NCBI GenBank assembly: GCA_964639615.1
Contig: CAZXHH010000001.1
Coordinates: 207,247 to 271,246 of the forward strand
Origin: Candidatus Woesearchaeota archaeon
GTDB taxonomy: Archaea; Nanobdellota; Nanobdellia; Pacearchaeales; GW2011-AR1
Reading direction: 5' to 3'
Length of the DNA: 64,000 nt
The notes under the pieces: model-generated
Databases searched by the model: none
What the model saw: only the letters and a program-made list of their open reading frames with translations
What the model was told of the DNA's origin: nothing
Translations under genes and position numbers: made by a program
Shown: positions 1 to 64,000 of the stretch, piece by piece
How the letters are laid out: the number at the start of each line of letters is the position of its first letter
How positions within the stretch are numbered: position 1 is the stretch's first letter

Positions 1-1
1 T

Positions 2-1954
2 GGAACATATGACGATGGAGACATCGACACTGATTACTCACAAAAAATAACTTTATCTAACAAAGATTTAACTCTATTCACAAGCAGCGAATATAATGAC
101 AAAGAACCCACAATCGGCTTCCATTGGAGCGATGGAGATTTCATCTTAAACTACACTGTAGAATTTGATGACGATATTTCATTCGCAGATTTGGTAGACA
201 CTGATTTGCCTCTGTTTGGCAATACATACTATGTAATGAATGTAAAAGCTAATCAAATCGACTTACTTGATTCTGCTGAAAAAGTAGTAATCACAGAAGG
301 AGATAGCAAGGTAATTGGTGATAAAACAGTTAGTGTTGAGGGCTTTGTTACAGATGGAAAAGTAAAGCTAAATGTTGATGGTGAAGTGACTGATAAATTA
401 TCAGAACATTCAACTTACAAGCTTCAAGATGGTTCATATGTAATTGTAAATGAAATAAATTACAATTCAAAAGAATCAGGAATTAGCAATGTTGAAATAT
501 CTATCGGAAAGGGAAAGATTTCCCTTAAGAAAGGAGACGACATTGAACTAAATGAAGAAGACGTTAACAATTTGCAAGCAAATTGGGAAAACAACACAGG
601 TACTTTTGACAGTTTAACAATAACTTGGAATTCAGATGACGACAGTTTCTTAACACAAGAGAGTGCTCTCACAATGCCACTTTTCGAGAACATCAAACTT
701 GTTTTCGGAGGCATGAATTTCCCAGAAGAATCTGAAAAAATATCTTTAACAACTGGAGAAGAGATGACATTAGAAATGGGTAATTATAATTTACCTTTAT
801 TCTTTGTTGACCAATCTGGCGATGCTGGAATTGGATACCTAGGAGAAGAAGATTATCATTTGGTAACAGCTGCATCAACTTTAACAAGTAACTATACAGG
901 TGGTGCCGGCAGAACTGCTGGAAATACAACTGCCTTAACTGGTGGTTTGGATTTAGTTAAGAAAAACAGATTCTTAGTAACAGGTCTTGATACAGATTTA
1001 ACTGATATCGATACTCTATACTATGAATTATCAAGCATCGATTACACTGATTCAACACATTGGACAGTTGAACTTGATGATTTGATTGGAACAAAGGACA
1101 TTACATTGTCTGACAAGTTAACTGACACTGAAGATGTGGGAGATATAACTGTCTCTATTGTTGATGTAAATTCAACACATGCATATCTTAAGTTTACACC
1201 TGCATCAACTACTTTGAGCTTTAATACTGCTGTATCAGAAAAGGGAATGAAGATTGCTTTGCCTGCAAAGACAAGTACTGAAACACTTAACTTTGCAAGT
1301 GCAGGACAAACTTTAACATTCACTGAAGCTACAAAGGACGATGATATCGGACAGGGTATGCCTTTCACAGTAACTGTGAAGAACAACTCTGATGAAGATT
1401 TACATGTTACAGGATATAACACATCAATTGTTGATGCAAAAGTATCAACAGACGTTTATACTGGATATGTTCTATCAGATTTGGCTACTAAGGTATCATT
1501 CGATAAATCTGGTGATGCATATAACTTCGACCTAGAATACTATGGTGAAGAAGTTACTGCGGATGTTAGTGTTATTGGAGGAACATCAACTGTTTCAAGT
1601 GGATCTAATGTACTAGGAAACATCTTAGTAAAGGACACTGAAGTAAGTACTGTTGCTACAAAGAACCTAATTGTTGTTGGTGGAAGCTGTATTAATTCAG
1701 CTGCTGCTACTTTGGTTGGTGGTGCTAAATGTGGTGCTGCATGGACTGAGGCAACAGGAATAGGTGCTGGGCAATTCTTGATAAAAGGATATGCTGACAA
1801 TGACCTAACAAGCAAGATGGCTTTGTTAGTTGCTGGTTACGAAGCTGCAGATACAGTTAAAGCTGCTACATACTTGACAAACGAAGACAACGTTGATACA
1901 AGCAAGGAGTACAAAGGTACTACTTCAACTAATGTTGCTGTTGTTGTTGAGTAA
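2..1954 (+). CDS. S-layer protein, 5'-truncated by the window edge
   Basis: Frame is open from base 2 (GTYDDGDIDTDYSQK...), upstream of the ORF-track start at 191. Acidic, Thr/Asp-rich, beta-rich; C-terminal KNLIVVGGSCINSAAATL..GAGQFLIK..ALLVAGYEAADT resembles the archaeal S-layer C-terminal motif. Confidence 0.8.
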   Translation, partial: GTYDDGDIDTDYSQKITLSNKDLTLFTSSEYNDKEPTIGFHWSDGDFILNYTVEFDDDISFADLVDTDLPLFGNTYYVMNVKANQIDLLDSAEKVVITEGDSKVIGDKTVSVEGFVTDGKVKLNVDGEVTDKLSEHSTYKLQDGSYVIVNEINYNSKESGISNVEISIGKGKISLKKGDDIELNEEDVNNLQANWENNTGTFDSLTITWNSDDDSFLTQESALTMPLFENIKLVFGGMNFPEESEKISLTTGEEMTLEMGNYNLPLFFVDQSGDAGIGYLGEEDYHLVTAASTLTSNYTGGAGRTAGNTTALTGGLDLVKKNRFLVTGLDTDLTDIDTLYYELSSIDYTDSTHWTVELDDLIGTKDITLSDKLTDTEDVGDITVSIVDVNSTHAYLKFTPASTTLSFNTAVSEKGMKIALPAKTSTETLNFASAGQTLTFTEATKDDDIGQGMPFTVTVKNNSDEDLHVTGYNTSIVDAKVSTDVYTGYVLSDLATKVSFDKSGDAYNFDLEYYGEEVTADVSVIGGTSTVSSGSNVLGNILVKDTEVSTVATKNLIVVGGSCINSAAATLVGGAKCGAAWTEATGIGAGQFLIKGYADNDLTSKMALLVAGYEAADTVKAATYLTNEDNVDTSKEYKGTTSTNVAVVVE

Positions 1955-1967
1955 AACTAGATAAAAC

Positions 1968-2000
1968 TTTTTTATTTTTTTATTTCTTTTTCTTTTTTTT
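1968..2000 (+). terminator. Oligo-T tract, likely archaeal intrinsic terminator of the S-layer gene
   Basis: 33-nt almost pure T run 13 nt after the stop codon. Confidence 0.5.
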
Positions 2001-2086
2001 AATCTCCTGGCGAGAGCCCTAGTGAGATTAAAGATTAATTTAAATTTTCAGAAAATTTAAATAAGCTCGTTTTTTATATTAATAAA

Positions 2087-2677
2087 ATGAGAAAAATTGA
2101 AACAAAACAAGAATTTGAGAAGAAGAAAAAAAGAAATGCCTGGCTTATAGGCGGAATTATGATATTTATTATGCTTGCAAGTACATTCGGATATGCTTTC
2201 TATGAATTAAGTGGAAACAATAATCAGAACTCAGGAGGAGAATTGGAATACAATGGATATAAATTTATTGGACAAAACAGCTATTGGTATACTCAAATTG
2301 GAGACCAACAATTTGTGTTTAGATATAATCCTGAAGAAGTTGGAGAAATTCAGAATTCTGAATTGATTTCTATTAGCGATTATTCTGGAGCGCCACTATA
2401 TATTTTTAGTGAAAACAATGATGCTTCATATGAAATAAACAGAAATTTGGCTGGTTTTGCCTTGAGATTCCAAGGAGCTTGCTTGGAAAATGAGAAAAAT
2501 TGCCCTGCTGAATGGCCAGTAAAAGACTGCACAAACAACTTTATTATAATAAAAGAAGCTAACCAAAGCAGAATCTATCAGCAAGAAAATTGTGTTTTTA
2601 TTGAAGCAAAAGGAGCTGAAAATCTAACAAAAGCAACAGATGCATTTTTATATAAAATATTCAATATAAAGAATTAA
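2087..2677 (+). CDS. Hypothetical protein, N-terminal membrane anchor, Cys-containing extracellular domain
   Basis: Basic N-terminus then a hydrophobic helix (AWLIGGIMIFIMLASTFGYAF); TATA-like TTTAAATA ~24 nt upstream. Confidence 0.8.
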   Translation: MRKIETKQEFEKKKKRNAWLIGGIMIFIMLASTFGYAFYELSGNNNQNSGGELEYNGYKFIGQNSYWYTQIGDQQFVFRYNPEEVGEIQNSELISISDYSGAPLYIFSENNDASYEINRNLAGFALRFQGACLENEKNCPAEWPVKDCTNNFIIIKEANQSRIYQQENCVFIEAKGAENLTKATDAFLYKIFNIKN

Positions 2678-2678
2678 G

Positions 2679-3293
2679 ATGGAAAAAATAAAATTTTCAA
2701 AACAAAATAAGAAAACCCTTTTATGGATATTAATTGTTATGGTAACTATAATTGCATTGTTTGTAGCAGCTTATTTTTACACCCAAGCACAAATCCACTT
2801 TAATTATAAGGGAATTGAATTTGAAGCAGTTAATGAAGGAACAAAGGCAGACCCATTAATCTTTTATCAAACAAATACAATATTAATAGGTAGTGATGGA
2901 GAACCATTTGGTTTTAGAATTAGGACAAAACCTTCTGAGCTAAAAAAAGTTCCTTTTGAGAATGTAGAAAATTTTGAATTAATGAAAATTGGGGGTTTCT
3001 CATTTGGAAATAATACATTCAATTGTGAGGGAGATGGAGTAATAGCGATGGCAAATGTATATAGATTATTCCAAAAAACAGGTATGCAAATGATAACTGA
3101 TGAAAATGCAAGCTGCGATTCTCAAGGGAGATATAACATGTTTGAGTTTGTTTATGGGGACAAGACTGAAATAAGGGAAATAGGAAACCATTGTTATGAG
3201 GTTGTTGTTAAAGGAAGTGAGGATAAATGTGAAATCCTTCCTGCAACAGAAAAACTCATGGTAGAGATTTATTCAAAATACGGGGAACTTTAA
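2679..3293 (+). CDS. Hypothetical membrane-anchored protein
   Basis: Single N-terminal TM helix; starts 1 nt after the previous stop. Confidence 0.8.
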   Translation: MEKIKFSKQNKKTLLWILIVMVTIIALFVAAYFYTQAQIHFNYKGIEFEAVNEGTKADPLIFYQTNTILIGSDGEPFGFRIRTKPSELKKVPFENVENFELMKIGGFSFGNNTFNCEGDGVIAMANVYRLFQKTGMQMITDENASCDSQGRYNMFEFVYGDKTEIREIGNHCYEVVVKGSEDKCEILPATEKLMVEIYSKYGEL

Positions 3294-3776
3294 ATGAATT
3301 CGCTACTATTAGCAATCTTACTTACAATACTACCTATAACTGAATTAAGAGCAGGGCTTCCTTTAGCAATTTCTTATGCAATTGAGAACAACATTCCTAT
3401 CTTTTTAATTTTCATACTCATATTGCTGATAAATATTCTTATTATTTTTATTATATTTTTATTTTTAGATTTTATTCATAAATATTTAATGAAAGTAGGA
3501 TGGTACTCTAGATTATTTAATCATATTATTAATAAATTTAGGAAAAAAGTAGATAAATTCGAGGAGAAAAACAAGCAAACTTGGTTTTGGGGACTAGTCC
3601 TATTTGTTGCTATCCCTCTTCCTGGAACAGGTGCTTGGAGTGGCTGCTTATTGGCTTGGCTGTTAGGATTAGATAGAAAAAAGAGTCTATTAGCAATAAG
3701 TTTAGGGGTTTTAATTGCAGGAATTCTTATTTTGGCTGCAACACTAGGATTTGTGAAATTTCTTAGTGTGTTTTGA
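3294..3776 (+). CDS. Small multidrug export-like (COG2426-type) membrane protein
   Basis: Motifs LPITELRAGLP and LVLFVAIPLPGTGAWSG; hydrophobic. Confidence 0.8.
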   Translation: MNSLLLAILLTILPITELRAGLPLAISYAIENNIPIFLIFILILLINILIIFIIFLFLDFIHKYLMKVGWYSRLFNHIINKFRKKVDKFEEKNKQTWFWGLVLFVAIPLPGTGAWSGCLLAWLLGLDRKKSLLAISLGVLIAGILILAATLGFVKFLSVF

Positions 3777-4322
3777 AATAGCTTTTATGTCTGTATAAAA
3801 TGGAATATCCATTATTTCAAATTTCCTTACTTCAATAAACCAAATTAGTACAACTATAACAATACTTCCAATATACCAAGTTAATTTATGGCTTATATCG
3901 AATATATTTGGTTTTGTTAAGACTATTATAGATAAAGTAATAATTCTCAGAACATTAACTAATAAGAAAGATGAAAATGCAAACGCAATCATTTTAAGCC
4001 TTTTTACAAATTTTACATTCGGTACAGAGAGATTAAAAATTAAAAGAAGATAGTAAGCAGAACCTGCAATACATGCATCAATTACCTTTATTGACGCCCC
4101 ATTAATTACGATTAAATCCCCTGAAAGTGAAGCTTGGAAGATTAAACTCAAAACAAAATAAACAGGATAGATTGTTAATGGTGTGAATATTAAATAAAAA
4201 ATCCAAAAATTTGGAATTGCTGTAATAAGAAGCACTCCGTATCTTAAAATAATTGAATAAACAAATTCTTTCCATGAATTATTTATCTTAAAATTTTTCC
4301 CTTTCTTCCTCTTTTTAATCAT
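3744..4322 (-). CDS. Archaeosortase/exosortase-family transpeptidase (pacearchaeosortase-like)
   Basis: Multi-TM protein with Cys (DACIAG), Arg (NVLRI) and His (ISHKLTW) catalytic triad pattern. Start moved to Met65 of the track ORF because the 5' extension runs antisense into the next gene. Confidence 0.8.
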   Translation of the reverse strand: MIKKRKKGKNFKINNSWKEFVYSIILRYGVLLITAIPNFWIFYLIFTPLTIYPVYFVLSLIFQASLSGDLIVINGASIKVIDACIAGSAYYLLLIFNLSVPNVKFVKRLKMIAFAFSSFLLVNVLRIITLSIIVLTKPNIFDISHKLTWYIGSIVIVVLIWFIEVRKFEIMDIPFYTDIKAISKHTKKFHKS

Positions 4323-4399
4323 TGAATAAAAAACAAAAAGATGTTTAAATAGTTGGTGTTGAATCTTATAATTAAGATTTTTACATATTAAATTGCCTC

Positions 4400-4428
4400 T
4401 TGCATGCATAATCTTTATATGCATGCAA
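4400..4428. promoter_or_regulatory. Perfect 11-bp inverted repeat, candidate operator
   Basis: TTGCATGCATA-N7-TATGCATGCAA immediately upstream of TATA-like ATTTAAAG (4433-4440) of the RelA/SpoT gene. Confidence 0.6.
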
Positions 4429-4460
4429 ACATATTTAAAGCATGCGATATTGATAATGGC

Positions 4461-5522
4461 ATGGTATGGACTAAACCTATTTATGGTAAAGCGAAGGTCG
4501 ATCGAGCAGGACATATTCTTATAGACGAGAATTTAACGGAGGAAACAAAAGAAGAAGCCTTAACAATTCTTAATAATTGGCGTTCTTCTCATGCTTACCC
4601 TATGAATACCTTTCAAGCACGATTAAGGCAGATGTCAAAAAAAGTTGATGAAAATGCAATTGTGGTTCAGAGATTAAAAAGAGTTCCTTCAATAATAAAA
4701 AAGCTTAAAAGAGATCAAACAAAAACAATGAGCTTATCTCAAATGCAAGATATAGCTGGGTGTAGGTCTGTATTGTTGGATGTAAATAAAGTGAATCAAC
4801 TAACTGAAATTTACAGGAAAAGCCGTGGGCTAAAACATAAAAAACTCCGAGAAAAAGATTATATAAAAAATCCTAAAAAAGATGGATATAGAAGTATACA
4901 TCTAATTTATAGATATAAAAGTGATAAGATAAAAACCTATGATGGTTTACTTATTGAAATTCAAATTAGAAGTAAGATACAGCATGCTTGGGCAACTGCT
5001 ATAGAGATAGTTGATTTATTCACAAAGCAGGCAATTAAATCAAATGAAGGGGAAGAAGAATGGAAAGAATTTTTTAGATTAGTTAGTTCAGCATTTGCAA
5101 AAATGGAAAATCAGAACGAAGTTGAAGGGACGCCTAAAGATAATACCGAACTTTATATTGCGATAAAAGATAAAGTAGATAAATTAAAAATTTTTTCAAA
5201 AATGAAAAATTGGTCGCAAGCATTAAAGGTTATAGAGCCAAAACTTAAAGAATTAAATTTCTTCTTACTTGAATTAGATGTATCTGAGGAAACTAATGCA
5301 AGATTAAGTATTAGAGGTTATCCTGAAGGTGCCGAATCTATTGCAACAGAACATTATCTAGAAGCTGAAAAACTAAGGGGAGGAAACCCTGACAAGGATG
5401 TTGTTCTTGTTGGTGCGAAATCTGTTGAAGAATTAAAAAAAGCATATCTTAATTATTTTGCAGATTCTGAAGAATTCTTAAAATACTTAAATAGTTATTT
5501 AGAGAAAAAAGGAAAATTATAA
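4461..5522 (+). CDS. RelA/SpoT synthetase-domain protein with C-terminal extension (CapRel-like fused toxSAS-antitoxin)
   Basis: Motifs QRLKRVPSI, MQDIAGCR, DYIKNPKKDGYRSIHL, EIQIRS, QHAWA; C-terminal VLVGA..LKKAYLNYF. Start chosen at MVWTKP, 20 nt after the TATA box. Confidence 0.85.
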   Translation: MVWTKPIYGKAKVDRAGHILIDENLTEETKEEALTILNNWRSSHAYPMNTFQARLRQMSKKVDENAIVVQRLKRVPSIIKKLKRDQTKTMSLSQMQDIAGCRSVLLDVNKVNQLTEIYRKSRGLKHKKLREKDYIKNPKKDGYRSIHLIYRYKSDKIKTYDGLLIEIQIRSKIQHAWATAIEIVDLFTKQAIKSNEGEEEWKEFFRLVSSAFAKMENQNEVEGTPKDNTELYIAIKDKVDKLKIFSKMKNWSQALKVIEPKLKELNFFLLELDVSEETNARLSIRGYPEGAESIATEHYLEAEKLRGGNPDKDVVLVGAKSVEELKKAYLNYFADSEEFLKYLNSYLEKKGKL

Positions 5523-5532
5523 ACTTGAAATT

Positions 5533-7128
5533 TTATTTTCTAGATAATCTTATTGCAATAACAATTATTAAAACTACAAGAACTACATTCAAAGCAACAA
5601 TTCCCCAGATGTAGTTTTTGCTTCCACTGAAGACATTTCCTAATAATCCGCTATCTTCTATTTCAACCTGAACAGGCTGTGTAGTTATAAGTTCTTTATC
5701 AGATGCAAGAACATTAAGCGTGAATAGTTTAACTCCTGAAACATCTCTATTAACAGTGAATGTTAGTACAACATCCTCAGATTGACCAGCAGCAAGAGTT
5801 AATTCTTTTGTAGCAGGTTCAACAGCTGATGCCCATTCTGAATAATCTGCAGCATTTAATGTGTAAGTTTCAACATTGCTTCCTGTATTTGTTACAGTTG
5901 TTTTTACAACTAAATCTCTGCCAGCTTTTGCACTAGATTCTAAAACAGCATTAACTGTAGCTCCAGCAACAAAGCATCCTCCCTGAACTTTTAGTGTTTC
6001 AGTGAATGTAGCCTTTTTATCATCATCATTCTTGTAAACATCTCCGTCTTCATCAAGAACAGTAAATACAATTGGATAATTCTTTTCTTCAGCATCTGCA
6101 GGAACATTGAATGCAAAATTGAAATCTGTGCTGTCAAAAGCGTCTATATCTTCTAAATCAACTGTTTGGTCGATTCCCAATTCTTTATTGAAAACTTTAA
6201 CAGTTATTCCTTCTTGGTCATCAGAACCTATATTCCAAGCTTCTGCTGAAATTTGAACTTCTGAATTACACTGAACAGATTCAGGTAACTGGAAATTATT
6301 AAGCATAACGAAGTCATCATCAATTGTTAAAGTAGCTTCTTCTGAATCGCTTGCACAAGTTTTTTGACCTTCATATGTACCATCAGCAATTTCTCCTGTT
6401 GCTCTTACATAGAATATATAATCACCATCACTCAAATCTTCTAAATTTTCATCTAAATCTTCATCAAGTTTAAATGTAAACACTAAATCTTCTCTTTCAT
6501 CAGCATCTAAATCGAAATCCTCATCTTCATCTAATTCGATTGCCCATTCTTTTGATTTAGTATCATATAATCCCCATTCAACAACAACATTATCTATATC
6601 CTCATCTCCTGAATTTTCAACTCTTACTTCAACACTAATTGTGTCAAATATATACCAATCTGTATCCTTCCCAAAACCTTCAGTAACATCTACATTTCTA
6701 ACTGTAACTTTTAAATCTCCTTTATTATCAAATTGACAAAATTCTGATTCTGAAAATGGAATTGTTTTAGTAACTGTTGGGCTTGTAGTACCTGTAGCAG
6801 TTAAAGTAGTTTGATATTGTTCTGCGAAATCAAAAGCAAATCCAGATTCAATAGTATAAGTAACTGTTACTGGAGTGTCAGTTGTTACCAATGCTGGAGC
6901 AGGAACACTAAAATCAATAGTCTTTCCTTCATAAGCTATATCATTAACTGAAAATGTAACTGTTTCTCCACCAACAACATCAGTAGTTGCAAAGAATGTA
7001 AAATTTCCACTTGTATGTGAGAGTGTGCTTGGGAAACCAGTTAAAGTAAGTGTAGCACTTGAAAATGCTGTTAAAACTATTAATGTTAGAACGCTTACAA
7101 TCAAAAGTGATAATCTTTTTGCTTCCAT
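5533..7128 (-). CDS. Acidic Ig-like (CARDB-type) surface protein / putative S-layer-associated protein with C-terminal TM anchor
   Basis: N-terminal signal peptide; repeated V.V.N.G...E Ig-like strands; ends in a TM helix plus RLSRK. Confidence 0.75.
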   Translation of the reverse strand: MEAKRLSLLIVSVLTLIVLTAFSSATLTLTGFPSTLSHTSGNFTFFATTDVVGGETVTFSVNDIAYEGKTIDFSVPAPALVTTDTPVTVTYTIESGFAFDFAEQYQTTLTATGTTSPTVTKTIPFSESEFCQFDNKGDLKVTVRNVDVTEGFGKDTDWYIFDTISVEVRVENSGDEDIDNVVVEWGLYDTKSKEWAIELDEDEDFDLDADEREDLVFTFKLDEDLDENLEDLSDGDYIFYVRATGEIADGTYEGQKTCASDSEEATLTIDDDFVMLNNFQLPESVQCNSEVQISAEAWNIGSDDQEGITVKVFNKELGIDQTVDLEDIDAFDSTDFNFAFNVPADAEEKNYPIVFTVLDEDGDVYKNDDDKKATFTETLKVQGGCFVAGATVNAVLESSAKAGRDLVVKTTVTNTGSNVETYTLNAADYSEWASAVEPATKELTLAAGQSEDVVLTFTVNRDVSGVKLFTLNVLASDKELITTQPVQVEIEDSGLLGNVFSGSKNYIWGIVALNVVLVVLIIVIAIRLSRK

Positions 7129-7249
7129 GTGTAACCATTTCAGAGTTACTATGGTTTATAAATATTTGTATTTTTGAAAATATATCTTTTTCTTATTTAT
7201 TTTGTATTGCTTGGAAAAAGTTTATATATAATATAGGATAATTAATATT

Positions 7250-7639
7250 ATGGGATTAAAATCTCAGGAAAACTTTACAGGTGCATGGGTTTTTCTTACA
7301 GGAGTTATACTGGCTGTTCTTATTGGGATTGCTACTTTCTTTATTCCAATTAGTCAGTTAAGTAAATTCAGCTCACCTATTTACGGTATATTAGTAATAA
7401 TAGGTTTGATTGTTGGAAGTAAAGTAAATGTATCTGGAAAAGATTCTCAAACATTTCTTATATCAAGTGCTATATTAGTAATAGTCAGCAGATTTGGAAT
7501 GGATAGTGCAATTGGTTCATTAATCGGTATAGGTGTGGGAGATTTAGTTACATCTGTTTTTGGAGCCCTGTTGGTATTATTTGTCCCTGTAACAATAATA
7601 GTTGCATTGAAGACCCTCTTCTCAATAACTAATGTTTAA
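7250..7639 (+). CDS. Small multi-TM hypothetical membrane protein
   Basis: About 4 hydrophobic helices; TATA-like TTTATATA at 7221-7228. Confidence 0.75.
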   Translation: MGLKSQENFTGAWVFLTGVILAVLIGIATFFIPISQLSKFSSPIYGILVIIGLIVGSKVNVSGKDSQTFLISSAILVIVSRFGMDSAIGSLIGIGVGDLVTSVFGALLVLFVPVTIIVALKTLFSITNV

Positions 7640-7806
7640 TTATATGTCAATATAATCTAAAAAATAATAAATCTAATTAAAAATAAAAAAAGCATTCTAA
7701 TAATAAAAATAAAATATGTTGCTTTTGTTCTGAAGGAAAAACAAGAAATTTCATACTTAACTAATTAAAGTTTAGTATGATTTCTCTTTTTCAACCTAGA
7801 AAATAA

Positions 7807-8193
7807 TCAGTAATCGTCAAACTTGTCTTTTGGTTCTGGTTTTGGTTTGTCAATCTTTTGTATCTTTGCAAACGAAGGTGTTGCAATTACAAGGTTCTCG
7901 CCAAATCCAGCAATTGTACCCTCAAGAGCATCTGTAGTCTTCTTAAGCTTTGAAATTGCTCTCTTTAATTCTATAGGGTCTTTTTGCCTCAAACTCTTTA
8001 TCTCAACGATAGTGATTGTGTAACCTTCTCTTAAAGCATTAAGAACTTCATTGATATCCTCATATTGCTTTAAAGTGAAAAGTTTTACCATCACCTTATG
8101 ATCTCTCTCTTCTTTGGTTAAATCGATTTCGATGTATTCATCGCCATCTTTTGCACCAGATGAAAAAGCTTTTTTTAATTTTTCAAACACCAT
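7807..8193 (-). CDS. sepF: Cell division protein SepF
   Basis: YIEIDL N-terminal motif; VLNALREGYTITIVEI..LKRAISKLK..GTIAG..LVIATPS SepF core. Confidence 0.85.
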   Translation of the reverse strand: MVFEKLKKAFSSGAKDGDEYIEIDLTKEERDHKVMVKLFTLKQYEDINEVLNALREGYTITIVEIKSLRQKDPIELKRAISKLKKTTDALEGTIAGFGENLVIATPSFAKIQKIDKPKPEPKDKFDDY

Positions 8194-8251
8194 GATTAAA
8201 ATATAATTGAGTTATTTATAAAGATTTCGGATTTTTTTTGTATATTTTCAA

Positions 8252-8560
8252 CTACTCTTTAAGGCTTTTATCTCGTATGCTTTCAAGCTTATCAGCGAGG
8301 GAGTTTTCTTGATTTTCAAGAGTTTTAATTCTTGATTCAAATATTTTTATTTTACTTAAAAGCTCTTCTTTCATTTTTGTTTTATCAGATTTTATCATTA
8401 ATTGTCCAATTACCTTAAAAACTTCATCGCCAGAATTTTCAAGTTCTTTTAATGCATCTTTAGTTTCGGATAATTCCATCTGAAAAGCCTGCTTTTGAAA
8501 AAGGATATTTTGTAAACCCTGTTCTAAGAATTGTATTTCCTGAAGATTTTTTTCGTTCAT
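8252..8560 (-). CDS. pfdB: Prefoldin beta subunit
   Basis: Coiled coil with ALKELE..EVFKVIGQLMIK hairpin. Confidence 0.9.
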   Translation of the reverse strand: MNEKNLQEIQFLEQGLQNILFQKQAFQMELSETKDALKELENSGDEVFKVIGQLMIKSDKTKMKEELLSKIKIFESRIKTLENQENSLADKLESIRDKSLKE

Positions 8561-8571
8561 TTTAATGGTAA

Positions 8572-8709
8572 TTATTCAGCCTTGACAATTTTTACTTTTG
8601 TCCTTGGTTTGAAGAAGATTTTACTTCCACAAAAAGGGCAAACAAATCTCTTTTCAAGATTCTTGTCAGTAACTTTTTTTTCACATTTAAAACACTTGTA
8701 AGTTGCCAT
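8572..8709 (-). CDS. rpo12: RNA polymerase subunit Rpo12 (P); not in the ORF track
   Basis: Hand translation MATYKCFKCEKKVTDKNLEKRFVCPFCGSKIFFKPRTKVKIVKAE; Zn ribbon; canonical position between rpl37ae and pfdB. Confidence 0.9.
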   Translation of the reverse strand: MATYKCFKCEKKVTDKNLEKRFVCPFCGSKIFFKPRTKVKIVKAE

Positions 8710-8710
8710 T

Positions 8711-8926
8711 TTATAGATAATAACTATCTCCTGCAAATTTTTTATTACATTTTGGACATTGCCAAATTCCGTTTGACAATCTCTTTACACCAAATTTTTT
8801 ACAAAAAGGACATTGCTGTCTAACTTTCTGTTTTGATTCTACCTGAACAAGTCTATCTCTAACTTTTTTTCCGTATCTTGCTCCGAATCTTCCTGATGAT
8901 TTTGTTTTTTTTGATTTTGTTGTCAT
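8711..8926 (-). CDS. rpl37ae: 50S ribosomal protein L37Ae (eL43)
   Basis: GRFGARYG, CPFC, GIWQCPKC motifs. Confidence 0.95.
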   Translation of the reverse strand: MTTKSKKTKSSGRFGARYGKKVRDRLVQVESKQKVRQQCPFCKKFGVKRLSNGIWQCPKCNKKFAGDSYYL

Positions 8927-8987
8927 TTTATATTATTTATAATAATAAATTACAAAATGGGTTTTTAAATCATTCGGAGAGTAAAAA

Positions 8988-9061
8988 TGGGACTACCCGG
9001 ATTTGAACCGGGATCGCGAAGTCCCAAACCTCGAAGGCTAACCAGGTTACCCCATAATCCC
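8988..9061 (-). tRNA. tRNA-Pro (TGG), no encoded CCA
   Basis: Acceptor GGGATTA/TAGTCCC, anticodon arm CGAGG-TTTGGGA-CTTCG, T-loop GGTTCAAATCC. Confidence 0.95.
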
Positions 9062-9697
9062 AAAATTATTTTTATACTCTTCATTGAAAAAAGGGGCAAA
9101 ATCTTTTATAAACTTATGGTTATCTTCAGTTATTATTCTAAATCTTAGTTCTTTAACCTTAGCGCCATCTTTTCTAATCTTTCTATCATAAATTCCAATA
9201 GGTGTAGTTCTGATTTTTTTAGATTGAATAATTTTAATAATCTCATTGACAAATTTTATTCCATCCTTCAACAAATAATCTGCCTTACTTATATGAAATA
9301 TGATTCTTGGGTTGTTCCTATCATTTTCTTTCATAGAACCTTCACAAAAATAAGCGATTTTCACAAATTCTCTCGCAAAAATTTTATTATTTTTTATCCA
9401 ATCTGGGAATTTGTAAGAAGTTATAGTTTTGCACCCTTTTGGAACGCCTAATTCTTCCAATTCTTTACATAGTTTGAAATTGAACACTCGATATTTATGG
9501 GTCTTAAATCGACCTGCTCCACCATCTCCAACATAAAATTTTCCCTTTACCTTGAATTTTCTTTGAACAATTTTATCGAGTTGTTTCAAAATATCTAGAT
9601 TATTTGAAGAAAAGTAAAAACATTTTAAAGTATTATAGAGATGTCCATCAAAAAATAAATAAGAAATTATTCTGACTAAGTCTAAATCTTTTTTCAT
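9047..9697 (-). CDS. Free-standing LAGLIDADG homing-endonuclease-like protein
   Basis: Two LAGLIDADG-like helices (RIISYLFFDGHL; EFVKIAYFCEGSM); own TATA-like box upstream; last 5 codons overlap the tRNA-Pro 5' end. Confidence 0.75.
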   Translation of the reverse strand: MKKDLDLVRIISYLFFDGHLYNTLKCFYFSSNNLDILKQLDKIVQRKFKVKGKFYVGDGGAGRFKTHKYRVFNFKLCKELEELGVPKGCKTITSYKFPDWIKNNKIFAREFVKIAYFCEGSMKENDRNNPRIIFHISKADYLLKDGIKFVNEIIKIIQSKKIRTTPIGIYDRKIRKDGAKVKELRFRIITEDNHKFIKDFAPFFNEEYKNNFGIMG

Positions 9698-9763
9698 AAG
9701 TTACTTAGAACACCCAAGATTATAAACAAGTGTATTAATTGAAAAATTAAAAGAATTTTAGAA

Positions 9764-10465
9764 TTACTTTTTCTTTGCAGGTTCTTTAGCTTTTGCTGCT
9801 GCAGGAGCTGCTTTAGTTGCTGCTGCTGGAGTTGCTGCTGTTGTGGTTGCTGCTGCTGGAGTTGCTGCTGCTGCCTGTTCAGCTGCTTCCTTAGCTGCCT
9901 GTTCTTGTTTAACTATTAATTCTTGTTTCTTCTGAACATCCTTGAAGTGTTCAAGAAGTTGCTTTTTCTTCTCAGGTGAAGTATCTGTTTTTACCTGAGC
10001 TATTTCTTTATCATATTTTCCTGCTTCAATATCTTTTTCAATCTCTTTTGCAGGCTTGTTTTCAATTAATATACCTAAACTTACACATGTTCCTGCAACA
10101 ACTTTAACTGCAGTTTTCAAATCCTTACATAATAAATTCTGCATTTTTGTCTTTGCAACTAAAATTATTTGTTCTATAGAAGCATTTGCAACTTTTGTTT
10201 TAAGCTGTTCTCCAGAACCTTTAGCTAATCCTAATTCTTTTTTTAATAATCCTGAAACTGGAGGTGAAAAAATCTTAACTTCGAATTTTTTTGTTTTCAA
10301 ATCAATATCTAATTCTACTGGGACTTTTAATCCGTCAAAATCACTAGTTGCTTCGTTTACTCTTTGTATAACTTGATTGATAGGTATTCCTGCTGGACCT
10401 AATTTTTGGCTTAAAGCTGGTCCTGGTTTCATCTGCCCCCCATCTGCTAAAAGTTTGATTATCAT
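9764..10465 (-). CDS. rpl11: 50S ribosomal protein L11 (uL11) with Ala/Thr-rich C-terminal tail
   Basis: GGQMKPGPALSQKLGPAGI, PPVSGLLKKE, VAGTCVSLGI motifs. Confidence 0.95.
   Translation of the reverse strand: MIIKLLADGGQMKPGPALSQKLGPAGIPINQVIQRVNEATSDFDGLKVPVELDIDLKTKKFEVKIFSPPVSGLLKKELGLAKGSGEQLKTKVANASIEQIILVAKTKMQNLLCKDLKTAVKVVAGTCVSLGILIENKPAKEIEKDIEAGKYDKEIAQVKTDTSPEKKKQLLEHFKDVQKKQELIVKQEQAAKEAAEQAAAATPAAATTTAATPAAATKAAPAAAKAKEPAKKK
9816..9870. repeat. 25-nt direct repeat (period 30) within the rpl11 tail
   Basis: GTTGCTGCTGCTGGAGTTGCTGCTG at 9816-9840 and 9846-9870. Confidence 0.85.
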
Positions 10466-10935
10466 CTTTGTTCTTCTCCGTCGGATTCTCTCCTTATTAC
10501 TTTAATATTATCTATCTTAACTGTAACTGGTAATGGAACAACTGCTCCAAACAAGCTTACAACTACTTCTTCTTTTTGTTTGTCTATTCTTAAAACTTTT
10601 GCTTTTTCACCTTTAAGTGTTGAACCAATCATTTCAACAATATCTCCTTCTTTAATTGAAACGCTTTCAACAGTTGGTTGAACCATTCCTTGAATTTCAG
10701 AATATTCAATTGTCTTTCCGATTATTCCCTTAACATAAGGTAAGTTAAAAACAGCTTCTTCTGCAGATTCTCTGTCTTCAGTTTCTAAAAGAATATAGCC
10801 TCTTAATCCGTGAGGTCTCAAAACAGAATATACATTAAGATTCTTTTTAGAAGCTCTTTCTGCAATCATATCGACTGCACGTTCTTCTTTATTTGTTGTT
10901 ACTTTTATAATGAAAATCATCTTATTTAGCTCCAT
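10462..10935 (-). CDS. spt5: Transcription elongation factor Spt5/NusG
   Basis: NGN domain (GLRGYILLE) plus KOW domain (GDIVEMIGSTLKGEKAKV). Confidence 0.95.
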   Translation of the reverse strand: MELNKMIFIIKVTTNKEERAVDMIAERASKKNLNVYSVLRPHGLRGYILLETEDRESAEEAVFNLPYVKGIIGKTIEYSEIQGMVQPTVESVSIKEGDIVEMIGSTLKGEKAKVLRIDKQKEEVVVSLFGAVVPLPVTVKIDNIKVIRRESDGEEQR

Positions 10936-10999
10936 CTAACTCCTTAAAATCTAAGAAGCAGATATTAAATTTAAAAAATGAGCGTTTATAAAAGTTTTG

Positions 11000-11314
11000 T
11001 TAATCAATTATTTTAAACTTCTTACATAAATCATGCAAATATTCTTTTTCTCCATCAGAAATATCCTCTTTTACATCATCTACTTTAATTAGATAATCAT
11101 TATACAATTCACGAAATGCATACTTCTTAAAACTTATAACAGAAAAATTTCTATCGATAGCGTTCTTTTTTTCATTAAAACTGGGGTTATTAAGAACAGC
11201 AACATTATTTTTCCAAAATCTATTTTCTGAAATTTTTTCTCCGAGATATATTGCTTTATATCCCTTCCCAGAAATGTTAAATTCATAAACTTGTCCGTAA
11301 TTTAATTTGGGCAT
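11000..11314 (-). CDS. Hypothetical protein
   Basis: 104-aa ORF filling the gap on the operon strand; no recognisable motif. Confidence 0.6.
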   Translation of the reverse strand: MPKLNYGQVYEFNISGKGYKAIYLGEKISENRFWKNNVAVLNNPSFNEKKNAIDRNFSVISFKKYAFRELYNDYLIKVDDVKEDISDGEKEYLHDLCKKFKIID

Positions 11315-11380
11315 AAAAAATAAATGCCAAATTAGTTAATAAAAATTTATATAATAAAAAAATAAAAAAATAAAAAAAAT

Positions 11381-12001
11381 TTATTCGAGATTCTTCTTTG
11401 CTAAAAATCCCCACCAAGCATTCTTTGTCTTTATTACTTCACCATTTTCTGCATCAATCTGTGCTTGAACTCTCATTTGAGATTTTATAAATCCAAGAAC
11501 CTTAACTTCTTTCTTAGCTTGAACTTCGTAAGCTGCTTTGGTTTCATTACCTTTTCCTACTTCTTTAAGTTCCATCTCGCAACCTCTCTCTTCACACTTT
11601 GCACCTAAAACTTCTAAAGCTCTTTGAGAAGCGCTATCTGGCATTACTTTAATTTCTGCATTCTTCCCATTTGAAAGCTGGGCATAAGTTTTATTTTGTT
11701 CTTGCTTCATAGTCATTGAAGTTTTCGCTTCAGATTTTCCATCTCCAGATTGGATTGTTGCACCAAATTCTGAATCTGTCTTAACCTTTAACTGAGAAGA
11801 TTCTCCTTTATTCATTGTTTGCGTAGCAACTTCATGCTGCCCCGAAACACTCCCGTTTCCGATATCTGAATCCTGAGAGTTTTCTGCTCCAGTATTTGGA
11901 GAAATTAAATTACCTGGTGTTTCTTGCTGTCCTCCAGCTGCAAAAACTAGTGAAATTGCAAATAACAAGACAAAAGTATACAAAAATAATTTATTCATCA
12001 T
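11381..12001 (-). CDS. Secreted hypothetical protein, C-terminal PepSY-like region
   Basis: Signal peptide; Q/G/S-rich linker; C-terminal AAYEVQAKK..IDAENGEVI. Confidence 0.7.
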   Translation of the reverse strand: MMNKLFLYTFVLLFAISLVFAAGGQQETPGNLISPNTGAENSQDSDIGNGSVSGQHEVATQTMNKGESSQLKVKTDSEFGATIQSGDGKSEAKTSMTMKQEQNKTYAQLSNGKNAEIKVMPDSASQRALEVLGAKCEERGCEMELKEVGKGNETKAAYEVQAKKEVKVLGFIKSQMRVQAQIDAENGEVIKTKNAWWGFLAKKNLE

Positions 12002-12073
12002 ATTATACCCCCTTTCAAAGTGAGATTATTTATATCGGTACTTAGATTATATACCATATAAAATTATTGGAAT

Positions 12074-14137
12074 TTATTTTGTATATTTAACAATTAGTTT
12101 TGGTCTCAATACAGAATTTTTATGGTCACTTGTATAAATTGTTCCGAAAACTGATTCTTTCGATGTAGAAATATCAATTCCATAATTTTGTTCACTTCCA
12201 TTGAACCATTTTTGCACAAGAGAAGTTACATCTAAATAATACCAATTTAATCCATTATGTATATCTAAATCTGCAAATTTTTCTGAAGAAGGTTTGGTAT
12301 TCCATTTAACATTTGTTTCATCCCAGTCTCCATTTAATTTTGAAAAAGAAAATGTAGGTATGCCATCAACGCGATTTATTGTTGCATATCCGTAAAATCC
12401 AAATTTAGCTGATGAAATTTTTGAACCTGCAGGAATGGCAGTTAATTGGAAACGAATAAGAGAATTTTCATAAGATGTGTAACAACCATTATTATTTGAA
12501 TTGCTTACTTCCATTATTGTATCATTTCCATTCCCGTAATATGAATTTGGAGAATTACAAGATATTGTTGTTCCAACTTCTGCATCTTTCCCATTTATAG
12601 CATCTGGCTGAATTACAATCTCTTCTAAATTTTGCACAGATTTAACGTCAATAAAAGTAAATGCTGTATCACTTGCACCTTTTGTATCTTTAACTTCTAC
12701 AGAAACTTGATATACTCCTGGAGAAGAAAAAATATGTTTTGCTAATTTGCTTAAATTAAATTCAGTATCCCAAACTCCATTTGTCTCAAAATCAAATCTA
12801 GCAGTTAATTGAGATTGCAAGTCTTCCTTATCTGTACTACTTAACGCAGACAATGTAAATTCTGTTGAAGTATCCCCATAATAAGTAGGAGTAACATTTA
12901 TTCTAGCAACTGGAGGAGTATTTGAAACTACTAATGGACCTTGCGCATCAGATATCTTTTCCTCAAGAGAATAAAAAGTTTTTTCAAAATTTGGAATATA
13001 TTTACTTAAAAATTTCATATCCATTCCTAAACTTGCTTCTAATCCTCCATAAATCTCCCACCAAGGATTCTCTTCAACATCTACTTCCCCTTTAAAGTAT
13101 CCTTCTGTTTTAATATATGGACCGACTAACTTATTTACTAAAAAAGTTAATTTTGGATAAACATAAATTTTAGCAGTCATGTCTGAAAAAAATTCTGGTG
13201 TAACAAAATCAAAAGAATTTGTAAAATTATTATTTGAAGTCCAGTTGGAAGTCTTATTATAATTAACACTTGCAGAAATTACAAATTCATCCTCTGCACC
13301 AACCTTAAAATTGCTCTCGGTTCCAGCTTTCATCCCAGCATAAATTTCTAGTTTTGGAGAAATTACAATTGGAACAGGAGAAGCAGGAATTAAAAATGGC
13401 GTTAATTTTTTCTTGAGAATTCTCTTTTCTTTTTCTAAGAATGCTTCGCCTGCCTTCGATTGAATATTAAGATAAGCCTTTCCAGGTATTTCTGAACCAA
13501 AATATGCAGAAACAACCTCCTCATTAAAAGACATTTTAATTTTTGGGTGAATACTAAAAGAAATTCCTCCATTCAACACTATCCTATCTACATTTGTAGT
13601 TGAATCTCCATCTTTATCATATAATACAAGATCATCAAAATCTAAATTAAAATCATACTTTCCTTTTCCTTCAGAGAATGTTAATCCTTTTGTAGTTTCC
13701 TCTGAAGTTAGATTTGAAAAATCTAAATTTTGATCAAAAATTATCTCTCCTGTTCTAACTGCTTGTTCAAGAGAAGCATCGGAAACTAAAATTTGCTTTT
13801 GATCTGTAGAGATTCCTGTTACTTCTTTTAATATTCCTTCTGGAGTCTGTTTGCTTATTCCTCCAATTAAAATGTCTCCTTTTTTTATTCCATACTTTGA
13901 AGTTTGCTCTGAAAAAGAAATTGAATTATCCCCTACTAAAGAAATTTTATCCAAAATTTCCTGGCTCAAAATAAAAGTGTTTTCGTAAATTTGACTATTC
14001 TTAGTACGATTGTATTCATTTATAGGAGTTTCATCTTTTTGGCACCCTAAAAGCAGAGGAAATGCTAAACTTGATAATAGAAGTTTTTTCCCAAGATGTT
14101 TGGTGTTCTCTGCTATCACCTCGAGATATTTATTCAT
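12074..14137 (-). CDS. Lipoprotein-like surface protein with PKD and DNRLRE (CBM96-like) domains
   Basis: Lipobox-like LLLG/C; PKD (NTPPVARI..FDFETNGVWD..HIFSSPGVYQVSVEVKD); C-terminal LIRFQL..W.ETNVKWN..DVTSLVQKW..RPKLIVKY. Confidence 0.7.
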   Translation of the reverse strand: MNKYLEVIAENTKHLGKKLLLSSLAFPLLLGCQKDETPINEYNRTKNSQIYENTFILSQEILDKISLVGDNSISFSEQTSKYGIKKGDILIGGISKQTPEGILKEVTGISTDQKQILVSDASLEQAVRTGEIIFDQNLDFSNLTSEETTKGLTFSEGKGKYDFNLDFDDLVLYDKDGDSTTNVDRIVLNGGISFSIHPKIKMSFNEEVVSAYFGSEIPGKAYLNIQSKAGEAFLEKEKRILKKKLTPFLIPASPVPIVISPKLEIYAGMKAGTESNFKVGAEDEFVISASVNYNKTSNWTSNNNFTNSFDFVTPEFFSDMTAKIYVYPKLTFLVNKLVGPYIKTEGYFKGEVDVEENPWWEIYGGLEASLGMDMKFLSKYIPNFEKTFYSLEEKISDAQGPLVVSNTPPVARINVTPTYYGDTSTEFTLSALSSTDKEDLQSQLTARFDFETNGVWDTEFNLSKLAKHIFSSPGVYQVSVEVKDTKGASDTAFTFIDVKSVQNLEEIVIQPDAINGKDAEVGTTISCNSPNSYYGNGNDTIMEVSNSNNNGCYTSYENSLIRFQLTAIPAGSKISSAKFGFYGYATINRVDGIPTFSFSKLNGDWDETNVKWNTKPSSEKFADLDIHNGLNWYYLDVTSLVQKWFNGSEQNYGIDISTSKESVFGTIYTSDHKNSVLRPKLIVKYTK

Positions 14138-14151
14138 TGGGTCTTTAAATT

Positions 14152-14322
14152 TTAATTAAACAGATTCATAATTAATGCAATAAGAAAACCTAAAAGTCCG
14201 AGTATCCCTATTCCTATTGCAGAAACTTTTGCTGTTAGTTCAAACTCTTTTTTAGAAGGCTTTTTTAAAACCTGCCAAACTCTTTTGCATTTTAATAAAA
14301 ATGATTTTGTATCTTCTAACAT
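14152..14322 (-). CDS. secE: Protein translocase SecE / Sec61-gamma; not in the ORF track
   Basis: Hand translation MLEDTKSFLLKCKRVWQVLKKPSKKEFELTAKVSAIGIGILGLLGFLIALIMNLFN; canonical position after ftsZ. Confidence 0.92.
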   Translation of the reverse strand: MLEDTKSFLLKCKRVWQVLKKPSKKEFELTAKVSAIGIGILGLLGFLIALIMNLFN

Positions 14323-14370
14323 ATTTTTAATAAAGATAGAGAGTTTTTAAGTTTTATTAAAAGGGATTTT

Positions 14371-15480
14371 TTAATTTTCAAAGAACTCTATTCCTAATTC
14401 TTCTTCAATTTCTTTATGCTTCAAATTCTCTAAAGATTCTGTTTGTCCCAAAATCTGTGAAGATTTAACTCCTGTAACTATCAGTAAAACTCTAATTGAT
14501 TTGTCCATGTCTTCTGCAATTTGAGCTCCGCCAATTAATTTAGCATCTGGGCTTAATTTTTCCCCCACTGTTGCAATTATTGTTTTATATTCATCAAGGC
14601 TCATATTTGAACCCCCAATAACATTAACTAAAGCACCTGTAGCATTTGAAATATCCACATCTAAAAGCGGGTTTCCAATTGCTTTTTCAACAGCTTCCAT
14701 TGCTCTATTTTGGCTATCTGATTCCCCCATTCCAATTAGAGAAACTCCTCCATCAACCATGACTGCTCTAACATCTGCAAAATCTAAATTAACTAATCCT
14801 GTCTTAGTTACAAGTTCTGTTACACCTTTAACTGCATTAGTTAATACTTCATCTGCAATTTTGAAAGCTGTTTGAAGAGGCAGATCTGGAGCCAATTCTA
14901 AGAGTTTGTCATTTGGAATTATAATTAAAGTATCTACAATTGACTCGAGTTTTTCTAATCCACCCACAGCATTTTCAATTCTTTTCTTTCCCTCAATTGT
15001 AAATGGCAAAGTTACAATTGCTATTGTTAATGCTTTGTTTTTCTTTGCTATTGCTGCAACCACTGGTGCAGCACCTGTTCCTGTTCCTCCCCCTAAGCCA
15101 CATGTAATAAAAATCATATCACTAGTCCCTATTTTCTTTTTAATCTCTGATTCTGATTCCTTTGCTGCTTCTTGCCCAACTTGGGGATTACTTCCTGCAC
15201 CTAATCCTTGAGTTAATTCTTTTCCAATCAGAATTTTTTGATCTGCGTTTGCATAAAGTAAATCCTGAGCATCAGTATTAATTGCTATTAACTCTCCTCC
15301 CTTAATTCCAATTTCTCTCATTCTACTCAGAGAATTATTCCCTCCTCCTCCAATACCAATTATTTTAATTTTAGCAGATTGTTTTTTAATCATCTCTTCT
15401 AATTCTTTATCAATTTCGTGAACATCTTTAGAAATATCTTCGAAAGAATTATCATCCTCTTGGTCTGGTGCTATTGCCAT
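14371..15480 (-). CDS. ftsZ: Cell division protein FtsZ
   Basis: IGIGGGGNN, GLGGGTGTGAAP tubulin signature, NLDFADV. Confidence 0.98.
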   Translation of the reverse strand: MAIAPDQEDDNSFEDISKDVHEIDKELEEMIKKQSAKIKIIGIGGGGNNSLSRMREIGIKGGELIAINTDAQDLLYANADQKILIGKELTQGLGAGSNPQVGQEAAKESESEIKKKIGTSDMIFITCGLGGGTGTGAAPVVAAIAKKNKALTIAIVTLPFTIEGKKRIENAVGGLEKLESIVDTLIIIPNDKLLELAPDLPLQTAFKIADEVLTNAVKGVTELVTKTGLVNLDFADVRAVMVDGGVSLIGMGESDSQNRAMEAVEKAIGNPLLDVDISNATGALVNVIGGSNMSLDEYKTIIATVGEKLSPDAKLIGGAQIAEDMDKSIRVLLIVTGVKSSQILGQTESLENLKHKEIEEELGIEFFEN

Positions 15481-15511
15481 GTTTTTAGAAAGTTATTTCG
15501 GTTTTTAAGGA

Positions 15512-16171
15512 TTATTGTTTGGTTTTAGAAGAGTCCTCAATTTCCTTCACTTCCAAATCTAATCCTAGCATTTCTTTATATTTATCCTTAAATAATTCGA
15601 TGAAATTCTTGTATTGCTTAATTACTTCCAAAATTAATTTTTTATCTTGAATTGTATACTTAAAATCTGTTCTGAATAAAAATTCATTAAGAGCTTTAAC
15701 CTTTTCATTAATATCTTCAACTTTTCTTAAAACTTTTACCTTATAAATTACTTCTTTACCTGCAAGAGGATTATTAAAATCTACCATAACTCTCCCACCA
15801 GAAACTGTAAGTACTTTTCCCAATTTATTATCAAAATTAAGAACAGTTCCTGGAACAGGATTTATTTTATGATCAACAAAAACTTTCATAGGCATTGTCT
15901 GAACTAAATTTGATTGTCTTAGCCCAAAAGCATTTTCTGGTTTTAATTCAATTTCATACTGCCCAGAATTCTTACCAATTAAAAAATCCTCAATTCCTTT
16001 AAGGAACATTTCTTGGCCTAAACAAAATATGAAAGGCTTTGTTTCAATTGGATGATCATGTCCTTCATGAAGCTTCTGCATATCTTCTTTTATATTCGAA
16101 TCAAATATTCCTCCTTCTTTCAATCTACCAGTAAATTCGATTTCAATAAAATCATTTTTTTGTAAAGCCAT
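15512..16171 (-). CDS. FKBP-type peptidyl-prolyl isomerase (SlyD-like)
   Basis: IEFTGRL..GGIFDSN, PENAFG, VDFNNPLAGK motifs. Confidence 0.9.
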   Translation of the reverse strand: MALQKNDFIEIEFTGRLKEGGIFDSNIKEDMQKLHEGHDHPIETKPFIFCLGQEMFLKGIEDFLIGKNSGQYEIELKPENAFGLRQSNLVQTMPMKVFVDHKINPVPGTVLNFDNKLGKVLTVSGGRVMVDFNNPLAGKEVIYKVKVLRKVEDINEKVKALNEFLFRTDFKYTIQDKKLILEVIKQYKNFIELFKDKYKEMLGLDLEVKEIEDSSKTKQ

Positions 16172-16192
16172 GAAAACTCTTAAGTAAAAACG

Positions 16193-16200
16193 TTTATAAA
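16193..16200. promoter_or_regulatory. Palindromic TATA box shared by the divergent FKBP and aIF5A genes
   Basis: TTTATAAA lies 21 nt from the FKBP start and 22 nt from the aIF5A start, with A-rich BRE-like flanks on both strands. Confidence 0.65.
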
Positions 16201-16222
16201 TGTATTTTTTTTGTTTAAATGT

Positions 16223-16615
16223 ATGGTGTTAAAAATTATTGATGCAGTTGAAGTAAAAGTTGGGACAAATATTCTTGTTGATGGTATGCCTTGTACTGTT
16301 AAGAGCATTGATGTTTCAAAGACAGGAAAGCACGGGCACGCTAAATGTAGAATTGAAGCTGTAGGAATAATAACTGGTACAAAAAAGGTTTTTGTAGTTC
16401 CAGGTCATGATAGACTTGAAGTACCTATTGTTGATAAAAGAAAGGGCCAAGTATTATCAAAAGCAGATGGAAAAGCAAGTATTATGGATTTAGAAAATTT
16501 TGAGACAATTGAAGTTCCATGTCCAGACACACAAGTTTTCGAAGAGCTTGAAGAAAACGGAAATTGCGAATATTGGGATATTGAAGGTGAAAAACTTGTA
16601 AAGAGGAAATTATAA
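16223..16615 (+). CDS. eif5a: Translation factor aIF5A
   Basis: SKTGKHGHAK hypusination loop; start moved to Met5 of the track ORF by TATA spacing. Confidence 0.95.
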   Translation: MVLKIIDAVEVKVGTNILVDGMPCTVKSIDVSKTGKHGHAKCRIEAVGIITGTKKVFVVPGHDRLEVPIVDKRKGQVLSKADGKASIMDLENFETIEVPCPDTQVFEELEENGNCEYWDIEGEKLVKRKL

Positions 16616-16779
16616 TGGCAAAAATACCTGAAGCACAAAACAGATTATTCAAGAACGTTTTTGTTTGCAAAAATTGCAAATCAAAGATAAAATCGGATAT
16701 TCAAAAAGTTTTGAAAGGCGATGTTAAATGCAGAAAATGTGGAAAAAGAGCATTTAGACCAATTAAGAAAACAAAATAA
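16615..16779 (+). CDS. rpl40e: 50S ribosomal protein L40e (eL40); not in the ORF track
   Basis: Hand translation MAKIPEAQNRLFKNVFVCKNCKSKIKSDIQKVLKGDVKCRKCGKRAFRPIKKTK; TAATG overlap with eif5a. Confidence 0.9.
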   Translation: MAKIPEAQNRLFKNVFVCKNCKSKIKSDIQKVLKGDVKCRKCGKRAFRPIKKTK

Positions 16780-16841
16780 TTGAACTGATTATTTACCATT
16801 ACACTTTTAAACTAATTTTAAGTTAATCCTTTGAGGTAAAA

Positions 16842-18272
16842 ATGAATTTTGTTGCTTTCGATATTGCATTATTGATTATATTTGTAATTTTAATTTCAAC
16901 CTTTCTTTATACAAGAAGAAAAAATCTGAAACGAGAAGGGTTGCTTTATTTATATAAAACTACATGGGGAATGAAATTAATTGATAAAGTCGGTAAAAAA
17001 TACAAAAAGACACTTGATGTTTTAAGTTATATTTCAATAACAATCGGATATATTCTTATGGCTACAATGCTATATATGCTTGGAAAGATAATTTACATAT
17101 ATATTGCTTACCCTGCCGTTGTAAGGGCAATTAAAGTCCCCCCAATTACTCCTCTAGTTCCGTATTTGCCTCAGGCATTCAAATTAGATTTTTTACCACC
17201 ATTTTATTTTATTTACTGGATTGTTATTCTTGCAATTATAGCAATAACTCACGAATTTATGCACGGAATTTTTATGAGAAGATATGACATAAAGATAAAA
17301 TCTACTGGTTTTGGATTTTTCCCATTCTTCTTCCCTGTTTTCTTGGCAGCTTTTGTTGAACAAGATGAGAAGAGCATGAATAAAAGCAAAAACTTTAATC
17401 AGATGGCTGTTTTGTCTGCTGGAACATTTGCAAACGTTATTACTGCTATTTTATTTTTTGTAGTAATTTGGTTATTTTTTATATCTTCATTTATGTCTGC
17501 AGGAGTTCAATTTAATACTTATTCTTATTCTGCTGTTGGTTTATCTAGCATAATTTGGATGAATGGTGTAAGTTTAAACAATCCCACTTACGATCAATTA
17601 GTAAACTTATCAAAACCTGAAGGATTGGATGAGCTAAAAACCTCAAATAGAACATTTTTAATTAATACTGCAGGATTAAATGAACAAACAGGTGAAAAAG
17701 AATATTTATTTTTGTATGATAATGCCCCTGCAATAAAACAGGATATTCAAGGAGCAATTGTAAAAATTAATGGAGAGAATATCACAGATTGGGTTTCTTT
17801 TTCAGACGAACTTTCTAAGTATTCTCCTGGACAAAAGATAAATATCACAACAATAGATAATGATGAATTAAAAGAATATTCAATAGTCTTAGCAGAAAAT
17901 CCACAAAATTCCTCAAAAGCATTTATTGGAGTAGGTTATTTGGAACAATCTAGAAGTGGAGTACTTGGGAAAATTATAACCTGGCTATCTTCTTTCAAAG
18001 ACCCTTCTCTTTATTATTCGCCAAAATATGAAGCTGCATTATTTATTTACGATTTATTATGGTGGCTTGTATTAATTAGTATCAGCGTGGCTTTAATGAA
18101 TATGCTTCCAATGGGAATTTTTGATGGTGGAAGATTCTTTTATCTTACAATTCTAAGTTTAACAAAAAGCGAGAAAAAGGCAAAATTGTGGTTTAAAATT
18201 TCAACAAATTTCTTATTGTTCTTGTTCTTTGTATTAATGGTTCTTTGGGGAATTAGTTTCTTTGTAAAATAA
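16842..18272 (+). CDS. Site-2 protease (M50) with PDZ-like insert
   Basis: HEFMH zinc motif, LSAGTFANV, NMLPMGIFDGG. Confidence 0.92.
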   Translation: MNFVAFDIALLIIFVILISTFLYTRRKNLKREGLLYLYKTTWGMKLIDKVGKKYKKTLDVLSYISITIGYILMATMLYMLGKIIYIYIAYPAVVRAIKVPPITPLVPYLPQAFKLDFLPPFYFIYWIVILAIIAITHEFMHGIFMRRYDIKIKSTGFGFFPFFFPVFLAAFVEQDEKSMNKSKNFNQMAVLSAGTFANVITAILFFVVIWLFFISSFMSAGVQFNTYSYSAVGLSSIIWMNGVSLNNPTYDQLVNLSKPEGLDELKTSNRTFLINTAGLNEQTGEKEYLFLYDNAPAIKQDIQGAIVKINGENITDWVSFSDELSKYSPGQKINITTIDNDELKEYSIVLAENPQNSSKAFIGVGYLEQSRSGVLGKIITWLSSFKDPSLYYSPKYEAALFIYDLLWWLVLISISVALMNMLPMGIFDGGRFFYLTILSLTKSEKKAKLWFKISTNFLLFLFFVLMVLWGISFFVK

Positions 18273-18337
18273 AGATAAGATAACCCTTACTAAAATGGAC
18301 TCAACAATCTTTTAAACAGAATATTCTTAAGAAAATT

Positions 18338-19345
18338 ATGCTACCTGAGAACATAAAAAAAATTCTAAAGAATCAACACTACGAAATTGTTGGTAAACAT
18401 GAACATTCAGCAGTTCAAATCTGCAGATGGACAAAAAAATCATTAAGAGATGAGGGAGTTTGCTATAAGGAAAAATTCTATGGGATAAAATCACATTTGT
18501 GTTGCCAGATGACTCCTGCTGTTATGTGGTGCCCGAATAAATGCATTCATTGTTGGAGAGCAATAGAATTAACCTTAGGAGATAAACTTCCTGAAAAAGA
18601 AATTGATTCTCCTACTGAAATCATTGATGGATGCATCAAAGCTCAAAGAAAGCTTCTTCAAGGATTTAAAATTGATAAAAATTCGAAAAAGAAACAGTTA
18701 AGCAAAGCAAATATGAAAAAATATTCTGAATCACAAGAACCAATGCAATTTGCAATTTCTCTTTCTGGAGAGCCTACTACTTACAAATTTCTAGGAGGGA
18801 TTATAGAAGAGTTAAGAAAAAGAGGAAAAACTTCTTTTTTAGTAACAAATGGTTTGTATCCTGAAAAAATTAAAGAACTAATTTCTAAAAATCAGTTGCC
18901 AACTCAATTATATGTTTCAGTAAATTCTCCAAATAGAGAATTATATTCTAGATTTCATAGGAGTTCAATTAAAGATGCTTGGGAAAAATTAGATGAAACA
19001 CTAAAGCTTATGAATAAAATTAATGGGAAGACAAGAACTGTTTTCAGAATGAATTTGGTTAAAGAATTGAATATGTTGCCTGAACATGCAAAAGAATATG
19101 CAGAATTAATAAAAAAAGCAAACCCTCTTTTTGTTGAAATAAAAGGATTTATGAGTGTTGGATTTGCTAGAGAAAGGCTTGGATATGAAAAAATGCCTGC
19201 TTCCAAGGAAATGGAAGATTTTATCAAAATTTTGATTAAAGAATTGGGAAAAGAATGGAGATTACTAGATAAACATGAATTTTCAAGAGCATATGTATTG
19301 GGTAGAGATAAAAGCGAGCTTAAAATAAAAAATAGTGAAATTTAA
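18338..19345 (+). CDS. taw1: 4-demethylwyosine synthase Taw1/TYW1 (radical SAM)
   Basis: HSAVQICRWTK, CYKEKFYGIKSHLCCQMTP, CPNKCIHCWR, AISLSGEPT. Confidence 0.95.
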   Translation: MLPENIKKILKNQHYEIVGKHEHSAVQICRWTKKSLRDEGVCYKEKFYGIKSHLCCQMTPAVMWCPNKCIHCWRAIELTLGDKLPEKEIDSPTEIIDGCIKAQRKLLQGFKIDKNSKKKQLSKANMKKYSESQEPMQFAISLSGEPTTYKFLGGIIEELRKRGKTSFLVTNGLYPEKIKELISKNQLPTQLYVSVNSPNRELYSRFHRSSIKDAWEKLDETLKLMNKINGKTRTVFRMNLVKELNMLPEHAKEYAELIKKANPLFVEIKGFMSVGFARERLGYEKMPASKEMEDFIKILIKELGKEWRLLDKHEFSRAYVLGRDKSELKIKNSEI

Positions 19346-19383
19346 CAATAAAACTTATAATCCATATAAATTAATCTCTAATC

Positions 19384-21315
19384 ATGGCATGGAATTTATA
19401 TGAAAAGGGGAAATTTCTTGAACCCTTAAAGTTCTCTAATAATAAAACCCAAGAAGATGTTGTAAAAGAAGTTGTCGATTCTATTAAACAAGGAGAAAAA
19501 ATTATTTTTATCCATGGAAAATGCGGAACAGGAAAAAGCGCAATTGCATTAAATATTGCTAGAGAACTTGGAAAGTGCTCTATCGTTGTTCCAAGCAAAG
19601 CTCTTCAACAGCAGTATAAAAGAGATTATGAAGAAAATAAATATATTCTTGATAAAAAAAATAAAAAATTAAAAATTTCAGTTATAACTGGAAGAAATAA
19701 TCATAAATGTAAATTCCTAGAGGACCATAAAAATTTAATTCCTCAAGTTAAAGAAACTAATTCAAAACTTTTTGATATATTTGAGGGAAGAAGGGAAAAA
19801 GTAAAAGATTTAGTAGCGAGAGATTTATCTGCAGATAACAAGAACATACCTTGTAAAATTGAAATTAAAGAAAAAAATATGCAGAGGTTAAGGGAATACC
19901 TAAATAATAACAAAAAAATAAATCCTAAAAATTTTGAAAAAATATCTGAGATAAAAAGAATGTCCATTGCACCTGTCTGTCCTTATTGGAGCCCGGTTAT
20001 TCCAGAAGAGTATGATTTAAAGAATATGGATTTCACAGATAAAATAAAATATCGTGGATTAGCAAACAAAAATTTTTATTTTTATAGAAGAAAGGCGGGA
20101 TGCCCATTTTATGAACAATTCAATTCCTATATTGATTCGGATATAATTGTGTTTAATTCTCTGAAGTATAAACTTGAGAGTGCACTTAATAGGAAACCTT
20201 GTACAGAAGTAGAAATTATAGATGAATGCGATGAATTTCTTGATAGTTTTTCAAATCAAAGAACAATAAATATTGATAGACTTCAAAATTCCCTCGGACA
20301 TTCAATTGTTCAAGAAATGGAAAGCATTCAAATAATTCACGAAATAAGTGAAATCTTACAACATCTAAAAAGAAATTCCAAAATAAATGAATGGATAGAT
20401 AGAAAGGAGATTGTTGAATTAAAAAAAACAGGATTATATGATTTATTTAAAATTTTTATAAAAAATCCAGAATTTATGGAGGAGATTGATGAAGAAAGTT
20501 ATGTTCATGATGTAGAAAACACAATAAGAATGTTTGATGAATTTCTTGATGAATCATATGTCTTATTTGATAGGAGAGAAGATAATCTAACTGCAAGCAT
20601 TGTTACTATTAATCTAGCAAAAAGATTCAAAGAAATGATAAACAAAAACAAAATTGTTATTTTAATGTCTGGAACAATTCACACAGAAGAAGTTCTTTCA
20701 ACTATCTTTGGTCTTGATCGATTTAAAATTATTGAAGCTGAAACAAATAATCCTGGAGAAATAAAAATTCTTAAAACAGGAAGCGAATTTGACTGTAAAT
20801 ATTCTAATTTTTCTTCAGGTAAGGCAGAAAGGCAAAAATATCTTGAAACATTAGATAAATGCATTGAAATTGCAAAAAAACCTATTTTAATTCATGTAAA
20901 TAGTTTTGGAGATTTGCCAAATGAATTTGAAAAAGAAAGATATTCTCTAAAAAATCTTATTAACAGAGAAAGTCTAGCAGAACTACAAAAAGAAGATAAA
21001 GAGAATTCGGATGTTAAAAAGTTTAAAGAAGGAAAAACTGAAATTTTATTTTCTACAAAATGTTCAAGAGGCGTAGATTTTCCAGGAGAAGAATGCAGGA
21101 GCATTATCTTTACAAAGTTTCCAAATCCAAATGTTCAGGATGCTTTTTGGAAAATACTTAACAGAACAAATCCTCAAAAATACTGGAGTTTTTATAAAGA
21201 TAAGGCAAGAAGGGAATTATTACAAAAAGCTTATCGTGGGGTAAGGTTCAAAGAAGATTATGTTTATATTTTAAGTCCAGATAAAAGAGTTATAGATTTT
21301 TTTGAGAAGAAATAG
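19384..21315 (+). CDS. DinG/XPD (Rad3)-family SF2 helicase
   Basis: Walker A GKCGTGKS, Walker B IIDECD, MSGT, RGVDFPG; Cys residues compatible with an Fe-S site. Confidence 0.85.
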   Translation: MAWNLYEKGKFLEPLKFSNNKTQEDVVKEVVDSIKQGEKIIFIHGKCGTGKSAIALNIARELGKCSIVVPSKALQQQYKRDYEENKYILDKKNKKLKISVITGRNNHKCKFLEDHKNLIPQVKETNSKLFDIFEGRREKVKDLVARDLSADNKNIPCKIEIKEKNMQRLREYLNNNKKINPKNFEKISEIKRMSIAPVCPYWSPVIPEEYDLKNMDFTDKIKYRGLANKNFYFYRRKAGCPFYEQFNSYIDSDIIVFNSLKYKLESALNRKPCTEVEIIDECDEFLDSFSNQRTINIDRLQNSLGHSIVQEMESIQIIHEISEILQHLKRNSKINEWIDRKEIVELKKTGLYDLFKIFIKNPEFMEEIDEESYVHDVENTIRMFDEFLDESYVLFDRREDNLTASIVTINLAKRFKEMINKNKIVILMSGTIHTEEVLSTIFGLDRFKIIEAETNNPGEIKILKTGSEFDCKYSNFSSGKAERQKYLETLDKCIEIAKKPILIHVNSFGDLPNEFEKERYSLKNLINRESLAELQKEDKENSDVKKFKEGKTEILFSTKCSRGVDFPGEECRSIIFTKFPNPNVQDAFWKILNRTNPQKYWSFYKDKARRELLQKAYRGVRFKEDYVYILSPDKRVIDFFEKK

Positions 21316-22003
21316 ATTCTCTCTTTTTCTTTGCCCTTGTTACAAAAATGTTTATTATAAAATACACTATCAAAACTAAATAAATTATGCTAATTGCAAC
21401 TACAATAGAATATAACACCTTATTCTGCCTTACAAAAGCATCTCCAAGATAAGTTTGGACAAAAATTAATGGAATTAAACCAAAAAGTGTTCCTAATACA
21501 AAATTCCGTCTTTTAATATTAGTTAACCCTGCGATATAACTTATTAAATCTGTTGTAGTAAACGGATTTACTCTCAAAAGAAATATAGAAAACCCTCCAT
21601 ATTTTGATGTGAATTTATCAAATCTAGCTTTCACTTTGGGATTAATTGATTCTTCTGCAAATTTCTTACCATAGTTTCTTGCAATTTCAAAATCAATTAC
21701 TGCTCCAATTATATTGCCAACTAAAGTTAAAATCCCTCCCCAAAATGCCCCAAATAAAATTCCTCCTACAATGTATAATGTTAGTGGGGGTATTGGTGCT
21801 AAAGTTACCTCTAAAATTATTAAAAATACAAAAAATAATTTTGAAAATGACCCCAATGAATCAAAGAATGCTATTGCCTCTCCAACATCTTGATGAACTA
21901 TTGAAAACATAATTCCTTTTGTAAAATAAGAATAAATTGAAAATCCTAAGATTACTATTATAATTATAATCAAAAGAATATTTTTCCAAGATATTTTTTT
22001 CAT
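21290..22003 (-). CDS. VTT-domain (TVP38/TMEM64/DedA) membrane protein
   Basis: GILFGAFWGGILTLVG, LLRVNPF..DLISYIAGLT motifs. Confidence 0.9.
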   Translation of the reverse strand: MKKISWKNILLIIIIIVILGFSIYSYFTKGIMFSIVHQDVGEAIAFFDSLGSFSKLFFVFLIILEVTLAPIPPLTLYIVGGILFGAFWGGILTLVGNIIGAVIDFEIARNYGKKFAEESINPKVKARFDKFTSKYGGFSIFLLRVNPFTTTDLISYIAGLTNIKRRNFVLGTLFGLIPLIFVQTYLGDAFVRQNKVLYSIVVAISIIYLVLIVYFIINIFVTRAKKKRESISSQKNL

Positions 22004-22050
22004 TTAATTATATATTTAGATTATATATAAAGATAATGAATAACTTTTCT

Positions 22051-22611
22051 TTATTTTTTGACATCTTTTTTAGTCAATCTCATTAAAAGCTCTTCTCTAT
22101 CATCTTCATCTTTTATCTCTCCAAAAATCTCAAAACCAAGTTTCTTGTAAAGTCCAACTGCTGGAAGATTATCCTTGTAAACGCTTAGATTAATTTCCTT
22201 TACCTTTAATTCAACAAATGCAAAATTCAAAAGCAAATTAGTTGCCTCAGTTCCAAAACCTTTTCCAGCATGCTTTCCTATCATTATAGATATCTCTGGT
22301 TTACCTTCAAATTCTTCGCTATCAAATAAATTAATATCTCCTATAGGCTCTTTTGTTTCTCTGTTTAAAATACAAAAAGTTATATTTTTGAAATCTTTTC
22401 TCCATTCATCATGCATCTCTTTTATTTCCTCCCAAGTGTATTTTGTATTTTCTTCTCCAAGTTTATACTTTAAATCTTCATTAGAAATCCACTCTAGATA
22501 TAATGCATAAAATTCATTAGAATCTGGTATTGGTGTAAGCATTACTTTTTCTCCTATAATCTCTGGAAGTTCATTATTATGCTTACGATTGTATTTCTCA
22601 ACTGTAGTCAT
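22051..22611 (-). CDS. GNAT (RimJ/RimL-type) N-acetyltransferase
   Basis: GKGFGTEA acetyl-CoA motif; N.PAVGLYKKLGF. Confidence 0.88.
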   Translation of the reverse strand: MTTVEKYNRKHNNELPEIIGEKVMLTPIPDSNEFYALYLEWISNEDLKYKLGEENTKYTWEEIKEMHDEWRKDFKNITFCILNRETKEPIGDINLFDSEEFEGKPEISIMIGKHAGKGFGTEATNLLLNFAFVELKVKEINLSVYKDNLPAVGLYKKLGFEIFGEIKDEDDREELLMRLTKKDVKK

Positions 22612-22648
22612 CTAATTTAGAGCAATTAGAAGATTAAAAAGATTTGGA

Positions 22649-22728
22649 CGCCCCCACCAGGAGTCGAACCTGGGTGCCCAGAGGGCCCTGCTCTCAAGGC
22701 AGGTGCAATACCGTTATGCGATGGAGGC
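22649..22728 (-). tRNA. tRNA-Ser (TGA), long variable arm, no encoded CCA
   Basis: Acceptor GCCTCCA/TGGGGGC with G discriminator; anticodon arm CCTGC-CTTGAGA-GCAGG; variable arm GCCCTCTGGGC; T-loop GGTTCGACTCC. Confidence 0.93.
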
Positions 22729-22796
22729 TTTTTCCAATAGAATTAAAATTAATTATAAGGTTTTAAAGTTTGCTATCAAAAAAGATTGTAATAGAA

Positions 22797-23069
22797 TTAT
22801 AATCCAAAAAGTCGCTTAAACCAAGATTTCTTAACTTCAACAGGTTCATCGTTTTCGTTAAGAACTTCGTAGTTAATTACAGGTCTCTCTTTTAAAATTG
22901 GTGCTTCATCAGCGAGCTCTTTATGAGTTCTTTCCAAAGCGCCATCAATTATTGTTCTTGAATAGCCTTGGTTTACTAAAGCCCATTTAAGAGATTCCTC
23001 AGTATAACCTTTCCTAAGATTCTTTTTGAAATATTCAACTAATCTATTTTTGGTATCCTCAGTTCTCAT
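22797..23069 (-). CDS. Conserved hypothetical protein
   Basis: 90 aa; LVEYFKKNLRKGY..LKWALVNQGY. Confidence 0.7.
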   Translation of the reverse strand: MRTEDTKNRLVEYFKKNLRKGYTEESLKWALVNQGYSRTIIDGALERTHKELADEAPILKERPVINYEVLNENDEPVEVKKSWFKRLFGL

Positions 23070-23103
23070 AGAAATTCAATAAAATTGAAGTTTAAAAGAA
23101 TTG

Positions 23104-24588
23104 TTATTTTGCAAACTTTATTGGCTTTTCTTTAATGTAGTAAGCAATTGCATCATTTAATCTTGGCTTAGATTCAGAGTAGATAGTCATAAGTTTATCT
23201 CCTTTTTTGACTTTATCTCCAAGTTTATAGTAAAGATACAATCCAGAAGATTTATCTGAAGGACATCCTGCGATTCTTGCTAGCAAGTTTATTTTAATAT
23301 TATTCATCTCTGAAATCTTCCCAGATGAATTTGCAAAGATTGTCTTTTTAAATCTTCCAAGTCCAAGATGTTTTATACTTCCTTTTTGTGCTTTTATTAT
23401 TGAAATGAATTTTTCAAATGCCTTTCCTGAGTACAAAATTTCTTTTGCCATCTTAACTCCGTTTCCCCTCTTTGCCTTATGAGTCATCTCGAGAATTTGT
23501 CCTGCTAAAAACAATGATTTCTTTTCTAAATCTTGAGGTCCTTCTTCCAGTGGATTTAATATCTTCATTATATCCCTTAATTCTAATAAAGGGCCAACTC
23601 CATTCCCTATTGGCTGGCTTCCGTCTGTTAAAACTACTTTTAAATTTAATTTAAAATGATTTCCTAATCTTTCAAATTCTTTTTTTAAATCCAATGCTTT
23701 CTTTTTGTTTACTTTGGCATATTTTCCATAAGGAATATCAATAAGAATGTATTTGCTTCCAACAGCAAGTTTTTTTGACATGATAGAAGCTAATAGCTGA
23801 ACTTTCGGGTCTATCTTAAGCATCTTTTCTATTCTAATAATTTTAGAGTCTGCAGGAACTAATTCTATTGACCCTCCCCAAACCATGCACGCTCCTGTTT
23901 CTTTTACAATTCTCTTTAATTCGTTTACTGGAAATTCTATTTTAGCAATTGCTCCAATTACATCTGCTGTTCCAGCTGCACTTGTAATAGCTTTTGAAGA
24001 GGTTTTTGGGAAAGTCAATCCAGCTGCAGCACATATCGCTACTACAATTGGAGTAGTTCTGTTGCCAGGAATTCCACCTATGCAATGTTTGTCTACAACA
24101 TATCTCCCATCAAAAGTTAATCTTTCTCCTGAATCTAAGAACGATTCAATTAAATCTATTGTTTCACTAAATTGCATTTTATTTTCATACATTCCTGAAA
24201 CAAACAATGCAACTTCTGGATCAGATAGTGAATTATTAACTATATCTTTTATGATACATTTTATCTCCTTTTTAGAAAGCTTTTTTTTGTCAATTTTTTT
24301 TCTTATATAATCTAAGCTTATTGGAGATTTTGTTAAAGAAACCTCTACTTCCTGATTGTCGTTTAAATTGAATAAATCTTTTATCTCTGATGAAACTCCT
24401 AATTCTCCTCTTTTTACAAACTTATTTGTAAGATTTACAACTGTAGAAAATTTATCGTCATCGTTAGCTGATTTTTTTATTAGAACTCTATTGCTCTCAT
24501 GCACCCCCATTATCTCTGCAGTTTTAGGATGCATCATAGCTACAGGAACCCCTGCAGACCAATTTAAGAGACGAACATTTAACCTCAT
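23104..24588 (-). CDS. AMP phosphorylase (thymidine phosphorylase family)
   Basis: N-terminal double-psi barrel; DKHCIGGIPGNRTT, KTSSKAITSAAGTAD, QPIGNGVGPLLE. Confidence 0.92.
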   Translation of the reverse strand: MRLNVRLLNWSAGVPVAMMHPKTAEIMGVHESNRVLIKKSANDDDKFSTVVNLTNKFVKRGELGVSSEIKDLFNLNDNQEVEVSLTKSPISLDYIRKKIDKKKLSKKEIKCIIKDIVNNSLSDPEVALFVSGMYENKMQFSETIDLIESFLDSGERLTFDGRYVVDKHCIGGIPGNRTTPIVVAICAAAGLTFPKTSSKAITSAAGTADVIGAIAKIEFPVNELKRIVKETGACMVWGGSIELVPADSKIIRIEKMLKIDPKVQLLASIMSKKLAVGSKYILIDIPYGKYAKVNKKKALDLKKEFERLGNHFKLNLKVVLTDGSQPIGNGVGPLLELRDIMKILNPLEEGPQDLEKKSLFLAGQILEMTHKAKRGNGVKMAKEILYSGKAFEKFISIIKAQKGSIKHLGLGRFKKTIFANSSGKISEMNNIKINLLARIAGCPSDKSSGLYLYYKLGDKVKKGDKLMTIYSESKPRLNDAIAYYIKEKPIKFAK

Positions 24589-24620
24589 TTTATTAAAAAA
24601 ATAAAAAATTATTTTTATAT

Positions 24621-25661
24621 TTATGCTTTTTCAGGAGACTGAATAACTGCACCTGGCAATTTTTTATTTCTATATGCCTCAATAACTATGAATAGGTAAG
24701 CTAAAATTAGGGGTCCGAGAATTATTCCAAGCAAACCAAAGACAAGTAATCCTCCAACCATTCCAAATAGCACAAGAGCTGTGTTCATTTTTGACCTTCT
24801 TGAAATAAATATTGGCTTGAACAATGCTTCAATTACTGAAGAGATTAATCCGAATATAACAACTCCAAATGCACTCACTGTATTCCCTGCTATGAATAAG
24901 TAGATTGCAACAGGTATCCAAATAATAGTTGTTCCGACAATTGGGAACATTCCTGCTAGTGCTGCAAGAATAGTTAATAATAAAGCATTTGGAACCTTGA
25001 ATATAAAGAAGCCAATTCCTGCAGTAATACCTTGAACAATACCTAAAACAACTTGTCCATATAATATTGAAATTGTTAAATCCTTTGAGGATTTGAATAA
25101 TCTTTTTTCAACATCTTTTGAGAAGGGGATTAAACTTCCAATATATTCTGCAAGATCTTCTTTATCTCTTAATACAAAGAAGAATGTGAAAAAAGAAACC
25201 AAAAGAGACAAGAAAAATTTTGGAAAATTAAGTATAAAATTTGCAAGCGAATTCATCAATGAATTTGTAGTGTTAGTTACAAAGGTTCTTAATGTTGAAC
25301 CAATTTCATTTGCAAACTCATCTGATTGAAATATTGAAGGAAAAATTGTTTTAAGGGGAGTTATGAAATCGATGTTTTGCGAATCTGCATAAAATTTAAT
25401 CGACTGTTCAATTGCTATTGGAGCAACGTACCAAATAGGGATAATTATAATTATAAGTAAAATAACGCACATTAAAAATGCTGTCAAATTTTTTCTCTTT
25501 AGGTATTTGAATAAAAAATCATAGACTGGAGTAAATATAAATGCAAGAATAGCTCCAAAAAGAATTGCCATGATTATTGGCTTTAAAATGAAAAACGAAA
25601 GCACAGCAAGAATAGCTAAAATAATTCCTGCCATAATCTTATTAAAATAATTCTGTTCCAC
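24621..25661 (-). CDS. AI-2E family transporter
   Basis: Multi-TM; GQVVLGIVQG, P.VGTTIIWIP, GLLGIILGPLI. Confidence 0.9.
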   Translation of the reverse strand: MEQNYFNKIMAGIILAILAVLSFFILKPIIMAILFGAILAFIFTPVYDFLFKYLKRKNLTAFLMCVILLIIIIIPIWYVAPIAIEQSIKFYADSQNIDFITPLKTIFPSIFQSDEFANEIGSTLRTFVTNTTNSLMNSLANFILNFPKFFLSLLVSFFTFFFVLRDKEDLAEYIGSLIPFSKDVEKRLFKSSKDLTISILYGQVVLGIVQGITAGIGFFIFKVPNALLLTILAALAGMFPIVGTTIIWIPVAIYLFIAGNTVSAFGVVIFGLISSVIEALFKPIFISRRSKMNTALVLFGMVGGLLVFGLLGIILGPLILAYLFIVIEAYRNKKLPGAVIQSPEKA

Positions 25662-25754
25662 GTTTTTAAATAGTATCAGGAATTTATAAAGTTAATGAAG
25701 AGTTCAAAAATTTCTGAAGAAAAATTTATAAAGTAGATTCAAGAAAAAGGTATT

Positions 25755-26462
25755 ATGAATTTTATAAAAAAGGTGCAAGAAAAAAATTTTGATGAAAGTG
25801 TCCATTTACAATTTCAAAAATTTTCAAAAGGAGAGTTTAGAAACAGGGCGCTTATTGAAGCAAAAAATTCTTCTGGAAATTATACTATAAAAACTTCTGC
25901 AGAATTTGCAAACGAATTAGTAAAAACTCTGGCTGAAAAATTAGGAAATGCTAAAACAAAGATTACTGGCTCGATAATCGGGACAAATGACTTGAAGGGG
26001 ATCCTAGAATTCAAAAAAATTTCACAATTCCAGGGTGTTAAAAACTATTCAATAGAACAGGAAATGTCTGGTTCTGAAATAATCAATTTAATAAATAAAT
26101 TCCCAAAGAACTTTTTTGCATTAAGTTTTTCTGTAGGAGAAGACACATTAAAAATAAAACCAAAGGCTCCTAAATCTGGAAAACCTGGCTCAAAAGGGGA
26201 TGAAGCTCCAAAGGTTGATTTCTGTTCTTTGAAAACTAAAGACAAGAAACTTGCAGAAAGCTTTATTTTTGATGCTCCTGAATTTAAGACCGCAACAATT
26301 AACCATACATTCTTAATTAATAGCATAGAAGTTCCAGCTGAACTAAAGACTTCTCAGGATTTTGCTCTTATCAGAGAAAAATCAAAAAGAGTTGGGCAAA
26401 TTGTAAGGATTGCTGAAATTGATGGAAAAAAGATTGAAAGTAAGCTTGAACTTAGAGCTTAA
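25755..26462 (+). CDS. Hypothetical protein upstream of the r-protein superoperon
   Basis: 235-aa soluble Lys-rich ORF with its own TATA box; no family recognised. Confidence 0.8.
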   Translation: MNFIKKVQEKNFDESVHLQFQKFSKGEFRNRALIEAKNSSGNYTIKTSAEFANELVKTLAEKLGNAKTKITGSIIGTNDLKGILEFKKISQFQGVKNYSIEQEMSGSEIINLINKFPKNFFALSFSVGEDTLKIKPKAPKSGKPGSKGDEAPKVDFCSLKTKDKKLAESFIFDAPEFKTATINHTFLINSIEVPAELKTSQDFALIREKSKRVGQIVRIAEIDGKKIESKLELRA

Positions 26463-26480
26463 AGTTTTTCTAACCAAACC

Positions 26481-26558
26481 TTTAAAAAGCATCTTTTTCT
26501 AAATATTTTATTCCAGGGTAGGATAAAATGATATCCGCATTATTAACAAATATAACAC
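26481..26558 (+). promoter_or_regulatory. Superoperon promoter and ~48-nt leader with a hairpin
   Basis: TTTAAAAA at 26481-26488; hairpin GGATA-AAATGA-TATCC at 26521-26536. Confidence 0.5.
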
Positions 26559-27515
26559 ATGGCACCACCAAAATCACCAAGAAAAGGAAGCTTACAATTC
26601 TGGCCTCGAAAGAGAGTCAGTAAATTTTTGCCTAGTGTAAACTGGAAAGCAATTAATTCTGGAAAAAATATTAAAGGTTTCATTGGATATAAAGCTGGAA
26701 TGTTTTCTGCTGAAGTAAAGGATTTAACTCCAAATTCAATGACTAAAGACAAAAGAATAATCATACCTGCTACACTAATTGAATGTCCTCCAATGAAGAT
26801 TTTCTCAGTAAGATTCTATAAAAACGGAAAAGTTGCCAATGAAGCAATCTTAGAACATGTTGATAAAGAGCTAAAAAGAAAGGTTAGATTACCAAAACAA
26901 AACAAAAACAATCTTGACTCAATAAAAACAGCAGATTTTGATGATTTGACTGTACTCGCTTATTCTCAGGTTAAAAAAACAAATGTTAAAAAAACACCAG
27001 ACATGACAGAAATGGGCATTGCTGGAAATTCTATTGATGAAAAATTAAACTTTGTTAAGGCACATTTAAACAAAGAAATTTCAATTGAAGAGGTTTTCTC
27101 TGCTGGAGAATTAGTTGATATTAGAGGTCTAACAACAGGAAAAGGTTTAGTAGGACCAGTTAAGAGATTTGGTATTACATTAAAATTCCATAAATCTGAA
27201 AAAGGTGTAAGAAGACCTGGTTCATTGGGTCCTTGGCATCCTGCTCGTGTAACATTCAAAGCTCCTATGGCAGGACAAATGGGAATGTTTACAAGAGTTC
27301 ATTATAATCAAAAAATATTAACTATGGCTAAAGCTGAAGAAACTGAAAAACAAATTAAAGGAATAAAAAATTATGGTGATGTTAAATCTGATTATATTTT
27401 GTTATATGGAAGTGTTCAGGGTCCTTCAAAGAGACAGTTATTAATGACTTCTTCTTTAAGACCAAGCAAAATGCAAAAGAAAAAAGTATTTGACTTCGTG
27501 GAGATGAAAAAATGA
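26559..27515 (+). CDS. rpl3: 50S ribosomal protein L3
   Basis: PRKGSLQFWPRKR, GYKAGM, GQMGMFTR. Confidence 0.97.
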   Translation: MAPPKSPRKGSLQFWPRKRVSKFLPSVNWKAINSGKNIKGFIGYKAGMFSAEVKDLTPNSMTKDKRIIIPATLIECPPMKIFSVRFYKNGKVANEAILEHVDKELKRKVRLPKQNKNNLDSIKTADFDDLTVLAYSQVKKTNVKKTPDMTEMGIAGNSIDEKLNFVKAHLNKEISIEEVFSAGELVDIRGLTTGKGLVGPVKRFGITLKFHKSEKGVRRPGSLGPWHPARVTFKAPMAGQMGMFTRVHYNQKILTMAKAEETEKQIKGIKNYGDVKSDYILLYGSVQGPSKRQLLMTSSLRPSKMQKKKVFDFVEMKK

Positions 27516-28267
27516 AATCAAAAATATTTGAATCACCAATAAGAGAAGATATTGTTTCAAAAGTTATAGAGGTAAAAAAGAGACAGCAACCATATTCGAA
27601 CGACCCAACTGCAGGTAAAAAACATTCTGCTAAAGGTTTAATCAAACATATGAGACATGTTTGGAGAAGCGGTTATGGAAGAGGGCAATCAAGAGTTCCA
27701 AGAAAAATCTTCTCAAGAAAAGGTTCACAATTTAACTGGCAGGGTGCTGAAGTTCCTCAAGCTAAGGGGGGTATGAGAGCTCATCCTCCAAAAATAACTC
27801 AATTCTTAAGAAATTTAAAAATTAATAAAAAAGAATTAGAAATCGCTTTTGCTTCTGCAATTGCAGCAACAGCGTCTGAAAAATATATACTTAAAAAATA
27901 TTCAACAATTGAAAAATTAGATAAAAAGGCTCCTTTTGTTGTTTCATCTGATTTAACAAAATTAAAAACAAAACAACTTTTAGCTGAATTAAAAAATACT
28001 CTTGGAAATTTATATGGAATTGCTTTAAAAGAAAAGTCGATTAGAGCAGGAAAAGGAAAATCAAGAGGAAGAAAATACAAATCAAATGCTGGAATGATTT
28101 TAGTTTTAGGAGATAAAGAAAAATTAAAGACTGGATTATTTGAAGTTAAAAGAGCAAATGAACTTAGTGTGATGGATTTAGCAAATGGTGGACTTGGAAG
28201 AGCAACAATTTATACTGAAAATGCAGTAAAAGAACTTGAAAACAAGTTCAAGGAGAATAAAAAATGA
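27512..28267 (+). CDS. rpl4: 50S ribosomal protein L4 (short N-terminus)
   Basis: GRGQSRVPR, GGMRAHPP; position after rpl3. Confidence 0.95.
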   Translation: MKSKIFESPIREDIVSKVIEVKKRQQPYSNDPTAGKKHSAKGLIKHMRHVWRSGYGRGQSRVPRKIFSRKGSQFNWQGAEVPQAKGGMRAHPPKITQFLRNLKINKKELEIAFASAIAATASEKYILKKYSTIEKLDKKAPFVVSSDLTKLKTKQLLAELKNTLGNLYGIALKEKSIRAGKGKSRGRKYKSNAGMILVLGDKEKLKTGLFEVKRANELSVMDLANGGLGRATIYTENAVKELENKFKENKK

Positions 28268-28506
28268 ATTTAACACCAATAGCAACAGAAAAAGCAATAA
28301 TGAAAATTGAAGCAGAGAATATAATCACATTCAGTGTTGAAGAAAAAACAACAAAGGCAGAAATAAAAAAAGAAGTTGAAGAATTATTCAAAGTCAAAGT
28401 TCAAAAAATAAGAACTAGTGTAAGACACAATAAAAAAATAGCTTATGTTCAATTAAATAAAAAAGATTTAGCAATAGATTTAGCAACTAAATTAGGATTA
28501 ATGTAA
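28264..28506 (+). CDS. rpl23: 50S ribosomal protein L23
   Basis: PIATEKA, IKKEVEELFKVKV, KKIAYVQL. Confidence 0.95.
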   Translation: MNLTPIATEKAIMKIEAENIITFSVEEKTTKAEIKKEVEELFKVKVQKIRTSVRHNKKIAYVQLNKKDLAIDLATKLGLM

Positions 28507-28511
28507 ATAAA

Positions 28512-28556
28512 ATGAAAAATAAATTTTTCAATACAAAATTAGGAGATTTTGCATAA
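28512..28556 (+). CDS. Candidate micro-ORF 1 (MKNKFFNTKLGDFA), TAATG-coupled to rpl2
   Basis: Hand translation; starts 5 nt after the rpl23 stop; homologous to micro-ORFs 2 and 3. Confidence 0.55.
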   Translation: MKNKFFNTKLGDFA

Positions 28557-28558
28557 TG
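28531..28558 (+). repeat. Dispersed 28-nt repeat / hairpin, copy 1
   Basis: ATACAAAATTAGGAGATTTTGCATAATG. Confidence 0.95.
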
Positions 28559-29254
28559 GGAAAGACAATTATTCAACAGGCGCGTGGGCATGGAAGTTTA
28601 ACTTATAGAGCAAAGCCAACTTCATTTATTTATAAAATTCAATATCCAAATAAACTTGAAGGAGAAGGTACAGTGATTAGATTGCTAAGTTCTCCTGCAC
28701 ATTCTGCACCGTTAGCAAAAATAATTCATAAAGGGGAATCATTTTACATTCCTGCATTTAAAGGAATGATAGAAGGGCAAAAAATATCCTTTAGCTCTGG
28801 AGAAATAAAATCTGGAAATATTCTTCCTTTAGCAAAGATTCCATTAAAGACTCAAGTTTATTGTATTGAAGCTCACCCTGGAGATGGTGGAAAATTCATA
28901 AAGACTGGGGGAAATGCTGCAGTTGTAAGTAGAATTATTGGAGACAAAATATTGTTAATGCTTCCTTCAAAAAAAGAAAAAGCTTTCAATTCAAAATGTA
29001 GGGCTGTAATAGGACAAATTGCAGGACATGGGAGATTAGAAAAGCCAGTAGTTAAGGCAGGTAAAATGCATTATATTAAAAAAATCAAAAATAAATTATG
29101 GCCAAGAACAAGTGCACTTAAGATGAATGCAATTGATCATCCTTTCGGCTCAGGTAGAGGAAAGAATATTAAAAGCAAGATTGCCAAGAGAAATGCACCT
29201 GCTGGAAGAAAAGTTGGTCTATTGAGTCCAAGAAGGACAGGAAAAATGAAGTAA
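28556..29254 (+). CDS. rpl2: 50S ribosomal protein L2
   Basis: MGKTIIQQARGHGS, MNAIDHPFGSG, AGRKVG. Confidence 0.97.
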   Translation: MGKTIIQQARGHGSLTYRAKPTSFIYKIQYPNKLEGEGTVIRLLSSPAHSAPLAKIIHKGESFYIPAFKGMIEGQKISFSSGEIKSGNILPLAKIPLKTQVYCIEAHPGDGGKFIKTGGNAAVVSRIIGDKILLMLPSKKEKAFNSKCRAVIGQIAGHGRLEKPVVKAGKMHYIKKIKNKLWPRTSALKMNAIDHPFGSGRGKNIKSKIAKRNAPAGRKVGLLSPRRTGKMK

Positions 29255-29255
29255 A

Positions 29256-29651
29256 ATGGAAGTACAGAAAAAACAATTTATTTATCGAGGGAAAACAGTT
29301 GATGAATTAAAAAATTTAGAAGTTAGAGAATTTGCAAAATATCTTCCTTCAAGACAGAGAAGAACTGTGTTGAGAAATTTCCAAGTAATTGAAGATTTCT
29401 TAAAAAGAGCTAAAGAAAAACTTGACAAAGGAAAGAAAATCAAAACTCATTCAAGAGATATTATAATTGTTCCGCAGATGGTTGGAATGAATATTCAAAT
29501 TTATAACGGAAAAGTTTTCAATCCAGTTTTAATTGAACCTGAAATGCTTGGACACAGATTAGGTGAAATGTCAGGAACACGTTCAAAAGTAGCTCACAGT
29601 AAAGCAGGAATAGGAGCAACAAAGGGAAGCAAACACAAAGCTAAGAAATAA
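29256..29651 (+). CDS. rps19: 30S ribosomal protein S19
   Basis: IKTHSRDIIIVPQMVG, EMLGHRLGE. Confidence 0.97.
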   Translation: MEVQKKQFIYRGKTVDELKNLEVREFAKYLPSRQRRTVLRNFQVIEDFLKRAKEKLDKGKKIKTHSRDIIIVPQMVGMNIQIYNGKVFNPVLIEPEMLGHRLGEMSGTRSKVAHSKAGIGATKGSKHKAKK

Positions 29652-29652
29652 A

Positions 29653-30288
29653 ATGGAAAAACAATACGCACCATCAAAATTAGATAAGAAAGCACAAAAA
29701 AATATTACAGAAAAAGTAGTTAATGCTCCATTAAAAAATGAGAACAAAGAAAAAGTTGAAGATAAAAAAGTGCAAGAAGAAAAAGTTGAAGAACAAAAAA
29801 TTGTAGACGAGAAAACAACAAAAACAGACAAAAAAGAAATTAAAAAACCTGCAAAAAAAATCAAGAAAGATGAAGTTTATGTTAATGCTCACAGCGTTCA
29901 TGTATCGACAAAATATGCAATTAACATTTGCAAATTTGTAAAAGGAAAAAGAATTGGAGATGCAATAAGAGATTTAGAACAAGTTGCATTGTTAAAAAAA
30001 CCTGTTCCAATGAAAGGAGAATATTCACATAAAAAAGGAAAAGGAATGAGTGGTGGAGCTTACCCTCAAAGAGCAGCAAAACAATTCATAGTATTGCTAA
30101 AGAGCCTAGCTGGAAACGCAAACAATCATGAAATTGTTGAACCAATAATTGTTGAAGCAAGTGCAAATTGGGCACCTGCACCAAGAGGAAGATTTGGAAG
30201 AGTGAGAAGAAAAAGAACACACATAATGCTTAAAGCAGTTGAAATGAAAATTAAAGAAAATAAAAAGGAGAAAAAAATAACAAATTAA
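29653..30288 (+). CDS. rpl22: 50S ribosomal protein L22 with Lys/Glu-rich N-terminal extension
   Basis: STKYAINICKFVKGK, GAYPQRAAK, RKRTHI. Confidence 0.95.
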   Translation: MEKQYAPSKLDKKAQKNITEKVVNAPLKNENKEKVEDKKVQEEKVEEQKIVDEKTTKTDKKEIKKPAKKIKKDEVYVNAHSVHVSTKYAINICKFVKGKRIGDAIRDLEQVALLKKPVPMKGEYSHKKGKGMSGGAYPQRAAKQFIVLLKSLAGNANNHEIVEPIIVEASANWAPAPRGRFGRVRRKRTHIMLKAVEMKIKENKKEKKITN

Positions 30289-30289
30289 A

Positions 30290-30964
30290 ATGGAAGAAAA
30301 ACAAACAGTAAAATTCAAGAAAGATGAATTCGCAATCAAAGAATCTGTAAAAAAGATGCTTGGTAAAGGAAAAGTTAGCAAAGTTAGAATCGAATATACT
30401 CCTGTTGGAGAAAAAATAATAATCTCTTCGAATAAACCAGGTTTAATTATCGGTAGAGGCGGAGAAAAATTAAATGAAATTACAGAATTTTTGAAAAAGA
30501 ATTTCAAATTTGAAAATCTTCATTTAGATGTTGAAGAAATCACTGAACCAGAATTTGATGCTCAAATAATTGCTGATGAAATCGCATTAGGTCTTGAAAG
30601 ATTTGGACCTTTAAAATTCAAAATCCTTGCATACAGAAGTCTTGAAAAGGTAATGAAAGCTGGAGCGCTTGGATGTGAAATAAGATTAAGTGGAAAACTA
30701 CCAAGCTCAAGAGCAAAGACCTGGAGATTTGCACAAGGTTATCTTAAAAAAACAGGAGATAGCGCTAAAGTTGTTGATAGAGCACAATCAAGAGCAGAAA
30801 CAAAACCTGGAACAGTGGGCATAAAAGTTTCAATATTATCTCCACATGCAATATTAAAAGATAAAATAACTATCGACGACTCTCTACGACAAAGTCTAAA
30901 ATCAAATGAAAATGAATTTGAAAACAAACCAACTAAAAAATTAAGAAAAAATAAGGTAAAATAA
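30290..30964 (+). CDS. rps3: 30S ribosomal protein S3
   Basis: KH domain KPGLIIGRGG; GALGCEIRLSGKL; GTVGIKV. Confidence 0.97.
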   Translation: MEEKQTVKFKKDEFAIKESVKKMLGKGKVSKVRIEYTPVGEKIIISSNKPGLIIGRGGEKLNEITEFLKKNFKFENLHLDVEEITEPEFDAQIIADEIALGLERFGPLKFKILAYRSLEKVMKAGALGCEIRLSGKLPSSRAKTWRFAQGYLKKTGDSAKVVDRAQSRAETKPGTVGIKVSILSPHAILKDKITIDDSLRQSLKSNENEFENKPTKKLRKNKVK

Positions 30965-30965
30965 A

Positions 30966-31157
30966 ATGAAGTACAAAGAAATTACAAAAATGAACGATGA
31001 AGAACGAGAGAAAAAATTAAAGGACCTTAAAGTGGAATTAATAAAATCTAAAACAAAAGCTTCAAAAACAGGAAGTGCAAATACAAAAAATATAAGAAAA
31101 ACAATTGCACAAATTTTAACATTCAATACCTCTAAAAAGGGGGTGTTGAATAAATAA
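30966..31157 (+). CDS. rpl29: 50S ribosomal protein L29
   Basis: KLKDLKVEL..IRKTIAQILT; position after rps3. Confidence 0.92.
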   Translation: MKYKEITKMNDEEREKKLKDLKVELIKSKTKASKTGSANTKNIRKTIAQILTFNTSKKGVLNK

Positions 31158-31161
31158 AGAA

Positions 31162-31461
31162 ATGGAAATAGATCCAAAAACAGGATTGCCGTTAGCGGCA
31201 ATAGAATGGGAAAACCTCACAAGGGGTTCGCAAAGAATAAGCGTAACAACCGACAAGAAAAGATACGGAAAAATTGTTACACTTGTCAGCGGATTCGATA
31301 AAAGCGTCGATGTGAAAAAAATCGCAAAGGCTCTCAAAAACGAGCTTGCATGCGGTGGAACATTCAAGAACGACGTGATTGAGCTGCAAGGAGACCACAT
31401 GAAGAAGATAAAACCTCTTCTTATCAAGATGGGTTTCGAAAACAACTCAATAGAGGATTAA
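31162..31461 (+). CDS. sui1: Translation initiation factor aIF1 (SUI1/YciH)
   Basis: KKRYGKIVTLVSG, LKNELACGGT, IELQGDH. Confidence 0.95.
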   Translation: MEIDPKTGLPLAAIEWENLTRGSQRISVTTDKKRYGKIVTLVSGFDKSVDVKKIAKALKNELACGGTFKNDVIELQGDHMKKIKPLLIKMGFENNSIED

Positions 31462-31481
31462 ACCTTCCTAACAAAAACAAA

Positions 31482-31841
31482 ATGGAAAAGAAACAAAAAA
31501 CAAAAGTAGAAGCAAAACACAAAATTGAAAAAACAACAAATTTAGCGAATGCTGGAATTGTTGACGAAAGAGTTGGAACTAGAGGAAGAATATTCGAAGG
31601 AATAGTAACTAAAAAATTCCCAAAAAGAATTGTTCTTGAATTCGAAAGAATGATTTATGTTAGAAAATATGAAAGATATGCAAAATTAAAAACTAAAATC
31701 CACGCAAGGCTTCCAGTTGAAATGGAAAATCAAATTAATGTTGGAGATTTAATCAGAGTTCACGAATGCAGACCATTAAGCAAAATCATCCACTTCGTAG
31801 TTATTGAAAAATTAAAAGATGTTTCAGAGGTAAGAAAATAA
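31482..31841 (+). CDS. rps17: 30S ribosomal protein S17
   Basis: RGRIFEGIV, KYERY, ECRPLSK..HFVV. Confidence 0.96.
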   Translation: MEKKQKTKVEAKHKIEKTTNLANAGIVDERVGTRGRIFEGIVTKKFPKRIVLEFERMIYVRKYERYAKLKTKIHARLPVEMENQINVGDLIRVHECRPLSKIIHFVVIEKLKDVSEVRK

Positions 31842-31842
31842 A

Positions 31843-31884
31843 ATGAATAAAATAAAAGATACAAAATCAGGAGATTTTGCATAA
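31843..31884 (+). CDS. Candidate micro-ORF 2 (MNKIKDTKSGDFA), TAATG-coupled to rpl14
   Basis: Hand translation; starts 1 nt after the rps17 stop (TAAAATG, the operon's usual junction). Confidence 0.55.
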   Translation: MNKIKDTKSGDFA

Positions 31885-31886
31885 TG
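31859..31886 (+). repeat. Dispersed 28-nt repeat / hairpin, copy 2
   Basis: ATACAAAATCAGGAGATTTTGCATAATG. Confidence 0.95.
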
Positions 31887-32285
31887 AAAGCAATAAGTGC
31901 AAAAGGAACACAAGGACTAAATTTAGGAGCATTGGTAGTTGCTGCCGATAATAGTGGTGCAAAAATCGTAAAATTAGTTTCAGTTAAAAAATCAAAAGCT
32001 AAAAAAGGAAAACAAACTGCTGCAAAAATTGCAGATTGGGTAAAAGTATCTGTAAGAAAAGGTGTTCCAGATATGAAAGGAAAAGTTTTCGATGCAGTTG
32101 TTATAAGACAAAGAAAACCTTACAGAAGATTAAATGGAGAGAGAATTGCATTCGAAGATAATGCTGTTGCAATAATGAAAGATGAAAAAGGAAATCCAAA
32201 AGGAACTCAAATTAAAGGTCCAATATCAAGGGAGGTTCAGGAGAGATGGGCACAAGTTGCTAAAATAGCTCCGATGGTATACTAA
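31884..32285 (+). CDS. rpl14: 50S ribosomal protein L14
   Basis: ADNSGAK, FEDNAVAI, PKGTQIKGPI. Confidence 0.97.
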   Translation: MKAISAKGTQGLNLGALVVAADNSGAKIVKLVSVKKSKAKKGKQTAAKIADWVKVSVRKGVPDMKGKVFDAVVIRQRKPYRRLNGERIAFEDNAVAIMKDEKGNPKGTQIKGPISREVQERWAQVAKIAPMVY

Positions 32286-32286
32286 A

Positions 32287-32739
32287 ATGGAAAAAGAATT
32301 TTCAACACATTGGAAAGCAAGTTCTCAGCCAAGAAAGCAGAGAAAATATTTAGCTAACGCTCCGCTTCATTTAAGAAAAAAATTCGTAAGTATTAACTTA
32401 TCAAAAGAATTAAGAAAAAAATTCGGAAAAAGAAATATTCCTGCAAAGAAAGGCGATAAAGTTAAAGTATGTGTTGGAAAATTCAAAGGAAAAACAGGAA
32501 AAATACTCTCTGTAAATTTAAGAACTTCAAAAGTTGTTGTTGAAGAAATGCAGGTTAAGAAGATGGATGGTTCAAAGGCAAATGTTAAATTACAACCTTC
32601 AAATCTTCAGATTATAGAATCTGCAGAAAGAAAGATTGTTAAAAAAGAAGAAAATAAAGTTCAAAAAAGCAATGAAAAAACAGAAACAACTAAAAAGGAA
32701 ACAAAAACTAAAGTTAAATCAGGAGAAAATAAAAAATGA
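32287..32739 (+). CDS. rpl24: 50S ribosomal protein L24 with Lys-rich tail
   Basis: SSQPRKQRK, GDKVKVCVGKFKG KOW motif, PSNLQI. Confidence 0.96.
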   Translation: MEKEFSTHWKASSQPRKQRKYLANAPLHLRKKFVSINLSKELRKKFGKRNIPAKKGDKVKVCVGKFKGKTGKILSVNLRTSKVVVEEMQVKKMDGSKANVKLQPSNLQIIESAERKIVKKEENKVQKSNEKTETTKKETKTKVKSGENKK

Positions 32740-33386
32740 GTCACCTAAAAAGACATGCTGTGCCTAAAAGTTGGCCAATAGAAAGAAAAGGAACTACTTT
32801 TGTAGTTAAACCTAATTTAGGATTTGCAGACTCTCTCCCTGTTTTAGTTTTATTAAGAGATTTGCTTAAAGTTGCTAACAACAGAAAAGAAGTCAAAAAA
32901 ATGATTCATATGAAAAACCTTCTTATTAATGGAAGACCTATCAGAGATGAAAAAGAAGGAGTATTGCTCTTCGATGTAATTACACTTGTTCCTTCAAACA
33001 AACACTACAAACTTACAATACTTAAAAACGAAAAATTAAATGCTGAAGAAGTAAAAGAAAACGAATCAAATACAAAAATTGCAAAGATTGTTGATAAAAA
33101 AATGCTAAAAGGAAAGAAAGTTCAACTTAATTTAAGTGATGGAAGAAATTTCCTTTCAGATATAAAATGTAAAGTCGACGATTCTGTTGTAATAAATTTA
33201 AAAAATAAAAAAATTGAAAAATGTCTACCATTTACTGAAAATTCAGAAGCAATGGTCTTCGCTGGAAAACACTCTGGAGAAAAAGGAAAAATCGAAAACA
33301 TTAATCAAGAAAGAAAAATTGCACAGATAAACAATGGGAAAGAAACAATCAATGTATTAATTAAACAACTTATGATAATCAAATAA
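32736..33386 (+). CDS. rps4e: 30S ribosomal protein S4e
   Basis: HLKRHAVPKSW, QLNLSDGRN, GKHSGEKG. Confidence 0.95.
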   Translation: MSHLKRHAVPKSWPIERKGTTFVVKPNLGFADSLPVLVLLRDLLKVANNRKEVKKMIHMKNLLINGRPIRDEKEGVLLFDVITLVPSNKHYKLTILKNEKLNAEEVKENESNTKIAKIVDKKMLKGKKVQLNLSDGRNFLSDIKCKVDDSVVINLKNKKIEKCLPFTENSEAMVFAGKHSGEKGKIENINQERKIAQINNGKETINVLIKQLMIIK

Positions 33387-33387
33387 A

Positions 33388-33918
33388 ATGAAAACTGAAA
33401 CAAAAATGAAAAAAAACGAGAATGAAAATGTTATGAGAAAAGTAAGAATAGATAAAATTGTATTAAATGTAGGTGGAACAGCGGATGCTCTTGAAAAAGG
33501 ATTCAAATTATTAAAATATATAACTAAAGAAAAACCTGCAAAGATTAAATCAAATAAAAGAATTCCTACTTGGGGAGTTAGACCAGGCCTAGAAGTTGGA
33601 GCAGTTGTAACATTAAGAAAAAATTATACAGATTTGCTTAAAAGAATACTTACAAGCATAGACAATACTTTAAGAAAAAAACAAGTAAGCGAAAATAATT
33701 TTTCATTCGGAATAAAAGAATATATTGAAATACCGGGAATCGAATACCAAAGAGACATTGGAATTATAGGATTTGATGTTACTGTAGTATTCAAAAGAAG
33801 CGGAAGAAGAGTTGGATTAAGAAAAATGAAACAAGGGAAAGTTTCAAAAAAACAAATAATTTCAAAGGAAGAAATAATTAAATTTATGGAAGAGAATTTC
33901 CAAACTAAATTTATATAA
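33388..33918 (+). CDS. rpl5: 50S ribosomal protein L5
   Basis: IDKIVLNVG, GNFSFGI-like NNFSFGIKEYIEIPG, GFDV. Confidence 0.96.
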   Translation: MKTETKMKKNENENVMRKVRIDKIVLNVGGTADALEKGFKLLKYITKEKPAKIKSNKRIPTWGVRPGLEVGAVVTLRKNYTDLLKRILTSIDNTLRKKQVSENNFSFGIKEYIEIPGIEYQRDIGIIGFDVTVVFKRSGRRVGLRKMKQGKVSKKQIISKEEIIKFMEENFQTKFI

Positions 33919-33927
33919 GGAGACAAA

Positions 33928-34158
33928 ATGACTGCAAGTGATTGGAAAAAAATACTAAAACAACTGGATGCAAAACCAGTTATTAAACAGAAATATATTA
34001 AACACAACGAACCAAAGAAGAGAAAAACAGGAATCTCTGTAAAAAAATGTGAGAGATGCGGAAGATTTGGAGCACATATAAAATCATACGGATTAAATTT
34101 ATGCCGACACTGCTTTAGGGAAATAGCAGTTGAAATCGGTTTTCAAAAATATAGTTAA
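33928..34158 (+). CDS. rps14: 30S ribosomal protein S14 (Zn-binding)
   Basis: CERC..YGLNLCRHCFRE. Confidence 0.95.
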   Translation: MTASDWKKILKQLDAKPVIKQKYIKHNEPKKRKTGISVKKCERCGRFGAHIKSYGLNLCRHCFREIAVEIGFQKYS

Positions 34159-34159
34159 A

Positions 34160-34540
34160 ATGTCACACGATGTAGTTGCTGATGCACTAAATATGATAAA
34201 GAATGCCAAGATGGCAGGAAAGGAAAATATTGAGATTAAATTAATTTCAAATCTACTTATAGAAATATTAAAGATAATGAAACAAGAAAAAGCAATAAAG
34301 AAATACAAAATTGATGCTAAAGAAAAATCAATTAGTTTAACAATTGGAGAGATTACTGATTGTAAGGGAATAAAGCCAAGATTTAGTTGCGATAAATCTC
34401 AGATTGAAAAGTATAGAAGAAGATATTTGCCTGCTAGAAATATGGGAACACTTATTATATCTACAAACAAAGGATTAATGACTCACAAGGAAGCTCAAGA
34501 AGAAGGAATAGGAGGATGCGTTGTAGCATATTTCTATTAA
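34160..34540 (+). CDS. rps8: 30S ribosomal protein S8
   Basis: D.VADALNMIKNA, YLPARNMG.LIIST.KGLMTH; start moved to Met11 of the track ORF. Confidence 0.96.
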   Translation: MSHDVVADALNMIKNAKMAGKENIEIKLISNLLIEILKIMKQEKAIKKYKIDAKEKSISLTIGEITDCKGIKPRFSCDKSQIEKYRRRYLPARNMGTLIISTNKGLMTHKEAQEEGIGGCVVAYFY

Positions 34541-34545
34541 ATAAA

Positions 34546-34596
34546 ATGAAAAACAATAAATTTTTCTACGATACAAAATCAGGAGATTTTGCATAA
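34546..34596 (+). CDS. Candidate micro-ORF 3 (MKNNKFFYDTKSGDFA), TAATG-coupled to rpl6
   Basis: Hand translation; starts 5 nt after the rps8 stop; differs from micro-ORF 1 by in-frame codon indels. Confidence 0.55.
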   Translation: MKNNKFFYDTKSGDFA

Positions 34597-34598
34597 TG
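34571..34598 (+). repeat. Dispersed 28-nt repeat / hairpin, copy 3
   Basis: ATACAAAATCAGGAGATTTTGCATAATG, identical to copy 2. Confidence 0.95.
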
Positions 34599-35138
34599 AA
34601 AAAAGAATTCTCACAAGAAATTGAAATCCCAAGCGGAGTTGAAATAAAAAAAGAAGGAAGAAAAGTAATTGTAAAAGGAAAAACTGGGGAAGTTTCAAAA
34701 GAATTTACATTCGGAAAATTGAAATTTGAAGCTAAAGATGGAAAAGTAATTCTTAGCTATCCTATTGCAACAAAAAAAGAAAAAAGAATGATAAATACAA
34801 TTACTGCTCATATAAAAAATATGATTGCAGGTGCAGAAAACAAATTTGAATACAAGTTAAAAATATGTTCAAGCCACTTTCCAATAAATGTTGAAGTAAA
34901 AGGAAATAATATCTTAATTAAAAATTTCTTGGGTGAAAAAACTCCAAGAAAATGTACTCTCCCTGCTGGAGCAGAAATTGATGTTGCAAAAGATATAATC
35001 ACAATAAAATCTTCTAACAGAGAAATTGCTGGACAAGCTGCTGCAAATTTTGAAAATGCAACAATTGTAAGAAACAGAGATAGAAGAGTTTTCCAAGACG
35101 GAATTTATATTACTCAAAAACCTGGGAGGGAAATTTAA
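34596..35138 (+). CDS. rpl6: 50S ribosomal protein L6
   Basis: EIPSGVEI, SHFPI, NFLGEK, DRRVFQDGIYI. Confidence 0.97.
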   Translation: MKKEFSQEIEIPSGVEIKKEGRKVIVKGKTGEVSKEFTFGKLKFEAKDGKVILSYPIATKKEKRMINTITAHIKNMIAGAENKFEYKLKICSSHFPINVEVKGNNILIKNFLGEKTPRKCTLPAGAEIDVAKDIITIKSSNREIAGQAAANFENATIVRNRDRRVFQDGIYITQKPGREI

Positions 35139-35549
35139 ATGCCAAAATTTCTAAGACATATTTCGCATAAATATTCAAAATTAGGAGTTAGAAGAAAGAA
35201 AAAACAAATCTGGAGAAGACCTACTGGAAGAGATAATAAAATGAGAGAACAGAGAAGAGGTCACGGTCCACTAGTTGCAATAGGATATTCAACAGCTAAA
35301 GAAGAAAGAGGCAAAATTGAAGGAAAAACTCCGGTAAGAATTAACAATGTAAACGAACTTAAAGCTATGCAAAAAGATCAAATTGCAGTTTTAGGAAAAA
35401 TCGGAAATAAGAAAAAAATTGAAATAGCTAAAAAAGCAAAAGAGCTTAAGATACAAATTCACAAATTGAATATTGATAAATTTTTAAAATTAAATGATAA
35501 ACCAAAGAAAGAAGAAAAGAAAACTGACCACAAGGAGGCTAAAAAATGA
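35139..35549 (+). CDS. rpl32e: 50S ribosomal protein L32e
   Basis: PKFLRH, WRRPTGRDNKMR, IGYS. Confidence 0.94.
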   Translation: MPKFLRHISHKYSKLGVRRKKKQIWRRPTGRDNKMREQRRGHGPLVAIGYSTAKEERGKIEGKTPVRINNVNELKAMQKDQIAVLGKIGNKKKIEIAKKAKELKIQIHKLNIDKFLKLNDKPKKEEKKTDHKEAKK

Positions 35550-35983
35550 ATCTAAGAGCTAAAAAACAACTTGCTGCAAAAACATTTGGAGTAGGAAAAG
35601 AAAGAATTGCATTTGTTCCTGGAAGAATAGAAGAAATTAAAGAAGCAATTACAAAAGAAGACATGAGAAATTTACAAAAAGACGGAGCAATAATAATCAA
35701 AGAAGTTAAAGGACGAGGGAAAGTCATTTCAGTAAAAAGAAAAAAAGGACTAGGAAATATAAGAAAAAGAGTAAACACAAGAAAGAGAGATTATGTTATA
35801 TTAACAAGAAAATTAAGAAAATTTTTAGCAGATAAAAAGCAAAAAGGAGAAATTAGCAACGAAGAAGTAAAGAAATTAAGAAAAAAAATAAAAAACAAAT
35901 TATTCAAAAGCAAAGCACATTTAAAGGACAATTTAGGAGGATTAAAGAATGAGAACTCAAAAAAGAAGAAGAAAAGAAAATAA
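35546..35983 (+). CDS. rpl19e: 50S ribosomal protein L19e
   Basis: KKQLAAKTFGVGKERI, AITKEDMRNL. Confidence 0.94.
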   Translation: MNLRAKKQLAAKTFGVGKERIAFVPGRIEEIKEAITKEDMRNLQKDGAIIIKEVKGRGKVISVKRKKGLGNIRKRVNTRKRDYVILTRKLRKFLADKKQKGEISNEEVKKLRKKIKNKLFKSKAHLKDNLGGLKNENSKKKKKRK

Positions 35984-36434
35984 AACAGATTATTTGAAAA
36001 GACTAAAACTCTTGAAAGGCGAAAAGCCAAGAATCGTATTTAGAAAAACAAATAGATACATAATCAGCGAATATATTACAAGTGAACAAGCACAGGATAA
36101 AACAATCGTTGGATTTGATTCAAGAAAATTAAGCGAATACGGATGGCCAAAATCTGCTGAAGGAAGTTTAAAATCAGTAACAGCAGCATATTTAACTGGA
36201 TACTTAATGGGCAAAACAATATTAAAAGAAAAACTTGAAAACCCAATTCTTGATGCTGGAATGAACAGAGTTCTTCATAAAAATAAAATTTATGGATTTT
36301 TAAAAGGACTTATTGATGCTGGATTAAAAATAAATTGTAATAAAGAATTTTTCCCAGAAGAATCAAGAATTAAAGGGCAACACTTAAAAAATAAAATTCC
36401 ATTCGATGAAATAAAAACTAAAATAGGAAAATAA
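35949..36434 (+). CDS. rpl18: 50S ribosomal protein L18
   Basis: RRRKENKTDY.KRLKLL, RIVFRKTN, AAYLTG. Confidence 0.95.
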   Translation: MRTQKRRRKENKTDYLKRLKLLKGEKPRIVFRKTNRYIISEYITSEQAQDKTIVGFDSRKLSEYGWPKSAEGSLKSVTAAYLTGYLMGKTILKEKLENPILDAGMNRVLHKNKIYGFLKGLIDAGLKINCNKEFFPEESRIKGQHLKNKIPFDEIKTKIGK

Positions 36435-36435
36435 A

Positions 36436-37248
36436 ATGACAGTAAAAAAAATAAAAGAAACAAAAATTGAACAACCAGATGAATATGCAGAAGTTCCAGA
36501 ACAAGTTTTAGATGCATCTGACTTAAAAGAATTGGAACAGATAAAAAGTGAAACTGAAGTTAAGAAAGTTTTTGATAGAGATAAAGATAGAAATCAGCCT
36601 GTAGTAATAGCATGGAAACCCAAAACAAAACTTGGAGAAGAAGTTAAGAGTGGAAAGATAAAAGATATTGACGAAATATTAAAGAGTGGAAGAAAAATTC
36701 TTGAAGCTGAAATAGCAGACCATTTACTTACTCTTAAATCCGATTTAATTTCAATTGGGCAATCAAAAGGTAAATTCGGTGGAGGAAAAAGAAGAGCTTG
36801 GAGACAAACTCAGAGAAAAACTGAAGAGGGAAATGTTCCTACATTCTCTGCAATGGCAATTGTTGGAGATGAAAACGGACATGTTGGATACGGATATGGA
36901 AATTCTATGGAAACTCTTCCAGCGAGAGATAAAGCATTAAGAAAAGCTAAATTAAATATTATTAGATTAACAAGAGGATGCTCTGGTTTTGATTGTGATT
37001 GTTCTGAATTACACACAGTTCCATTCAAGGTTACAGGAAAAGCTGGAAGCGTTAGAATAACATTAATACCTGCTCCACAGGGAACAGGATTAGTTGTTGC
37101 AAATGAATTAAAAAAGGTATTAAAGCTTGCAGGAATTAAAGATGTTTATAGTAAAAGCTTTGGAAAGATAAGAACTAGCTTTAATTTGATTAAGGCTTGT
37201 TTTGATGCTTTAGAAAAAACAAATGTTGCGGAGGCTAGAGAAGAATGA
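36436..37248 (+). CDS. rps5: 30S ribosomal protein S5
   Basis: WKPKTKLG, VGDENGHVGYG, IPAPQGTGLV. Confidence 0.97.
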   Translation: MTVKKIKETKIEQPDEYAEVPEQVLDASDLKELEQIKSETEVKKVFDRDKDRNQPVVIAWKPKTKLGEEVKSGKIKDIDEILKSGRKILEAEIADHLLTLKSDLISIGQSKGKFGGGKRRAWRQTQRKTEEGNVPTFSAMAIVGDENGHVGYGYGNSMETLPARDKALRKAKLNIIRLTRGCSGFDCDCSELHTVPFKVTGKAGSVRITLIPAPQGTGLVVANELKKVLKLAGIKDVYSKSFGKIRTSFNLIKACFDALEKTNVAEAREE

Positions 37249-37604
37249 TTGCACTTGTTAGAATTAAAGGAAGAGTAGGTTTAAGCAGAGATATAAATGA
37301 AACACTAGATAGACTAAGATTAAGAAAAAAATATACTTGTGTGATTATTGAAGGTACTCCTGAACAAACAGGTATGCTTGAAAAAATACAAGATTTCATT
37401 GCATTTGGTGAAATCACAGAAGATACTCTAAAACAATTAATTACAAAGAGAGGGAAAAAAGGAAAAGACGGAAAGCTAAAACCTTTTTTCAGATTACATC
37501 CTCCAAGAAAAGGAATAGAATCAAAGAAACATTTTGGAGTTGGAAAAGGAGTCTTAGGAAATAATAAAGAAAAAATAAATGATTTGATTTTAAGAATGTT
37601 ATAA
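37245..37604 (+). CDS. rpl30: 50S ribosomal protein L30
   Basis: IALVRIKG, TLDRLRL, FRLHPPRKG. Confidence 0.95.
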   Translation: MIALVRIKGRVGLSRDINETLDRLRLRKKYTCVIIEGTPEQTGMLEKIQDFIAFGEITEDTLKQLITKRGKKGKDGKLKPFFRLHPPRKGIESKKHFGVGKGVLGNNKEKINDLILRML

Positions 37605-37605
37605 A

Positions 37606-38109
37606 ATGGCACTAAGAAAAACACACAAAAGAACAAAAGTCTCGAGAATGCATGGAAGAAAGATGGGAAGCCATGGCTGGGGTTCTAGAAAGAAGCACAA
37701 GAAATCAGGACACAGAGGAGGAACAGGAATGGCTGGAACAGGAAAGAGAGGAGACACAAAAATTACACTAGTTACTAAATTATACGGAAATGAATATTTT
37801 GGAAAACAAGGAATAACTTCAAGAAAAACAAAGAGAGATACAAGACAGAGAATTAATATTCAACAGATTACAAAAAATCTTGAGAAATATGGTAAGAAAA
37901 CTGCAAAGGGATGGGAAATAAATCTTGAGAAATACAAAATCCTTGGAGAAGGTGAAGTTAGTGAAAAATTAATAATCAAGGCTCTTGAAGCTTCTGAATC
38001 TGCAATTGAAAAAGTAAAAAAAGCAGGCGGAGAAATAATTCTTTCAAAAAAGACAGAAGAAAAAGAAGTTGAAGAGCCAGTAAAAGAAAAAGTAGTAAAG
38101 AAGAAATAA
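37606..38109 (+). CDS. rpl15: 50S ribosomal protein L15
   Basis: SHGWG..HRGGTGMAG, KILGEG, SAIEKVKKAGG. Confidence 0.96.
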   Translation: MALRKTHKRTKVSRMHGRKMGSHGWGSRKKHKKSGHRGGTGMAGTGKRGDTKITLVTKLYGNEYFGKQGITSRKTKRDTRQRINIQQITKNLEKYGKKTAKGWEINLEKYKILGEGEVSEKLIIKALEASESAIEKVKKAGGEIILSKKTEEKEVEEPVKEKVVKKK

Positions 38110-38265
38110 TTATAATTATCTTAGTAAAATTATATCTCGTTCTACAATTAATTAAATATAATCTCAAGACTGTTGCAGATAACTAAATGTTTTTTATTCT
38201 CAATTTACCTTAAGAATCAACCATTAAACCACCATCTTTTTAAACTAATTTTATTTAATTATCCA

Positions 38266-39660
38266 ATGGCTGATTTGACAAAAATATTTGCTTTAATCCC
38301 TGAGGTGAGAAAACCCGACGAGAGAAAACTTGCATTTAATGTAAAGCTTAAATGGACTTTGGTTGTTCTTGTTGCATTTTTTATTCTAGCAAATGTATCT
38401 CTGTATGGCTTATCGAATAACGCCTTAGAAAGATTCCAGTATTTATCAATTATCTTGGGAACAGACTTTGGTTCTATTATTTCTTTAGGTATTGGGCCAA
38501 TAGTTATGGCTTCTATTATCTTGCAATTATTAACTGGAGCAGGAATATTTAATATTAATTTAACAACAACTGAAGGAAAGAAATTTTTCCAGGGAATACA
38601 AAAACTTCTTGTTTTCTTCTTTATAGTTTTCGAAGCAATGGTTTATGTATTGATGAAAGGTTTAGAGGCTCTTCCTGGATATGCGGGGCTAGTTATTTTC
38701 CAGCTTATTTTGGGAGGAATTGCAATTTATTATATGAATGAACTTTGTGAAAAATGGGGATTCGGTTCTGGTGTAAGTATATTTATTGCTGCTGGAGCAT
38801 CATGGCACTTATTTACTGCTGCTTTCCAATTCATTAATCAGCAAGGAGGAAATTGTTTACTTAACTTTAAAGAAACAGCCTGCTCAGGTAAAGTATTGGT
38901 TTTGCTTCAATCAATAATAAACAAGTATCCTGTTGAATTTACTTCTGCATTAGGTGCATTATTGGCAACAGTTTTAATTTTCTTACTTGTAGTTTGGGCT
39001 CAAAGTTTGAAAGTAGAAATTCCTTTAAGCTTTGGTAGAATTAGAGGATATGCTATAAAATGGCCTCTTGCATTTTTCTATGCTTCAGTTATTCCAGTAA
39101 TCTTAACAGCAGCATTAGTTGCAAATATTCAATTATTTGGTGGGCTTCTTGAAAATTGGGCAGGACATGCAACCTTTTTAGGACACTTCACAAATGGACA
39201 AGCTGTTTCTGGATTTGCCTTCTGGCTTGGACATACAAACATTCTTGAATTGGTAATTAGAGGAGGTTTGCTTCCAAGATATTTAATCCAGGGACTTACA
39301 CATATAATCTTCTATACAGCACTTGCTACTTTATTCTCTGTATTTTGGGTAAAAACTTCTGGAATGGGAGCAAAAGAACAAGCAGAAAAAATATCTGCTT
39401 CAGGATTACAAATTTCAGGATTTAGACAAGATATTCGAATTTTAGAAAGTGTTTTAGATAGATACATAATGCCTTTAACAGTTATGGGAGGAGCAGCTAT
39501 TGGGCTACTTGCTGCAACAACTGATTTATTGGGAGCATTATCTTCTGGAACAGCAATTCTTTTAGTAATTATGATTATGTATCAATTCTATCAGAAGATT
39601 GCAGAACAACACATGACAGATATGAATCCTGCAATGAGAAAGTTTATTGGAAGCAATTAA
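38266..39660 (+). CDS. secY: Preprotein translocase SecY / Sec61-alpha
   Basis: LGIGPIVMASIILQLL, WGFGSGVSIFI, YASVIPVIL; start moved to Met32 of the track ORF. Confidence 0.96.
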   Translation: MADLTKIFALIPEVRKPDERKLAFNVKLKWTLVVLVAFFILANVSLYGLSNNALERFQYLSIILGTDFGSIISLGIGPIVMASIILQLLTGAGIFNINLTTTEGKKFFQGIQKLLVFFFIVFEAMVYVLMKGLEALPGYAGLVIFQLILGGIAIYYMNELCEKWGFGSGVSIFIAAGASWHLFTAAFQFINQQGGNCLLNFKETACSGKVLVLLQSIINKYPVEFTSALGALLATVLIFLLVVWAQSLKVEIPLSFGRIRGYAIKWPLAFFYASVIPVILTAALVANIQLFGGLLENWAGHATFLGHFTNGQAVSGFAFWLGHTNILELVIRGGLLPRYLIQGLTHIIFYTALATLFSVFWVKTSGMGAKEQAEKISASGLQISGFRQDIRILESVLDRYIMPLTVMGGAAIGLLAATTDLLGALSSGTAILLVIMIMYQFYQKIAEQHMTDMNPAMRKFIGSN

Positions 39661-39661
39661 A

Positions 39662-40246
39662 ATGACAGAAGAAAAAACAACTGAAAAATTAATTGAGAAT
39701 AAATCTGCAAAAGAAGGAAGTTTTACAATTCTTTTTTTATTCATGCTTTTTTCTTTATTTCTAGCCGGATTATGGGATAAAATACCTGCAATAAAAAATT
39801 CTATTCACTCTGTACTTGATCCAAGTGCAGGAGCATTGTTAAATTGGAACTTAAACATTGGAATGTTGATAATTGTCTTTGTAATTACATTCATAACGAC
39901 ACTTGTTCAAAAATATGCTACAGACCAAAAAACATTGAAAGAATTGAGAGAAGAACAAAAACAGATTCAAAAACAAATGCAGGAATTTAAGAATCATCCT
40001 GAAAAATTAATGGAACTTCAGAAGAAACAATTTTCAATGATGCCAAAACAGATGAAATTGACTATGAGAGCTATTATTTATACAGGTATCCCAATTATTT
40101 TGTTCTTTAGATGGTTCAACGACTATTTCGTTGCTGCTGGAAGTCCAAAATTTTTATTAGGACTTAGCTGGTTCTGGTTTTACTTGATATCTGCAATAAT
40201 TTTTGGTTCAATATTAAAACATAAAAAATTATTAGACGTTGTTTAA
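39662..40246 (+). CDS. EMC3/TMCO1 (DUF106, Oxa1-superfamily) membrane protein
   Basis: TM, coiled coil, TM, then WFWFY; canonical position downstream of secY. Confidence 0.88.
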   Translation: MTEEKTTEKLIENKSAKEGSFTILFLFMLFSLFLAGLWDKIPAIKNSIHSVLDPSAGALLNWNLNIGMLIIVFVITFITTLVQKYATDQKTLKELREEQKQIQKQMQEFKNHPEKLMELQKKQFSMMPKQMKLTMRAIIYTGIPIILFFRWFNDYFVAAGSPKFLLGLSWFWFYLISAIIFGSILKHKKLLDVV

Positions 40247-40263
40247 AAATAAAATAATTTCAA

Positions 40264-40452
40264 TTAAACTTTTGGTGTTGCAACCCAAAGATCATAATTA
40301 TTAAAAATTGGATTGGTACTATAAAAAACTTCTTTCAAACTTTTGGACATAGGAGAAAAATTATAAAATTCTTCAGTTAAGGGTTTTACCTCTTTTGGAG
40401 GTTCTTCCATTATGCTTTTAGGCTCGTTCCTAAGTATTATCTTTTCCACCAT
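40264..40452 (-). CDS. Small hypothetical protein
   Basis: 62-aa ORF occupying an otherwise empty gap; no motif. Confidence 0.4.
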   Translation of the reverse strand: MVEKIILRNEPKSIMEEPPKEVKPLTEEFYNFSPMSKSLKEVFYSTNPIFNNYDLWVATPKV

Positions 40453-40530
40453 TTAATTTAAATGAAAATTAATTTTTTAAACATTTGTACAATTCAAAAC
40501 CCTTAAAAACACCTATTTTCTGATTGTAAA

Positions 40531-41040
40531 ATGGAAAGTGAAGAACAAGCAAAGCAAAGAGAGCTTACAATAAAGTTTCAGATGTTTGAGCAGCAAATTA
40601 GAATGCTTCAAGAGCAACTTCAGGCTGTAGAACAGGCAATTTTAGAGCTAGGAACATTAAATTTAGATTTTGATGAATTAGTTGGTAAAAAAGACAAAGA
40701 AATTCTTGCTCCAGTAGGGAGAGGGATTTTTGTGAAGGCGAAGTTGCTTTCAGAAGAACTAATAGTTGATATTGGGAATAAAAATTTTGTTAAAAAAACA
40801 ATTCCTGAAACAAAAAAAATATTACAGAATCAAATAAAAAAGTTAGAGAAGGTGAAAGAAGATTTAAACGCTGAATTAGAGAAAATTAATATTGAAATTA
40901 CAAAAGAATTTACAGCACACAGTTCGCATATGCATCATCACGAATGCAACTGCGGAAATGAAGAGTGTGAATGTGAAGAAGATTGTGATTGTGAAGATGG
41001 AGAGTGCGAGTGTGAAAAGAAAGGAAAAAAGAAAAAGTAA
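40531..41040 (+). CDS. pfdA: Prefoldin alpha subunit with His/Cys-rich C-terminal tail
   Basis: EILAPVGRGIFVKA..LIVDIGNKNFVKK beta hairpins. Confidence 0.93.
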   Translation: MESEEQAKQRELTIKFQMFEQQIRMLQEQLQAVEQAILELGTLNLDFDELVGKKDKEILAPVGRGIFVKAKLLSEELIVDIGNKNFVKKTIPETKKILQNQIKKLEKVKEDLNAELEKINIEITKEFTAHSSHMHHHECNCGNEECECEEDCDCEDGECECEKKGKKKK

Positions 41041-41140
41041 TTCTGTTTCAAAACACTTGTTAGTGCGATAATCTTTAATATCGTGATTAGAGTTAAGTTG
41101 AACAATATTCGATTTTACTTATATTAATAACCTTCTTTGA

Positions 41141-41953
41141 TTAATACATCTCATTAACAAATTTATCATACTTCATTAAACCAAATTCGGTTATAATCCC
41201 TGAAATATATTTTTTATTCACAAATTCAAAAGCAGGATTTTTTATCTTTACTCCTTTAGGGGCTTTATCCCAGACTTCATTAATATCTCTTTGTTCCAGA
41301 GAAATTCTAGCTTTTGTAAATTTCCAAGAATCTGCTATAATATAAACAGGAATCTTATTTTGTAATGCTATTTTTGCAATCAATTCGCTTCCAATTTTAT
41401 TAATAATTCCTTCTTTAAGTAATGCATCTGCACCTAAAAATACAAAATTAGGTTTTTTGAATCCCTGCTCCCCTGAAAGAACGTCGTCAATTGCAGACTC
41501 AACTGACATTGTTATTTTTATTTTTGAAGAAGCTAAATCTTTAGCTGTTTTTCTTCCTTGAAAAAGTGGACGAGTTTCTGTATTGTATACTTCAAAATTT
41601 TTTCCTTTCTTTTTACAATAAATTAAGGATTTTATAACATTTGTAGAATGACAGTGTATAAATATAATATTTTTATTTTTTATTAAACTCAATATACTCT
41701 TGTTTATTTTATTTTGAGCTTCTTCAAAATGCTCTGCTATTTTCGAATATGAGAAATTTTTCTCAGCCAATTCTAATACATGATGCATCATAGGCTCTGT
41801 AGGTCTTGAGTGTAAAAGAATTGTTTTGGATAATTCTGTAGGCATTAATTTGTAGGCAGTCAATGCAGCTTTTGCAACATCAGCTGCTCCCTGAATTTTT
41901 ATATTTTTTATATCTTCGACTATTTTTTTAAATCTCTCCTCTTTAGTCTGCAT
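41141..41953 (-). CDS. Ribose-1,5-bisphosphate isomerase (eIF2B-alpha family)
   Basis: IQGAADVA, SRPTEP, HCHSTNV, TETRPLFQG, GADA, NKIGS, NPAFE. Confidence 0.88.
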   Translation of the reverse strand: MQTKEERFKKIVEDIKNIKIQGAADVAKAALTAYKLMPTELSKTILLHSRPTEPMMHHVLELAEKNFSYSKIAEHFEEAQNKINKSILSLIKNKNIIFIHCHSTNVIKSLIYCKKKGKNFEVYNTETRPLFQGRKTAKDLASSKIKITMSVESAIDDVLSGEQGFKKPNFVFLGADALLKEGIINKIGSELIAKIALQNKIPVYIIADSWKFTKARISLEQRDINEVWDKAPKGVKIKNPAFEFVNKKYISGIITEFGLMKYDKFVNEMY

Positions 41954-42003
41954 TTAAAAATAAAATCCCGAACATTTAAAAATTATCTTCTTTTTATAAT
42001 AAA

Positions 42004-42858
42004 ATGTTAGAGTCTCTAATAAATCCAAAAAGAGGGGAAAAAGGGCCATGGAAAATGTTTTTCATTGGTTTAATCTATGCTTCTCTTTCACTTATATTAG
42101 TTCATCTATTTTTTGCTAGTGATCCAAATCTTTCAAAAGCATCAGGTATATTAGTAGTTTTATTCTGTATAATGTTTTGTTTTCCATTTATGTATTATAT
42201 AATAAAAACTGAAGAAAAGGAAGATGAAGAAGCAGAAGGAGTTTTCAATGTTTGGGAAGCCCATAAAGATGCTATTTACGCTTTAATGTGGTTGTTCTTT
42301 GGTCTTGTAGTTGCTTTTTCTTTTTGGAATATTGTTTTACAAGATTCAAATCTTCTTAATTTTCAAATACAGACTTATTGTCAAATAAACAGTCCTGGAG
42401 ATATTGATAATTGTGTTGCAAAATATTCCGCTGGAAGCTTTCTTACAGGAAACTCTACTAGTGGGCTAAGATTTTTATCTATAATCGAGAATAATGTTTA
42501 TGTAATGATATTTACATTGATATTTTCTTTAATATTTGGCGCAGGAGCACTATTTGTTCTAGTCTGGAATGCAAGTGTAATTTCTGCTGCAATTGGAATC
42601 TTTGCACAATATAGAGTAAGCGATATTCCTCTAGGGATTGCTAGATATATAATTCACGGATTACCAGAAATTGCAGCTTACTTCATAACTGCCCTTGCTG
42701 GGGGAATATTTGGTATAGGTCTGATAAGGCACGGTGTTCAAGATAGGAGATTTTTGAAAGTTGTCGAAAACGTAATAATCCTAATCTTTATTGCACTTGT
42801 AATCTTAATAATAGCTGCTTTGCTTGAAGTTTATGTTACCCCAATTATATTCAAGTAA
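42004..42858 (+). CDS. Stage II sporulation M (DUF95)-like membrane protein
   Basis: IIENN, VWNASVI, HGLPEIAAY motifs. Confidence 0.85.
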   Translation: MLESLINPKRGEKGPWKMFFIGLIYASLSLILVHLFFASDPNLSKASGILVVLFCIMFCFPFMYYIIKTEEKEDEEAEGVFNVWEAHKDAIYALMWLFFGLVVAFSFWNIVLQDSNLLNFQIQTYCQINSPGDIDNCVAKYSAGSFLTGNSTSGLRFLSIIENNVYVMIFTLIFSLIFGAGALFVLVWNASVISAAIGIFAQYRVSDIPLGIARYIIHGLPEIAAYFITALAGGIFGIGLIRHGVQDRRFLKVVENVIILIFIALVILIIAALLEVYVTPIIFK

Positions 42859-42889
42859 AATTTAAAAGTCAGCTACTTCTTAATTTCTA

Positions 42890-43885
42890 ATGGAACCTTT
42901 GATAATGCTAATAATTTTTATTAGTTTTTTCTGTACTTTTTTTAGCATTCCTTTCTGGATAAAAAAAGCAAAGCAAATAGGGCTTGTCTGGGAAGACATG
43001 AACAAAAATGAAAAAGAAAAGAATGTAGCAGGTTCTGGAGGAATTACTGTTGTTGTTGGAGCAATTCTTGGTATATTCTTATACATTGGTGTTCAAATTT
43101 TTTATTTCAAAAATATAGACGGAACATTAATAGAAATTTTTGCACTATCAACACTAATTCTCTTAGTAGCAGGAATAGGACTAATTGATGATTTATTTGG
43201 ATGGAAACACGGTGGCCTCTCAAAACGTTCAAGAATTATACTTGTATTCTTTTCAGCAATTCCTCTAATGGTAATTAATGCAGGACAATCTACTGTTTTG
43301 GGAATTAATTTTGGAATATTCTATCCCCTATTAATTATACCCATTGGAGTTTTGGGAGCAACAACAACTTTTAATTTCTTAGCAGGATTTAACGGATTAG
43401 AAGCTGGACAAGGAATAATTATGCTTTCTGCGTTGGCAATAGTTACTTATCTTACAGGTAATAGCTGGTTATCAGTTATAGCATTATGTTTAGTTGCATC
43501 ATTAATTGCATTTTACTTATTTAATTCAAATCCAGCAAAAATTTTCCCAGGAGATGTTTTAACTTATGCTGTTGGTGCTTCAATTGCAGCAATTGCAATA
43601 CTGGGAGATGCTGAAAAGATTGCATTATTCATGTTTATACCTTATTTCTTTGAAACAGTATTAAAGCTTAGAGGGGGATTAAAGAAACAAAGTTTCGGAA
43701 AGCCAAATAGTGATGGAAGTTTAGAATTACCTTATGACAAAATTTATGGCCTTGAACATTTAGCAATAAAAATACTGAAGAAAATAAAACCAAGCAAGAA
43801 AGTTTATGAAAATGATGTTGTGTATCTTATCAATGGATTCCAAATATTTATTGTAATAGTAGGTTTCTTATTATTCATTATTTAA
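42890..43885 (+). CDS. Polyprenyl-phosphate GlcNAc-1-P transferase (MraY/WecA/AglH family)
   Basis: GLIDD, NFLAGFNGLEAG, FPGD motifs; multi-TM. Confidence 0.9.
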   Translation: MEPLIMLIIFISFFCTFFSIPFWIKKAKQIGLVWEDMNKNEKEKNVAGSGGITVVVGAILGIFLYIGVQIFYFKNIDGTLIEIFALSTLILLVAGIGLIDDLFGWKHGGLSKRSRIILVFFSAIPLMVINAGQSTVLGINFGIFYPLLIIPIGVLGATTTFNFLAGFNGLEAGQGIIMLSALAIVTYLTGNSWLSVIALCLVASLIAFYLFNSNPAKIFPGDVLTYAVGASIAAIAILGDAEKIALFMFIPYFFETVLKLRGGLKKQSFGKPNSDGSLELPYDKIYGLEHLAIKILKKIKPSKKVYENDVVYLINGFQIFIVIVGFLLFII

Positions 43886-43927
43886 TGTATTAAAAAGGTT
43901 TTAAAATGGAGTTTTCATATAGTCACT

Positions 43928-46762
43928 ATGGATAATAATGAAGGTATTAAGAAGTATTTTGTTAAAAATAAATATAATTTTATATTCTCTATTTTAGCTG
44001 TATTTTCGTTCCTATTTTTTATATTTAGTGCAGCAAAATTGGATTTGAAAATAAATCTTCTAAACCAGATATTAGGTTTATTTTCTCCTGGTATGTGGTT
44101 TTTACTATTCCTTGCGCTAGTGATATCTTCTACTCTTGCTTATTTTGAGAAATTTAAATTGCTTGCTTTACCTCTATTAATTTGGTTATTAATATTTAGT
44201 ATTGATTTTAGAACAGCAAATGTCTCACAATTAATTGATGTCTCAACAGGAAATTATACTCTTGGACCAGATTTAGATCCTTTTTTATATCTAAGACTTG
44301 CACAAGATATTAATATTGGGAATTTATCTACAGCAGATTGTATTAGATATGCTCCAGCGTGTGCAAACAATTATGCTCTCTCAAATTTAATGCCCTTAAC
44401 AATTGTCATATTTTACAGAATAATCTCTCTATTTACAGATATTTCTCTTACTTATGCTGCAATAATAACTTCAGTTATTTTATTTTCAATATCTATTATT
44501 GGATTTTTCCTCTTCACAAAAACAATTTTCTCTTTTAAAATTGATAAAGTTAAAGCATCTTTGATTGCATTAATCGGGGCAATTTTATATGCTGTTGCTC
44601 CTTCAATGCTTCATAGAACAACTGGAGGTATTCCTGAAATTGAAAGTTTAGGATTAGCTTTCTTCTGGTTTGCATTCTTATTTTATGCACTTGCTTGGAA
44701 AAGCAACAATAAATACAAATGGGTAATCTTTGGGGTTATTGCTGCAATATTTACAGAATTAATGTCTTTCTCTTGGGGAGGATATAGATTTATATTTATT
44801 GTCCTAGCACTTGCAACATTTGTTATTTTCTTTTTAGAAAGAGACATAAAGAAGAACATAATTATCTTCTCGTCCTGGTTTATTCCTGCTATAATAGTAG
44901 AATTTATTAAATTTAAGAGCATCTCTGCAGTACTATTATCATTATCTGGTCCTGGAGCAGCTGTTGCAATATTCTTATTATTGATTTTACAGGCAATTTT
45001 CTTTAAATTTAAATTAAATAAAAAATTTGAAAAAATAAAATTATCGAACAGTGTAAAGATTTTAATTTTAACACTTATTGTTGGAATTTTAGGATTACTT
45101 ATTATAGATCCAAAATTAATAATTACTATACCTTCAAGAATAATAGAAGGTTTATTATATCCTTTTGGTAAAGAAAGAGTTAGCTTAACAGTTGCTGAAA
45201 ACGCTGCACCTTATTTATCACAAGCAATGGCAGAATTTGGTTATTTAGTTTGGGCATTCTTAGCTTCTATTTTTATTTTATTCTATGAATCTGTTAAGCA
45301 TTTTAATCTTAAAGATAAAATTAAACTGAATGCTGCATTTGCTATCTTTATTTTATGTTTCTTCTTCACTAGGCTTTCTTCAACAAGCATTTTTAGTGGA
45401 GATAATTTCATCTCTCATTTTGTTTATTTTGCTGGATTAATTATATTCATTGTTACTGCATTTACAATTGATAGAAAAAATTATGAAAATAAATCTGCAT
45501 TTAAAGAAATAGATTTTTCATATGTTCTACTTTTAGCTTTTGCTTTTTGGGGAATTGTTTCAATGAGAGGAGCAGTTAGATTATTTTTTATAGTATCACC
45601 AATGATAATTCTTGTTTCTGCTGTACTTCCATATAAACTTTTTGAATACACTAAAAAATCAAAAGATGAATTAGCAAAAACAATATTAATTATCCTTTTA
45701 ATAACAACTGCAATAGTATTTTTCTATACTTTTATTCAATATTCTGCTTCTTCAGAAGCTCAAGCAAAAGCAACAGTTCCTGGGATATATGAACAACAAT
45801 GGCAAGAAGCAATGTCTTGGGTAAGGGAAAATACTCCACAAGATTCTGTTCTTGTGCACTGGTGGGATTATGGATATTGGGTTCAGACTATTGGAGAAAG
45901 ACCAACAGTAACTGATGGTGGACACTTTACAGCATATTGGGACCATTTGATAGGAAGATATTTATTAACAACTCCGTTCCCAAAAACTGCTCTAAGTTTT
46001 ATGAAAACACATAATGTTTCATATTTACTAATTGATTCAACAGATGTTGGAAAATATTCTGCTTATGCAAGCATTGGAAGTGATAAAACTGGGCAAGATA
46101 GATATTCTTGGTTACCTGTAATGCAATCTAATCCTTCACAAACACAAGAAACAAAGAATGGAACAATTAGAATCTATAATGGAGGATATGCTATTGATAA
46201 AGATATAATTTATGATAATGCAGGCAAAAAAACCCTTTTATCTACTGCAAACACTGGTTTAGCTGGTGTTGTTGTTGAATTTAAGAATACTTCTATAAGC
46301 CAACCTGAAGCAGTTTTCGTGCAAAATGGGAATCAGATAAGAATACCCATAAGATATGTTTATTTTAATGGAGAATTATTTGATTATAAAAAAGGGCTAA
46401 ATTCTACAGTTATAATCTTTCCTGCGTTAGTAAATTCAAATGGGGGAGTTGCTCTTGATGCTGCAGGTGCAATGATTTATTTATCTGAAAAAACAAAAGA
46501 TAGCTTATTTGCAAAATTATATCTTATGGATGACCCATTAAACGAATATCCTACTTTAAAATTAGCCCACTCTGAGCCAGATACTGTTGTTGCTTATTTG
46601 AATTCGCAAGGGGCAAATCTTGATTATGTTTATTATAGTGGATTTAGGGGCCCAATAAAAATATGGGAAGTTAATTATCCAGCAAATACTGCTGTTGTTG
46701 ATGGATTTTTAGATCTTTCTGGAGAATATGCTCAATTTGATAACTCGACATTTACAAAATGA
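43928..46762 (+). CDS. aglB: Oligosaccharyltransferase AglB (STT3)
   Basis: WWDYG motif, TDGG, multi-TM N-terminal region with DLDPFLYLR. Confidence 0.93.
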   Translation: MDNNEGIKKYFVKNKYNFIFSILAVFSFLFFIFSAAKLDLKINLLNQILGLFSPGMWFLLFLALVISSTLAYFEKFKLLALPLLIWLLIFSIDFRTANVSQLIDVSTGNYTLGPDLDPFLYLRLAQDINIGNLSTADCIRYAPACANNYALSNLMPLTIVIFYRIISLFTDISLTYAAIITSVILFSISIIGFFLFTKTIFSFKIDKVKASLIALIGAILYAVAPSMLHRTTGGIPEIESLGLAFFWFAFLFYALAWKSNNKYKWVIFGVIAAIFTELMSFSWGGYRFIFIVLALATFVIFFLERDIKKNIIIFSSWFIPAIIVEFIKFKSISAVLLSLSGPGAAVAIFLLLILQAIFFKFKLNKKFEKIKLSNSVKILILTLIVGILGLLIIDPKLIITIPSRIIEGLLYPFGKERVSLTVAENAAPYLSQAMAEFGYLVWAFLASIFILFYESVKHFNLKDKIKLNAAFAIFILCFFFTRLSSTSIFSGDNFISHFVYFAGLIIFIVTAFTIDRKNYENKSAFKEIDFSYVLLLAFAFWGIVSMRGAVRLFFIVSPMIILVSAVLPYKLFEYTKKSKDELAKTILIILLITTAIVFFYTFIQYSASSEAQAKATVPGIYEQQWQEAMSWVRENTPQDSVLVHWWDYGYWVQTIGERPTVTDGGHFTAYWDHLIGRYLLTTPFPKTALSFMKTHNVSYLLIDSTDVGKYSAYASIGSDKTGQDRYSWLPVMQSNPSQTQETKNGTIRIYNGGYAIDKDIIYDNAGKKTLLSTANTGLAGVVVEFKNTSISQPEAVFVQNGNQIRIPIRYVYFNGELFDYKKGLNSTVIIFPALVNSNGGVALDAAGAMIYLSEKTKDSLFAKLYLMDDPLNEYPTLKLAHSEPDTVVAYLNSQGANLDYVYYSGFRGPIKIWEVNYPANTAVVDGFLDLSGEYAQFDNSTFTK

Positions 46763-47904
46763 AACCAAAGATTGCGTTATTCCACCCTTGGATAAAAAGC
46801 CGAGGAGGAGCTGAAAAGATAATTCTTGAATTAATGAAAATTAAAGAAATTCAATTTGATTTATATACCTGGATTTATGAAAAGGATAATACTTTTGAGG
46901 AATTTAAAAATTATAAAATAAATATTGTTGGTAAGAAATTTTTTAGGAGGTTTGCTAGAACTAATTTCTTAAGAGGGATTTTTTTTATTAATAGCTTGTT
47001 CTCAAATATACCTTTAGAGAAGTATGATGCTTTTTTAGTTTCCACATCGGGAGTCGCGGAATTTATATTCTTTAAAAATTCAAAAGCTGGAAAAAATTAT
47101 GCATATGTGCACACCCCTTTAAGAGATGCAGATGATGAGATAATGAATTGGAATTTTAAAAATAGATACAAAAACCCCATTAAGAAAATAATCTACAAGA
47201 TTGCAGTTTCTTTATATAAAACATTGGAAAAAAGTGCATGGAAGAAAATAAATTTTGCTATTTTTAATTCTAATCTAACACTTGAAAGAGCAAAGAAAAG
47301 AAACTTAATAGACTCTAAAAAAAGTAAAGTAATCTATTTCCCTCCTGAAATTAAACTAGAAGAGATTAAATCAGCAAATGGACAATATTTTTTGTATCCT
47401 TCTAGAATAAATACTCCAAAAAGGCAAGATATTCTAATTGAGGCTTGGAAAATGTTTTCAATGAAACATCCAAATGAAAAATTAGTTATTGCTGGAAGCC
47501 TTGAAAATAAAAAATTTTATGGAAAATTATTAAAATTGTCAAAAGGAGAAAAGAATATTAAAATAATTACTAATCTTAACAACAAGGAATTTTCTAAAAT
47601 GTATCAAAATTCAAAGGCAATTATATTTGTCCCATATATTGAAGATTATGGGATTGTTCCTTTTGAAGCATTAGCATATGGAAAATCTTTGATTGCTGTA
47701 AATAAAGGAGGATATGTTGATTTAATTAAAAATGTTCAACAATATTATCCAATAAAAGAAGATATTAATGAAAATAAACTTATTGAAAATATTAATCAAA
47801 CATTGGAAACATTCATGAAAAGTAAAATTAAACCAAAAAGAATTATTTTGAATAATTTGAATATGCAAAATTATAAAAAGGAGATTATCGACGTATTAAA
47901 ATGA
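46759..47904 (+). CDS. GT4 glycosyltransferase
   Basis: GGAEK, EDYGIVPFEALAYG. Confidence 0.9.
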   Translation: MKPKIALFHPWIKSRGGAEKIILELMKIKEIQFDLYTWIYEKDNTFEEFKNYKINIVGKKFFRRFARTNFLRGIFFINSLFSNIPLEKYDAFLVSTSGVAEFIFFKNSKAGKNYAYVHTPLRDADDEIMNWNFKNRYKNPIKKIIYKIAVSLYKTLEKSAWKKINFAIFNSNLTLERAKKRNLIDSKKSKVIYFPPEIKLEEIKSANGQYFLYPSRINTPKRQDILIEAWKMFSMKHPNEKLVIAGSLENKKFYGKLLKLSKGEKNIKIITNLNNKEFSKMYQNSKAIIFVPYIEDYGIVPFEALAYGKSLIAVNKGGYVDLIKNVQQYYPIKEDINENKLIENINQTLETFMKSKIKPKRIILNNLNMQNYKKEIIDVLK

Positions 47905-48707
47905 AAAGTGAAATGATTTCAGTTACAATTCCAACTTACAATTCTGAAAAAACATTGGATCAATGTTTAAATCTTGTAAAAAAACAGACCTATAAAAATA
48001 TAGAAATTTTGATAATTGACAGTTACAGCAAAGATAAAACACTTGATATTGCAAAAAAATACGGTGCTAGAATTATTATGTGCAAAGGAAAACTTTTGGA
48101 AGCAAGAATTGCTGGAGCAAAAGCAAGCAAGGGAAAGTATGTTTTACTTTTAGACTCTGATCAGATGTTAATTAACAATACTGTTTTTGAAAGAGCAGTA
48201 AAAAAAATGAAAGATTATGATAGCTTATGGTTCTGGGAGAGAGCATATAATAGAAAAAAGTTTTTACCTTCATTATATGATGCAGATAGAATGCTTGTAC
48301 AAACTTACTGGGAACCAAGCGACGACATTGTTCTTCCAAGATTTTTTAGAAGAGACCTTTTAGTAAAGGCATATAGCAAAATCCCAAAAAAATATATTAA
48401 TATCTGTGCTGCACAAGATCATATTATTACTTGGTATGAATTTAAGCAATTAACTAGCAAAAATGGTATGGTTGAAAATGCTGTTGAACATATGGAACCA
48501 GATACATTAAAAGTTCTTTTCAGAAAACAGTGGAGATGGGGAAAAACAACTAAAGACTTCTATAAAACAGGACTTTATAGAGAATTAATTACAAAAAAAG
48601 ATAGTTTTAGAAGATTCAAGATAAAACATTTAGGTTGGAGTTTTAAGAGCTTCTTGTTAAGAATTTTGAGAGGTGTTCCATATAAATTAGGTTATTGGTT
48701 TGGTTAA
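47901..48707 (+). CDS. GT2 glycosyltransferase
   Basis: SVTIPTYNSE, IDSYSKD, LDSD. Confidence 0.9.
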   Translation: MKSEMISVTIPTYNSEKTLDQCLNLVKKQTYKNIEILIIDSYSKDKTLDIAKKYGARIIMCKGKLLEARIAGAKASKGKYVLLLDSDQMLINNTVFERAVKKMKDYDSLWFWERAYNRKKFLPSLYDADRMLVQTYWEPSDDIVLPRFFRRDLLVKAYSKIPKKYINICAAQDHIITWYEFKQLTSKNGMVENAVEHMEPDTLKVLFRKQWRWGKTTKDFYKTGLYRELITKKDSFRRFKIKHLGWSFKSFLLRILRGVPYKLGYWFG

Positions 48708-48709
48708 GA

Positions 48710-49624
48710 ATGGTTGAACCAAAAGTAGCAATAGTAATTAGCACTTACAATCAATTAGAATTATTAAAAATTAATCTTCAGTCAATTAAATCTAAAACGG
48801 ATTACAAAAACTATAGAGTTTATCTTGTCGACGATAGCGGTACAGAGAAAATTGCAAAAGCAATAGCTAAAGAATTCAAATGGGTTATAACTATATCAGA
48901 TAATAAAAATAGAGGTTTTTCAGGTGCAAATAACATTGGATTAAAGAAAGCAATAAAAGACTATAATCCAGATTATTTTCTTTTATTAAATGATGATGCA
49001 GAGATAATTGAAAAAAATTGGTTGAAAAGATTAATCAAAATTGGAGAAGAAAATCCTACAGCAGGGATTTTAGGATGTAAAATAATCTATCCAGATAAAA
49101 CCCTGCAAAATATGGGAGGATATCTAAGAGGATGGAGAATAGAATTAGAATTAAACAAGAATAAAAAAGAAATATTTGAAGTCGATCATGTTATGGGAGC
49201 TTTTTTGCTAATAAAAAAAGCTGTAATTAAAAATATTGGGCTTTTAGATGAAAAATATGCTCCTTATTTATTGGAAGACACAGATTATTGTTTAAAAGCT
49301 AAGGAAAAAGGATGGAAAATTTTAAGTGTCCCTTTTGTGCAGGTTATTCATAAAAAAGGTAAAAGCATTGACACCTTAGAAGACAAAAAAAGACTACTTG
49401 TTCGTTTTAAGAATGATATTATTTTTTCTAAAAGCCACCTAAAAGGATGGAATAAATTTTTCAGGATTTTTATTTATCTTCCAATGGTTGCTCTATTCAA
49501 AAAGAAAAATGATACTGATGACTTAAAATTAAACAAATTTGTTCTTAGGAAAAAGTTTATAAGAAATTTATATCTTTGGTTTATTGCGTTTTTTCCAAGA
49601 ATATACTCAAAAAGAATAAAATGA
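48710..49624 (+). CDS. GT2 glycosyltransferase (WbbL-like)
   Basis: VDDSG, NRGFSGANN, LLNDD, EDTDYC. Confidence 0.9.
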   Translation: MVEPKVAIVISTYNQLELLKINLQSIKSKTDYKNYRVYLVDDSGTEKIAKAIAKEFKWVITISDNKNRGFSGANNIGLKKAIKDYNPDYFLLLNDDAEIIEKNWLKRLIKIGEENPTAGILGCKIIYPDKTLQNMGGYLRGWRIELELNKNKKEIFEVDHVMGAFLLIKKAVIKNIGLLDEKYAPYLLEDTDYCLKAKEKGWKILSVPFVQVIHKKGKSIDTLEDKKRLLVRFKNDIIFSKSHLKGWNKFFRIFIYLPMVALFKKKNDTDDLKLNKFVLRKKFIRNLYLWFIAFFPRIYSKRIK

Positions 49625-50634
49625 TAACAAAAACTTTAAGCAAAATAAGATCAAGTAGAATAGGATATAATTTAGGAAGAAAATTTCTTTCAACTCCTTT
49701 TATAGTTAATAACAAAATCTATGATTCATTGTATGATAAAAAAATATCAAAGACTATAGGCAAATTAAACTCTAGCTATCCTTTAGGGGTAGACATAGGA
49801 ACAACTAATTTGTGCAATGCTGAATGCATAATGTGCCCGCATTCTAGATTAAAAAAAATGGGTGTAATGGATTTTAAACTATATAAGAAAATTATTGATA
49901 ATTGTGCAAAACTTAAAATAAAATATATAACTTTATCCTTTTTTGGTGAGCCTCTTTTAGACAAAGGACTTATTGAAAAAATAAAATATGCAAAGTCAAA
50001 AGACATGTTTGTAGCATTTTACTCAAATGCTTCTTTATTGAATGAAACTTGGGCAGAAAATTTAATCAAATCTGGTTTAGATAGCATAACAATAAGCTTT
50101 GATGGAAATTCTAAAGAAACTTATGAAAGAATAAGAAAAAAATTAAATTTTGAAACAACTAAAAAAAATATTCTTGGATTAATCCAGGCTAAAATAAAAC
50201 TCAAAAAAGATAGTCCTAAAATAAATCTTGTTTTAGTAGAATTAGAAGAAAACAAGAAGGAGATAAAAAATTTCTACAAAGAATGGAAAGGTAAGGTTGA
50301 CAGCATTAATATTATTAATATGAGAAATTGGGCAAATGATATTCAAAAAGAAGGTACAAAAGAAAGTTTCCATTTTAACAGAAAGATAAAGAGAAAACCA
50401 TGTGCTCTTATTTGGAGAAAAATGGTTGTAGACTGGAATGGGGAAGTAGTATTGTGCTGCGATGATTGGAATCATTCTACTGTAATTGGAAATTTAAAAA
50501 AAGAATCTATAGAACAAATATGGAAAGGAGAAAAATTAAAGAAAATTAGAGAAGCGCATGTTAAAGGAGAATTTGGCAAAGTGGCTTTATGCTCTGGATG
50601 TAATAAAAAATCTGTTTGGTGGTTAATTGATTAA
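49621..50634 (+). CDS. Radical SAM / SPASM-domain protein
   Basis: CNAECIMC, FGEPLL, SPASM Cys (PC..CCDD..CSGC); start at the ATGA overlap. Confidence 0.9.
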   Translation: MITKTLSKIRSSRIGYNLGRKFLSTPFIVNNKIYDSLYDKKISKTIGKLNSSYPLGVDIGTTNLCNAECIMCPHSRLKKMGVMDFKLYKKIIDNCAKLKIKYITLSFFGEPLLDKGLIEKIKYAKSKDMFVAFYSNASLLNETWAENLIKSGLDSITISFDGNSKETYERIRKKLNFETTKKNILGLIQAKIKLKKDSPKINLVLVELEENKKEIKNFYKEWKGKVDSINIINMRNWANDIQKEGTKESFHFNRKIKRKPCALIWRKMVVDWNGEVVLCCDDWNHSTVIGNLKKESIEQIWKGEKLKKIREAHVKGEFGKVALCSGCNKKSVWWLID

Positions 50635-50673
50635 ATTCAATAGCTATTTAAATTATAAATGCTCTTTTTATGA

Positions 50674-51813
50674 ATGAAACAGAAAATATGTTTTGTGAAT
50701 GCTGTAAGACCAGATTTTCTTGGAGGAATAAGCAATTATCAAAATAATTTAATAAAATATCTTCAGTTAAAAGATAAAAATCAAGATATTTCTTGGATTT
50801 ACAAATCCAACAGACATGAAAATTATAAAAAAGAGGGGGTTAATTACATAGGCATTAAAGTTAAAAAAATACCTTTAATCGACGACATTATTTTTAATAT
50901 CAAAGTAAGAAAATATCTAAAAAATAATTTTTTTAATATAATCAATTCGCATGCTATATGGGGATATTGGATGAATAAATACAAAAAGAGCGGGATTCAA
51001 ACCTTAATTCATACGTATCATGGTGTAACTTACCCATATTACAAGGTACATTTACAAAGATTTAATTTCATAACCCGTATTTTAATGTCTCCCATATTGC
51101 TATATAGTTATTTAATTGAAAAACCTCCAATAAAAAAGGCAGATAGAATAATTTGTGTTTCTGAAAAAGTTAAAGGCCAAGTCCAAAACTTATATGAAAA
51201 CGTGGATAAGGCTTTTGTGATAAGAACAGGTGTAGATTTGAACAGTTTTAAGATGAGAAACAAACTTTTATGCAGAAAAGAGCTTGGGTTAGACAAAGAT
51301 AAAATTTACGGGTTACATGTTGCAAAAGGAGGATTTTGGATTAAGGGCTTGGATAGAGCAGTTAAATTATCAGAAAAGATCTATGAAAAAGATAAGAATT
51401 ATAGACTAATTGTTATAGGGCCAAATTATGATAAAAATAAAAGATTCCTTAATAAAGAATTTATTATTTCGCTAGAAGGAATGTCTAGAGAAAAGCTTTC
51501 ACTTTATAACTCTGCTTCAGACATTTTCTTTTGCTTATCTAGATATGAAGGAGGGGCCCCAACATTAGTAGTTTCTGAGGCAATGGCTTCTGGATGCATT
51601 GTTGTATGCTCAGAAGATTCCCAACAGGAAATAATTCATGATAAAATAAATGGGATAGTTATAAATAAATATGAAGAAAAAGAAGCAGAAGAAATTTTAA
51701 AAACAATAAACAATACAAAAACAAGAGATAAAATAGTAGAAAATTCATTAAAATCTATTAAGAATTTATCTCTTGAAAACTGGGGTAAAAAATACCTTGA
51801 ATTCTTAAAATGA
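50674..51813 (+). CDS. GT4 glycosyltransferase
   Basis: HTYHG, TGVDL, YEGG..EAMASG. Confidence 0.9.
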   Translation: MKQKICFVNAVRPDFLGGISNYQNNLIKYLQLKDKNQDISWIYKSNRHENYKKEGVNYIGIKVKKIPLIDDIIFNIKVRKYLKNNFFNIINSHAIWGYWMNKYKKSGIQTLIHTYHGVTYPYYKVHLQRFNFITRILMSPILLYSYLIEKPPIKKADRIICVSEKVKGQVQNLYENVDKAFVIRTGVDLNSFKMRNKLLCRKELGLDKDKIYGLHVAKGGFWIKGLDRAVKLSEKIYEKDKNYRLIVIGPNYDKNKRFLNKEFIISLEGMSREKLSLYNSASDIFFCLSRYEGGAPTLVVSEAMASGCIVVCSEDSQQEIIHDKINGIVINKYEEKEAEEILKTINNTKTRDKIVENSLKSIKNLSLENWGKKYLEFLK

Positions 51814-52760
51814 AAAATATATCTAATTGCCCTATTTGCAATAATAAAGAGATTAACTTTATATTTAAGCAAAATGACAAAAATTTGAATATTAACGATA
51901 AATTTTCTCTTTACAAATGTAAAAATTGCAAGTGCATTTTTTTGAATCCTCAACCATCGTTTAAAGAATTATCCAAATACTACTCTTCGGATAAGTATTA
52001 TTCATTATCTAGGGTGAATTTATCTGCAAAAACAAAATTGAAGATTAAACTTTACAATATTTATTTTAATAAAGAAAAAAACAACTTCTTTCTTAAACTC
52101 CTTTTTTCTCCTTTAAAGTTCATTGTTCGTGCTACCGAATTAGTAAAAAATGGAAAAATATTAGATATTGGAAGTGGTTCTGGTCAATTTCTTTATGAAA
52201 TGAAGCAACTTGGAATGCAAACGTATGGCGTAGAACCTGGAGACTTTGACAAAAATATAAATGAAAAATATAAATTAAATATAAAAAATTGTGAATTAAA
52301 AGAAGCAAAGTATCATTCAGATTTTTTTGATGTTATAACTATGAATCATGTTTTAGAACATGTTGCAAATCCCCATGAGACTCTTCTTGAGATAAAGAGA
52401 ATTCTTAAAAAAAATGGCATGCTTATTGTGGGCGTCCCAAATACAAATTCCCTTGCCTATAACTTATTTGGAAAAAATTGGCATCAATTGGATGTTCCAA
52501 GACATTTAATGAATTATTCTGATAAAAATATAAGAATATTGCTTGAAAATAACGGATTTAAAATTAAAAAAATAAGATATAACTCAAGGCCAAATCAGTT
52601 TGTTGTTTCATTATATTATCTCTTTGGAATAAAACGAAGAAGTAAGATACTAAACTTAATACTAGGATGCTTATTTGTCCCTTTAACTTGGATTGTGAAT
52701 ACTTTTCATGCTGGAGACCAAATAGAGGTATTTTGTGAAAAAATTAGAATAATTTTCTAA
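51810..52760 (+). CDS. Class I SAM-dependent methyltransferase with N-terminal Zn ribbon
   Basis: CPIC..CKNC; LDIGSGSG; HVLEH. Confidence 0.9.
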   Translation: MKNISNCPICNNKEINFIFKQNDKNLNINDKFSLYKCKNCKCIFLNPQPSFKELSKYYSSDKYYSLSRVNLSAKTKLKIKLYNIYFNKEKNNFFLKLLFSPLKFIVRATELVKNGKILDIGSGSGQFLYEMKQLGMQTYGVEPGDFDKNINEKYKLNIKNCELKEAKYHSDFFDVITMNHVLEHVANPHETLLEIKRILKKNGMLIVGVPNTNSLAYNLFGKNWHQLDVPRHLMNYSDKNIRILLENNGFKIKKIRYNSRPNQFVVSLYYLFGIKRRSKILNLILGCLFVPLTWIVNTFHAGDQIEVFCEKIRIIF

Positions 52761-53691
52761 AACTTTTTATTAACCCAAATGGTAAAAAACTAAGAAGATA
52801 GTAAATTAAGAAAATCTTATCAAATCTGTATTTACTAAAATAGTATTTTATCTCTGTTCTTGTCCTTTTCATTTGATTGTCCTGAAAATTTCCTAAAATG
52901 CTGCATCTTAATTTTATCTTATCAAAATCTGTATCTTCTTTTATTCCCTTGATGATATTTATATCCAATTCGTTATATAAATCATTTCCATTTTTCTCCC
53001 TTTGATAAAAAAATTCCTGTATTTTTTTTGTAAAGAATTCCTGCTTTGCTCTTTTATTCATGCTAATTGAATTTGGAGTTATTCTATATTTAACTACAAA
53101 ATCTTCTAAATTAGTTATTTTTTTATTGTTTGATAACAATCTTAAAAAAAGGTCATATTCATCTGCCCCATCAAATTTATCTCTATAAAAAAGATTCTCT
53201 GAATTTCTCATCATAACTGAAGAATTTACAATTGGATTGGAGACCAACAATTTTTTTCTAATTTTTTTATAATTATCAAATTTTTTGAAGACTCCTAATT
53301 TTTTTCCATTTTCATCAATTATTACTGCAGAACCTCCAATTAAGAATATTTCCGGGTGTCTTTCTAAATAATTGTACTGAATTTCTAATCTCTTTGGTAA
53401 AGATATATCATCTGCATCAAAAGTAGCGATATATTTACCTTTTGCTATTTTCATTCCTTTATTTCTAGATTTTGCAACGCCCAAATTTTTAGAGTTATTT
53501 AAGAGTATAATTCTTTTATCTGCACGTTTATATTTATTAATTACTTTTGATGATTTATCCTTAGAAGAATCGTTAATTATTATGAATTCAAAGTCATTAA
53601 ATGATTGATTTAATATAGAACTTATACTTTCATCCAAATACTTTTCAGCATTATATACTGGCATAATAACTGAGATTAAAGGGGGATTCAT
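52744..53691 (-). CDS. GT2 glycosyltransferase
   Basis: SVIMPVYNAE, NDSSKD, DADD. Confidence 0.9.
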   Translation of the reverse strand: MNPPLISVIMPVYNAEKYLDESISSILNQSFNDFEFIIINDSSKDKSSKVINKYKRADKRIILLNNSKNLGVAKSRNKGMKIAKGKYIATFDADDISLPKRLEIQYNYLERHPEIFLIGGSAVIIDENGKKLGVFKKFDNYKKIRKKLLVSNPIVNSSVMMRNSENLFYRDKFDGADEYDLFLRLLSNNKKITNLEDFVVKYRITPNSISMNKRAKQEFFTKKIQEFFYQREKNGNDLYNELDINIIKGIKEDTDFDKIKLRCSILGNFQDNQMKRTRTEIKYYFSKYRFDKIFLIYYLLSFLPFGLIKSFRKLF

Positions 53692-53768
53692 TTAATACGA
53701 AGAATTTAAAGATTTTTAATTCTTTTTACAACATAAATGTTTAAAAGTCTCAAAAAATGAAGAATTCT

Positions 53769-54749
53769 ATGAAGAAAGCTTTAGTTTGCGGTGCTGGTGG
53801 ATTCATAGGAAGCCATTTAGTAACTTATCTTAAAAATAAGGGTTACTGGGTTAGGGGAGTAGATTTAAAGTTTCCTGAATTTTCTAAAACAAAGGCAGAC
53901 GAATTTTTAAAGTTAGATTTACGAGGAAGAACCAATTGTAGGAAAGCACTTTCATTAAAAGAAGGAAAATTTGATGAAGTTTATCAATTGGCTGCAGATA
54001 TGGGGGGAATGGGGTTCATTCATTCTGCTGAATGCGATATAATGCATAACAGCGCTTTAATAAATATTAATATGGCATATATTGCAATAAAAGAGTTTAA
54101 AGTTCCAAAATTATTCTTTTCATCTTCTGTTTGCGTTTATAGAGATATGAAAAAGGGGGAAAAGATGATAGATGAAGAAGATGCTGTTCCAGCTAATCCA
54201 GATAATGAATATGGTTGGGAAAAACTTTATGCAGAAAGAATCTATCAAGCTTTCGGAAGAAAATATGGTACTAAAGTTAGGATAGCTCGTTTTAACAATT
54301 GCTATGGTCCTGAAGGAACATGGAAAGGTGGAAGGGAGAAAGCTCCAGCGGCTTTATCAAGAAAAATAGCTGAAATTAGTGCGCATTCTGGAGAAATAGA
54401 AGTATGGGGAGATGGAAAAGCAAGAAGAGTATTTGTTTACATTAAAGATTTGCTTGAAGGTATTTATCTAATAATGCATTCAAATGAAGACAAAGCAATA
54501 AATATAGGACCTACAGAAGATATTTCAATAAACGATTTTGCAACATTAATTTCAAAAATAGCAGGAAAAGAGATAAAAATAAAACATATTGACGGTCCTG
54601 TTGGAGTTGAAGCGAGAAATTTTTCAAATAAAAAAATCCTTTCATTGGGATGGAAACAAAAATATTCTTTAGAAGAAGGCATGAAAGAAACATATATTTG
54701 GATTGAAAGACAAGTTAAGAAAAGCAAGATTATCCAAAAATCTCCTTAA
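53769..54749 (+). CDS. GDP-mannose 3',5'-epimerase-like NAD-dependent epimerase
   Basis: GAGGFIGSHL, QLAADMGGMGFI, YGWEKL, GPEGTWKGGREKAPAA; start at Met5 by TATA spacing. Confidence 0.85.
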   Translation: MKKALVCGAGGFIGSHLVTYLKNKGYWVRGVDLKFPEFSKTKADEFLKLDLRGRTNCRKALSLKEGKFDEVYQLAADMGGMGFIHSAECDIMHNSALININMAYIAIKEFKVPKLFFSSSVCVYRDMKKGEKMIDEEDAVPANPDNEYGWEKLYAERIYQAFGRKYGTKVRIARFNNCYGPEGTWKGGREKAPAALSRKIAEISAHSGEIEVWGDGKARRVFVYIKDLLEGIYLIMHSNEDKAINIGPTEDISINDFATLISKIAGKEIKIKHIDGPVGVEARNFSNKKILSLGWKQKYSLEEGMKETYIWIERQVKKSKIIQKSP

Positions 54750-55743
54750 ATCTCTTTAAGTAAGTTTTTTCATTGAACCAAGGAGGAAGTTTATTTTGGT
54801 TATAAAAAGGTTCTTTAAGAATTCTGGTATATAAAGAGTCGTCATTATCTACTTTTTTTATAAATTCTACAAATTCATTCATATTTTTAAAATCAGCATA
54901 ATTTATGAAACTTTTCGGATTGAATTCTTTTGAAACATCTTTATGTCCAAAGTAAATGGGGATGCTGTTTACTAACATTGGATGAGTCAACTTTTCAGTT
55001 GTCCATCCAGAAACAGAAGCATTTTCAAAAGCAATTGTAAATTTATATTTTTTAATAAATTTTAATTTTTCTTCTTTCCAGTTAATAGAATCTCTGGATT
55101 TTTTAGAATCTAAATGTGATCCAATTGGAGGCATATTATTCATACATCTCCCAGGAGCATCAATTTTTTTATATTTATTTAGTTCTTTGAAAAAGTTATT
55201 TCTAAAAATATTGTCCTGAGAGTAAATAAAATTACAAAATTCTGTTTTTTCCTTTTTTAGTTTTCTAAAATTTACTTTTCTTTTTAATGGAGGGATTGCT
55301 TTCTTTCCAAGGTCAAAATCTACCATTAAATAACAAGGTAATCTCATATGTTTTGGATTATTTATATTCTCATCGAATTCTGAAGAAAAAGCCCAATCAC
55401 ATTTGCTCATATCTGGTTTAACATGCTCTGCTCCATAAAATATTTTTACAAAATTTCCCTCTATCTCTGGAATTTCTTTTTGTCCTTTTATTAAAAGAAG
55501 TATCTTTGGATAAATTCTCCTTAAAAAAATATATAATCTCGGGGAAATTTTTTTTATGATTTCTCCTTTCTTACTAACGTCTTTCGTATGAATTTGTGGA
55601 TAAACAGAATAAAAAATATAATCTGGTGTATCACTGATTTCTACATTGTAAATCTTTCTTAGAAGATTTGTGAAAAAATTATTTTCCGGATTGAATCCTC
55701 CCCAAAAATATTTAAAATTTATTTTTATTGTTTTCTTTTTCAT
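54730..55743 (-). CDS. GT10 alpha-1,3/4-fucosyltransferase-like protein
   Basis: FCNFIYS, RNNFFKEL, KLKFIKKYKFTIAFEN..GWTTEKL alpha-3-FucT motif. Confidence 0.85.
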   Translation of the reverse strand: MKKKTIKINFKYFWGGFNPENNFFTNLLRKIYNVEISDTPDYIFYSVYPQIHTKDVSKKGEIIKKISPRLYIFLRRIYPKILLLIKGQKEIPEIEGNFVKIFYGAEHVKPDMSKCDWAFSSEFDENINNPKHMRLPCYLMVDFDLGKKAIPPLKRKVNFRKLKKEKTEFCNFIYSQDNIFRNNFFKELNKYKKIDAPGRCMNNMPPIGSHLDSKKSRDSINWKEEKLKFIKKYKFTIAFENASVSGWTTEKLTHPMLVNSIPIYFGHKDVSKEFNPKSFINYADFKNMNEFVEFIKKVDNDDSLYTRILKEPFYNQNKLPPWFNEKTYLKRFKEIFG

Positions 55744-57236
55744 TTTCTTAAGATATTTTTTAATAATAAGATATCCTCCTTATTTAACGCTTTCATCAAA
55801 ATTAAAATTAAAAAGTATACTGCTACTCCTAAAAATATTTCCATAATACCAAATAGAATATTCATGTTTACCAATTCATTAAAAATTATTAAAAATAAAG
55901 ACATAATAACTGTTCCAAATATTGGAGCTTTCAATCCAACTCCTCTTATACTAAAATTAAACTCTCTTTTTGAAGAAATCATTAAGAATACAAGCAACAG
56001 TATTCTGCTTAATGAGGTTGCAAGAGCAACGCCTGCAATTTTATAAAGAGGATTATCAAATACGTAAATTGCTAATAAATTAAGTAAAATATTTGTTAAC
56101 AAAGAAATAAGAATTGCATTGCTAACAAGTCTAGGTTTCTCCTTTGATTGAAAAATCATAGAATATAATCCAATTAAAGGAGTTGTAAGAATTAATATGG
56201 ATAAAAAGCAAAGAGGTATGGTTCCTAATAAGTATTCATTTCCATAAATTGCTTTTATGAGGTATTTTGATATAAATATTACCCCTGCAGTTGCAGGTAT
56301 TGAAAGTAATAGTATATATCTTAAAGTTTTTTTAAATCCCCTTACAAATCTTTCATCATTTATTTGGGTAAAAATAGGAATAAAAATTGTTGAAAGTGAA
56401 AATAAAGATGCTATTGTTAAAATTAAACTTGAAGATACCCTATAATATCCCAGATATTCAACTGGAACAAATTTTCCAAGCATTAAAATATCTAATGAAG
56501 CAAAAAAAGCTAAAGATAAACTGGAAACAGCCATGTACCTCAAATAGGTATTAACAGTCTTCTTGTCTATGTCTCCTGTTTTTCCTATTAGAAAATCTTT
56601 ATTTTTTTTATAGGCTATTGAAAACATTAAAATTAAATAAATTCCTCCAGAGATCGCAAATGCAATGAATAATCCTGGGACTTTGAATTCATAATTAACT
56701 AACGAAATAGCTAATACGGATAGACCAATTTTGAGTGCTTGATTCAATGTTGTGAGAAGAGGCAGAGACTTTAGATCTTTTGAAGCAATTAAAATGTTCC
56801 CTAAAAAAGAGGTCAATGATTCCATGATTACAAAAAGACAGACAAAAATTATGGAAAGGAATAATAAAGGTTTGTTATATATATTATAAGAGATGAATCT
56901 GGCAAATAATAAAATTAAAAATACAAAAGAAAACAAAAGTATAGATTTTATTTTTATTAAATATTTAAAATATGCCCTTGATTTTAACTTATTTTTTTCA
57001 CCTAACGATCCTGAAAAATATCTCAAAAATGTATTATCCACCCCTAAATCTGTAAAAGAAAGTATAATTGTTGCAATAGACAATGCAAGAGAATATATTC
57101 CAAATAATTCTGGTAATAAGAGTCTTGCGATTAAAATAGTAAAAACAAGTCCACCAAACTTTAAAATTATTGTAAGCATTAAACTGTAGGATGAATTCTC
57201 CAAAGCCACCTGAGACAATGGCTTATTTTTTGCCAT
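55740..57236 (-). CDS. Flippase (Wzx / oligosaccharide transporter)
   Basis: ARLLLPELFGIY, DLGV, DILMLGKF..LGYY; 12+ TM helices. Confidence 0.88.
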   Translation of the reverse strand: MAKNKPLSQVALENSSYSLMLTIILKFGGLVFTILIARLLLPELFGIYSLALSIATIILSFTDLGVDNTFLRYFSGSLGEKNKLKSRAYFKYLIKIKSILLFSFVFLILLFARFISYNIYNKPLLFLSIIFVCLFVIMESLTSFLGNILIASKDLKSLPLLTTLNQALKIGLSVLAISLVNYEFKVPGLFIAFAISGGIYLILMFSIAYKKNKDFLIGKTGDIDKKTVNTYLRYMAVSSLSLAFFASLDILMLGKFVPVEYLGYYRVSSSLILTIASLFSLSTIFIPIFTQINDERFVRGFKKTLRYILLLSIPATAGVIFISKYLIKAIYGNEYLLGTIPLCFLSILILTTPLIGLYSMIFQSKEKPRLVSNAILISLLTNILLNLLAIYVFDNPLYKIAGVALATSLSRILLLVFLMISSKREFNFSIRGVGLKAPIFGTVIMSLFLIIFNELVNMNILFGIMEIFLGVAVYFLILILMKALNKEDILLLKNILRK

Positions 57237-57364
57237 CTTATTAAATATAAATCAGCATTTATAAATTACTCTAGAGCTTTAGAGATACCCTGATTGTTAA
57301 TCTGAAAGCAATTTATGTTTTTTAACATAGAAGAGTATAAAAGGCAAGAGATATGCTAAAAAAT

Positions 57365-58813
57365 ATGGTTAAAAAAATTTTGCTTATAACAACCAATTTC
57401 GAAGAAAATCCAATAATGAATAAAAATAACCCGAATGACTATTTTCCTCCTCTACTTCCAGGAAAGGGTAAGGAAATTTCTGAAAAAGAATCTTATCCGA
57501 TAGGGCTTGCATATTTATATTCTTATTTAAAAAAATATAATTTTGAACCAAAAATATTACACTTAAATTATTATCATAAGGATGATGTAGAAAATGCCAT
57601 CTTTTCCACAATAGAAAAATTTAATCCAGAAGTTGTTGCCTTTCAAATGTTAACTTCAAATAGAACAAGCACGTGTGAAACTATAGAAAAAATCCATAAA
57701 TTATACCCAAAGATAAAGATTATTCTTGGGGGAATTCACGCTACGCTTTTATATAAAAATATAATAAAAAGATTTCCTTATGTATTTATTATCATTGGGG
57801 AGGGGGAAGAAACATTAATAGAGCTGTTAAATGAATTTTCCAATAAAAAACCAAATTATAAAAAAATAAAAGGGTTATTCTTTTTACATAAAGGAAAAGA
57901 GATTATGAATTCTCCAAGAGAGTTAATTGAAGATTTAGATTCATTGCCTTTCCCAGCTCATGAACAATTTATAACAAAAAATGTGACTAGAGCATGTATT
58001 TTAACAAGCAGGGGATGCCCTTTTAAATGTTCATTCTGCTGCATTAATCCTTTAACAAAAAGAAAAGTAAGATTTAGGTCTGTTCAAAATGTCTTAAAAG
58101 AAATTGAGGAAGTGATAAAAAAATTCCCTTGGTTAAAAGAGATTTGGATTTTTGATGATACTTTTTTCCTAGATAATCATAGGGTAATTGAAATCTGCAA
58201 GGGAATTATAAAAATGAACAGCAAGATACATTTTACTTGCTGTGGAAGAATAAAACCCATTTCTAATGAGATGATTCATTATCTTGAAAAAGCAAATTTT
58301 AAATCAGTTTTACTTGGAGTAGAAAGTGGCTCAGAAGAAGTTCTTGCAAAAACCGGAAAAGGAATAACTCCTAAAGAGGTTGAAGAGGCTTTTAAAAAAT
58401 TCAAACATTCAAAAATAACTTTAAAACCTTTTCACATTATAGGATTGCCTGGTGAAACTCTGAAAACAGCTACAGAAAGTGCAATATTTTTTAGAAAACT
58501 CCAAAAAATAAAATATGATTATGTTGAAAATACTGCAAATTACCTAAGAGTTTATCCTGGAACAAGAGTCTATGATTTGGCAAAAGAAAAAAATTCGCTG
58601 GATGATTCATATTGGGATAGTTCAAAATCTGTTCCTTTCTTCTTCTTAGAAAATACTCCAAAAAAATTATACGAATACGGTGAAATATATTTAAATCACG
58701 TCTCTTTGGATAGAATACTCACTCCAAAAGGATTTGCAAACCAATGGATGATGATTCCGTATATTGTTCCATATATGGCAAAAAAAATTTTAATGCGAAT
58801 ACTGAAAAAATGA
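57365..58813 (+). CDS. B12-binding-domain radical SAM protein
   Basis: YPIGLAYL, ILGGIHA, GEGEET, TSRGCPFKCSFC; start at Met5 by TATA spacing (57353 also possible). Confidence 0.9.
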   Translation: MVKKILLITTNFEENPIMNKNNPNDYFPPLLPGKGKEISEKESYPIGLAYLYSYLKKYNFEPKILHLNYYHKDDVENAIFSTIEKFNPEVVAFQMLTSNRTSTCETIEKIHKLYPKIKIILGGIHATLLYKNIIKRFPYVFIIIGEGEETLIELLNEFSNKKPNYKKIKGLFFLHKGKEIMNSPRELIEDLDSLPFPAHEQFITKNVTRACILTSRGCPFKCSFCCINPLTKRKVRFRSVQNVLKEIEEVIKKFPWLKEIWIFDDTFFLDNHRVIEICKGIIKMNSKIHFTCCGRIKPISNEMIHYLEKANFKSVLLGVESGSEEVLAKTGKGITPKEVEEAFKKFKHSKITLKPFHIIGLPGETLKTATESAIFFRKLQKIKYDYVENTANYLRVYPGTRVYDLAKEKNSLDDSYWDSSKSVPFFFLENTPKKLYEYGEIYLNHVSLDRILTPKGFANQWMMIPYIVPYMAKKILMRILKK

Positions 58814-59565
58814 TTCAAACTATTAAAAGAAAATTAATTAGATCCAAAGCATGGAAATTAATCAAAGTAGAATTATTAAAAAGGAAAAAATTTACAAGTC
58901 AGATTGGGCAAGATAAATGGGTATTGGAGACTACAAACTTTAAAAAAAATGGATATTTCTTAGATATTGGTGCTGCAGACGGATTATACTTAAGTAATAC
59001 TTATATTCTTGAGAAAAAGTATGGATGGAAAGGGATTTGTGTTGAACCTGCAAATAAAATTGAGGATCTGAAAAAAAATAGAAAATGCATAATTGAAAAC
59101 TCTTGCATTTTTTCAAAAAGCGGGGAAATTCTCGAATTCCAAATTGATGATGAAATAAGTGGAATTAAAAGGTATTTTGATGGGGCACATACTAGGAAGG
59201 GGAAGACGATTAAAGTAAAAACTATTTCGTTAAAAGATTTACTTAAAAAATATAATTCTCCTAAAATAATTGATTTTTTAAGCGTTGATACAGAAGGCTC
59301 TGAATTTGAAATATTAAAAAATTTTCCATTTAATGAATATTCTGTAAAATTAATTGCTGTAGAACATAATGCCCATTCTGGAAGAAAAGAAGATATAATA
59401 AAAAGGAAGAAGATTTTTGATTTATTAACAAAAAATGGTTTTATTAGACAACCTCATGAAGAGATATCAAAAAAATTTGGGGACAAAGAAGGTGGAAATT
59501 TTGAGGATTGGTACGTTCATAATACTGTTAAAAAAAGGTTAGATTTATGGAACAAAAATATGTAA
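58810..59565 (+). CDS. FkbM-family methyltransferase
   Basis: SQIGQD, FLDIGAADG..SNT, LSVDTEGSE. Confidence 0.88.
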   Translation: MIQTIKRKLIRSKAWKLIKVELLKRKKFTSQIGQDKWVLETTNFKKNGYFLDIGAADGLYLSNTYILEKKYGWKGICVEPANKIEDLKKNRKCIIENSCIFSKSGEILEFQIDDEISGIKRYFDGAHTRKGKTIKVKTISLKDLLKKYNSPKIIDFLSVDTEGSEFEILKNFPFNEYSVKLIAVEHNAHSGRKEDIIKRKKIFDLLTKNGFIRQPHEEISKKFGDKEGGNFEDWYVHNTVKKRLDLWNKNM

Positions 59566-60464
59566 TCCCCTCTTCAGTAGGGGGGCTGTCTGGGAGATTG
59601 AGATGCATTATAAATGCTATCTTCCTTTCTGAGAAAACTAATAGGAAAATAATTCTTTATTGGGAGAAAAATTCTGCTTGCAACTCTTCTTTTATCAATT
59701 TATTTGATGAAACTTTCGAGGAAATCAGTAAAGAAAATTTAAGAGGGATACTGAAAAAAAATAACTTTCAAATATTAAAAGATATAAAAAAAGTTAAAAA
59801 AAATAAGAAGTTTATAATCATCGGAGACATAGGATTACTTGGAGAAAATCAGAAATTTAAAATTTCAGATAACCAGAAAAAGGATATCTTAAGAATTTTA
59901 AAAAGAATAAAAATAATAAAATCTATTAAAAAAGAAGCAGAAAATTTTATAAAAAAAAATTTTAGTGAAGAAGTTATAGGTATCCACATAAGAAAAGGAG
60001 ATTTCAAATTTATAAAAAATAATGTTGGACACGTTTCATCAGATGAAAAATTTATTGAAGAGATAAAAAAAGAAGCCGAATTAAATAAAAAAGTAAAATT
60101 TTTTCTTGCAACAGAAGAAAAAGAAACTGAAGAAAAATTCAAAAAAATTTTTGGATCAAAATTATTCGTATATCCAAAAAAAACTACTTTTAGAGAGCAG
60201 GAGGGATCAGTTAAAGAAGCATTAATTGAGTTATTAATTTTATCTAGATGTAAAAAAATTCTTGGCAGCTTCGGAAGTACCTTCACAGAATTTGCTTGGC
60301 TCTTTGGAGAGTGCAATCCAGAAATAAAAATTATTATTGATAACAAGGAATTAAGAATATATGAAAATAGGGAAAAAGCAAAAGAGGGTTATTTAAGTAA
60401 AATAAAAAAGGTTATCTATGAACTAATCACCCCTGCTCATATTAGATTATTAGATAAAATATAA
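59547..60464 (+). CDS. Inverting fucosyltransferase-like protein (NodZ/GT23/GT11-like)
   Basis: GGLSGRL, IGIHIRKGD, FFLATE, ALIELLILSRC..GSTF. Confidence 0.7.
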   Translation: MEQKYVIPSSVGGLSGRLRCIINAIFLSEKTNRKIILYWEKNSACNSSFINLFDETFEEISKENLRGILKKNNFQILKDIKKVKKNKKFIIIGDIGLLGENQKFKISDNQKKDILRILKRIKIIKSIKKEAENFIKKNFSEEVIGIHIRKGDFKFIKNNVGHVSSDEKFIEEIKKEAELNKKVKFFLATEEKETEEKFKKIFGSKLFVYPKKTTFREQEGSVKEALIELLILSRCKKILGSFGSTFTEFAWLFGECNPEIKIIIDNKELRIYENREKAKEGYLSKIKKVIYELITPAHIRLLDKI

Positions 60465-60514
60465 TGTATTGGAAAAACATAAATCCTTATAAATAAGGCA
60501 TTCTAACCAAAATT

Positions 60515-61573
60515 ATGGTTGACAAAAAAGCATTAATAACAGGATTTACAGGTCAAGATGGTTCTTACCTTGCTGAATTACTTCTTGAAAAAGGATATGA
60601 TGTTTATGGTTTACATAGAAGAATTAGTGCAGACCCCTTCAAAAATGTGAATAATTTATTACAAAATGAAAAAATGCACATAATTAGAGGAGATGTGACT
60701 GATGCTCACTCTATGAACAAACTAATTCAAAATATTAAACCAGATGAAATTTACAATCTTGCTGGACAATCATTTGTTGAAGCTTCTTGGGATCAAACTG
60801 GTCCTACGAGAGAGATAAATGCTTGGGGACCTCAAAACATACTTGAAGCAATTATAAATAAGCCGATTAAATTTTATCAAGCTTCAACTTCGGAAATGTT
60901 TGGCTCAACTAATCCTCCTCAAAATGAGGGTACAATTTTTCATCCAAGAAGCCCATACGCAGTTTCGAAGACTTACGGACACTTTATAACTCAAAATTAT
61001 AGGGAAAGTTATAATCTTTTTGCATGTAGCGGTATTTTGTTTAATCATGAATCCCCAAGAAGAGGAAAAGAATTTGTAACAAGAAAAATTAGTCATTCTA
61101 TTGCAAAAATAAAGTTGGGACTACAAGAATTTTTTGAATTGGGAAATTTAGATGCAAAAAGAGATTGGGGATATTCAAAAGATTATGTTGAAGCAATGTG
61201 GCTGATGCTACAACAAGATAAACCAGAAGATTATGTAATTGGAACAGGAGAAAGCCACTCTGTTAAAGAATTTGCGGAAGAAGCATTTAAAGTGGTAGAC
61301 ATGCCTATTCACTGGGAAGGCACAGGATTAAATGAAGTTGGAAAACATAATAATAAAACTGTCTTAAAAATTAATCAAAAATTCTACCGGCCTGCTGAAG
61401 TAAATTTCCTTCTTGCAGACCCCTCTAAAGCAAAGAAAAATCTTGGATGGGAACCAAAAACCAAATTTAAAGACTTAGTAAAAATGATGGTTGAAAGCGA
61501 TTTAGAGCACCTAACAAAGTACGGATTATTAGAAGATGACAAATCTAGGCTAGATATTAATTGTAAAAAATAA
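60515..61573 (+). CDS. gmd: GDP-mannose 4,6-dehydratase
   Basis: ITGFTGQDGSYLAE, FYQASTSEMFG, NHESPRRG.EFVTRKI. Confidence 0.97.
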   Translation: MVDKKALITGFTGQDGSYLAELLLEKGYDVYGLHRRISADPFKNVNNLLQNEKMHIIRGDVTDAHSMNKLIQNIKPDEIYNLAGQSFVEASWDQTGPTREINAWGPQNILEAIINKPIKFYQASTSEMFGSTNPPQNEGTIFHPRSPYAVSKTYGHFITQNYRESYNLFACSGILFNHESPRRGKEFVTRKISHSIAKIKLGLQEFFELGNLDAKRDWGYSKDYVEAMWLMLQQDKPEDYVIGTGESHSVKEFAEEAFKVVDMPIHWEGTGLNEVGKHNNKTVLKINQKFYRPAEVNFLLADPSKAKKNLGWEPKTKFKDLVKMMVESDLEHLTKYGLLEDDKSRLDINCKK

Positions 61574-61574
61574 A

Positions 61575-62516
61575 ATGAACTCAAATTCTAAAATTCTTGT
61601 CCTTGGAAGTAATGGATTATTAGGAAGTGCGATTTTCAGAACACTAAAAAAACAAGAATTCGAAAACATTCTAGTTCCCATACATAAAGAATTAAATCTT
61701 TTAAAAAAAGAAGAAATTGATTATTTTCTTATTAAACAAAAACCTACACATATTTTTATGTGTGCAGGACTAGTTGGAGGAATAGAAGCAAATAGAACAA
61801 AACCTGCAGATTTTATTTACCAGAATTCGATGATGATTCTGAATCTTCTTGAAAGCATAAAAAATAATCTTCCAAATACAAAAGTAATGTATCCTGGTTC
61901 CACATGCATTTATCCGAGAGAAAATCCACAACCTATAAATGAAGATAGATTCTTAGCTGGAAAATTAGAAGAAACAAACAAAGGATACGCTGTTGCAAAG
62001 ATAATGGGGATTACTGCATGTGAATTATACCACAAACAATATGGTTTAGAAACAATATGTGTTCAACCAACAAATATGTATGGTTTAAACGACAATTACA
62101 ATTTAGAAACAGGACATATGATTCCTTCTTTAATAAAAAAATTTATTTTAGCTAAAGAAAAGAATAAAGAAATTATTTTATGGGGTACAGGAAATCCTAG
62201 AAGAGAAGCTCTCTATAGTGAAGATTGTGCAGATGCGATGGTATATCTAATGAAAAATTATCATTCCCCAGACATTATAAATATCGGAACAGGATTTGAT
62301 TATTCTATAATGGAATTTGCAAATATAATTCAAGAAGAAATAGGCTATAAGAAAGAGATTAAATGGGATTCTTCAAAACCTGATGGGACTTTCGAAAAAA
62401 GAACTGATATTAATAAGCTAAAAAAAATTTACCCTGAATACAATCCTCGTTCTTTTAGTAAAGGATTAAGAGAAATTTTATCTGATAAAAATGAGATGGA
62501 TAGGATTTTAAAATAA
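61575..62516 (+). CDS. fcl: GDP-L-fucose synthase
   Basis: VGGIEAN, GSTCIYP, YAVAKI, GHMIPSLI, WGTG.PRRE, KPDG. Confidence 0.93.
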   Translation: MNSNSKILVLGSNGLLGSAIFRTLKKQEFENILVPIHKELNLLKKEEIDYFLIKQKPTHIFMCAGLVGGIEANRTKPADFIYQNSMMILNLLESIKNNLPNTKVMYPGSTCIYPRENPQPINEDRFLAGKLEETNKGYAVAKIMGITACELYHKQYGLETICVQPTNMYGLNDNYNLETGHMIPSLIKKFILAKEKNKEIILWGTGNPRREALYSEDCADAMVYLMKNYHSPDIINIGTGFDYSIMEFANIIQEEIGYKKEIKWDSSKPDGTFEKRTDINKLKKIYPEYNPRSFSKGLREILSDKNEMDRILK

Positions 62517-62535
62517 AATTTATCTTTCTAAAAAA

Positions 62536-64000
62536 TTAATCTTCCATTCTATTCAAGACTTCTCCAAATGCTGGTCTTGTTATTAAAATACCCAATGTTA
62601 AACCAATAATTGTTGTTGAAGCGAAACCTTTCAATAATCCTCCTCCAACCATATACAGAGGAATCATTGCTGCAACTAATGTTAAATATGCTCCCACAAT
62701 AATTTCAAATGCTTTCTTTATTCTTCCTTTTATTCCTGTAGAATCATCTTTTTTCTTTGCTTCGTCAAGCATTACAATCTGATCATTTACTCCTGTTCCT
62801 ATAGCGGCTAAAATACCTGCGATAGCAGATAAATCTAAATTAATACTTAAGAATGCTGCAATTCCGAGAGTTATTATTATTTCTGAAATTCCCATTGCTA
62901 AAACTGCCATCGACTGTTTGAATTTTCTATATTTAAAGAAAACAACTAGAGCTACACTTAACAATGCAACAAATCCTGCAATAAAAATAGCTTTTGTAAA
63001 TGTACTTCCAAGATTAGGTGAGATTACATCTAATTTTAATATTTTTAATTTGTAAGGTAAACTTCCTGTTATTAAAATTGTCTGAAGATTATGCATACTT
63101 GCTTCTGCATTATCAATTGCGTCTTCCTGTGTTGCTCCTGAACCTGAACCTGAAATAGAAATCTGTGTTGTTACTTGACCAGCTAAATCCTTGCTTATCA
63201 AAAGACTATCCATTAGTTTATCATCAACATATAAATCTAAAGTCTTTGAAAGATATTCTGGATTTGAAGCATTTACAGTTAATTTCTGTGTTGCTTCTGC
63301 GTGCGCTTTAGCAGCTTCTGGTTTTAATGTAACTGAAAATTGGAATCTACATACATACTCCCCAGAAGAAACTTGATCACATCCCGTAACGCCTGAGTTC
63401 TGAGCATTTCTTCCAACATCTGCAATTCCATTTTCTTTTCCACCTATGAATACTGTCTCGTTTCCTATTTTAGCTTCAAACTTTCCTTGGTTTTCAACTA
63501 AAGATTCTAAATCTGCAGGTGTTGCTCCTGCGATTTCAAGTCTAATATAATTATTTCCAGACAAATCAGAAAAAGGAGCTACCTTTACATCTCTAAGACC
63601 ATAATAATTAATCCTGTTTTCAATCATGCTTGCCAAATCATTTGCTTCTTGTTCAGTTAATTGTGCTCCTTCAGCACCAATTATTGCTCTAGCCCCACCA
63701 GCTAAATCTAATCCTGTTTTTATTCTTGTTTTTGGGATTTTAGATACAGTTATATCTGGAGCAGTTTTTGAAAAAATCACAACATCTCCTGTTTCTTTTG
63801 TTGTAATTGTAAGTTTCACTTCATCATTTGAAGGAAATTTTGATTGAATATAATTTGAATAATCTGTAACATTAACTATTTTATATCCATCAACTGCTGT
63901 TATTAACTGTCCCGATCTTAATCCCAATTCAAATTCAGTTGAATTTTGATTTACACTTGTAATTAAAATCCCTTTTTGAAAAGGAGCAAAACCATACCCT
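62536..64000 (-). CDS. secD: Protein translocase subunit SecD, 5'-truncated by the window edge
   Basis: KTGLDLAGG, LQTILITGSLP, IGTGVNDQIV, GFASTTIIG; frame stays open from 63927 to the window end. Confidence 0.92.
   Translation of the reverse strand, partial: GYGFAPFQKGILITSVNQNSTEFELGLRSGQLITAVDGYKIVNVTDYSNYIQSKFPSNDEVKLTITTKETGDVVIFSKTAPDITVSKIPKTRIKTGLDLAGGARAIIGAEGAQLTEQEANDLASMIENRINYYGLRDVKVAPFSDLSGNNYIRLEIAGATPADLESLVENQGKFEAKIGNETVFIGGKENGIADVGRNAQNSGVTGCDQVSSGEYVCRFQFSVTLKPEAAKAHAEATQKLTVNASNPEYLSKTLDLYVDDKLMDSLLISKDLAGQVTTQISISGSGSGATQEDAIDNAEASMHNLQTILITGSLPYKLKILKLDVISPNLGSTFTKAIFIAGFVALLSVALVVFFKYRKFKQSMAVLAMGISEIIITLGIAAFLSINLDLSAIAGILAAIGTGVNDQIVMLDEAKKKDDSTGIKGRIKKAFEIIVGAYLTLVAAMIPLYMVGGGLLKGFASTTIIGLTLGILITRPAFGEVLNRMED

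What the first reader, a model, noticed from the sequence alone, without database searches (positions are those of the whole stretch)
4461..5522. CapRel-like fused toxin-antitoxin (anti-viral toxSAS) in an archaeon
Seen: a 353-aa protein with all RelA/SpoT synthetase motifs (RLKR..S, QDIAGCR, DYI..PK.DGYRSIH, EIQIRS, QHAWA), no hydrolase/TGS/ACT domains, and a C-terminal domain ending DVVLVGAKSVEELKKAYLNYF (YxxY at 5445-5456). Known: CapRel proteins (e.g. CapRel-SJ46) are single-chain toxSAS-antitoxin fusions of similar length. Their C-terminal YxxY motif blocks the ATP site until a viral capsid protein binds, and the released toxin pyrophosphorylates tRNA 3'-CCA ends. Archaea generally lack a stringent response. 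Inference: a horizontally acquired anti-virus abortive-infection system in a DPANN archaeon, placed inside the S-layer/sortase locus.
Basis: partly seen in the sequence, partly recalled or inferred. Interest (0 to 1): 0.85.

Follow-up and report, generated by a model that had tools for sequence, protein, structure and literature searches.

The report
CapRel-type toxin-antitoxin gene in DPANN archaeon
A 353-residue gene in a tiny (DPANN/Woesearchaeota-type) archaeon is a full-length relative of bacterial CapRel, a self-inhibited enzyme that blocks protein synthesis when a virus infects. It arrived as a small mobile cassette, and it is a new member of a known family rather than a new kind of system.

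Summary

It is a full-length fused CapRel homologue. The best solved-structure match is CapRel-SJ46 (E 5e-41, residues 8-347). Profile comparison gives probability 100. The AlphaFold model matches PDB 7ZTB (TM 0.68-0.70). The C-terminal domain modelled alone matches only CapRel chains significantly. The SJ46 residues R79, R116, Y155, V338, L339, Y352 and Y355 are invariant in this family, and A351 is nearly so.

PADLOC's candidate family PDC-S33 matches both this protein and SJ46, so the family is already modelled.

Horizontal acquisition is supported. A close relative (Spt5 93%, SepF 94%) has the same gene order with no gene between the PACE-CTERM S-layer gene and the pacearchaeosortase. The nearest CapRel copies (79-87%) sit in a distant genome (one measured) and in unrelated contexts, often beside an IS6-type transposase.

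The cassette carries its own promoter with clade-specific GCATGC palindromes.

RelA/SpoT genes in DPANN were already reported, read as ppGpp enzymes. Antiviral function, tRNA targeting and the trigger are inferred, not shown.

Verdict: new member of a known kind, moderate interest.

The parts
4398..4460 (+). Promoter/operator stretch that travels with the gene. It holds three GCATGC palindromes (4402-4407, 4421-4426, 4440-4445) bracketing a TATA-like box ATATTTAAA (4431-4439). The expected transcript is leaderless or nearly so.
   Evidence: DNA homology to orthologous loci L001, L002, L005, L006 and L008 begins at 4398-4400. Three of the window's eight GCATGC sites lie within these 44 bp. Paired sites at about -116/-98 and -60/-41 occur in all eight loci of the 70-87% clade and in none of 67 more distant loci. 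The window lacks the distal pair.
4461..5522 (+). Coding sequence of the fused CapRel-type toxSAS toxin-antitoxin protein (353 aa plus stop).
   Evidence: PADLOC PDC-S33 5.6e-121, full length. PDB 7ZTB/9ERV E 5e-41. phrog_4773 4.6e-100. AF2 model pLDDT 87.8, pTM 0.85.
4461..5222 (+). N-terminal helices, toxSYNTH (RelA/SpoT synthetase) catalytic domain and linker ('anchor') helices, residues 1-254. The Pfam RelA_SpoT core is residues 70-179 (4668-4997). The ATP-adenine arginines are R71 (4671-4673) and R102 (4764-4766). The G-loop tyrosine is Y143 (4887-4889).
   Evidence: Pfam hit. Residue mapping onto SJ46 R79, R116 and Y155 comes from the HMMER alignment and PMC9712102. All three residues are invariant in alignment A1.
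5223..5420 (+). Pseudo-zinc-finger sensor/antitoxin domain, residues 255-320. It has three beta strands (267-273, 281-287, 312-318) with a helix (289-306) between the second and third, and contains no cysteines.
   Evidence: Secondary structure of the AF2 models. The topology matches the description of the SJ46 pseudo-ZFD. Domain-only Foldseek gives CapRel chains as the only significant hits. It is the least conserved region among distant homologues: 0.42 identity against 0.65 for the catalytic core.
5421..5519 (+). Hinge and C-terminal helix, residues 321-353. It includes the autoinhibitory YxxY motif, Y329-L-N-Y332 (5445-5456).
   Evidence: This stretch aligns with SJ46 LKKAYPNYF (Y352/Y355). 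Y329, N331, Y332 and F333 are invariant and A328 nearly so. V315 and L316 (= SJ46 V338/L339, at the end of the preceding pseudo-ZFD part) are also invariant.
3744..4322 (-). Left flank of the insertion site, not part of the system: the pacearchaeosortase gene. The listed ORF runs to 4514, but homologues are about 176 aa, so the real start is at or below 4322.
   Evidence: NCBIfam NF033505, 208 bits against a cutoff of 80. Homologue lengths.
5533..7128 (-). Right flank of the insertion site, not part of the system: the PACE-CTERM putative S-layer protein gene. It is convergent, and its stop codon lies 10 bp from the CapRel stop.
   Evidence: NCBIfam NF033506, 410 bits against a cutoff of 110. 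In L163-L166 this gene lies directly next to the sortase gene, with a 180-270 bp spacer.

Best explanation
The gene encodes a single-chain, self-inhibited toxin-antitoxin enzyme of the fused CapRel family.

Shown here by homology and modelling:
- The N-terminal RelA/SpoT-type domain keeps all ATP-binding and G-loop residues.
- The C-terminal domain has the CapRel pseudo-zinc-finger fold, followed by the conserved YxxY hinge. In CapRel-SJ46 that hinge plugs the adenine pocket between the two arginines.

Inferred from CapRel-SJ46:
- At rest the protein is closed and harmless.
- When a protein made by an infecting archaeal virus (by analogy a major capsid protein) binds the pseudo-ZFD, the enzyme opens.
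- It then transfers pyrophosphate from ATP onto tRNA 3'-CCA ends and stops translation, aborting the infection.

Shown here for the genomic history:
- The gene is a roughly 1.13-kb promoter-plus-ORF cassette inserted between a pacearchaeosortase gene and its PACE-CTERM S-layer substrate gene.
- It was acquired horizontally, most probably from another DPANN archaeon.

Inferred for the transfer route: possibly as an IS6-type translocatable unit whose transposase was later lost.

The GCATGC palindromes flanking its TATA box suggest transcriptional repression by an unidentified DNA-binding factor (inferred).
For: Family membership:
- PDB phmmer gives CapRel-SJ46 chains 7ztb_A/9erv_A at E 5e-41 over residues 8-347. 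RelP/RelQ-type SAS score E 4e-15 or worse and cover only the catalytic core.
- hhalign of the 35-sequence profile against SJ46 gives probability 100, E 2e-45 and 325 aligned columns.
- Both this protein (5.6e-121) and SJ46 (8e-86) match PADLOC PDC-S33 end to end.

Structure:
- The full model has pLDDT 87.8. Its top Foldseek hits are 7ZTB and 9ERV, E 4.5e-24, TM 0.68/0.70, 355 columns.
- The C-terminal domain alone has pLDDT 89. It matches only CapRel chains significantly (E 1.9e-5, TMq 0.68).

Functional residues:
- SJ46 R79, R116, Y155, V338, L339, A351, Y352 and Y355 correspond to R71, R102, Y143, V315, L316, A328, Y329 and Y332.
- All are invariant in the family except A328, which is nearly invariant. 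Their mutational roles are described in PMC9712102.

Integrity:
- dN/dS is 0.06-0.10 for the six orthologue pairs where it could be computed, and all eight orthologues have no stop codons.

Mobility:
- L163 (Spt5 93%, SepF 94%, L11 78% identical to the window) and L164-L166 have the same gene order but no gene between the PACE-CTERM and sortase genes.
- The closest CapRel copies (79-87%) are in different contexts. One of them, L004, shares flanking housekeeping genes for comparison, and its Spt5 and L11 are only 48% and 40% identical. L059 is equally distant by housekeeping genes, yet its CapRel is 53% identical.
- DNA homology is confined to 4398-5524.
- An IS6-type transposase, or a remnant of one, lies divergently upstream in L001, L003, L004, L005 and L008.
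- L001 and L008 share a 4.4-kb block of IS6 transposase, CapRel, EcoRI-type methylase and a GmrSD_N/HNH nuclease.

Link to viruses:
- phrog_4773 matches full length at 4.6e-100.
- 133 IMG/VR contigs carry relatives.
- The best cultured-phage hit is the CapRel of Salmonella phage SJ46.
Against: - No experiment exists for any archaeal member. Identity to the characterised SJ46 protein is only about 30%.
- Kurata et al. (10.1101/2021.04.30.441581) state that no sequence signature separates tRNA-targeting toxSAS from nucleotide-pyrophosphorylating ones. The substrate therefore rests on subfamily membership alone.
- The immediate neighbours in 80 genomes (150 genes, mostly the two adjacent genes) are mostly housekeeping genes. 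Only two methylases and six IS-type DDE transposases stand out, so there is no general defence-island signal.
- Within the 70-87% clade the sensor domain is as conserved as the rest of the protein (0.80 identity; dN/dS 0.05-0.24). That is not the diversifying pattern expected of an arms-race sensor.
Confidence: 0.72

Rival explanations
1. A CapRel-fold enzyme with a non-defence, physiological role in DPANN cells. It would be a reversible brake on translation or growth, for example on loss of the host cell or on nutrient stress. The C-terminal domain would sense a conserved cellular ligand rather than a viral protein.
For: - The sensor domain is under strong purifying selection in the close clade.
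- The gene mostly sits alone among housekeeping genes.
- RelA/SpoT-annotated genes are reported in 19-69% of genomes of four DPANN phyla, which is unusually high for a single defence gene (PMC8407392).
- It recurs near the Spt5-L11 cluster in several lineages.
Against: - A closely related genome lacks it at the syntenic site.
- Its phylogeny is discordant with housekeeping genes and with taxonomy.
- It is associated with IS6 elements and, in L001 and L008, with restriction-modification-type genes.
- It belongs to a family common on phage contigs.
Confidence: 0.13
2. A small alarmone synthetase that makes (p)ppGpp or (pp)pApp. This is how DPANN RelA/SpoT genes have been annotated. The C-terminal domain would act only as a regulatory module.
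For: - The Pfam RelA_SpoT domain and the NCBIfam GTP diphosphokinase YjbM model both match the catalytic core.
- The published annotation describes an alarmone enzyme.
- No sequence signature distinguishes substrate classes.
Against: - The NCBIfam scores are far below the cutoffs (70.9 bits against 320).
- The protein is full-length CapRel-like, including the antitoxin domain and the YxxY motif. The characterised members CapRel-SJ46 and M. tuberculosis AB308 CapRel inhibit translation, and SJ46 has been shown to pyrophosphorylate tRNA.
- No hydrolase partner is seen beside it in this window or among the neighbours of 80 loci.
Confidence: 0.1
3. A selfish stabilisation (addiction) module of a mobile element, or a decaying passenger gene with no current function.
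For: It is associated with IS6 transposases. The distal part of the conserved promoter is missing in the window.
Against: - A single-chain toxin-antitoxin cannot act by differential decay of two products.
- The ORF is intact, all catalytic and autoinhibitory residues are kept, and dN/dS is below 0.1.
- The proximal operator pair and the TATA box are retained.
Confidence: 0.04

Closest known systems
CapRel-SJ46 (Salmonella phage SJ46; PDB 7ZTB, 9ERV; Zhang et al. 2022, PMC9712102)
   Same: - Single chain of about 350-373 aa.
- N-terminal toxSYNTH domain with the two adenine-binding arginines and the G-loop tyrosine.
- Cysteine-free pseudo-zinc-finger domain with the same strand/helix order.
- C-terminal LKKAYxNYF hinge, with the interface residues V-L and A conserved.
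- The two proteins align end to end.
   Different: - Only about 30% identical.
- It lacks the SJ46 insertions around residues 85-95 and in the pseudo-ZFD loops.
- The host is an archaeon, and the gene sits in the chromosome between housekeeping and surface-protein genes rather than in a prophage.
- It uses an archaeal TATA promoter with GCATGC palindromes.
- The trigger and substrate are untested.
PADLOC candidate family PDC-S33 and PHROG phrog_4773
   Same: Both profiles match the protein over its whole length (5.6e-121 and 4.6e-100). SJ46 CapRel also matches PDC-S33 (8e-86), so PDC-S33 is in effect the fused-CapRel family.
   Different: Neither profile carries a functional name. PDC-S33 has no description in the library, and no paper mentioning it was found. 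phrog_4773 is labelled 'unknown function'.
RelA/SpoT genes reported in DPANN genomes (Li et al. 2021, PMC8407392)
   Same: Probably the same gene family. It was reported in 41.7% of Woesearchaeota, 69% of Diapherotrites, 21.3% of Pacearchaeota and 19% of Nanoarchaeota, and was predicted to be of bacterial origin.
   Different: That paper reads them as (p)ppGpp stringent-response enzymes. The evidence here places this gene in the fused CapRel toxSAS family instead. Whether every gene counted in that paper is CapRel-like was not checked.
Housekeeping small alarmone synthetases RelQ/RelP (SAS1/SAS2; PDB 5DEC, 6EWZ)
   Same: They share the synthetase core fold. Foldseek gives E about 1e-9 and rmsd about 3.1-4.7 A over about 180-210 columns.
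   Different: They are about 200-230 aa, lack the C-terminal antitoxin/sensor domain and the YxxY motif, and make (p)ppGpp. Sequence similarity is much weaker (59 bits or less, against 144 bits for CapRel).

Membership tests
Fused CapRel (toxSAS toxin-antitoxin) | RelA/SpoT-type synthetase (toxSYNTH) domain with intact ATP-adenine arginines and G-loop tyrosine (SJ46 R79, R116, Y155) | tested here: met
   Pfam PF04607 at 2e-19. R71, R102 and Y143 align to these residues and are invariant in 35 homologues.
Fused CapRel (toxSAS toxin-antitoxin) | Single polypeptide of about 350-375 aa with no hydrolase, TGS or ACT domain and no separate antitoxin gene | tested here: met
   RelA_SpoT is the only Pfam domain found. 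The neighbours are a sortase and an S-layer gene, on the opposite strand.
Fused CapRel (toxSAS toxin-antitoxin) | C-terminal antitoxin/sensor domain with the pseudo-zinc-finger fold plus anchoring helices | tested here: met
   The model of residues 196-353 alone (pLDDT 89) matches 7ztb_A, 9erv_A and 7ztb_B and nothing else at E<0.1. The domain contains no cysteines.
Fused CapRel (toxSAS toxin-antitoxin) | Conserved YXXY neutralisation motif and docking-interface residues (SJ46 Y352, Y355, A351, V338, L339) | tested here: met
   Y329, Y332, V315 and L316 are invariant and A328 is nearly invariant.
Fused CapRel (toxSAS toxin-antitoxin) | Closer to CapRel than to any other RSH/SAS subfamily | tested here: inconclusive
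   The protein is clearly closer to CapRel-SJ46 than to RelP, RelQ or long RSHs: 144 bits against 59 or less, supported by Foldseek and PDC-S33. The subfamily HMMs and tree of Jimmy et al. (PhRel, FaRel2, PhRel2 and others) were not available, so placement against the sister group PhRel is untested. The fused architecture argues for CapRel.
Fused CapRel (toxSAS toxin-antitoxin) | N-terminal domain is toxic and the C-terminal domain neutralises it; YXXY mutants are constitutively toxic | not testable with these tools
   Requires expression experiments.
Fused CapRel (toxSAS toxin-antitoxin) | Pyrophosphorylation of tRNA 3'-CCA ends | not testable with these tools
   Requires biochemistry. No sequence signature for the substrate exists.
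Fused CapRel (toxSAS toxin-antitoxin) | Activation by direct binding of a viral protein; abortive-infection phenotype | not testable with these tools
   No cultured host or virus is available.
Anti-phage defence gene (guilt by association) | Enrichment next to known defence genes or on mobile elements and prophages | tested here: inconclusive
   In favour: IS6 transposase, EcoRI-type methylase and GmrSD/HNH nuclease in L001 and L008, and 133 viral contigs carrying relatives. Against: the 150 immediate neighbours scanned across 80 loci are mostly housekeeping genes.
Housekeeping small alarmone synthetase (RelP/RelQ type) | Stand-alone synthetase domain of about 200-230 aa scoring above the curated family cutoffs | tested here: not met
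   NF053588 scores 70.9 bits against a cutoff of 320. An extra C-terminal region of about 170 residues is present.
Long RSH (Rel/RelA/SpoT) | [quoted passage not shown] | tested here: not met
   Only the synthetase domain is present. TIGR00691 scores 30.9 bits against a cutoff of 499.

The most novel reading that the evidence does not exclude
This would be one copy of a large, archaea-dominated CapRel clade that circulates as a promoter-plus-gene cassette.

- 68 of the 80 nearest species-level genomes are archaeal by record title. Most are DPANN, with Methanoperedens and Methanosarcinales also present, and CPR bacteria are nested inside the clade.
- The published prevalence of RelA/SpoT genes (up to 42-69% of genomes in some DPANN phyla) and the strongly conserved sensor domain point to one of two readings. 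It could be a principal innate immune sensor of ultra-small episymbiotic cells, recognising a conserved viral or host-derived protein. Or it could be a domesticated translation brake with its own GCATGC-operator regulation.

Either reading would make it the first toxSAS system with a defined role in Archaea. It would also overturn the current 'stringent response' annotation of these genes.
Probability: 0.2. Interest if true: 0.65.

Novelty: new member of a known kind. Interest (0 to 1): 0.4.

Why it matters
- CapRel is a well-understood example of a bacterial immune protein that directly senses a viral structural protein. All experimental work so far has been in bacteria and their phages.
- A complete, selectively maintained CapRel in a DPANN archaeon, with hundreds of archaeal relatives, indicates that this sensing logic also operates in Archaea. 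It offers a handle for finding the still poorly known viruses of DPANN archaea, by screening their capsid proteins as triggers.
- It corrects an annotation. RelA/SpoT genes in DPANN genomes have been read as evidence of a (p)ppGpp stringent response. At least this clade is far more likely a tRNA-targeting toxin-antitoxin.
- The empty-site comparison gives a clean example of a 1.1-kb single-gene defence cassette moving between very small genomes.

Tried and rejected
- **Alternative start codons 4404 and 4419.** Rejected. They lie inside or beside the GCATGC palindromes upstream of the TATA box, and homologues start at MxWTKP.
- **Closed versus open state of the model.** A Foldseek search of BFVD, done to find a predicted closed-state CapRel for comparison, returned only partial RelA/SpoT hits and no full-length CapRel. 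The rmsd of 9.7 A to the open crystal form, against 4.8 A for the C-terminal domain alone, is compatible with a different domain arrangement but is not a test.
- **Defence-island enrichment.** Scanning 150 neighbours with PADLOC and Pfam gave mostly housekeeping families, so this argument is weak here.
- **Conserved synteny with the Spt5-L11 cluster.** Homologues lie within about 8 kb of this cluster, or within the region syntenic to this window, in about 11 of 80 loci. Insertion points differ, related loci are not independent, and the excess over chance is about two-fold. It was not pursued as a functional link.
- **Bacterial donor.** A rough NJ tree puts phage-contig sequences basal and the archaeal clade derived. 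The tree is distance-based, built on a biased top-80 sample and unsupported by bootstraps, so only 'acquired from another DPANN archaeon' is claimed for this copy.
- **Literature on PDC-S33.** None was found.
- **Partner hydrolase (SAH) in the window.** None lies adjacent.
- **The 216-aa ORF at 9047-9697.** By eye it looks LAGLIDADG-like, but it has no Pfam or PDB sequence match.
Full report
**Observation**

The ORF is real. The ORF listing gives an open frame at 4404..5522 (+). The YxxY motif (Y329, Y332) falls at 5445-5456.

The start at 4461 is supported in two ways. The N-terminus MxWTKP is conserved in 35 homologues, most of which are 349-360 aa long. A conserved TATA-like box lies about 25 bp upstream, and the other in-frame ATGs sit upstream of that box, inside GCATGC palindromes.

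Pfam detects only the RelA_SpoT synthetase domain (residues 70-179, E 2e-19). No HD, TGS or ACT domain is found. NCBIfam models for RelQ-type and long Rel enzymes match only the core, and score far below their cutoffs.

**What it is**

Sequence comparison with all PDB chains puts CapRel-SJ46 (7ZTB, 9ERV) first, at E 5e-41, aligned over residues 8-347 of 353. The alignment includes the C-terminal LKKAYLNYF against SJ46 LKKAYPNYF. Housekeeping SAS enzymes follow at E 4e-15 or worse and cover only residues about 63-181. A profile of 35 homologues aligns with SJ46 at probability 100, E 2e-45, over 325 columns.

The numbering of chain 7ztb_A reproduces the residue numbers in Zhang et al. 2022. On that basis:
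- The adenine-binding arginines R79 and R116 correspond to R71 and R102.
- The G-loop Y155 corresponds to Y143.
- The autoinhibitory residues V338, L339, A351, Y352 and Y355 correspond to V315, L316, A328, Y329 and Y332.

All are invariant in the family alignment except A328, which is nearly invariant.

An AlphaFold2 model of the whole protein (pLDDT 87.8, pTM 0.85) has the CapRel structures as its best PDB matches: E 4.5e-24, TM 0.68/0.70, 355 columns. RelQ and RelP match the N-terminal half only.

To test it, residues 196-353 were modelled on their own (pLDDT 89). The only significant PDB matches are the three CapRel-SJ46 chains (best E 1.9e-5, TMq 0.68, 162 columns, rmsd 4.8 A). The next hit has E 0.24. 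The criterion is not met.

The predicted order of strands and helices, and the absence of cysteines, fit the published pseudo-zinc-finger description.

**Already-modelled family**

PADLOC's candidate family PDC-S33 matches this protein end to end (5.6e-121). It also matches the SJ46 sequence (8e-86), so PDC-S33 is in effect the fused CapRel family. PHROG phrog_4773 ('unknown function') also matches full length (4.6e-100).

**Distribution**

The protein search found 4464 relatives at E<1e-5. The top 65 or so (60-87% identical) are mostly unnamed; the few with source names are Woesearchaeota and one Micrarchaeota. Below them lies a broad shelf at 51-57% that includes other DPANN lineages and a Sungbacteria (CPR) protein.

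A scan of one genome per GTDB species found at least 530 genomes with a relative. Of the best 80, 68 are archaeal by record title:
- DPANN lineages: Woese-, Pace-, Nano-, Micr-, Aenigm-, Iain- and Nanohalo-archaeota.
- Methanoperedens and Methanosarcinales.

The remaining 12 are mostly CPR bacteria.

In IMG/VR, 133 viral contigs carry relatives at 34-53% identity. Among cultured phages the best and only full-length hit is the SJ46 CapRel, at 29.8%.

A rough neighbour-joining tree rooted on SJ46 shows the viral-contig sequences as a basal grade. The archaeal clade is derived, CPR bacteria are nested within it, and archaeal taxonomy is scrambled. This is indicative only.

**How it got here**

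The flanking genes are a pacearchaeosortase (NF033505, 208 bits) and a PACE-CTERM putative S-layer protein (NF033506, 410 bits), that is, a sortase and its likely substrate. Further along lie SepF, prefoldin beta, L37ae, tRNA-Pro, L11 and Spt5.

Contigs carrying the most similar sortases with usable flanks (L163-L166) have the same gene order. L163, the longest, reads Spt5, L11, L37ae, prefoldin, SepF, a membrane protein, (an extra 273-aa gene absent from the window), PACE-CTERM protein, sortase, small-multidrug-export protein. There is no gene between the PACE-CTERM gene and the sortase, only 180-270 bp of spacer.

L163 is a close relative of the window's genome: Spt5 93%, SepF 94%, prefoldin 81%, L11 78%.

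By contrast, the closest CapRel copies (79-87%) sit in unrelated contexts. Only L004 retains comparable housekeeping genes, and there CapRel is 80% identical while Spt5 is 48% and L11 is 40%. L059 is equally distant by housekeeping genes (Spt5 47%, L11 47%), yet its CapRel is only 53% identical. This discordance, together with the empty site, shows horizontal acquisition.

DNA similarity to the orthologous loci begins at 4398-4400 and ends at the stop codon. The transferred unit in the window is therefore about 1.13 kb: promoter plus ORF.

In five of the eight closest loci an IS6-family transposase, or a frameshifted remnant of one, lies divergently about 110 bp upstream. L001, the window's nearest relative, and L008 share a 4.4-kb block of transposase, CapRel, EcoRI-type adenine methylase and a GmrSD_N/HNH nuclease. 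An IS6-type translocatable unit is a reasonable vehicle, but that is inference. No transposase remains in the window.

**Regulatory region**

Three of the window's eight GCATGC sites lie within 44 bp (4402, 4421, 4440), bracketing the TATA-like box.

All eight loci of the 70-87% clade have paired sites (TTGCATGC, then 11-13 bp, then GCATGCAA) at about -60/-41 and -116/-98 from the ATG. None of 67 more distant loci has any GCATGC in the 160 bp upstream. The sites stay invariant although synonymous sites in the gene are close to saturation (pS 0.55-0.88), which suggests selection on them.

The window copy has lost the distal pair. What binds these sites is unknown.

**Selection**

dN/dS against the eight orthologues is 0.06-0.10 overall, for the six pairs where synonymous sites were not saturated. 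For the pseudo-ZFD it is 0.05-0.24.

Across distant homologues the pseudo-ZFD is the least conserved region (0.42 identity against 0.65 for the core), as reported for bacterial CapRels. Within the close clade it is as conserved as the rest of the protein (0.80).

**Mechanism**

Shown here:
- Fold, domain order, catalytic and autoinhibitory residues, and integrity of the gene.
- Mobility and the insertion site.

Inferred from CapRel-SJ46 (PMC9712102):
- A closed resting state, with the YxxY hinge between R71 and R102.
- Opening when a viral protein binds the pseudo-ZFD.
- Pyrophosphorylation of tRNA 3' ends, translation arrest and abortive infection.

Points against, or untested:
- The substrate cannot be read from sequence.
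- The immediate neighbours scanned in 80 genomes are mostly housekeeping genes, so guilt by association is weak outside L001 and L008.
- The conserved sensor could mean a conserved trigger, or a non-viral ligand.

**Comparison with the literature**

- Atkinson et al. 2011 found very few RSH proteins in archaea, and listed capRel only for bacteria.
- Kurata et al. 2021 note that translation-inhibiting toxSAS subfamilies occur in 'even some archaea'.
- Zhang et al. 2022 do not mention archaea.
- Li et al. 2021 (PMC8407392) reported RelA/SpoT genes in 69% of Diapherotrites, 41.7% of Woesearchaeota, 21.3% of Pacearchaeota and 19% of Nanoarchaeota genomes. They predicted a bacterial origin and interpreted the genes as (p)ppGpp stringent-response enzymes.
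- No paper in the searchable library links CapRel with DPANN archaea.

The gene's presence in DPANN is therefore known, and the family is already captured by defence and phage profile libraries. What is added here is the specific assignment to fused CapRel, the evidence for cassette-like transfer with an empty site, and the clade-specific operator.

**Verdict**

The gene is a new (archaeal) member of a known kind. Interest is moderate (0.4): useful for archaeal virus-host biology and for correcting an annotation, but not surprising to a specialist in defence systems.

Noticed in passing
window 4402-4445; L001-L008 upstream regions: There is an array of GCATGC palindromes, in TTGCATGC-N11-13-GCATGCAA pairs, around the TATA box of the CapRel gene. 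It is conserved in all nine copies of the 70-87% clade and absent upstream of 67 more distant homologues. The window copy lacks the distal pair. It looks like an operator for an unknown DNA-binding factor.
   Followed up: partly
window 9047-9697 (-), beside tRNA-Pro 8987-9062: A 216-aa ORF lies between tRNA-Pro and the L11 gene and overlaps the tRNA by a few bases. It has no counterpart in the closely related syntenic contig L163, where L11 and L37ae are 143 bp apart. By eye it has two LAGLIDADG-like motifs (YLFFDGHL, AYFCEGSM), but it has no Pfam or PDB sequence match. It may be a second small insertion in this region.
   Followed up: partly
L001 6749-11166 and L008 6755-11106: The two genomes share a 4.4-kb block (75% nucleotide identity) of IS6-family transposase, CapRel, EcoRI-type adenine methyltransferase and a GmrSD_N plus HNH nuclease. 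This is a compact mobile defence islet in two Woesearchaeota-type genomes.
   Followed up: partly
window 5533-7128 (-) versus L163 4192-5820: The PACE-CTERM S-layer protein is only 49% identical between the window and L163. Its neighbours SepF and Spt5 are 93-94% identical and L11 is 78%. The surface protein is evolving much faster than the rest of the locus.
   Followed up: no
L004, L018, L028, L029, L035, L041, L056, L059, L067, L073, L080: In about 11 of 80 genomes the CapRel homologue lies inside the region syntenic with this 64-kb window (Spt5-L11, an FtsZ-like gene, the ribosomal protein cluster), but at different insertion points. For example, in both L004 and L059 it lies between Spt5 and the FtsZ-like gene. 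This may be a preferred region or simply the compactness of DPANN genomes.
   Followed up: partly
L004 9171-9389 (+): A 72-aa HicB/UPF0150-like antitoxin gene lies immediately downstream of the CapRel homologue. The Pfam hits are weak, with E about 1e-4.
   Followed up: no
phage record FR725450.1 (Nitrososphaera provirus Pro-Nvie1), hit H17: An archaeal (thaumarchaeal) provirus encodes a protein with an N-terminal Rel/Spo-like domain. It is 34% identical to residues 65-178 only. This is another RelA/SpoT-type gene linked to an archaeal virus.
   Followed up: no
window 3744-4514 (-): The mechanically listed 256-aa ORF overlaps the CapRel start. Homologous pacearchaeosortases are about 176 aa, so the real start is at or below 4322 and the overlap is an ORF-calling artefact. 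The public gene call of 221 aa (P0121, locus L162) is probably also too long.
   Followed up: yes

Follow-up and report, generated by a model that had tools for sequence, protein, structure and literature searches.

The inserts that separate three pairs of ribosomal protein genes in the DNA analysed here (the window, 64,000 nucleotides from a Candidatus Woesearchaeota archaeon) are copies of a cassette that belongs to a family of short, modular repeats found in DPANN archaea and is not specific to the ribosomal operon. The model we propose, and consider probable, is that of a copy-prone translational relay cassette, at once an archaeal analogue of the MIRU of mycobacteria and a natural bicistronic design.

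In this model, each copy bridges precisely the space from a stop codon, or from the beginning of a transcript, to a gene's start codon, and combines four parts: an AUG a few nucleotides from the upstream stop, usually within a weak A/U hairpin; a short open frame whose peptide would be irrelevant; a second weak hairpin with GGAG in its loop ~10 nt ahead of the gene AUG; and a stop overlapping that AUG (UAAUG). A ribosome ending the upstream gene would re-initiate on the micro-ORF, or would load at a leaderless 5'-terminal AUG. The reading of the micro-ORF would melt hairpin 2, and the ribosome would stop at UAAUG, where it would be held by the contact between GGAG and the anti-SD and would re-initiate on the gene. 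Because the micro-ORF would relay ribosomes in this way, an insert of 42-55 nt would spare a coupling that is otherwise lost at such a distance; in Haloferax volcanii and E. coli, a spacing of ~20 nt almost abolishes termination-reinitiation (PMC10666635). Short uORFs are able to deliver ribosomes, and such an architecture is used by MIRUs (PMC12548453) and by bicistronic designs (PMC10367133). We infer from the sequences the translation of the micro-ORF, the re-initiation, any benefit to the host and the way in which the element is copied.

Three copies in the ribosomal protein operon

Between the L3 and L15 genes, only three gaps exceed 20 nt (49, 42 and 55 nt). Each is occupied by one copy, and the flanking genes are identified by Pfam as L23/L2, S17/L14 and S8/L6:

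28507..28555, + strand: copy W1, a 49-nt insert between L23 (28264-28506) and L2 (28556-29254); covariance model 61 bits
28512..28556, + strand: W1 micro-ORF MKNKFFNTKLGDFA; ATG 5 nt past the L23 stop, TAA (28554-28556) overlapping the L2 ATG (28556-28558)
31842..31883, + strand: copy W2, a 42-nt insert between S17 (31482-31841) and L14 (31884-32285); covariance model 58.5 bits
31843..31884, + strand: W2 micro-ORF MNKIKDTKSGDFA; ATG 1 nt past the S17 stop, TAATG at 31882-31886
34541..34595, + strand: copy W3, a 55-nt insert between S8 (ends 34540) and L6 (34596-35138); covariance model 79 bits
34546..34596, + strand: W3 micro-ORF MKNNKFFYDTKSGDFA; ATG 5 nt past the S8 stop, TAATG at 34594-34598

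An earlier, sequence-only reading of this DNA had placed the three micro-ORFs, with their peptides, exactly where we find them. It had put their ATGs 1-5 nt past the upstream stop (we measure 5, 1 and 5 nt), had seen a TAATG overlap with the ATG of the next gene, which is present at the end of all three, and had noted that the only gaps of ~40-55 nt from L3 to L15 are each filled by one of these mini-genes, which divide the operon into blocks of 3, 7, 6 and 7 genes, a division that we reproduce. It missed the core of the element, a 7-bp hairpin with AGGA in its loop, and the second hairpin that lies over the micro-ORF start in W1 and W3.

The three copies have in common a 26-nt core, ACAAAATYAGGAGATTTTGCATAATG, which is present just three times in the 64 kb, against 0.00 expected from 100 dinucleotide shuffles. 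In the window, the covariance model gives them 58-79 bits and the next-best match 17 bits (E ~1), and neither a sequence profile nor the covariance model with its filters off finds a fourth copy in the 64 kb. Copy W2 has a truncated 5' module and no hairpin 1; it is no assembly artefact, since independent Logan assemblies match the window at 100% across 2.4 kb and break inside this copy. Rfam 15, applied to the whole window at the gathering threshold, returns two tRNAs only and no family match to the cassettes, and a permissive scan of 28300-34800 gives no match at the cassettes.

A repeat family of DPANN archaea

The search of other genomes that the earlier reading had proposed, carried out by genome and metagenome scans and profile searches, yields ~114 unique copies in Woese-, Pace- and Nanoarchaeota; both collection scans demanded TTTTGCATAATG, so the 3' end of the copies is ascertained and the bias-free set is that of the 28 profile-only hits. 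The host archaea are uncultured. The units measure 42-58 nt, with composites that reach ~170 nt, have a G+C content of ~25% and are sited between co-oriented genes. The copies are always sense-oriented, with their 3' end exactly on the start codon of a gene, and each consists of an ATG adjoining the stop of the preceding frame, an uninterrupted micro-ORF, a GGAG-loop hairpin and a stop-start overlap (TAATG), the GGAG being located within the micro-ORF, 10 nt ahead of the gene ATG. For 95 of the 114 copies, the cassette is followed by an ORF that spans 60 aa or more or that runs off the contig; for most of the remaining 19, the next feature is another cassette micro-ORF in a chain, and tandem arrays or chains are found at L111, L161, L123, L120, L131 and L132. 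The 5' module, which was absent from every search pattern used to collect the copies, is 79-100% identical across species, compared with 41-62% for third codon positions in the genes next to it.

About half of the copies sit before translation or transcription genes, and others precede the genes of RadA, CDC48, RNase PH, pilus assembly, SecDF, UDG and more. The initial framing of the inserts as a tuning system of the r-protein superoperon was too narrow: the cassette precedes many other genes, and most relatives have tight junctions at these three places.

Gain and loss between strains

Copies come and go over short evolutionary times. L001, L009 and L010 are ~97% identical to the window, and their alignments with it break exactly at element sites. 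The S17/L14 junction is filled in the window only, copy W2 being missing from the other three, and another junction is filled only in L001 among these four:

29252..29258, + strand: L2/S19 junction TAAAATG; no copy in the window, a 56-nt copy MKNKKFFNNTKLGDFA in the ~97%-identical L001

The S8/L6 junction of W3 carries a diverged copy in L005/L006; it is tight in L007 and nearly so in L015/L016. In more distant relatives, the junctions are tight. The conservation of ATG and frame in relatives, whose lack the earlier reading had listed as refuting, fails position by position and holds across the cassette family as a whole. The tiny copying element that it had listed among its options fits the differences between these ~97%-identical strains, the more than 100 copies and the tandem arrays. 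At two filled/empty pairs, the flanking repeats are AA and AAT (2-3 nt), indistinguishable from chance in A-rich junctions, and the comparison of filled and empty sites brought out neither a consistent duplication of the target nor terminal repeats that are clear. The element ends ATGAAAAAT and ATTTTGCAT match as inverted repeats at 8 of 9 nt, both being rich in A/T and falling on the start and stop signals themselves. For the presumed copying, microhomology-mediated copying or conversion seems likelier than classical transposition.

The same turnover is compatible with a purely selfish, MIRU- or MITE-like DNA of which only the coupling-preserving insertions survive, the open frame, the SD and the UAAUG limiting harm while the host gains nothing. 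This reading, which has been offered for MIRUs (PMC12548453), is favoured by the gain and loss at differing junctions, by the arrays and chains, and by the junctions of relatives, where TAAAATG or ATGA overlaps provide the coupling without any copy, so that the insert brings no obvious gain, as would be expected of a neutral or selfish element. On the other hand, it does not readily account for the sense orientation of each copy and its precise end on a start codon, for the enrichment ahead of translation and transcription genes, for filled/empty sites that show neither a consistent duplication of the target nor clear repeats at the ends, or for a cross-species conservation far above that of neutral sites, though ongoing copying could mimic the latter. 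Mechanistically, the selfish element is the same relay and differs solely on who benefits; we regard it as a real possibility, without favouring it.

The two hairpins

Two stem-loops are predicted in W1 and W3, and the second of them in W2:

28513..28530, + strand: W1 hairpin 1, UGAAAAA / UAAA / UUUUUCA; the stem takes in the UG of the micro-ORF start codon
28534..28551, + strand: W1 hairpin 2, CAAAAUU / AGGA / GAUUUUG; GGAG 28542-28545, closing pair U-G
31862..31879, + strand: W2 hairpin 2, CAAAAUC / AGGA / GAUUUUG; GGAG 31870-31873
34548..34566, + strand: W3 hairpin 1, GAAAAA / CAAUAAA / UUUUUC
34574..34591, + strand: W3 hairpin 2, CAAAAUC / AGGA / GAUUUUG; GGAG 34582-34585

In W1, the Shine-Dalgarno-like GGAG spans the loop of hairpin 2 and the first base of its stem. 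Over 113 distinct sequences, hairpin 2 is paired at 98.8% (slid controls, 20-61%) and four of its seven pairs are altered on both sides, values attained by 0 of 500 shuffles, these statistics being those of a covariance-model alignment biased towards its own structure and of copies that are kin by descent. Its base pairs are gained and lost as paired indels, and the GGAG remains in the loop. The best stem of hairpin 1 averages 5.9 bp, where real gene starts give 3.1 bp (p = 1.4e-12). The AUG of the micro-ORF is partly hidden within this hairpin, an awkward arrangement for leaderless initiation. The folding of the whole element is weak (-5.7 to -8.2 kcal/mol, z -1.5 to -2.6), and one variant folds no better than shuffles.

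Could the hairpins be the operators of a trans-acting factor, either a GGA-loop RNA-binding protein in the style of CsrA or a ribosomal protein, with the micro-ORF transmitting repression by coupling and the cassette genes being co-regulated? A strongly conserved, covarying stem-loop with AGGA/GGAG in its loop, a conservation that reaches beyond the SD (ACAAAAU..GCAUA) and a shared translation/transcription set of downstream genes would agree with it, and a precedent exists in the repression of iraD by CsrA through a coupled uORF (PMC5574718). We nevertheless find it unlikely: no candidate factor has been identified, unrelated genes also carry the cassette, the length of the loop and the sequence around GGAG vary widely (3 to 13 nt), and the presence of copies differs among near-identical strains, which would be odd for a core regulon.

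Still more doubtful is a function in mRNA processing or stability, in which the hairpins would mark endonuclease sites or guard segment ends and the operon transcript would be split, REP-like, into units of differing stability. The intercistronic copies do cut the operon into blocks, and the hairpins are conserved on the sense strand, their G-U pairs being A-C mismatches on the opposite strand; but the strict ATG-to-TAATG frame and the stop-start overlap would be left unexplained, the stems of both hairpins are short and A/U-rich, and copies are present at transcript 5' ends too.

Copies without an upstream gene

A TATA-like hexamer beginning 26-30 nt before the micro-ORF ATG is found in 71% of the 21 uncoupled copies and in 8% of the coupled ones, and an upstream SD in only one of these 21. 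The position of this box, ~26-30 nt before the ATG, suggests that the uncoupled cassette is a leaderless fore-cistron. That the inserts themselves are internal archaeal promoters restarting transcription before L2, L14 and L6 is very improbable: the 5' modules are A/T-rich, but the box is rare in coupled copies and, in the uncoupled ones, precedes the cassette instead of lying within it, the alternative 5' modules ATGACAGAAC.. and ATGAGCAAAC.. are not TATA-like, and a promoter could do without an open frame.

Reading frame and peptide

An intact ATG..TAA(TG) ORF is present in 105 of 109 complete copies, and another two form an in-frame fusion with the upstream gene. When the ATG is not picked by frame but simply taken as the first past the stop of the upstream gene, 67 of the 75 coupled copies have it in frame with the TAA and the path between them open, over 17 in-frame lengths from 39 to 165 nt; binomial p-values overstate the independence of the copies, because these are related by descent. 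In most copies, the distance of the ATG from the upstream stop falls between -4 and +8 nt, with peaks at +1 (25 copies), +2 (10) and -4 (8), and the stop-start overlap persists in changed sequence (TAGTG, TGATG, CAATGA, AAATGA). Out-of-frame copies are few (L096, L131, L149, L166). In at least 8 copies, compensated +1/-1 indels convert DTKSGDFA into IQNQEDFA; since such compensated frameshifts hold the path from ATG to TAATG open while altering the peptide, selection acts on the frame of the micro-ORF and not on its peptide. The earlier statement that the frame is kept despite differing lengths is thereby borne out, and the ribosome relay, another of the options then listed, fits this behaviour. 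The same maintenance of the frame may point, indirectly, to a need for translation of the fore-cistron in the expression of the second cistron.

Functional micropeptides or ribosome-arrest peptides, also among those options, are strongly disfavoured: a peptide MKNKFF.DTK[S/L]GDFA recurs in most copies, but its recurrence follows from nucleotide conservation, the same DNA is read in two frames, the synonymous/non-synonymous test that had been proposed gives 106 non-synonymous against 17 synonymous differences from the consensus (30:7 in a second count) with the second codon positions most variable, and the peptides, 12 to 41 aa long, have middle segments that bear no relation to one another, a pattern foreign to the purifying selection on peptide or regulatory codons of leader and arrest peptides.

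Comparison with known systems

REP/BIME, MITEs and Rickettsia palindromic elements (RPEs) are, like the cassette, small, hairpin-forming, many-copy repeats of mosaic or modular build, and some repeats of these types tolerate or exploit reading frames as the cassette does (PMC3184786). The cassette differs from them in its strict sense orientation and start-codon anchoring, where REP/BIME occur in both orientations, typically on the 3' side of genes and without ties to start codons, in having no known mobilising enzyme and no consistent target duplication, and in terminal inverted repeats of just 8/9 nt (ATGAAAAAT/ATGCAAAAT); it is also much smaller than RPEs or MITEs. Directly overlapping genes have the same short stop/start overlaps at near-zero distance; each cassette remakes two such junctions, with the difference that a dispensable micro-ORF bridges two real genes.

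The architecture of the cassette is identical to that of the bicistronic design (BCD) and the leaderless BCD (PMC10367133; PMC12548453 ref. 78): a short fore-cistron, here of 12-41 codons, an embedded SD for the second cistron, here GGAG, and a stop overlapping the gene start, here TAATG. In the leaderless BCD, the fore-cistron starts at the 5' end of the transcript, as predicted for the uncoupled cassettes. The BCD is engineered, whereas the cassette is natural, repeated and evolving, has conserved hairpins and, unlike the BCD, is also internal to operons, where it would be fed by terminating ribosomes.

The closest parallel is the MIRU of Mycobacterium, a repeat of 40-100 bp dispersed intergenically within polycistronic units (PMC3184786) and described by Supply et al. 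1997, as summarised in PMC12548453 and PMC3184786. The element is not, as had been supposed, of an undescribed kind, since MIRUs too are short repeats that lie between cistrons and carry coupling ORFs (PMC12548453, PMC3184786). Both are repeats of tens of nucleotides located in the intercistronic gaps of operons and co-transcribed (a prediction for the cassette); in both, a small ORF abuts or overlaps its neighbours, its end overlapping the start of the next gene and keeping the coupling, and both show filled and empty sites among relatives, arrays in tandem at certain loci and inverted repeats within the unit. They differ in their hosts, in base composition (the cassette is A/T-rich, the MIRU inverted repeats G+C-rich; PMC3184786), in the overlap, -1 (TAATG) against -4 (PMC12548453), and in the flanking repeats, 2-3 nt (AA, AAT) at the two resolvable sites against tetranucleotides. 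Furthermore, unlike the MIRU, the cassette carries its GGAG in the loop of a covarying hairpin, and some copies would be the first cistron of apparently leaderless transcripts. Going by the descriptions of MIRUs, the two sequences seem unrelated, and the cassette of the DPANN archaea is best regarded as an analogue of the MIRU and not as a member of that family.

A repeated cassette in the ribosomal protein superoperon

The plus-strand superoperon of the window (G+C about 30%) runs L3-L4-L23-L2-S19-L22-S3-L29-SUI1-S17-L14-L24-S4e-L5-S14-S8-L6-L32e-L19e-L18-S5-L30-L15-SecY, the same order as in relatives, and the homologues of its L14 are labelled Nanoarchaeota, Pacearchaeota or Nanoarchaeia, which makes the window DPANN archaeal DNA. 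Between L3 and L15 only three gaps exceed 20 nt, and each is occupied by one micro-ORF:

28507..28555, plus strand: L23/L2 insert (W1)
31842..31883, plus strand: S17/L14 insert (W2)
34541..34595, plus strand: S8/L6 insert (W3)

The micro-ORFs start 5, 1 and 5 nt after the upstream stop in W1, W2 and W3, respectively, and each ends in TAATG on the next ATG. Their 26-nt core, ACAAAATYAGGAGATTTTGCATAATG, occurs three times in the window against zero expected. The three micro-ORFs placed here by the sequence-only reading are correctly observed and far from chance. No fourth copy was found in the 64-kb window by a 3-mismatch pattern search, an nhmmer profile or a covariance model with filters off. 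Three independent assemblies from Logan match the window at 100% and stop within W2, which is what a real repeat would give. The micro-ORFs of the family (13-40 codons) are without annotation in the examined records, where the gene calls leave the gaps empty. Directly upstream of L3, a 235-aa ORF (25755-26462) with no Pfam match holds the same position and length in all the fetched relatives (L005, L007, L011 and L014; L numbers denote related or family-bearing loci or contigs).

Two hairpins in the cassette

The core is an inverted repeat, CAAAAUY / AGGA / GAUUUUG, whose 7-bp stem presents a Shine-Dalgarno-like GGAG in its loop, 10 nt before the AUG of the downstream gene (hairpin 2); the lone C/U difference among the three window cores retains a G-C or G-U pair. 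W1 and W3 possess a second stem-loop at the micro-ORF start, (U)GAAAAA / loop / UUUUUC(A), which takes in part of the micro-ORF AUG and which W2 has lost (hairpin 1).

In a covariance-model alignment of 130 copies (113 distinct), which is fitted to the model and therefore leans towards structure, the paired cells of hairpin 2 reach 98.8% over the distinct copies; the raw stem list agrees with this alignment, identical changes being seen. Two-sided changes affect four of the seven pairs (C-G to A-U or U-A; U-A to C-G or A-U; A-U to U-A), the observed covariation is reached by none of 500 shuffles, and pairing falls to 20-61% when the partner strand is slid by 1-3 columns. Bases are also lost or gained in pairs (CAAAAC/GUUUUG, CAAAUC/GAUUUG, CAAAAUAC/GUAUUUUG), and the loop of nearly all the variants holds a GGAG-like sequence. 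Many stem variants stay paired only by virtue of G-U, which the opposite strand would render as an A-C mismatch; this points to hairpins acting as sense-strand RNA. For hairpin 1, the mean best stem is 5.9 bp, versus 3.1 bp in the first nucleotides of real downstream genes (p = 1.4e-12) and 3.8 bp in shuffles, and alternative stems are encountered (GAAC/GUUC, GAAAC/GUUUC, GCAAA/UUUGC, CUGAA/UUCAG). The hairpins of the family are real. Both stems are weak, the entire element folding at -5.7 to -8.2 kcal/mol, and a ribosome should melt them easily. The cassette as a known RNA family was rejected, no match to it being present in Rfam.

The frame is kept and the peptide is not

An intact ATG..TAA(TG) ORF is present in 105 of the 109 complete copies, and in two more (L101, L115) the upstream gene has lost its own stop and continues across the element, ending on that TAATG. 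When the first ATG after the upstream stop is taken regardless of frame, it is in frame and open to the TAA in 67 of 75 coupled copies (those adjoining an upstream ORF), and the in-frame lengths take 17 distinct values between 39 and 165 nt. A binomial test gives p = 7.5e-24 when copies are counted, a figure that overstates independence as the copies are related, and 4e-4 when distinct lengths are counted. Peaks in the spacing of the ATG from the upstream stop lie at +1, +2 and -4, and altered junctions retain the overlap: TAGTG (the micro-ORF then starting with GTG too), TGATG, CAATGA and AAATGA. Furthermore, at least eight copies combine a 1-nt loss before hairpin 2 with a 1-nt gain inside it; they read ..IQNQEDFA in place of ..DTKSGDFA and remain open from ATG to TAATG. 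This maintenance of the frame through changing lengths and compensated frameshifts lends support to a ribosome relay, one of the options of the sequence-only reading.

The encoded peptide behaves otherwise. Differences from consensus are non-synonymous in 106 cases and synonymous in 17 for the 53-nt class (30 and 7 for the 50-nt class), and the second codon position is the most variable. The arrest peptides and functional micropeptides that had also been envisaged are excluded by the frame switch and these codon-position tests. A kept frame with a free peptide is what would mark an ORF that has to be translated through, its product being irrelevant; on these counts, the frame is under selection and the peptide is not.

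Fusions of genes with cassettes are also observed. In L083 (about 2430-2826), an extra ORF of about 87 aa (MIKGLKSGKKYF...) between L22 and S3 reads through two fused cassette units to the S3 TAATG, giving a product of 131 aa, and in L115 and L101 L22 and a GatA-like amidase are likewise extended through a cassette.

A modular family in DPANN genomes

A gapped pattern applied to 185,579 species-representative genomes returned 73 stretches, about half of which lie in some 25 DPANN MAGs; the remaining half or so (Acinetobacter, Treponema, Bacteroidales and others) are chance matches in which the GGAG loop and the micro-ORF are absent. A metagenome scan added 78 stretches, chiefly from groundwater and sediment. 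A viral origin was rejected, 2.9 million viral contigs giving 0 matches. After de-duplication, 114 genuine copies were retained, and another 28 diverged ones were reached by profile search only.

The 3' module is nearly invariant across the family and the 5' part is modular:

5' module type: ATGAAAAAYAA(R)AAATTTTTC..
5' module type: ATGACAGAAC...GTTCAGCAC..
5' module type: ATGAGCAAACAGGAAATTTGCC..
optional middle hairpins, e.g. ..GTCCTCGGCAGGAAACCTGCGGAT

The optional middle hairpin ..GTCCTCGGCAGGAAACCTGCGGAT.. (L037, L083, L103, L115, L135) contains GGAAACCTGCGG; the middle module GGCAGGAAACCTGCGG / GGAAACCTGCGG seems to resemble part of 16S rRNA helix 45 (3' strand and loop), adjoining the anti-SD, a likeness that may be due to chance. 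In some copies the 5' module itself duplicates the 3' module (L140: AAAAATAGGAGATTTTGCATAG), and the element thus resembles a hairpin unit, some 25 nt long, that has been duplicated. Micro-ORFs are chained, each TAATG lying on the next ATG, in L120, L131, L132 and L123, and in-frame tandem arrays in which TAA has turned into TAT are present in L111, L125, L161 and L046.

Tandem arrays of the cassette
L111: 780-913
L125: 230-315
L161: 2560-2736
L123: 1-91 of the reverse strand

These four arrays count 2-4 units with a period of about 38-46 nt, in one continuous frame or as chained micro-ORFs, and resemble VNTR loci.

Among 83 downstream proteins, Pfam recognises S3, L2, S19, SUI1, L14, L6, S4, L5, L22, S11, L32e, L24, RpoL and Rpb1, and also RadA, CDC48, exosome RNase PH, T2SSF-like pilus proteins, SecDF, UDG and TRM5. 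The presence of cassettes before RadA, CDC48, SecDF, UDG and others shows that this is not a ribosomal-operon device, and the idea of an operon-specific tuning system is thereby abandoned.

Three contigs deserve mention. A typical cassette, MKNPRFFLCPRQESADTKSGDFA, precedes a ParA/MinD-like gene on the 6.6-kb L067 (DATJPO010000049.1), which bears the label Candidatus Omnitrophota bacterium and is probably a mis-binned DPANN contig. In L164 (2971-3070, minus strand), the cassette starts about 20 nt past an apparent tRNA 3' end (GGGTTCGAATCCCGACCGGCGCA) and may be co-transcribed with, or processed from, the tRNA precursor. L166 bears two copies (2562-2640 and 3542-3620) with TACGACGCCATAAAATGG in place of TAATG and identical downstream sequence (ATGGCGAAGTCATTT), the micro-ORF entering the gene out of frame; it may represent a duplicated gene with a decayed cassette.

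Occupancy changes between close relatives

The sites of the micro-ORFs are not conserved in relatives.

Junctions in relatives of the window
L007 (L14 88% identical, about 77% nt): all three junctions tight, with gaps of 4, 1 and 1 nt
L005/L006 (L14 92%): S8/L6 alone filled, by a diverged in-frame copy, MKNKKFFKDTKLNGGCFA
L011, L014-L016 (more distant): S17/L14 without cassette
L001, L009, L010 (about 97% nt identical): S17/L14 a plain AAAATGA overlap

The L2/S19 junction, which is tight in the window (TAAAATG), is filled by a copy in L001. BLAST alignments with the strains of about 97% identity break exactly at 29255/29256 and 31850/31883, so that occupancy changes within a species-level lineage; together with the tandem arrays, this favours the tiny copying element proposed in the sequence-only reading. 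The L2 of L001 (1-611) is called as two ORFs of 54 and 98 aa and BLAST to the window shows one gap, a frameshift for which an assembly error or a pseudogene could account. In L011, S17 and L14 overlap. In L014 (9655-9999) and L016 (1099-1443), a lineage whose L14 is 88% identical, a 114-aa ORF without Pfam match lies between S17 and L14, overlapping S17 by 4 nt and stopping 1 nt before L14; as W2 holds this junction in the window, S17/L14 seems to take insertions of different kinds.

Vertical descent of the L23/L2 copies, which all seemed to share TTA, was rejected, since L140 and L146 carry another 5' module and TCA. In their L2 sequences these two loci lie near L025 and L113, yet they hold a different family member at L23/L2; copies have therefore been replaced or converted, and position alone is no proof of orthology.

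Classical transposition looks less likely, no fixed target duplication being present at the two resolvable filled/empty pairs, where the flanking repeats are just 2-3 nt (AA, AAT); microhomology-mediated copying would fit such flanks better than a transposase. The likeness to terminal inverted repeats (8/9) coincides with the start and stop signals and for that reason was left out of the evidence.

A relay model for the cassette

By context, 66 copies adjoin an upstream ORF to which they are coupled, 12 follow another cassette in a chain and 21 have no upstream ORF within 15 nt. A TATA-like hexamer starts 26-30 nt before the micro-ORF ATG in 71% of these 21 uncoupled copies versus 8% of the coupled ones, and an SD-like motif precedes only one of the 21. 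With archaeal TATA boxes centred some 26-27 nt ahead of the transcription start, this spacing would place the start of the transcript at or beside the micro-ORF AUG; the uncoupled micro-ORF would thus be a leaderless fore-cistron. A promoter inside the cassette was rejected, the TATA-like boxes being found only upstream of uncoupled copies.

A distance of about 20 nt between a stop and the following start makes termination-reinitiation collapse in Haloferax volcanii and E. coli (PMC10666635); the genes of a tightly coupled operon would consequently be uncoupled by an insert of 42-55 nt. The cassette would act as a relay that avoids this loss, by steps all of which we infer from sequence. The ribosome finishing the upstream gene would re-initiate on the AUG 1-5 nt off, read 13-16 codons while unfolding hairpin 2, and stop at UAAUG. 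It would then re-initiate on the gene, where the GGAG 10 nt upstream could retain the small subunit. Where a transcript begins with the module, leaderless initiation would be turned into SD-assisted re-initiation.

The cassette may be useful to its host or selfish. Identity between species is 79-100% in the 5' module, a part that no search pattern included, and 41-62% at the third codon positions of the adjacent ribosomal genes, a difference that would reflect either purifying selection or ongoing copying or conversion. The relatives' junctions, which work without insert, argue that the cassette is dispensable; if purely selfish, it would be a clean case of a mobile element whose form hides it from operon translation. 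On the other hand, its sense orientation, its anchoring on the start codon and its bias towards the expression machinery argue for integration into host gene expression. The relay model in its full form, which we put forward tentatively as possible and somewhat short of an even chance, is that DPANN carry a host-maintained copy-and-paste initiation cassette, a natural bicistronic design that would pass terminating or leaderless-loaded ribosomes to SD-guided re-initiation, be installed preferentially before highly expressed translation and transcription genes, and spread without a transposase.

Significance and comparison with known systems

The cassette is of interest for archaeal translation and for mobile-element biology. 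If the relay is true, it would provide a natural setting in which to probe the reach of termination-reinitiation in archaea, as well as a test bed for the combination of leaderless and SD-dependent initiation on one mRNA, and for whether an SD in a hairpin loop helps to retain the post-termination ribosome. In practice, short-read assemblies are interrupted at the repeat, as in three Logan contigs that terminate within it. MIRU-VNTRs are strain markers for M. tuberculosis, and the variable occupancy and tandem arrays described here could serve likewise for uncultured DPANN populations.

In literature searches on DPANN, Woesearchaeota or Pacearchaeota (coupling, leaderless transcripts, repeats, uORFs), no description of the cassette was found. 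Synthetic biologists designed the bicistronic device to make translation predictable, and it is the closest functional analogue of the proposed relay, its leaderless version included (PMC10367133). The closest natural precedent is the mycobacterial MIRU, a 40-100-bp intercistronic repeat, co-transcribed and with filled and empty sites, whose ORFs overlap the neighbouring genes and are thought to let the element enter at a start codon while hardly disturbing expression (PMC12548453; PMC3184786). The architecture is common to the cassette, the MIRU and the bicistronic design. The cassette family is not a MIRU: its host is an archaeon, its overlap is -1 versus -4, it has a covarying hairpin with an SD loop, some copies are apparently leaderless fore-cistrons, and its A/T-rich sequence looks unrelated to the MIRUs, going by their description as G+C-rich. 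Should the full relay model hold, Archaea would have in the cassette their first element of this type, the MIRU strategy would have been invented independently a second time, and evolution would have built a bicistronic-type device twice, in mycobacteria and in DPANN archaea, here as a portable module.

Follow-up and report, generated by a model that had tools for sequence, protein, structure and literature searches.

Why should a ribosomal protein cluster carry the same 28 nucleotides three times, each time running into a different start codon? We asked this of a stretch of 64,000 nucleotides, hereafter the window. Its source organism is a tiny-celled (DPANN) archaeon. A scan of the 64-kb window places ATACAAAATYAGGAGATTTTGCATAATG at 28531-28558, 31859-31886 and 34571-34598, always on the + strand, and bears out the original prediction of three near-identical copies: they agree at 27 of 28 nt and differ solely at position 10, which is T in copy 1 and C in copies 2 and 3. 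The window holds no fourth match with 3 or fewer mismatches, and none arose in 100 dinucleotide shuffles. The copies occupy the L23/L2, S17/L14 and S8/L6 junctions of an archaeal cluster that is tightly packed apart from these three sizeable gaps; Pfam assigns L23, S17 and S8 to the upstream genes and L2, L14 and L6 to the downstream ones. In each case the 28-mer makes up the 3' half of a micro-ORF. Such micro-ORFs had been alluded to before, and all three are present:

28504-28506, + strand: rpl23 stop codon TAA; micro-ORF 1 begins 5 nt downstream
28512-28556, + strand: micro-ORF 1, 14 codons MKNKFFNTKLGDFA and TAA, the last A being the A of the rpl2 ATG
28556-29254, + strand: rpl2 (Ribosomal_L2_C, E 1.8e-33)
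31839-31841, + strand: rps17 stop, in a TAAAATG context; micro-ORF 2 begins 1 nt after it
31843-31884, + strand: micro-ORF 2, 13 codons MNKIKDTKSGDFA and TAA overlapping the rpl14 ATG
31884-32285, + strand: rpl14 (Ribosomal_L14, E 2.9e-33)
34538-34540, + strand: rps8 stop; micro-ORF 3 begins 5 nt after it
34546-34596, + strand: micro-ORF 3, 16 codons MKNNKFFYDTKSGDFA and TAA overlapping the rpl6 ATG
34596-35138, + strand: rpl6 (Ribosomal_L6, E 5.9e-23)

The cassette measures about 45-55 nt (13-16 codons) and holds the ribosome-binding site of the next gene inside a hairpin. All three micro-ORFs close on TAATG, with a 1-nt overlap with the downstream start, and open after gaps of 5, 1 and 5 nt; the closeness of stop and restart that is typical of termination-reinitiation pairs is present at both of their ends. 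We propose, with a probability of about 0.68, that the copies act as relay cassettes for translational coupling, each with an embedded Shine-Dalgarno (SD) sequence, similar to a leaderless bicistronic design.

Reading frame and hairpin

The window-type element was followed in metagenomes with a search pattern that specified neither ATG nor frame, which returned 77 copies in 71 loci (71 contigs, several habitats). The bases directly 3' of the copy are AATG in 63 of the 77 and AGTG in 3, a start codon being overlapped by TAATG or TAGTG in 66. The distance from the head ATG to the stop is a multiple of three in 51 of 55 copies, with lengths of 42, 45, 48, 57, 60, 66, 69, 72 and 87 nt among them, and frame 0 is free of stops in 52/55, versus 0/55 and 27/55 for the other two frames. 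The modal length is 16 codons (66 metagenome copies). On these counts, the micro-ORF reading frame is evidently under strong selection. At the positions left free by the search pattern, codon differences are nonsynonymous in 59 cases and synonymous in 15, third codon positions show no excess variation and position 2 varies most. This agrees with the earlier claim that the nucleotides are constrained beyond what a peptide would need; judged from the codons, the peptide sequence is neither selected nor conserved. A functional or regulatory peptide (small protein, arrest peptide or attenuator leader) might be read from the retention of the ORF, its Lys- and Phe-rich codons and the constant C-terminal DTK(S/L)GDFA of the window-type element. 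However, besides the excess of nonsynonymous changes and the variability of position 2, the same architecture encodes unrelated peptides in other lineages and copies are identical at the nucleotide level, and we find such a peptide scarcely credible.

For the window copies, RNAfold predicts a 7-bp stem, CAAAAUY/GAUUUUG, capped by the tetraloop AGGA, with energies between -3.2 and -5.3 kcal/mol and a z of about -2.3. Position 10 (Y) is paired in this fold, forming U.G or C-G with the final G of AGGAG. The elements are as follows:

28513-28530, + strand: first hairpin (HP1) of copy 1, UGAAAAA-UAAA-UUUUUCA, weak at -2.9 kcal/mol, including the UG of the micro-ORF AUG
28534-28551, + strand: second hairpin (HP2) of copy 1, CAAAAUU-AGGA-GAUUUUG; the longer stem first proposed spans 28531-28554
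28541-28545, + strand: SD core AGGAG of copy 1, 10 nt 5' of the rpl2 ATG
31862-31879, + strand: HP2 of copy 2, CAAAAUC-AGGA-GAUUUUG, -5.3 kcal/mol
31869-31873, + strand: SD core of copy 2, inside micro-ORF 2, 10 nt before the ATG
34574-34591, + strand: HP2 of copy 3, predicted by RNAfold
34581-34585, + strand: SD core of copy 3, inside micro-ORF 3, 10 nt before the ATG

An equivalent of HP1 can be seen by eye in copy 3 at 34548-34566, where it is absent from the predicted MFE fold; copy 2 has no HP1. The stem of nine positions with an A/C mismatch that had been drawn around the SD stands only in part: there is a hairpin, and the start codon does lie 1 nt beyond its proposed 3' arm, but the predicted stem has 7 bp and the variable base is paired, not in the loop. 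The outer A-U and U-A pairs beyond the mismatch are predicted in copy 3 only, yet comparison supports them: the two bases 5' of ACAAAAT, which lie outside the search pattern, are A in 67/70 and T in 67/70 copies. The four bases preceding these two vary freely in the metagenome copies.

The hairpin is kept in relatives, with compensatory changes. All 27 window-type clade variants form a stem of 5-9 bp around a G-rich core, with differing apical pairs. In the 11 variants of equal length, 97.4% of cells are paired versus 85.0 ± 3.0 in shuffles (0/500), three pairs are altered on both sides, and the covariation score is 0.364 versus 0.157 (0/500), collapsing in slid registers. Across the family, the mean length of the longest stem around the SD is 5.7 bp, compared with the 4.8 bp that shuffled 5' flanks already reach and 3.5 bp at SD-bearing tight junctions (Fisher 3e-4, MWU 3e-16), and much of the complementarity is due to a run of A upstream and a run of T downstream of the SD. 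The hairpin is weak, at about -3 to -5 kcal/mol at 37 °C, and the folding z-scores of whole elements are modest (family mean -0.58). Sequestration of the downstream start codon is unsupported (0.20 versus 0.18 in shuffles). The idea that the SD is simply presented in the loop does not hold: the 3' G of the SD lies in the stem and the pairing probability of the core is about 0.5 family-wide, which makes gating of the SD as likely as its display. An SD core is found at 74% of element-bearing starts versus 41% of other starts, about 26% of elements being without a strong core, and is rare at tight L2 and L6 junctions (9/62 and 5/64).

Target genes, junctions and spread

In metagenomes, the window-type cassette precedes many housekeeping genes of related archaea, among them those for ribosomal proteins, Rpb1, Rpb6, CDC48, RadA, RNase PH, Trm5, UDG, the exosome and a transporter, mostly information-processing genes. 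Scatter irrespective of gene starts, named at the outset as an outcome that would speak against the hairpin's function, is found by half: the element is dispersed genome-wide, yet anchored to a start in 66/77 copies. It is coupled to an upstream ORF in 38 of 60 distinct contexts, with modal gaps of +1 and -4. About 14 of the other 22 have a TATA-like hexamer beginning 27-31 nt before the micro-ORF ATG, the same geometry as in the window's own leaderless genes, whose box position peaks at -29 to -27. One could imagine that the A/T-rich head is itself an internal archaeal promoter with a TATA box, the 3' block being a conserved short 5' UTR with its SD and the micro-ORF incidental. Besides the composition of the head, a TTAAAA about 31 nt before the micro-ORF ATG at S17/L14 (by eye) and a TATA-like box in one relative (L089), so near that transcription would begin within the micro-ORF, point in this direction. 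However, the head AAATAAATTTTTC is unlike the genome's own box, TTTATAAA or TTTTAAA, beginning at -29 to -27; where copies are promoter-proximal, the recognisable box precedes the whole element and is spaced from the micro-ORF ATG as in leaderless genes; and frame conservation, lengths in multiples of three and the stop-start overlap would be left unexplained. We hold a promoter to be very unlikely.

In the operons of the window and 80 related DPANN genomes, ribosomal protein junctions are mostly tight (12 nt or less), spacers of 13-29 nt are almost missing and a second class measures 30-110 nt. A single micro-ORF bridges the upstream stop and the downstream start in 69 of 103 distinct 30-110-nt spacers, the shuffled expectation being 6.7 ± 2.3 (maximum 13); of the 34 that are unbridged under the rule used, some are due to wrongly called starts and others fall into a different A-rich class, for example at SUI1/S17. 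Termination-reinitiation is nearly abolished at intergenic distances of about 20 nt (PMC10666635), and a spacer of 45-55 nt must therefore itself be translated; such strong distance dependence also fits the scarcity of 13-29-nt spacers. Elements occur at 21 different ribosomal protein junctions across genomes and are patchy among close relatives. Indeed, relatives with L14 92% identical differ as to whether each of the three window sites is filled, and three genomes (L012, L030 and L032) have an identical insert-free L23/L2 junction, TAAATAAA directly followed by ATGG.

This distribution bears on the original suggestion of an operator, that is, a hairpin bound by a trans-acting protein, either a ribosomal protein in feedback or a CsrA-like GGA-loop binder controlling a regulon. 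The AGGA tetraloop does lie over the SD, as in CsrA/Rsm-type sites, a likeness of shape only, and no CsrA-family protein is known from archaea. Moreover, the first half-unit of the metagenome consensus has a looped AGGAA, which gives two GGA loops about 25 nt apart; the 28-nt block is kept within the genome, A/C mismatch included (27/28 identical); 3' blocks are genome-specific, and the downstream genes chiefly serve information processing. Against this, stem sequences diverge widely between lineages whereas ribosomal proteins and rRNA are conserved, HP1 of the window has a UAAA loop without GGA and is lacking in copy 2, and inspection reveals no K-turn-like tandem G.A motif. Ribosomal protein feedback, like a mimic of rRNA, is unsupported: it does not fit because the same cassette precedes non-ribosomal genes (RNA polymerase, CDC48, RadA and others) and occupies 21 differing junctions, unlike autoregulation with one operator per operon. 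An operator restricted to ribosomal protein mRNAs was rejected on targets such as Rpb1, Rpb6, Trm5 and UDG. No Rfam covariance model, ribosomal protein leaders included, matches the elements at E of 5 or below, and at gathering thresholds the 64-kb window yields just two tRNAs and no rRNA gene. Altogether, a protein operator seems unlikely. As for the processing signal proposed as the other possibility, no observation suggests one, nor is there a match to any Rfam family.

In Pacearchaeota/Woesearchaeota-like archaea, the cassette has probably reached its many gene starts by copy-and-paste. The element could then be a small, selfish MITE-, REP- or RPE-like repeat, tolerated only where translation of the neighbouring gene stays intact, the micro-ORF, the SD and the stop-start overlap being features of harmlessness and no adaptive device. 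Several observations would agree with this: near-identical copies stand ahead of unrelated genes on the 71 metagenome contigs, presence and absence differ among close relatives, boundaries are clean (TAAA, element, ATG), the element is built of two similar hairpin half-units, tandem arrays occur in L145 (4 x 45 nt), L117, L106 and L018, and relatives have insertion hot spots for unrelated ORFs at the same junctions. In addition, the likeness of 3' blocks is 0.56 within and 0.46 between genomes (permutation p<0.0005), pairs of at least 90% identity numbering 6/49 within versus 12/2579 between. Like MITE and REP repeats, the element is polymorphic for presence and absence and recurs at non-orthologous sites; numerous copies regardless of gene starts, another trait of such repeats, are not found here. 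On inspection, the ends are not terminal inverted repeats, promoter-proximal copies share no target sequence and no consistent target-site duplication appears: filled and empty sites show none at L23/L2 and S17/L14, and 4 extra nt in the window at S8/L6 are ambiguous. Copy number is low (3 in the 64-kb window, and two contigs of about 0.6 Mb with 2 exact copies each), and viral contigs contain no window-type element. Copies hardly vary in orientation or in where they lie with respect to start codons, which requires targeting or very strong selection. A purely selfish repeat is possible but doubtful, and it overlaps the coupling relay instead of excluding it.

The proposed coupling relay and known systems

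The observed anatomy, the conservation of frame and stem, the dispersal and the genomic context are best accommodated by the coupling relay. Inside an operon, a ribosome that finishes the upstream gene would move directly on to the SD-less short ORF (stop-A-ATG); in the promoter-proximal copies of relatives, entry would be by leaderless initiation at the mRNA 5' end. The ribosome would then translate 13-16 codons through the weak hairpin holding the next SD, AGGAG, and halt on the UAA whose last base is the first of the next AUG. At this point the melted SD would lie about 10 nt behind the stop, within reach of the anti-SD of the same ribosome's 16S rRNA; held in this way, the ribosome would re-initiate on L2, L14 or L6. 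Most likely, the hairpin bars free subunits from the SD as long as no translating ribosome has opened it; alternatively, it may protect or display the SD. In archaea rich in leaderless mRNAs, re-initiation is the main use of the SD, and it has been proposed that de novo initiation is blocked by local structures which the upstream ribosome melts (PMC6728339). That downstream expression would require leader translation has comparative support in the frame (51/55) and in the bridged spacers (69/103 versus 6.7). Thus, micro-ORF translation coupled to re-initiation at a hairpin-held SD, as the original prediction suggested, is the best-supported reading, frame and stem both being kept. Coupling alone does not account for an invariant 28-nt 3' block next to diverging heads in the window genome.

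Autoregulatory operators of ribosomal proteins (S8 on spc, L4 on S10, archaeal L1) mimic rRNA sites, number about one per operon and are specific to ribosomal protein mRNAs. The cassette is likewise a structured RNA at start sites within ribosomal protein operons, but a single cluster contains three copies, and others stand ahead of non-ribosomal genes. Rickettsia palindromic elements, which are palindromic repeats lying in frame, and REP/MITE are hairpin-forming repeats dispersed in genomes; the cassette is similarly a small, translation-compatible hairpin repeat in a reduced genome, yet far shorter, with few copies, always at a gene start in one orientation, and without evident terminal inverted repeats or target duplications. 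With termination-reinitiation gene pairs it shares co-directional ORFs with -1/-4 overlaps or 1-2-nt gaps, an intragenic SD upstream of the restart codon and, as proposed, a local structure opened by the upstream ribosome. The difference is that the upstream gene here is an ORF of 13-16 codons without a conserved product, whose sole purpose appears to be to bridge the spacer and deliver the SD. In mycobacterial operons, leaderless short ORFs serve as first cistrons (PMC4633059; 10.1101/834739), a 5'-terminal AUG opening a short ORF before the annotated gene on the same mRNA; these are bacterial and individually distinct, some being Cys-rich sensors, and not one repeated cassette defined by an embedded SD hairpin and TAATG.

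The cassette resembles, in a natural form, the bicistronic design invented by synthetic biologists and credited to Mutalik et al. (2013) in 10.1101/2023.02.09.527918, in which a leader ORF with an embedded SD2 ends on TAATG and expression depends on leader translation. Common to both are a short leader directly upstream (13, 14 and 16 codons in the window, 16 being the mode), the SD of the downstream gene within the leader coding sequence (3/3 window copies; an SD core in 74% family-wide) and the overlap of leader stop and start as TAATG (3/3 in the window; 63 TAATG and 3 TAGTG of 77 in metagenomes). In the leaderless version the fore-cistron starts at a 5'-terminal AUG (PMC10367133), the entry that we propose for promoter-proximal copies. 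The in-operon leader would be entered by termination-reinitiation and not through an SD1, except at L5/S14 of L013 and L049, where an SD1-like AAGGAG stands ahead of the micro-ORF. Moreover, bicistronic designs specify no hairpin, whereas the SD lies here in a conserved one. The likeness is one of architecture, not homology, between an engineered device and a natural, archaeal, dispersed repeat family known here from its sequence.

Three cassettes in the gaps of the ribosomal-protein cluster

Scanning the window located the 28-mer ATACAAAATYAGGAGATTTTGCATAATG on the forward strand at 28531, 31859 and 34571, as the original prediction had claimed. No further match was found in the window with up to three mismatches allowed, and none in 100 dinucleotide shuffles. 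According to Pfam, the ORFs around the copies form an archaeal S10/spc-type cluster (L3, L4, L23 / L2 ... SUI1, S17 / L14 ... S8 / L6 ..., slashes marking the copies). The only three sizeable gaps of this cluster (49, 42 and 55 nt) are the sites of the three copies; the SUI1/S17 gap measures 20 nt, and every other junction is an overlap or a gap of at most 9 nt. At each of the three sites the 28-mer forms the 3' part of a micro-ORF, the TAA of which gives its last base as the A of the next ATG.

Micro-ORFs of the three copies in the window
28-mer at 28531, forward strand: micro-ORF 1, L23/L2 junction, peptide MKNKFFNTKLGDFA and stop, starting 5 nt past the upstream stop
28-mer at 31859, forward strand: micro-ORF 2, S17/L14 junction, peptide MNKIKDTKSGDFA and stop, starting 1 nt past the upstream stop
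28-mer at 34571, forward strand: micro-ORF 3, S8/L6 junction, peptide MKNNKFFYDTKSGDFA and stop, starting 5 nt past the upstream stop

Within the window genome the 28-nt block is invariant, whereas the heads, the 5' parts of the micro-ORFs, vary by substitutions and 3-nt indels. The window has a G+C content of about 30% and two tRNAs, and no rRNA genes were found in it. The cluster includes the SUI1/aIF1 gene (31162-31461), flanked by L29 and S17, and the 235-aa ORF upstream of L3 (25755-26462) had no Pfam match. Elsewhere, within the 57 nt upstream of 11381-12001 (reverse strand), there is a 19-codon ORF containing GGGGG and ending in ATGA on the gene start. This could be a fourth coupling micro-ORF, unrelated to the three, although the TATA-like GATATAAATA also occurs in it.

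Rfam gave no match at the elements with either gathering or permissive thresholds. A C/D-box sRNA was rejected as well: the related locus L029 has AATGATGA, but the D box is absent there and the motif is also absent from the window.

Stop-start-linked micro-ORFs in related genomes and metagenomes

A search with L14 retrieved 80 loci, with identities of up to 92%; every one comes from a DPANN archaeon that bears the label Pacearchaeota, Woesearchaeota or Nanoarchaeota. The junctions are tight in most relatives (e.g. TAAAATG), and spacer lengths are bimodal: most are at most 12 nt, almost none fall between 13 and 29 nt, and then come spacers of 30-110 nt and whole inserted ORFs. When all ribosomal-protein starts were scanned, accepting TAATG, ATGA or TAA(A)ATG as stop/start forms, 88 starts at 21 different genes had in front of them an ORF of 6-35 codons, its stop overlapping the start or adjoining it; at least one such micro-ORF was present in 42 of 81 sequences. 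Moreover, a single micro-ORF beginning at most 12 nt from the upstream stop bridges 69 of the 103 distinct 30-110-nt spacers, against 6.7 ± 2.3 (maximum 13) in shuffled spacers. The presence of the element is patchy. The L2 and L14 elements of the window are absent from all six relatives with 92% L14 identity, two of which have L6 variants, and in one related locus (L049) the window-type element is found at S19 instead. Filled and empty sites align as TAAA, element, ATG.

Other kinds of enlarged junction were also observed. In the L5/S14 spacer of two relatives (L013 and L049) the micro-ORF has its own AAGGAG 9 nt upstream, a two-SD arrangement like that of the canonical synthetic bicistronic design. 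The L23/L2 spacer of L010 (about 4645-4692) is different: it is 48 nt long, with a G+C-rich hairpin (GGGGTTCTTAAAAAGAACCT) and without a bridging micro-ORF. In many of the relatives (L001-L080), ORFs of the same orientation, 55-230 aa long and for the most part 60-130 aa, stand between ribosomal-protein genes (e.g. L004 1029-11452, L019 4407-15525); at 182 enlarged junctions there are 151 such ORFs of 55 aa or more, with up to nine occupied junctions per genome. By BLASTP, 112 of these 151 had no relative among the other inserted ORFs, and nine of ten scanned against Pfam had no match. One inserted family in the cluster, of about 210 aa and eight members, is a DEDD-type 3'-5' exonuclease (Rv2179c-like/RNase_T, E 1e-8), found at L4/L23 and S17/L14 (L020 3428-4081, L022 2337-2987, L029 2940-3581 and 7381-8004).

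In the metagenome contigs searched, 71 loci gave a total of 77 copies of the pattern ACAAAATNAGGAGATTTTGCAT, which contained no ATG; no match came from the viral contigs scanned for the window-type motif. The consensus of the copies is ATGAAAAAYARGAAATTTTTCAAAGATACAAAATYAGGAGATTTTGCATAATG, built of two similar half-units, and the next bases are AATG in 63 of the 77 and AGTG in three, four others being inner units of tandem arrays. Among 55 distinct copies, the distance from the head ATG to the stop (42-87 nt) is a multiple of three in 51, and frame 0 is open in 52, as against 0 and 27 for the other two frames. Outside the stretch that the search pattern fixed, 59 codon differences are nonsynonymous and 15 synonymous, with position 2 the most variable. 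Therefore the peptide is not the conserved thing, and these counts contradict a functional peptide as the explanation. The two bases 5' of ACAAAAT are A and T in 67 of 70 copies and would pair with the AT of GCAT; bases further 5' vary freely.

The genes downstream of the metagenome copies include L2, S3, S19, S24e, S4, S11, L14, L24 and SUI1, and also RNA polymerase Rpb1 and Rpb6, CDC48, RadA, RNase PH, Trm5, UDG and a transporter. The repeated operator of the original prediction, if taken as one for a ribosomal protein, does not fit, because the cassette also precedes non-ribosomal genes and occupies many different junctions.

A predicted hairpin around the SD

RNAfold predicts for the window copies a 7-bp hairpin, CAAAAUY-AGGA-GAUUUUG, of -3.2 to -5.3 kcal/mol (z about -2.3). 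In copy 1 the start of the micro-ORF is predicted to lie in another weak hairpin; in copy 3 the arms of this hairpin were matched by eye and are absent from the predicted fold. All 27 window-type variants have a 5-9-bp stem around a G-rich core, the apical pairs of which vary (U.G, C-G, U-A, UUC/GAA, UCA/UGA, UAC(U)/(G)GUA, UUG/CAA), and in some the basal C-G is swapped for U-A or U.G. Formal pair counts were limited to 11 equal-length variants, picked with their stems known and from two clades only, in which 97.4% of cells are paired (shuffled 85.0 ± 3.0, 0/500), the covariation score is 0.364 versus 0.157 (0/500), and slid registers drop to 21-70% paired. The conserved hairpin of the original prediction thus holds in that the stem is kept with changes on both sides of three of its seven pairs; given how the 11 variants were chosen, these statistics are supportive rather than decisive. 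Aligning all variants with MAFFT gave no structural register.

Over all element types, the longest SD-enclosing stem averages 5.7 bp, against 4.8 bp with shuffled 5' flanks and 3.5 bp at SD-bearing tight junctions (Fisher 3e-4, Mann-Whitney 3e-16). The value for shuffled flanks means that the signal is partly compositional (A-run, SD, U-run). This test replaced an energy test forcing the whole SD core to be unpaired, which was too conservative since the last SD base, a G, is part of the stem; the mean pairing probability of the SD core is 0.5. Whole-element MFE z-scores are weak across the family (mean -0.58), and the description as a strongly structured RNA was dropped for that of a local hairpin. 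Inspection of S3- and L14-type elements by eye suggested that a basal stem (CAUU...AAUG) hides the downstream AUG; this was likewise discarded, as such pairing is not above shuffled expectation.

A proposed relay by termination-reinitiation, and the spread of the cassette

How would ribosomes enter the micro-ORF? In 38 of 60 distinct contexts it follows an upstream ORF, the gap lying between -4 and +12 nt and most often being +1 or -4, and about 14 of the other 22 carry a TATA-like hexamer that begins 27-31 nt upstream of the ATG of the micro-ORF. At 38 free-standing genes of the window (e.g. 7807-8193, reverse strand; 38266-39660 and 60515-61573, forward strand; box TTTATAAA or TTTTAAA) the same hexamers peak at -29 to -27 from the ATG, with no SD, which indicates that the first genes would mostly lie on leaderless mRNAs. 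The micro-ORFs of promoter-proximal copies are placed where a leaderless start would be. Internal window genes are joined by TAAAATG or ATGA. An SD core is present at 74% of element-bearing starts versus 41% of others, and at tight L2 and L6 junctions such a core is almost always missing. A promoter as the main explanation leaves the frame constraint and the stop-start overlap unexplained, and the head is unlike the genome's own box.

Experimental work in Haloferax and E. coli found that a distance of about 20 nt almost abolishes termination-reinitiation (PMC10666635). In archaea rich in leaderless mRNAs the main use of the SD is in re-initiation, and it has been proposed that free ribosomes are excluded by local structure which the upstream ribosome opens (PMC6728339). 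The output of the engineered bicistronic design depends on leader translation and stop-start geometry (10.1101/2023.02.09.527918). The two default start modes of the window genome are a 5'-terminal AUG and a stop-start overlap, and a 45-55-nt SD-bearing insert would break the ribosome flow unless translated end to end, a need that would impose exactly the frame constraint observed. On the basis of the distance limit, the role of the SD and the match to the bicistronic design, we propose that the three copies would act as relay or booster stations, re-loading L2, L14 and L6 by SD-assisted restart. Because of the hairpin, the SD would probably be open only to a ribosome that has just unfolded this structure. 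We infer micro-ORF translation, restart and the role of the hairpin alike from sequence.

As far as sequence comparison goes, the same sequence before unrelated genes, presence and absence in close relatives, tandem arrays and within-genome likeness show copying between sites. Indeed, 3' blocks are more alike within genomes than between them (0.56 versus 0.46, permutation p<0.0005). The elements showed neither inverted termini nor a duplicated or common target, and their copy number is low. The micro-ORFs of other subfamilies repeat, in their first two or three codons, the beginning of the gene that follows (S3 MEE, L14 MKA, S14 MTA, L29 MKF), and the rpl24 5' end of relatives (ATGAAAAATAAATTTTCAAC, MKNKFS...; L011 8656, L012 8403, L029 8675, L048 3820, L051 6304, L069 8403, L109 1364) is nearly identical to the window-type head. 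Both hint at an origin of the micro-ORFs from duplicated gene starts; the rpl24 likeness could also be a low-complexity coincidence.

Tandem arrays occur at L145 (2576-2732), L117, L106, L116, L134 and L018 (before L32e). That of L145 has four units at 45-nt spacing, the inner ones ending in GCATATAG and not GCATAATG; at several loci two units stand in series, each its own micro-ORF. One variant has a G+C-rich hairpin insert (e.g. GTCCTCGGCAGGAAACCTGCGGAT) in frame between the half-units (L090, L092, L101, L103, L104, L120, L124, L132, and L038 before S3), and another carries CACTTCACTTCGTTCAGAT. In locus L108 (3257-3435, reverse strand) a unit of about 65-73 nt, made up of AAGGTGGCCTATTCCCAACTTAC...TTTACACCAA and 23-31 nt that vary, stands three times in tandem; in one unit the variable stretch matches the SD hairpin sequence exactly, and in another it is a different GGGA hairpin ending in TTTTCATA. 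A CRISPR array was rejected for this repeat, which has three units and lacks spacer-like diversity.

A bolder scenario, which we consider rather unlikely, is that of a portable, self-spreading initiation module (a "mobile ribosome-binding site") that leaderless-mRNA DPANN archaea would have copied onto highly expressed gene starts. It would be homogenised per genome, possibly as a genome-specific trans-acting factor reads the 28-nt hairpin/SD block, and would serve a housekeeping regulon as a gated switch of re-initiation.

If the relay reading is true, it shows how organisms using leaderless and stop-start-overlap initiation gain a gene SD with ribosome flow unbroken, accounts for the missing intermediate spacer lengths in these operons, and offers compact parts, shaped by evolution, for expressing genes in archaea. 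There is a consequence for annotation too: the micro-ORFs will be overlooked by gene callers, or the downstream genes mis-started.

Translational coupling, upstream ORFs and the engineered leader-ORF/embedded-SD/TAATG device are known already, and a leaderless version of the bicistronic design exists (PMC10367133). Our full-text literature search found coupling papers, synthetic designs and mycobacterial leaderless short ORFs, and neither a natural repeated cassette of exactly such architecture nor a description of this cassette in archaea. The cassette described here is scattered among numerous gene starts of uncultivated archaea with reduced genomes, and it has in common with the synthetic bicistronic design the leader ORF, the embedded SD2 and the TAATG.
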